IMG/VR virus record: IMGVR_UViG_3300045988_153646 | Strand: one strand, 5' to 3' | From: a virus | Length of the DNA: 11,958 nt | Shown: piece by piece, positions 1 to 11,958 of the stretch | Layout: each line of letters starts with the position of its first letter | Position numbering within the stretch: the stretch's first letter is position 1 | Made by a program: the position numbers and the translations under genes | The notes under the pieces: generated by a model | What the model saw: only the letters and a program-made list of their open reading frames with translations | Told to the model about the DNA's origin: nothing | Database searches by the model: none

Positions 1-229
1 ATAGGTACTTATGGGATTTAACAATTTGTTCACATTTCCCCAAACGCTTTAATACACTAAAGTGCTAAAGCAGTGAAGCAGACCAAACACAATTAGTTAA
101 ACAACACAACAAAATAACAAAACGTATATATAAACAATACAATTTATTAATTGCAATTGCCGGCTATATATGTTATACTATATATGTAATCAAGAGAAGA
201 TTACAACATTAAATCTAAGGAGTTGTTAC
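1..229. repeat. Left inverted terminal repeat (ITR-L)
   Basis: Bases 1-229 are the exact reverse complement of 11730-11958. Identity continues to base 235 with one mismatch (g230 versus a at the mirrored position). The repeat starts at base 1 of the window. Confidence 0.97.
151..179 (+). promoter_or_regulatory. Sigma-A/sigma-70-type promoter inside ITR-L (TTGCAA-17 nt-TATACT with extended -10 TG)
   Basis: -35 TTGCAA at 151-156, a 17-nt spacer ending in TGT (171-173), and -10 TATACT at 174-179. AGGAG (218-222) and ATG 233 follow downstream. Confidence 0.7.
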
Positions 230-232
230 GAT

Positions 233-394
233 ATGTTAAAATTCACATTGCTGTTCGGTAATAATAAACTAGAATTTACCGATATAGACGTTGCATTAAG
301 AAGTGCGTTAGCACTAAGTGAAAACTTCAACGTTCACATGATTGTGTACCATGATAATAAGGTTATAAGACACGTTATGATAAAAGAGGAGTGA
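233..394 (+). CDS. Hypothetical small protein (53 aa), first gene of the left arm
   Basis: ATG 233 lies 10 nt after AGGAG (218-222). The track ORF starting at 170 adds 21 residues (MLYYICNQEKITTLNLRSCY.) that are ITR-encoded, have no RBS and overlap the -10 box. No recognisable motif. Confidence 0.6.
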   Translation: MLKFTLLFGNNKLEFTDIDVALRSALALSENFNVHMIVYHDNKVIRHVMIKEE

Positions 395-401
395 TAAGTC
401 A

Positions 402-587
402 ATGCTAATAGCACAAGGAATACTACTAATAATAGCAATGGTTGTGGGGCTAATCGCAATAGCCCTGCAACTAGCTATGAACATACGGGAATGTATGAAA
501 CCAGACGAACCAGAACCGCAAGAACAACACGTCAAGTTGATAGTCGAGTTAAAGGGAAAAGGGTGGGATAACAATGATAGTAATTAA
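402..587 (+). CDS. Small membrane protein (61 aa): one N-terminal TM helix and an acidic C-terminal tail
   Basis: GAGGAG at 386-391 upstream of ATG 402. Residues ~3-26 (IAQGILLIIAMVVGLIAIALQLAM) are uniformly hydrophobic and are followed by a charged PDEPEPQEQ segment. Confidence 0.65.
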   Translation: MLIAQGILLIIAMVVGLIAIALQLAMNIRECMKPDEPEPQEQHVKLIVELKGKGWDNNDSN

Positions 588-834
588 ATCGTATTCGCCG
601 GCATTGCGCAAATATATAACAATGGAAACGCTGTCAAGCGAAAATGTTCACATAGGCTATATGAACCATAAATATTATATAACACTAAAAGCTATGGAAA
701 AGATATTTAACATAGCAGGCGGTACACGTTGCGGTTATGCTATTTCATATGACCCTGATTTAACTATCTGCACATGGGGAATGTTACCGAGTGAGATTGA
801 AGAAATGCAAGGAGTTGAGTTTAACAATGCCTAA
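574..834 (+). CDS. Hypothetical protein (86 aa)
   Basis: Open frame with a weak G-rich RBS (GGGTGGG, 561-567). It overlaps the previous gene by 14 nt and the next gene by 8 nt (ATGCCTAA), which is consistent with operon packing. The start is uncertain (alternative Met at 622). No motif recognised. Confidence 0.5.
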   Translation: MIVIKSYSPALRKYITMETLSSENVHIGYMNHKYYITLKAMEKIFNIAGGTRCGYAISYDPDLTICTWGMLPSEIEEMQGVEFNNA

Positions 835-1405
835 ACCGATAATACCTGAAAAATTTGTGCGAGGTCTGTCAGACAAGGCACTAAACTCACAAATCAAACG
901 TTATTCAAAACGTGCTAACAGCCGTATAGAGCGACTAAAACGTGAGGGGCTGTGGTATAATTCCGCAAGTATTCAACGCAAATGGGAGGCAGTAACACAT
1001 ACTGCGCCAATAGGCACTAACTCAGGGCGTTTCAGTCGTTCCGTGTCAGGTAACAGAGAAACAAGAGAAGAGCAACTAAAACAATTAATCAGATTTCTAA
1101 ACGCCAAAACCACAGTAAAGGACGTTAAGAACGAGATTAAGACGTTCAAAGCAAAGATAGCTAACTATACTGGAAAAACACCCAGTGACGACCTAGTGGG
1201 CGCAATTAACCGATTAATGGGTAGGTATATGGGCGAGTTTAAGCGGTTCGGAATATCATCAGAACAAGCATATCATATCATCACTGAGTTAGTATACGGC
1301 AAAGGTGAACAAGGCGCAGAAGATAGCATACTACACGCTATACGAACCGCACAATCAAATGATGATTTTTTCCAAAAGGTAACAGAAAACTATACATACT
1401 ATTAG
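827..1405 (+). CDS. Putative terminal protein (192 aa, basic) directly upstream of the DNA polymerase
   Basis: AAGGAG at 809-814 followed by ATG 827; the track start at 791 is a GTG with no RBS. Its position immediately 5' of the protein-primed polymerase matches phi29, Cp-1 and PRD1 organisation. The N-terminus is Lys/Arg-rich and helical-looking (SQIKRYSKRANSRIERLKREG), resembling my recollection of the phi29 TP N-terminal domain. The call rests on synteny and composition only. Confidence 0.55.
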   Translation: MPKPIIPEKFVRGLSDKALNSQIKRYSKRANSRIERLKREGLWYNSASIQRKWEAVTHTAPIGTNSGRFSRSVSGNRETREEQLKQLIRFLNAKTTVKDVKNEIKTFKAKIANYTGKTPSDDLVGAINRLMGRYMGEFKRFGISSEQAYHIITELVYGKGEQGAEDSILHAIRTAQSNDDFFQKVTENYTYY

Positions 1406-1425
1406 CAGACAAACGAGGGAGAGTT

Positions 1426-3609
1426 ATGCAGTATATTACAACGTTTGATATAAATACATTACCAGATATCGAAACAGTACGCAAGTGCAAAACAAGCAAG
1501 TGCGCATATATCAATGCGCCATTCGCCTTTGATATTGAAACAACGTCATATATAGACAATGACGGAAACAAACGTGCGTTTATGTATGAGTTTTCAATGT
1601 CATTGAATGGTGTTCCCGTATATGGTCGATACTGGTATGAGTTCATGAGTGTACTACGTCAGCTAAAACAACGCTATAAACTATCAAAAAAGAAACGTCT
1701 AGTAATATACGTTCATAACCTAGCATATGAATTTCAATTTTTGCAAGGGCGTTTCCCAGTGTCGGACGTTTTCGCCCGGGTAAATCGTCACCCTATGAAA
1801 TGCGTGATTGATGAATGTTTTGAGTTCCGTTGTTCCTATGTGTTGTCAGGTTTATCATTGGCAAAAACCGCAGAACAAATAACAATCCACAATATAGAAA
1901 AGCTGACCGGTGACCTAGACTATAAACTGATTAGAACACGCAAAACACCATTAACCGAACAAGAATTATCCTATTGTGAAAATGACGTGCAAATTATATA
2001 TTGGTTTATCAAGCAGGAAATGTTACAAAATGGTAACAGTATAGCTGATATTCCATTGACAAAAACGGGATATGTGCGTAGATACTGTTATGAATACATT
2101 TCAACTCATACCAATTTTGACCAGTATCGTGCATTTATTAAACACTGCGCTCCTACCGAACCAGAATTGTTTATATTAATGCACAAATGTTTTGCAGGCG
2201 GTTTCACACACGCTAACGTCCTGCACGTTGGCGAAACGTGCGAGAACGTGGGTGCTATAGATTTTACTAGCAGTTATCCTGCGCAAATGGTACGGCATAA
2301 ATATCCTATGACAAAATTTTATAAAGTACCCGTAAATACCCGTAAACAGTTTGAAACACTGGTGAATACAAAGGCGTGTTTGATTGAAATATGTTTTAAG
2401 GGTGTCAATGCAAAAACACCTAACCATATAATCAGTAGTTCAAAATGTCAGTATGTTGAAAACGGGGTATATGACAATGGACGTATAGTTTCAGCCGATA
2501 AGATATACACATATATAACAGACGTTGACTATAACGACATTTGTCAGTTTTATGATATAGACAAAATACACGTTGTTCAAATGTGGGTTGCTAACTATGG
2601 ATATTTACCTAATGAATTTCTACAGTGCGTTTTGACGTTTTTCGCAGACAAAACCACCTTAAAAGGCGTAAAAGGTAAAGAGCAGGAATATCTATTAAAA
2701 AAAGGAATGTTAAACAGTGCGTATGGAATGAGTGTTACTAATCCCGTGAACGATGAATGTGAGTTTGTGGAAAACGATGATGATATAGGCGGTGTTTGGC
2801 AAGAAGTTGAGCAGGATATAAACGGGGCGTTATTAGATAGCTATATAGGCAATAATAAACAATTCCTGCTATACCAGTGGGGCGTGTGGGTAACTGCGTG
2901 GGCTAGACACGAATTGTTTCAAGGTGTTTTGAAAATGGATATTGACGTTGTATACTGTGATACAGATAGCATAAAATATCTACACCCTGACAAGTATAAA
3001 ACGTGGGTTGACGAATATAACGAACGTGTGTTCAGTGATATGCTGAAACGTTGTGATGATATAGGTGTTAGCCGTGATATGGTAAACCCAGTTACGATAA
3101 AAGGTGAACATACACCTCTAGGCGTATTTGATTATGAAAAGACCTACAAATATTTTAAAACACTAGGTGCAAAACGTTACGCATTTTCATACACTGGTGA
3201 TGATTTTAGCATAACTGTGTCAGGACTGAACAAAAAAACGGCAGTTCCGTATATACTGGAATACTGCGAAAATCATAACATTAGTCCGTTTGATTTTTTT
3301 GATGATGATATGTATATACCGGCAGTCTATACCGACAATAACGGAGTTGTTCAATATCCCACAGGCAAATCAACACTATCCTATAGTAATATAGGTGATG
3401 ATTTTTCTGATAAAATCACCGACTATTTAGGAGAAACAGACGTAGTTGATGAAAATAGCTATATTCATATGACCGAGCAGGACTACAGTCTTAGCCTCAC
3501 GGACGCATTTTTAGAATATATTTCTAAGTCACAATACGTTGACGGGGCGCAGGAGTGTCCTAAACCTGACTATCTGAAAATTTTAAAAAATCTGAAAAAG
3601 GAGTGTTAA
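1426..3609 (+). CDS. Family-B DNA polymerase, protein-primed type (727 aa)
   Basis: All motifs are readable. ExoI FAFDIETT (D36/E38). ExoII HNLAYEFQF (N98/E102). SLAK (S144). ExoIII YCENDVQII (Y183/D187). Motif A DFTSSYPAQM (D279). Motif B KKGMLNSAYG (~425). TAWAR. Motif C YCDTDS (Y510-S515, nt 2953-2970). KxY as GAKRYAF. Several strings are near-identical to phi29 gp2 (NDxQII, YPAQM, MLNSxYG, TAWAR, YCDTDS). RBS GAGGGAG at 1415-1421. Confidence 0.97.
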   Translation: MQYITTFDINTLPDIETVRKCKTSKCAYINAPFAFDIETTSYIDNDGNKRAFMYEFSMSLNGVPVYGRYWYEFMSVLRQLKQRYKLSKKKRLVIYVHNLAYEFQFLQGRFPVSDVFARVNRHPMKCVIDECFEFRCSYVLSGLSLAKTAEQITIHNIEKLTGDLDYKLIRTRKTPLTEQELSYCENDVQIIYWFIKQEMLQNGNSIADIPLTKTGYVRRYCYEYISTHTNFDQYRAFIKHCAPTEPELFILMHKCFAGGFTHANVLHVGETCENVGAIDFTSSYPAQMVRHKYPMTKFYKVPVNTRKQFETLVNTKACLIEICFKGVNAKTPNHIISSSKCQYVENGVYDNGRIVSADKIYTYITDVDYNDICQFYDIDKIHVVQMWVANYGYLPNEFLQCVLTFFADKTTLKGVKGKEQEYLLKKGMLNSAYGMSVTNPVNDECEFVENDDDIGGVWQEVEQDINGALLDSYIGNNKQFLLYQWGVWVTAWARHELFQGVLKMDIDVVYCDTDSIKYLHPDKYKTWVDEYNERVFSDMLKRCDDIGVSRDMVNPVTIKGEHTPLGVFDYEKTYKYFKTLGAKRYAFSYTGDDFSITVSGLNKKTAVPYILEYCENHNISPFDFFDDDMYIPAVYTDNNGVVQYPTGKSTLSYSNIGDDFSDKITDYLGETDVVDENSYIHMTEQDYSLSLTDAFLEYISKSQYVDGAQECPKPDYLKILKNLKKEC

Positions 3610-3611
3610 GC

Positions 3612-3935
3612 ATGGGTTGTACTGGTAATTATCTAAACGCTAGTGAAGTATGTGACTATAATACGGCTATGAAACAGTTAGCCGTTGCCGTCATAATAAG
3701 GCTAATCAACGATATGCAACAGAAAAATTACTGCCTAAATTATTCAAAAGATATAAACTATAGAAAACGTAAATTGTTCTATAGTGCTGTTGAATATCCC
3801 CTGCGTTATCCTGAGTGGCTAAATTTTTGGTTAGCCACTGCGGATATGGATATATATGCAGATGATATTACTACAATGGCAAAAGAGAAATACAAACAAG
3901 GGTATATTGAACCCCAGAAAAGGAGTAAACAATGA
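3612..3935 (+). CDS. Hypothetical protein (107 aa) between the polymerase and the packaging ATPase
   Basis: AAAGGAG at 3597-3603 with an 8-nt spacer to ATG 3612; the track start at 3603 is a GTG lying inside the RBS. ATGA overlap with the next gene. No recognisable motif. Confidence 0.7.
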   Translation: MGCTGNYLNASEVCDYNTAMKQLAVAVIIRLINDMQQKNYCLNYSKDINYRKRKLFYSAVEYPLRYPEWLNFWLATADMDIYADDITTMAKEKYKQGYIEPQKRSKQ

Positions 3936-5050
3936 ATAAAATAATTAATAAAATAAAGGGCGCCCCCGTTGATGAATACTATAGTTTAAAACGTATACTG
4001 AAAACTAATGCCACATATAACATAATTTTTGGTAAACGTTCAAACGGAAAAACATTTAGCGTTGTAGAACGGGCGTTAGAACACGGCTGGAAACTAGCAT
4101 ATATACGGCGTTTTGACGAGGAAATAACTAGGAAAAATCTAAATAATTTAGTATGTGCCGACCATGATATCGCAAAACATACCCACGGACAATGGAATAG
4201 TTATTGTTTTCAATCTAACTGTTTTTATTTTACGCTAGTTGAAAACGGCAAGGTTATAAAAAAATCAACTGAGCCGTTTATACACTGTTTTTCATTGAAT
4301 ACAATGGAAACCACCAAAGGCGCAGATAATGGATATTTCCCTATAATTCTGTTTGACGAATTTATAACTAGACGTTTTTATCTGCCTAACGAATTTGTAC
4401 TATTTCAAAATCTATTATCATCAATCATACGAGACCGAGATGGTAGTGAAATATATATGCTAGCAAATACAGTCAATCAATCATGCCCTTATTTTGCTGA
4501 AATGGGTTTATCAAGAATTGACAAAATGAAACAAGGTGAAATACAGATAGTTGATTATGGTGACAGTGGTTTGAGGGTTGCTGTTGAATATTGTAACGAC
4601 ACGACAAACACATTAAAAACCGCTAAATATTTTGCGTTTGATAATCCACAATTAAAAATGATAACAAACGGAAAATGGGAGATTAAGGGTTACCCTCATT
4701 GTCCTATTTCTGTTACCCGTGACAACATAGCGTTTGTATTTTTTGTAGTTTTTGAAGATCATATAATCAGGGGAAACATAGTCAATGACAACGGACAAAT
4801 TTTTGTGTTTTTCAATCCACACACCAACACCAACAGAACACTAACAGAAAACGATATTGTATATAGGTTAGATGTTTCCCCGTTTCCGTTATGGTGTCAG
4901 TCTGTCAATGAAACACCAACAGACGCACATAAAATCATCAGGGAATTAATAAACCGCAATAAAATGTATTTTTCAGATAATACCACGGGCGAAATAATTC
5001 GTAACTGGTTAAAACAACAGTCACAAATAAAACAAACGTTTTTATCATAA
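3932..5050 (+). CDS. DNA encapsidation (packaging) ATPase, phi29 gp16-like (372 aa)
   Basis: Walker A GKRSNGKT (nt 4031-4054). Walker B ILFDEF (D142/E143, nt 4355-4360). Context strings IFGKRSNGKTF...AYIRRF, FDEFI...PNEF and LANTVNQSCPYF parallel my recollection of phi29 gp16 (IGARGIGKSY...IYVRRY, FDEFI...PNEV, LSNAVSVVNPYF). RBS AAAGGAG at 3919-3925. Confidence 0.92.
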   Translation: MNKIINKIKGAPVDEYYSLKRILKTNATYNIIFGKRSNGKTFSVVERALEHGWKLAYIRRFDEEITRKNLNNLVCADHDIAKHTHGQWNSYCFQSNCFYFTLVENGKVIKKSTEPFIHCFSLNTMETTKGADNGYFPIILFDEFITRRFYLPNEFVLFQNLLSSIIRDRDGSEIYMLANTVNQSCPYFAEMGLSRIDKMKQGEIQIVDYGDSGLRVAVEYCNDTTNTLKTAKYFAFDNPQLKMITNGKWEIKGYPHCPISVTRDNIAFVFFVVFEDHIIRGNIVNDNGQIFVFFNPHTNTNRTLTENDIVYRLDVSPFPLWCQSVNETPTDAHKIIRELINRNKMYFSDNTTGEIIRNWLKQQSQIKQTFLS

Positions 5051-5054
5051 TACT

Positions 5055-5085
5055 AAACCCCTATACCAATCTAGTATAGGGGTTT
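5055..5085. terminator. Bidirectional stem-loop at the convergence point of the two arms
   Basis: AAACCCCTATAC (5055-5066) pairs perfectly with GTATAGGGGTTT (5074-5085) across a 7-nt loop. The A-run and T-run arms give a U-tract on either strand. It lies between the ATPase stop (5050) and the tail gene stop (5120). Confidence 0.7.
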
Positions 5086-5095
5086 ATAATATGCC

Positions 5096-5110
5096 CGTCA
5101 CTGGGTGACG
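5096..5110. terminator. Second short hairpin in the convergent gap
   Basis: CGTCAC (5096-5101), loop TGG, then GTGACG (5105-5110), followed by TTGTT on the + strand. Short stem and weak evidence. Confidence 0.35.
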
Positions 5111-5119
5111 TTGTTACTA

Positions 5120-7213
5120 TTATACAAATACGCCTGCGGTCAATAGTTGTGACAGCATGGTTTTTTCTGTTTCTGTGCATTTAAACGATATTTCAGGATT
5201 ACTAACCACAGTAAAACCCTTAAAATCAGACAGTTTACCAGTTTGTTCGCAAGCAAAGCCTACAGTACGCCCGTAATTATCTGGTACATTTAAAATAGGT
5301 CTATCAATAATGAAATAGCACTTTTGCGGTTGCCACGTTGCAACTGCTGGAGAGCTTGCACTCGCTTCTTGATAATTAGTACCAGTTGCAAAACCACTGT
5401 ACAATTTTTCAGCACTGCTAACCATACCACCAATATTTCCGCTAGCAATTGATGTTACACCACCGACAGCACCGCTAACTACATTTCCGATAATTGTACT
5501 AGCATAACTTGCACTGTCTGTTCCTGTCATTGGAATTGATACACCGACTACTCCGTTCCTATAAATAAATGGAATGTCGTCTTTAAATACTATAGCCGTG
5601 CCTGCTCCTGTCGTGTAGTCAACTATCATTTTTACAGAAATTTTATGCCCCATAAACTCCGCTGTTGAAACAGGTACAACGCCAATATATGGGATATATA
5701 ATTGTGCTGTTGTATATGGTTCATAGTCTAGGAAATTTTTAAACTTGGTAAAAAATGTACATTCACCTAAATCAATCAGGCTGTTTACATTTTCAGTTAG
5801 TTTAATTCCGTTTACACCGGTGTTTGTTCTGCCTATTACAATAGGCTCGGCTTGCGTTGCTGAATTTTTCAACGCAACATTAAACGGAAATAACCGGAGG
5901 TCAATAATGCCGTTCATAGGATTTTCGCCCATTAATGCTAAACCTTTTACAATTTCGTTAAACTTTGTTTCGTCAGCGTTCCATAAAAAATCGGCAAGTT
6001 GTCTAACGCTATTTGACGTGACCGCAAATGACCTATTAAAAACATTAACATTAGATAATGTAGGTTTATTCAAATCTATTTTATCTGTATAATTGTTAGG
6101 GTCTGTATTGCCTATGCCGTTAAATGGGGTATTCTGCCAATCGGTGGGATTATCCCATGTTGTTTGGATTTGTTTTGCATTTTCTGCACCCTCTGAATAT
6201 TTTCCAGTGATTTTTCCGTCATCTGAAATAATACCGCAAAATATTCCATTCTGGTTTAGATTTTCTTGTTTGGCTAATGTTCTGCTAAATGTGTAATATG
6301 TTCCCATTCTGCTATATAATTTATGAATGTTTTCGATACTATAATCAAAAACAGGTAAATATCCAGTATACACATTATTACCAATGGCAAAATATGTTTT
6401 TTTCCACAAATCGGAATAGCCTAAATTTGCATAGTAATATGAATATGTGTTGAAATAATTGGTATTTATATCATCACACCCATAAATGAACGTGTTCAAA
6501 ATTGCGTGTGATTGGTCGGCATCACCAAAATATAACGCACCATAAATGTCATAATTATCCACTATAGAATTTTTTGAATATGTGCAGAATGGTATTATAT
6601 TAAAACCTTGACAGCATTGTCTGCCACCAATTTCAGACCTGAGATAATATGGTAATGCATATATCCCCACAATATTGTGAGTATCTTTATATTGTTTTTC
6701 AAATGTATCTAGGTCAGTATCTATTCTATCGCTATAGCCTGATACATCACCAGCCCCACTATATTCAAATCTATAGGCTATCACTCTCACCAAAAAAAGA
6801 AAGTCTTTTAGTTTGTATTCTGTACCAAAATAATAGCCTAAATTATCACTTCTTTTACTATCATATGCTAGTCTATAATATGTAGTTTTAGTCTGATTAG
6901 CTATTACCGGCATATTTTGCAATGGAGGGGTAGATGGTACATTTAAACGCCCAAACATTGCACATACACCGCTCGGTGTGCCAGTACCTTTTACAAATTC
7001 TGATTGATGTGGTTTATCATATCCACTCCGGATAAAATAATCGTCAGGAGGGTTAAAATCAACGGCATAAAAAATTGACTCGTCAATAGGGTTATTTAAC
7101 TGTAATTTACCATTATCAATCAATTCTTTCATTGATTGTGTGGTTTTAATTCCTGTTAGATATTCTAATGATATACTACGGTCACTTGAATAAATTTCCT
7201 TATTTAACTTCAT
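5120..7213 (-). CDS. Large tail protein (697 aa), tail-knob-like C-terminal part with a possible receptor-binding insertion
   Basis: GGAGGA at 7227-7222 with an 8-nt spacer to ATG 7213. It is the largest structural ORF and the last gene of the virion operon. The C-terminal third carries a Gly/Ala/Ser/Val-rich hydrophobic segment (IIGNVVSGAVGGVTSIASGNIGGMVSS, nt 5414-5494). A globular tail follows, and the layout resembles my recollection of phi29 gp9. The middle region is rich in Tyr/Asn/Gly. Confidence 0.65.
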   Translation of the reverse strand: MKLNKEIYSSDRSISLEYLTGIKTTQSMKELIDNGKLQLNNPIDESIFYAVDFNPPDDYFIRSGYDKPHQSEFVKGTGTPSGVCAMFGRLNVPSTPPLQNMPVIANQTKTTYYRLAYDSKRSDNLGYYFGTEYKLKDFLFLVRVIAYRFEYSGAGDVSGYSDRIDTDLDTFEKQYKDTHNIVGIYALPYYLRSEIGGRQCCQGFNIIPFCTYSKNSIVDNYDIYGALYFGDADQSHAILNTFIYGCDDINTNYFNTYSYYYANLGYSDLWKKTYFAIGNNVYTGYLPVFDYSIENIHKLYSRMGTYYTFSRTLAKQENLNQNGIFCGIISDDGKITGKYSEGAENAKQIQTTWDNPTDWQNTPFNGIGNTDPNNYTDKIDLNKPTLSNVNVFNRSFAVTSNSVRQLADFLWNADETKFNEIVKGLALMGENPMNGIIDLRLFPFNVALKNSATQAEPIVIGRTNTGVNGIKLTENVNSLIDLGECTFFTKFKNFLDYEPYTTAQLYIPYIGVVPVSTAEFMGHKISVKMIVDYTTGAGTAIVFKDDIPFIYRNGVVGVSIPMTGTDSASYASTIIGNVVSGAVGGVTSIASGNIGGMVSSAEKLYSGFATGTNYQEASASSPAVATWQPQKCYFIIDRPILNVPDNYGRTVGFACEQTGKLSDFKGFTVVSNPEISFKCTETEKTMLSQLLTAGVFV

Positions 7214-7716
7214 GTGTTCAATCCTCCATTCTCCGCTGTTCCTTGACCACTTCCACCGCCTGCAACATTTAGCACAAAATTGTAACTATTTGCCGTGGCG
7301 GTATCTAGGTTAAAATCTCCTCCAGTGAACTCAATTACTTTCATTTCCTTGTTACCTTTTAACGGCAACATTGTATCGGGTATGTATGTACTGCCGATGT
7401 TTTCGTTCCTAGTAACTAAAAATGTGCTGGATAATAGTGCGTTGCGGTATGTGTACAAAACGTCTAATCTGCACTGTATCAATATCGTGTTTGCAGTTTC
7501 AACTGTCTGACCGGTGACAAAATAGTATCTATCAAAAAATGATATATAGCAATAGTTAGCATTGAATGTTTCAGAAGTACACCTAACACGCAATGTAGGT
7601 GTTACCATTTCAGCACTATCCAGCAACTGACATGTATAATTTATCTGATTAGTTAGCGTTTTTGAAATAGTTCGTGGGTCGTCCGCTGTGTGGTATGTGT
7701 TTAGTGTAAATGCCAT
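7210..7716 (-). CDS. Tail protein (168 aa), resembles the N-terminal domain of phi29-type tail knob proteins
   Basis: GAGGTG at 7727-7722 with a 5-nt spacer to ATG 7716. ATGA overlap with the 697-aa gene. The string NYCYISFFDRYYFVTGQTVETANTILIQCRLDVLYTY resembles the remembered gp9 N-terminal block (SYIMF...WFYAFVTELEY...VHFEIDVLQTW). Gly-rich C-terminus. Confidence 0.5.
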   Translation of the reverse strand: MAFTLNTYHTADDPRTISKTLTNQINYTCQLLDSAEMVTPTLRVRCTSETFNANYCYISFFDRYYFVTGQTVETANTILIQCRLDVLYTYRNALLSSTFLVTRNENIGSTYIPDTMLPLKGNKEMKVIEFTGGDFNLDTATANSYNFVLNVAGGGSGQGTAENGGLNT

Positions 7717-7739
7717 ATTTTCACCTCTTTTAAAATATT

Positions 7740-7763
7740 AGCAGGGGTAATTACACCCCTGCT
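7740..7763 (-). terminator. Hairpin between the major capsid gene and the tail genes (partial terminator or attenuator)
   Basis: AGCAGGGGT (7740-7748) pairs with ACCCCTGCT (7755-7763): a 9-bp GC-rich stem with a 6-nt loop. On the minus-strand RNA it is followed by AAUAUUUUAAAA. Confidence 0.55.
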
Positions 7764-7775
7764 ATATTATAGATT

Positions 7776-8927
7776 TTATGCATCTGCGACAACAAACACA
7801 ATGCAGTTTTCTGCGGTGTCGTTCATATACATAGCGTCCCACTTGTAATAAAATTTTGTAGTTTCGTTGCTAGGATTATAGAATGATGTTACCCTATAAT
7901 TTTCACAACATACCATTGCAGCATCTCTATCAAACAGAACACCGACAACACCCTTCTGTGTTACTGCGGTTTCTGAACCTTCAATGGTGACGTCAATTTT
8001 ACTAGCCTCAGCGAAAGCCACGTTATCAGCATTACCAGAACCCTGCCACCAAGGTACTGTATCATATGTGCCGACCTTAACTAAATCGTCATGGAATGTG
8101 TCAGCCTGCATATTAGTTATCATTGCCTTGTCAAACTGCGACAGCAGTGTCAAATGCTGATATTCATATGGTGTGAACGTTACATATGATGTATCATTAT
8201 ACAACGTTGACATTTCTGTGATGTAGTCACGATATAGTTGTATCTGTGTAGCGGAATATCTCAGGAAATTTTTATCAGTTAGTGCTTTGTCCGCTGTCAG
8301 TGTTGTACCGTATGCTGTGTTGTAGTCTGTCAGCAGATTTACAACGTTATTCTTGCTGTGAATTTTCTGTGCTATCAGGTTATTTACTGTACGTTTTGCC
8401 AGTGACGTGTTATAGAACGCCATTGCTGAACGTATACGATTTTCAATATTGGCAAAAAACGCATTCATACTAGCAGGACTTGCAAAACTTGACTTAACCT
8501 GTTCGTAACCATATGACACTTTAGTTTCATATGTTACACGCTTATTCCAATATTTAGTTGACACGTTTGGCGGTGTAAACACTGCGAAATCATCATACTT
8601 AGTGTCTGCCACAAGTTTCCATGTGTCATTCTCGGTTGCCTTTGGTAGGTCTACCCTGATTTTTTCTAGCACTGAACCATATTCCCAGTTATCACGGATA
8701 ATAGCAGGCGCACCGCCCGTGTATGTGCGGTCAACGTTAATCACCCTGCCGACCTTATCCATAATTTTTTTGACGTAGTTATCAACACCCCCGTCAGCGG
8801 TCAGAACGTTAGTGAACGCCCTGCCGATATCGACTATATTTGACAAATCTTCATTGACAACGGCAGTTTCACCAATCATTTCTTTTGAAATCTCATTGAG
8901 AATGGTTGCGACCTGTGTTACTTTCAT
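7776..8927 (-). CDS. Major capsid protein, phi29 gp8-like (383 aa)
   Basis: AAGGAG at 8942-8937 with a 9-nt spacer. Size and position fit. C-terminal strings VLFDRDAAMV....YNPSNETTKFYYKW parallel the remembered phi29 gp8 strings VLVDKDWFMV....RNPRGLYWNYYYHVW. There is no Ig-like C-terminal extension. Confidence 0.8.
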   Translation of the reverse strand: MKVTQVATILNEISKEMIGETAVVNEDLSNIVDIGRAFTNVLTADGGVDNYVKKIMDKVGRVINVDRTYTGGAPAIIRDNWEYGSVLEKIRVDLPKATENDTWKLVADTKYDDFAVFTPPNVSTKYWNKRVTYETKVSYGYEQVKSSFASPASMNAFFANIENRIRSAMAFYNTSLAKRTVNNLIAQKIHSKNNVVNLLTDYNTAYGTTLTADKALTDKNFLRYSATQIQLYRDYITEMSTLYNDTSYVTFTPYEYQHLTLLSQFDKAMITNMQADTFHDDLVKVGTYDTVPWWQGSGNADNVAFAEASKIDVTIEGSETAVTQKGVVGVLFDRDAAMVCCENYRVTSFYNPSNETTKFYYKWDAMYMNDTAENCIVFVVADA

Positions 8928-8943
8928 TTAACATTTCTCCTTT

Positions 8944-9639
8944 TTAATATATTGATAAGCAAATTATATTTGCTATATCTGTTACAAACTGCGCTATGGC
9001 TGAAAAATCTGCGACTTCACGCTCAGATTGTATCATCTGTTGTGATGTTGTTACGCCTATATTACCACTGCGTTTAAACTCATGTGTAGTTTTTTCCGTT
9101 CCTGTTGTGGTTGTTTTGCCGGTTGATGAATTTTCTGTATTAGTGGTATTAGTGGTATCTGATGTACCCTTGTTTTGATTTATAAAATCTGCGGTGTTAT
9201 CATAGGTTGTTACTGCTGATGTTGTTGTTGTGGTGTCCGTTGCGTTTCCGCTAGATGTTCCGCTAGCCGTAGTATTTGAAACTAGGTCAGGGGTTCTAAC
9301 GTCCGTTCCGCTTTCAATCATGGAATAGTTTTCTATAGGATCATATTCCAATGTTTCAGTAGCTAACAGTTTATTGTATTTGGTTTGATATGTACGGGCG
9401 AATATTGTGCAATAGTTAGTTAGCTGTGTTATTGCTTTTGTTGTTTCCTGCTGTGTTATAGGAAATTGTTTAAACACCAATCTATCAGCATTATACATTT
9501 GAAATAAATCAAATATTTCTGACGGGGTTTCACTGAAATTAATGAACGTTTTTACACTGTTGAAAATGTTTTTAAACGTTGCAATGTTTTCGTTCCAATA
9601 GTCAACAGTTGCGAACCCGTATTTATCTATCTTATCCAT
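8944..9639 (-). CDS. Structural protein (231 aa) with a Ser/Thr-rich central tract; possibly a lower collar or head-tail adaptor
   Basis: AAGGGGTG at 9653-9646 with a 6-nt spacer to ATG 9639; the track start at 9681 is a TTG with no RBS. It lies between the portal and the capsid gene. A 65-aa tract (nt 9085-9279) is made almost entirely of T/S/N/G/D. The functional call is positional only. Confidence 0.4.
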   Translation of the reverse strand: MDKIDKYGFATVDYWNENIATFKNIFNSVKTFINFSETPSEIFDLFQMYNADRLVFKQFPITQQETTKAITQLTNYCTIFARTYQTKYNKLLATETLEYDPIENYSMIESGTDVRTPDLVSNTTASGTSSGNATDTTTTTSAVTTYDNTADFINQNKGTSDTTNTTNTENSSTGKTTTTGTEKTTHEFKRSGNIGVTTSQQMIQSEREVADFSAIAQFVTDIANIICLSIY

Positions 9640-9820
9640 TATGTTCACCCCTTGCGGACTGCGTACCAAAATAGAATGCAATAACAGTGGTATAAATGTT
9701 TAGCAGTTCACTGCCCGTTATTTTATTCCTCATTGTTATTATCATCACTGTTATTGTCAACAGCAGTGTCACTATTGATTTTACTGTTATCAGTTTCATC
9801 AATTTGTCCTTGGTGGTCAT
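9632..9820 (-). CDS. Small 2-TM membrane protein (62 aa), holin-like, overprinted on the portal 3' end
   Basis: AAGGGAG at 9836-9830 with a 9-nt spacer to ATG 9820. Two hydrophobic helices (ITVKSIVTLLLTITVMIITM and LLNIYTTVIAFYFGT) and a charged C-terminus. It overlaps the portal by 98 nt in another frame and fills what would otherwise be an 83-nt gap. Its stop overlaps the next start (ATGGATAA). Confidence 0.45.
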   Translation of the reverse strand: MTTKDKLMKLITVKSIVTLLLTITVMIITMRNKITGSELLNIYTTVIAFYFGTQSARGEHNG

Positions 9821-10700
9821 TGTTTAGCACTCCCTTCCATTCTTTAGAAAAATCAACAGTTATATGTGTGTTAAACATTGCGTTAATTTTTTGTACTGCC
9901 TCTTGCAGATTATTCAACATATCAATAACATTGATTGTTAAACATTCGTCATTGACGGCTATTTCCTCACCGCTGACACGTTCACGTTTCATGTTATAGT
10001 TAGCATTTACGCCTATTGAATGATAGAATTGTGCTAGAATATATTGGTTTAATTCGACCAATTCTTTAATATACTGCGCTCCCCCTGCGGTACTTTCGAC
10101 CATAGGGTTTATTTTTAGTGCGTTGATTAGGTCATTCAAAACAACTTCATATGGTTCTCCGTCATACATTCGCTGTATTGCGTTTTCGACAGATATTTTC
10201 TGCGCCTGATTACCAGCAGTTACTATAGCAGTTAAACGTGTGTTACGCTGTGCAATGTTTATTGATGAAATATTGTCAGCTAGTAGCTGTGCAGTTGTAG
10301 ATATTAAACCAAACAAACCGCCCGTTTCACCATTACTGCACATTTTGTCTGTATCTGTCAGATACATTAAAACACCCGTTTTGTCTATATCAACTATTTT
10401 AGTGCCTAGAATTGGATTAGATATTATAAACTGACTAGGATAATAGTAAACGTTAGGTTCACCGCCATAATTGCCGTTTAGTGCGTATAATTCCCCTTTA
10501 AAATCAGTCCATATCACACGCCCCTGCGTAATCAGTGTTATAGCTAAAAAATTTTCGTCAACTGTTTTAGGCAAGTCACCCCATGCAAACATATTTGTTA
10601 CACGATTTAACAGTGTTTTCACATAGTAGTTATACATTGATTTTACTTTGTTGACCTTGATACATTCAGGTAACCAATCTCTCGACTTATCTTTACTCAT
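9723..10700 (-). CDS. Portal (upper collar/connector) protein, phi29 gp10-like (325 aa)
   Basis: GAGGTG RBS at 10710-10705. The strings FAWGDLPKTVDENFLAITLITQGRV and NMKRERVSGEEIAVNDE parallel the remembered phi29 gp10 strings [25 protein letters not shown] and NLEKKERMVTDEVSSNDE. Similar length and an acidic C-terminal tail. Confidence 0.88.
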   Translation of the reverse strand: MSKDKSRDWLPECIKVNKVKSMYNYYVKTLLNRVTNMFAWGDLPKTVDENFLAITLITQGRVIWTDFKGELYALNGNYGGEPNVYYYPSQFIISNPILGTKIVDIDKTGVLMYLTDTDKMCSNGETGGLFGLISTTAQLLADNISSINIAQRNTRLTAIVTAGNQAQKISVENAIQRMYDGEPYEVVLNDLINALKINPMVESTAGGAQYIKELVELNQYILAQFYHSIGVNANYNMKRERVSGEEIAVNDECLTINVIDMLNNLQEAVQKINAMFNTHITVDFSKEWKGVLNNDHQGQIDETDNSKINSDTAVDNNSDDNNNEE

Positions 10701-10724
10701 TTTCTCACCTCTTTCAGCCCTTAA

Positions 10725-10746
10725 GGGCTATAGTTATCTATAGCCC
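10725..10746 (-). terminator. Hairpin spanning the ssb stop codon (attenuator or partial terminator ahead of the structural genes)
   Basis: GGGCTATAG (10725-10733) pairs with CTATAGCCC (10738-10746): a 9-bp stem with a 4-nt loop, and the ssb TAA (10736-10734) sits in the loop. An alternative 5-bp pairing exists between AGCCC (10716-10720) and GGGCT (10725-10729). Confidence 0.5.
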
Positions 10747-11111
10747 TTGTAGCGGTTATTACTCTTTTTTGGTGGTTCGTTCTGTGTTTCAAAGCGTTCA
10801 CCCGTGAATGATACGTCTGAAACGTGGACACTTGCTGACGTGCGGTTTTTTCCGTCCTTATCGGTATAGTTGTCAATGTTCAATTCACCAGTAACGGCTA
10901 TCATGTTACCCTTGTCAAAATATTTAGATATAAACACAGCCGTTGAGTTCCAAGCAGTGCAGTTGATAAAATCTGTTATCTTTTCATCAGCGCTCTTGTA
11001 ATTGCGCTCTACAGCAATTGTGAAACGGGTATACCTATTATCACTGTTATCACACTTGATAACGTCAGGTTTAGCCGTCAGACGTCCCATTAAAATAATT
11101 TTGTTTAGCAT
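10734..11111 (-). CDS. ssb: Single-stranded DNA-binding protein, bacterial OB-fold type (125 aa)
   Basis: AAGGAG at 11125-11120 with an 8-nt spacer to ATG 11111; the track start at 11120 is a GTG inside the RBS. Canonical SSB N-terminus MLNKIILMGRLTAKPDV, then FINCTAWNSTAVFISKYFDKGNMIAVTGEL...DKDGKNR. The C-terminus is basic (KKSNNRYKGYR) rather than the usual acidic D-D-D-I-P-F tip. Confidence 0.92.
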   Translation of the reverse strand: MLNKIILMGRLTAKPDVIKCDNSDNRYTRFTIAVERNYKSADEKITDFINCTAWNSTAVFISKYFDKGNMIAVTGELNIDNYTDKDGKNRTSASVHVSDVSFTGERFETQNEPPKKSNNRYKGYR

Positions 11112-11148
11112 TGTAAACACTCCTTTTGAATATTGTTTCTGTCATAGC

Positions 11149-11164
11149 GTACGGGGTCAGTGCC
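11149..11164. repeat. Repeat copy R2 (GTACGGGGTCAGTGCC)
   Basis: The 9-mer GGGGTCAGT at 11153-11161 recurs exactly 40 bp away at 11193-11201. The flanks share GTA..GGGG and ..GCC. Confidence 0.6.
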
Positions 11165-11182
11165 TGCACTTATTTTCATATC

Positions 11183-11210
11183 CTAGTGTATAGGGGTCAG
11201 TCTATGCCCG
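11183..11210. repeat. Repeat copy R1 (CTAGTGTATAGGGGTCAGTCTATGCCCG), also related to 5071-5097
   Basis: Shares GGGGTCAGT with R2. It also shares CTAG..TATAGGGGT-(5/6 nt)-TATGCCCG with the central terminator region (5071-5097: CTAGTATAGGGGTTTATAATATGCCCG). Confidence 0.6.
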
Positions 11211-11389
11211 CCTTGCTATTGCTCACGTTTAACCGCCATGTATAAATTATCGTGCATATGTAAACTCATACCTACAATTCTTTTTTCAATATTATGTTAT
11301 GGTGTTGGCGGTTTGGAATAGGGCTAATTATTTATTCACGCTAACCCTGCGGAACGTGCGACAATCTATTTGAAGGAGGTTACACCTTT

Positions 11390-11418
11390 AGTATAACACT
11401 TAAAATAGAAATTGTCAA
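11390..11418 (-). promoter_or_regulatory. Near-consensus sigma-A promoter (TTGACA-17 nt-TATACT with extended -10 TG) for the right-arm operon
   Basis: On the minus strand: TTGACA at 11418-11413, a 17-nt spacer ending in TGT, and TATACT at 11395-11390. It shares the 10-mer TGTTATACTA with the ITR promoters. Predicted transcription start near G11383. Confidence 0.75.
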
Positions 11419-11420
11419 TG

Positions 11421-11726
11421 TTAAACTATGTACTGTGATAGAACACTGCGTAGCATAGCCATTGATATATTAGCGTTGCCTAGATACGGATATTCACATT
11501 TGATACAGTCGCTAACGTCATCATATCTTAAATAGCTGAAACCTAATTCGTCAGTAAATATTTCTGACGCCATATAATGCTCAAATATAACGTTTGGTAC
11601 AAGCATAACTGTATTATCTATATTGTCATACCAAATATTAGCCGATGTTCGTTTGTCTAACGGCATCTTATTGTATGTTCCCACAGTATTTTTTACACCC
11701 TTGATGTTCTTTCCATTAATTTTCAT
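11421..11726 (-). CDS. Hypothetical protein (101 aa), first gene of the right arm, driven by the ITR cassette
   Basis: ATG 11726 is the mirrored ITR start codon, preceded by the same AGGAG. The 21-residue N-terminal extension in the track ORF (start 11789) is the same ITR-encoded artefact seen at the left end. No recognisable motif. Confidence 0.6.
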   Translation of the reverse strand: MKINGKNIKGVKNTVGTYNKMPLDKRTSANIWYDNIDNTVMLVPNVIFEHYMASEIFTDELGFSYLRYDDVSDCIKCEYPYLGNANISMAMLRSVLSQYIV

Positions 11727-11729
11727 ATT

Positions 11730-11958
11730 GTAACAACTCCTTAGATTTAATGTTGTAATCTTCTCTTGATTACATATATAGTATAACATATATAGCCGGC
11801 AATTGCAATTAATAAATTGTATTGTTTATATATACGTTTTGTTATTTTGTTGTGTTGTTTAACTAATTGTGTTTGGTCTGCTTCACTGCTTTAGCACTTT
11901 AGTGTATTAAAGCGTTTGGGGAAATGTGAACAAATTGTTAAATCCCATAAGTACCTAT
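11730..11958. repeat. Right inverted terminal repeat (ITR-R)
   Basis: Exact reverse complement of 1-229 and ends at the last base of the window. With ITR-L it delimits a linear replicon typical of protein-primed genomes. Confidence 0.97.
11780..11808 (-). promoter_or_regulatory. Mirror copy of the ITR promoter, firing inward from the right end
   Basis: Identical sequence because it lies within the ITR: -35 at 11808-11803 and -10 at 11785-11780 on the minus strand. It drives the ORF starting at 11726. Confidence 0.7.

What the first reader, a model, noticed from the sequence alone, without database searches (positions are those of the whole stretch)
11112..11420. A ~300-bp non-coding island behind the strongest promoter: long structured leader or pRNA-like RNA
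In a genome where genes overlap or sit under 70 bp apart, about 300 bp carries no credible ORF on either strand. It starts with a near-consensus TTGACA-17-TGtTATACT promoter, and roughly 270 nt is transcribed before the ssb RBS. Stems are visible: AACCGCC (11313-11307) with GGCGGTT (11237-11231), enclosing ~70 nt, and AGGGTTA with TAGCCCT around 11347-11319. Bacillus phi29-like phages use a ~170-nt packaging RNA (pRNA) together with the gp16 ATPase and the portal, both of which have homologues here. A divergent pRNA is therefore one candidate. Others are a cis-regulatory leader controlling the replication-to-structural switch, or an sRNA. I could not recognise the pRNA fold by eye, and I see no clear terminator that would release a discrete RNA.
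Basis: partly seen in the sequence, partly recalled or inferred. Interest (0 to 1): 0.75.

Follow-up and report, generated by a model that had tools for sequence, protein, structure and literature searches.

The report
New structured leader RNA in phage
The 300-base gene-free stretch of this tiny phi29-like gut phage encodes a previously undescribed, evolutionarily conserved folded RNA at the start of the main structural-gene transcript; it is not a recognisable phi29 packaging RNA and most likely controls expression of the operon that follows it.

Summary
Window 11112-11420 has no conserved ORF. It lies behind the best sigma-70-type promoter of a complete 11,958-bp linear genome with 235-bp inverted terminal repeats. 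The region is transcribed on the minus strand into the ssb-portal-capsid-tail operon.

Ten distinct homologues from related metagenomic phages (portal identity 66-95%) show that the transcript is a real structured RNA. It has 39 base pairs in 7 helices. 98% of cells are paired, against 77% in shuffles and 27-39% when partners are slid. 25 pairs carry compensatory double changes.

The fold has two domains:
- Domain 1 is an H-type pseudoknot plus an expandable hairpin.
- Domain 2 is an irregular hairpin with invariant internal loops and an invariant ACCCC apical loop.

No Rfam family matches, pRNA included, even at E<=10. The three-way-junction closing helix that a pRNA-like fold needs shows no covariation. 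No terminator releases a discrete RNA.

The 5' end is an anti-Shine-Dalgarno sequence that pairs with the ssb ribosome-binding site. The RNA core persists where ssb has been replaced by an unrelated gene. A conserved terminator follows the capsid gene.

Best reading: a new cis-acting operon leader RNA. A packaging-RNA role is not excluded.

The parts
11390..11418 (-). Sigma-70-type promoter: -35 TTGACA (11418-11413), 17-nt spacer, extended -10 TGtTATACT (11398-11390). Predicted transcription start near 11383.
   Evidence: Best promoter-like site in the window, 11 of 12 plus TG. Coordinates verified. A consensus promoter sits at the same position in all relatives.
11371..11383 (-). 5'-terminal segment GUAACCUCCUUCA. 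It is an anti-Shine-Dalgarno sequence and forms the 5' strand of long-range helix P0 with the ssb SD region.
   Evidence: RNAduplex of the 5' end against the SD region gives -11.3 kcal/mol, better than every other 22-nt window of the leader. L117 gives -12.7 and L109 -15.7, the latter with a compensatory change of the terminal pair. The pairing is weak in genomes that carry the 112-aa gene cassette in place of ssb.
11320..11358 (-). H-type pseudoknot. S1 is CACGU (11358-11354) paired with GCGUG (11341-11337, inside the H1 loop). H1 is AGGGUUA (11348-11342) paired with UAGCCCU (11326-11320). The A-rich loop L3 is 11336-11327.
   Evidence: H1 is 97% paired, with 5 of 9 pairs showing double changes. 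S1 is 92% paired, with 2 of 5 pairs showing double changes (L092, L112). The U.G wobble in H1 is kept in 9 of 10 sequences, which fixes the minus strand as the functional strand.
11314..11319 (-). Junction AUUCCA between H1 and H2. The CCA is invariant.
   Evidence: Invariant columns in alignments A7 and A12.
11231..11313 (-). Hairpin H2: AACCGCCA (11313-11306) paired with UGGCGGUU (11238-11231), enclosing a 67-nt variable insert (11305-11239).
   Evidence: 100% paired, and all 8 pairs show double changes. The enclosed loop is 65-67 nt in the window group, 32-38 nt in L109-L111, and 3-5 nt in L112 and L113 (which counts it with a 7-bp stem).
11221..11228 (-). Conserved single-stranded motif ACGUGAGC. 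It could pair with CACGU as alternative helix P1.
   Evidence: Conserved in 9 of 10 sequences. Pairing as P1 shows no covariation. RNAalifold picks it only as the nested alternative.
11144..11219 (-). Domain 2, an irregular hairpin. P3 is 11219-11215 with 11148-11144. P4 is 11211-11207 with 11155-11151. P5b is 11204-11202 with 11160-11158. P5a is 11200-11198 with 11166-11164. Internal loops are CA/AC and A/GCA. The apical loop (11197-11167) begins with the invariant ACCCC.
   Evidence: P3 is 100% paired with 5 of 6 double changes. P4 is 98% paired with 3 of 5. P5b and P5a are 100% paired, each with one covarying pair; the P5a middle pair occurs as A-U, U-A and C-G. RNAalifold recovers these helices independently. 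Covariance model R2 scores 48-75 bits on clade members.
11109..11125 (-). SD AAGGAG (11125-11120), spacer, and ssb start codon ATG (11111-11109). This is the 3' strand of P0.
   Evidence: The SSB identity rests on PF00436 at 8e-26 and phrog_44.
7739..7764 (-). Context only, and a possible downstream target. An intrinsic-terminator-like hairpin plus U tract lies between the capsid gene and the two distal tail genes of the same operon.
   Evidence: 11-bp stem followed by AUAUUUU. A hairpin plus U tract is present and covaries at the same place in all 8 clade genomes examined.

Best explanation
The island encodes, on the minus strand, a conserved structured RNA of about 240 nt. It is the 5' leader of the ssb-portal-capsid-tail operon and acts in cis on that operon.

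Shown:
- Host RNA polymerase would start at about 11383 from a consensus extended -10 promoter.
- The nascent RNA folds into two domains. Domain 1 is the pseudoknot S1/H1 plus the expandable hairpin H2. Domain 2 is the irregular hairpin P3-P4-P5b-P5a, with invariant internal loops and an invariant ACCCC apical loop.
- There is no terminator, so transcription continues into ssb.
- In genomes where ssb follows, the first 10-13 nt (GUAACCUCCUU, a copy of the 16S rRNA anti-SD) are complementary to the ssb SD region. A long-range closing helix can therefore mask the ribosome-binding site.

Inferred, layer 1: this SD masking throttles or times SSB translation and protects the 5' end of the mRNA.

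Inferred, layer 2: the invariant core is kept even where ssb has been swapped for an unrelated gene and the anti-SD has decayed. It therefore serves the whole operon. The most plausible operon-wide role is a factor-binding or RNA-polymerase-binding element, in the manner of put, EAR or canT, that lets transcription pass the conserved terminator after the capsid gene and reach the tail genes. I put this antitermination sub-mechanism alone at about 0.3.
For: Structure:
- 39 pairs in 7 helices; 98.0% of cells paired, against 76.7+-1.5% in shuffles and 27-39% when partners are slid.
- 25 pairs show double changes, and 0 of 500 shuffles reach the observed values.
- RNAalifold recovers the same nested helices.

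Strand: conserved G.U wobbles in H1, P4 and P5b would be A.C mismatches on the other strand.

Selection: the RNA core is more conserved than 4-fold degenerate sites of neighbouring genes. Against L081 it is 79% vs 62%; against distant members 57-63% vs 41-47%.

Cis context:
- It lies directly behind the strongest promoter, with no terminator inside it.
- A promoter is conserved in all relatives.
- 5' end to SD duplex energies are -11 to -16 kcal/mol in window, L117 and L109, better than every other leader window. L109 has a compensatory change at the terminal pair. Values are -8 to -11 in the other SSB-type genomes and -4.6 to -7.5 where a 112-aa gene replaces ssb.

The core is independent of the first gene. 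In L081, L092, L093, L110, L111 and L116 an unrelated 112-aa ORF follows the same RNA. That ORF is a laterally exchanged cassette: it is 85% identical to L137's, while the portals of the two clades are about 45% identical.

Operon logic: a covarying hairpin plus U tract follows the capsid gene in all 8 clade genomes checked.

Precedent: RNA-only processive antiterminators placed just downstream of promoters in phages and Gram-positive mobile elements (PMC9378689, PMC11658703).
Against: - No experiment exists; these phages are known only from metagenomes.
- The anti-SD pairing is weak or lost in 5 of 10 genomes, so it cannot be the core function.
- Antitermination is inferred only from position and from the downstream terminator. 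Partial read-through of capsid-gene terminators is common without any antiterminator.
- No similarity to put was tested, because no model was at hand. EAR-type RNAs, if in Rfam, did not match.
- The invariant loops could equally bind a small ligand or a phage protein.
- The family was found only in a narrow clade. Covariance models R1 and R2 find nothing in relatives with 42-49% portal identity.
- The alignment was fitted by hand to the structure, which inflates the percentage of paired cells, though not the number of distinct compensatory pair types.
Confidence: 0.55

Rival explanations
1. A packaging RNA, functionally analogous to phi29 pRNA. The leader, or a processed piece of it, would bind the portal and the gp16-type ATPase on proheads and would be needed for DNA packaging. 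It would have a fold unrelated to the Bacillus-phage pRNAs.
For: - The genome encodes a phi29-type connector (PF05352) and a Podovirus_Gp16-type ATPase.
- About 2.5% of a 12-kb genome is spent on this RNA.
- It is made in step with portal and capsid mRNA.
- Two adjacent hairpins (H1, H2) follow a possible closing helix.
- The H1 loop is complementary to the 3' part of the H2 insert, by 10-11 perfect bp in L110 and L111 (0 of 500 shuffles) and by 9 bp with a bulge in L109.
- Known pRNAs share only about 12% sequence identity (PMC5066667), so failure of homology searches is weak evidence against.
Against: - No hit to Rfam pRNA at E<=10 and none in relatives.
- The three-way-junction closing helix P1 has 0 compensatory pairs, and its mutations are uncompensated. 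The competing pseudoknot covaries.
- Loop-loop complementarity is not above chance in the window group. It is impossible in L112 and L113, whose H2 loops are 3 and 5 nt.
- There is no terminator, and the RNA is transcribed inward as an mRNA leader with an anti-SD that pairs with the next gene's SD.
- pRNA is so far known only in Bacillus phages (PMC11476376).
- Relatives with the same packaging genes at 42-49% portal identity have no detectable homologue.
Confidence: 0.1
2. A riboswitch-like sensor. One or both domains would bind a small molecule or ion, and binding would set the balance between the pseudoknot (CACGU with the H1 loop) and the alternative helix (CACGU with ACGUG of the downstream motif). 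That balance would also govern the closing anti-SD/SD helix, and so gate translation of the first gene.
For: - The architecture is typical of aptamers: covarying helices frame invariant internal-loop and junction nucleotides (CCA, CA/AC, A/GCA, ACCCC).
- Two mutually exclusive partners exist for CACGU, both conserved.
- The anti-SD/SD helix would serve as an expression platform.
Against: - No known riboswitch class matches.
- The element is restricted to one narrow phage clade and has no cellular representatives in the GTDB pattern scan.
- The downstream gene is not metabolic and is interchangeable.
- The anti-SD platform is lost in several genomes while the core is kept.
Confidence: 0.1
3. 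A trans-acting RNA cut from the leader, such as a decoy or sponge for a host factor or defence protein, or a base-pairing sRNA.
For: - High expression is expected from the strongest promoter.
- Invariant single-stranded C-rich loop.
- The core is conserved regardless of the downstream gene.
Against: - No complement to the invariant GACCCC boxes exists anywhere in the phage genome.
- No terminator or obvious long duplex for processing.
- The host is unknown, so host targets cannot be searched.
Confidence: 0.12
4. A DNA-level element, not an RNA: operator or activator sites, an origin, or a packaging signal. On this view the two GACCCC boxes would be direct-repeat protein-binding sites.
For: Two 12-16-bp direct repeats (GGCA..CUGACCCC) lie downstream of a promoter.
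Against: - Box spacing varies among relatives (33, 34, 35, 40 and 45 bp), so the boxes are not helically phased.
- The boxes are the two strands of a covarying hairpin: the variable base in box 1 pairs with the variable base before box 2 as U-A, A-U or C-G.
- Conserved G.U wobbles are strand-specific.
Confidence: 0.03

Closest known systems
phi29-family prohead/packaging RNA (pRNA, Rfam RF00044)
   Same: - A non-coding RNA of 120-250 nt in a small protein-primed podovirus that also encodes a phi29-type connector and a gp16-type ATPase.
- It has its own strong promoter.
- It has two adjacent hairpin arms, and in some genomes a loop of one is complementary to the other.
   Different: - No sequence or covariance-model similarity.
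- Pseudoknot plus hairpin plus a second irregular-hairpin domain, instead of helices A, C, E and D around a U-rich three-way junction.
- The closing helix is not supported by covariation.
- The RNA is the leader of an mRNA, transcribed inward without a terminator. pRNA is a discrete gene at the genome end.
- Its 5' end is an anti-SD.
RNA-only processive antiterminators (HK022 putL/putR; B. subtilis EAR; Tn916 canT; pLS20 conAn2)
   Same: - A structured nascent RNA placed just downstream of the main promoter of a long operon in a mobile element.
- It acts, or is proposed here to act, in cis.
- Intrinsic terminators lie further down the same operon.
- put consists of two stem-loops, the first of which forms a triplex. 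Here H1 has an A-rich loop crossing a pseudoknot stem, followed by a second stem-loop.
   Different: - No homology demonstrated.
- This RNA is larger than put (about 165-250 nt against about 70 nt) and has a second domain.
- Antitermination activity is purely inferred.
T4 gene 32 (SSB) autoregulatory mRNA leader
   Same: An H-type pseudoknot lies near the 5' end of the leader of a phage ssb gene, so translational control of an SSB is plausible.
   Different: - In T4 the pseudoknot is followed by an unstructured A/U-rich tract up to the RBS. Here a hairpin and a 76-nt structured domain intervene.
- Masking would be by an anti-SD helix.
- Half of the genomes carry an unrelated gene after the same RNA.
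Translational leaders and riboswitches that sequester the SD with a distal anti-SD strand
   Same: A CCUCC-containing strand far upstream pairs with the SD and encloses a folded sensor domain.
   Different: - No known aptamer class matches.
- No ligand is known.
- The anti-SD sits at the very 5' end of the transcript.

Membership tests
phi29-type pRNA (RF00044) | Detectable by the Rfam covariance model for pRNA | tested here: not met
   No match at gathering threshold. No match at E<=10 on 11000-11958 or on the 301-nt island alone. None in 11 related genomes.
phi29-type pRNA (RF00044) | Three-way junction closed by a helix A formed by the 5' and 3' parts of the RNA | tested here: not met
   The candidate closing helix CACGUU/AACGUG has 0 pairs with double changes, and 4 of its 6 pairs depart from pairing only through unpaired cells. 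The same 5' strand covaries with the H1 loop instead.
phi29-type pRNA (RF00044) | Two loops (CE and D) with Watson-Crick complementarity that covaries and allows intermolecular ring formation | tested here: inconclusive
   The H1-loop to H2-insert duplex is beyond chance only in L110 and L111 (0 of 500 shuffles) and borderline in L109. It is not beyond chance in the window group (0.13-0.50). It is impossible in L112 and L113, whose loops are 3 and 5 nt.
phi29-type pRNA (RF00044) | Discrete transcript with its own promoter and end, encoded near a genome terminus and not part of an mRNA | tested here: not met
   A promoter is present, but there is no terminator-like site in the island. The RNA runs into ssb 260 nt downstream, and its 5' end pairs with the ssb SD.
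phi29-type pRNA (RF00044) | Binds the prohead connector and the ATPase, and is required for packaging | not testable with these tools
   Connector and gp16-type ATPase genes are present, but that is true of all phi29-like phages.
RNA-only processive antiterminators (put / EAR / canT type) | Structured RNA in the nascent transcript shortly downstream of the operon promoter | tested here: met
   The fold starts about 25 nt after the predicted start site.
RNA-only processive antiterminators (put / EAR / canT type) | Terminators inside the same operon, upstream of genes that must still be expressed | tested here: met
   A conserved, covarying hairpin plus U tract lies after the capsid gene, followed by the 168-aa and 697-aa tail genes. 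No promoter-like site of 9 of 12 or better is listed in that 59-nt gap.
RNA-only processive antiterminators (put / EAR / canT type) | Sequence or structure homology to put, EAR or canT | not tested
Nothing in Rfam matched.
RNA-only processive antiterminators (put / EAR / canT type) | Makes RNA polymerase terminator-resistant in cis | not testable with these tools
   Needs a reporter or in vitro transcription assay.
T4 gene 32-type autoregulatory leader | 5' pseudoknot followed by an unstructured A/U-rich tract reaching the RBS of an ssb gene | tested here: not met
   A pseudoknot is present. However, H2 and domain 2 (76 nt, structured) lie between it and the RBS, and 5 of 10 distinct leaders precede a non-SSB gene.
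Known riboswitch classes (Rfam) | Match to a curated aptamer model | tested here: not met
   No hits at E<=10.

The most novel reading that the evidence does not exclude
The RNA is the packaging RNA of this clade: a structurally unrelated functional counterpart of pRNA. It would be the first outside the Bacillus Salasmaviridae, and would show that RNA-dependent packaging motors are widespread among phi29-like phages and can be built from different folds. A second, less exotic novel reading is an RNA-only processive antiterminator in a phi29-like phage (probability about 0.3, interest about 0.7).
Probability: 0.1. Interest if true: 0.9.

Novelty: new variant of a known kind. Interest (0 to 1): 0.62.

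Why it matters
A 12-kb phage spends about 2.5% of its genome on an RNA whose fold has been held by selection across genomes with saturated synonymous sites, yet the RNA matches none of 4,227 Rfam families.

If it is a cis-acting antiterminator or translational gate, it shows how a minimal phage that encodes no recognisable transcription regulator can time and balance replication and structural genes with RNA alone.

If it turned out to be a packaging RNA, it would overturn the view that pRNA is peculiar to Bacillus phages.

In either case it is a compact, well-defined new RNA family: a pseudoknot, an expandable hairpin, and an irregular hairpin with invariant loops. It is ready for structure probing and reporter assays.

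Tried and rejected
1. Single-sequence folding gave z = -1.0, which is uninformative.

2. Close homologues were sought in GenBank phages. Megablast found nothing. tblastn with the portal found only relatives at 31% identity or less.

3. IMG/VR, the JGI metagenome collection and GTDB were scanned with portal protein queries and with DNA patterns.
- They yielded L081, L092 and L093.
- L094 is a 94%-identical fragment that lacks the leader.
- The rest were distant relatives or chance hits in high-GC coding sequence.
- The useful divergent homologues came from Logan and ENA contigs, reached through portal protein clusters.

4. The 365-407-nt 'gaps' in L086-L089 looked like analogous islands. On alignment they appear to be a conserved gene behind an RBS that my ORF caller missed, possibly because of an alternative genetic code.

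5. By eye I saw an H1-CCA-H2 module in the distant relatives L118 and L140. Covariance model R1 with filters off gives no match there (E>1), so I dropped it.

6. I first read the two GACCCC boxes as tandem protein-binding repeats or as a sigma-54-like promoter. I rejected both readings because the spacing is variable, the -12 element is not conserved, and the boxes pair with each other in a covarying hairpin.

7. The three-way-junction helix P1 was rejected in favour of the pseudoknot.

8. The second pseudoknot, between the H1 loop and the H2 insert, is kept only as a hypothesis.

9. A search for targets complementary to the boxes within the phage genome found none.

10. Pfam gave nothing for the upstream 101-aa ORF or the 112-aa replacement gene. 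Structure prediction of the 112-aa protein was not possible, because only window or database proteins may be submitted.

Full report
**What the window is.** The 11,958-bp window is a complete linear genome with perfect 235-bp inverted terminal repeats.
- The plus strand (170-5050) carries small ORFs, a protein-primed-type family-B DNA polymerase and a gp16-type packaging ATPase.
- The minus strand (11789-5120) carries a 101/122-aa ORF, an OB-fold SSB, a phi29-type connector, the major capsid protein and tail genes.
- There is no close relative among GenBank phages. The nearest cultured portals are at most 31% identical.
- Related contigs come from human-gut and other metagenomes.

**Observation check.** Apart from the termini, 11121-11420 is the only gap of 150 nt or more between ORFs. 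With the ssb ATG at 11111-11109, the island is 11112-11420.
- The minus-strand promoter TTGACA-17-TGtTATACT (11418-11390) is the best sigma-70-like site in the genome.
- No terminator-like site lies in the island.
- Short ORFs in the island are not conserved, and indels against the closest homologue are not multiples of three.
- A single-sequence fold is not significant (z = -1.0), so the case rests on comparison with relatives.

**Homologues.** IMG/VR and the JGI/ENA metagenome scan gave L081, L092 and L093, whose island is 81% identical. A search of 5.8 billion proteins with the portal gave a graded series at 95-66% identity. Their contigs (L109-L117) all keep a 190-310-nt gap at the same place, behind a consensus promoter. 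That gives ten distinct leader sequences.

Against these relatives, 4-fold degenerate sites of portal, capsid and tail genes are only 41-62% identical, while the RNA core is 57-95% identical. The core is therefore under purifying selection.

**Structure.** I aligned the ten leaders by hand, with gaps written as N so that MAFFT kept the register. The model has seven helices:
- S1: CACGU (11358-11354) pairs with GCGUG in the loop of H1, forming an H-type pseudoknot with an A-rich third loop.
- H1: 11348-11342 with 11326-11320.
- H2: 11313-11306 with 11238-11231. The enclosed loop is 65-67 nt in the window group, 32-38 nt in L109-L111, and 3-5 nt in L112 and L113.
- P3, P4, P5b and P5a: together an irregular hairpin spanning 11219-11144.

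On this alignment 98.0% of 354 cells are standard pairs. Column shuffles give 76.7+-1.5%, and sliding the partners by 1-3 columns gives 27-39%. Of the 39 pairs, 25 carry changes on both sides, and 0 of 500 shuffles reach the observed scores.

Support per helix:

| Helix | Pairs with double changes |
|---|---|
| H2 | 8 of 8 |
| P3 | 5 of 6 |
| H1 | 5 of 9 |
| P4 | 3 of 5 |
| S1 | 2 of 5 |
| P5b | 1 of 3 |
| P5a | 1 of 3 |

RNAalifold on the same alignment recovers H1, H2, P3, P4, P5b and P5a by itself.

The alignment was fitted to the structure. This biases the percentage paired, but it cannot create the many distinct compensatory pair types. For example, the P5a middle pair occurs as A-U, U-A and C-G.

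Conserved G.U wobbles in H1, P4 and P5b fix the minus strand as the functional strand, and so point to RNA rather than duplex DNA.

The two striking 'GACCCC boxes' are not protein-site repeats. They are the two strands of domain 2. Its invariant unpaired nucleotides are the CA/AC loop, the A/GCA loop and the ACCCC at the start of the apical loop.

**Pseudoknot or three-way junction.** CACGU(U) could instead pair with the conserved downstream motif (A)ACGUG, which would close a pRNA-like three-way junction. That helix has no compensatory change. The substitutions in L081, L092 and L112 are left uncompensated there. In the H1 loop, by contrast, they are compensated: L092 becomes G-C, and L112 gains two C-G pairs. 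Because ACGU is a palindrome the two pairings compete, so a switch between them cannot be excluded.

A further contact between the H1 loop and the 3' end of the H2 insert (UUUACAC) is perfect over 10-11 bp in L110 and L111 (0 of 500 shuffles) and borderline in L109. It is not above chance in the window group. Genomes with a minimal H2 also have a short third loop, which fits this contact, but I keep it only as a hypothesis.

**Distribution.** Covariance models of domain 1 (R1) and domain 2 (R2) score 26-41 and 48-75 bits on all clade members. They find nothing significant in 38 other phi29-like loci, including relatives with 42-49% portal identity, even with filters off. Pattern scans of IMG/VR and GTDB returned only chance matches. 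The family is therefore confined, as far as can be seen, to one clade of uncultured 12-kb phages.

**Comparison with known RNAs.** Rfam 15 gives no match at gathering thresholds in the window or in 11 relatives. It gives none at E<=10 on the island alone.

pRNA is defined by helices A-F around a three-way junction, interlocking CE and D loops, and a discrete transcript (PMC5066667). It is so far known only in Bacillus phages (PMC11476376). Of these features:
- the model match, the closing helix and the discrete transcript are not met;
- loop complementarity is inconclusive.

I therefore do not file the RNA as a pRNA.

**How it probably works.**

First, the predicted 5' end GUAACCUCCUU resembles the 3' end of Firmicute 16S rRNA (this resemblance is from my own knowledge). 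It is complementary to the ssb SD region.
- The duplex is -11.3 kcal/mol in the window, -12.7 in L117 and -15.7 in L109. Each is stronger than for any other 22-nt window of the same leader.
- In L109 the diverged 5' end keeps an 11-bp match, including a compensatory change of the terminal pair.
- All five SSB-type genomes reach -8 kcal/mol or lower.
- Genomes where a 112-aa ORF replaces ssb reach only -4.6 to -7.5.

SD masking of ssb thus looks ancestral. It is demonstrated only as complementarity.

Second, the core is kept where ssb has been displaced. The 112-aa cassette is 85% identical to that of a phage whose portal is only about 45% identical. The core's job must therefore concern the operon, or act in trans.

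Third, a covarying hairpin plus U tract follows the capsid gene in every clade genome examined, with two tail genes downstream. RNA-only processive antiterminators sit in just such a position in HK022, the B. subtilis eps operon, Tn916 and pLS20 (PMC9378689, PMC11658703).

I therefore favour a cis-acting leader (0.55). It would gate the first cistron, and its invariant core would act on the transcription complex or bind a factor. Antitermination alone I put at about 0.3. The rivals are a pRNA-like packaging RNA (0.10), a ligand-sensing switch (0.10), a processed trans-acting RNA (0.12) and a DNA-level element (0.03).

**Verdict.** It is a new, covariation-supported, two-domain pseudoknotted RNA family at the head of the structural operon of a minimal phi29-like phage.
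- The 'structured leader' interpretation is supported.
- The 'pRNA' interpretation fails the testable membership criteria, although a packaging role is not excluded.
- The function remains to be tested experimentally.

Noticed in passing
window 1-235 and 11724-11958: The window is a complete linear genome with perfect 235-bp inverted terminal repeats. Each repeat carries a promoter-like site (TTGCAA-17-TGnTATACT). Each also carries the first 20 codons (MLYYICNQEKITTLNLRSCY) of the outermost ORF on its side (170-394 + and 11789-11421 -), so two different proteins would share an N-terminus if the ATG inside the ITR is used. In L081 the homologous ORF is called from the internal Met (MKINGK...).
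   Followed up: partly
L081 1-534 and 11392-11925: In the close relative L081 the inverted terminal repeat is 534 bp (96% complementary) and contains the entire 101-aa ORF, which is therefore present at both genome ends. The structured RNA's promoter begins right at the inner ITR boundary.
   Followed up: partly
window 10734-11111 (-); L081 841-1179; L137 2305-2643: The OB-fold ssb gene is replaced, at exactly the same position between the leader RNA and the portal gene, by an unrelated 112-aa ORF with no Pfam match in L081, L092, L093, L110, L111 and L116. That ORF is 85% identical to the one in L137, a phage whose portal is only about 45% identical to the window's. This indicates lateral cassette exchange, and possibly a non-orthologous ssDNA-binding protein. 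Homology between the ssb-type and 112-aa-type leaders ends shortly after the UAUGAC at the 3' end of the RNA.
   Followed up: partly
window 7739-7764 (-): A strong hairpin (11 bp) plus U tract lies between the capsid gene and the next gene. A hairpin plus U tract is conserved, with covariation of the stem, in all eight clade genomes examined. It is a likely intrinsic terminator or attenuator that sets the capsid-to-tail expression ratio.
   Followed up: partly
window 5120-7213 (-), compared with L117, L109, L110, L112, L113: The 697-aa tail protein is mosaic. It is 88-89% identical in L081 and L116 but only 59% in L117, whose portal (89%) and capsid (96%) are as close as theirs. This suggests exchange of a host-range module.
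   Followed up: no
L086 7931-8295; L088 7880-8280; L089 7725-8131: Low-GC (29-30%) relatives show apparent 365-407-nt 'gaps' upstream of the DNA polymerase. These align as a conserved sequence that starts with an RBS and an ATG. It is probably the terminal-protein gene, read with an alternative genetic code or otherwise missed by the standard-code ORF caller.
   Followed up: no
L118 1775-2026; L140 1516-1730; L137 2133-2304; L141 1-128: More distant relatives (portal 42-49% identical) also keep a gene-free stretch just upstream of the small gene that precedes the portal: 172-252 nt in L118, L140 and L137, and at least 128 nt in L141, where the contig starts. They share short motifs (CATTTACAC; TAAGAGGNCTAAACCGC) but do not match the covariance models. 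A different, possibly analogous RNA may sit there.
   Followed up: partly
L112 1535-2170; L113 1372-2031: The two most divergent clade members carry a CHAP-domain (lysin-like) gene between ssb and the portal gene. The window has no gene at that position.
   Followed up: no
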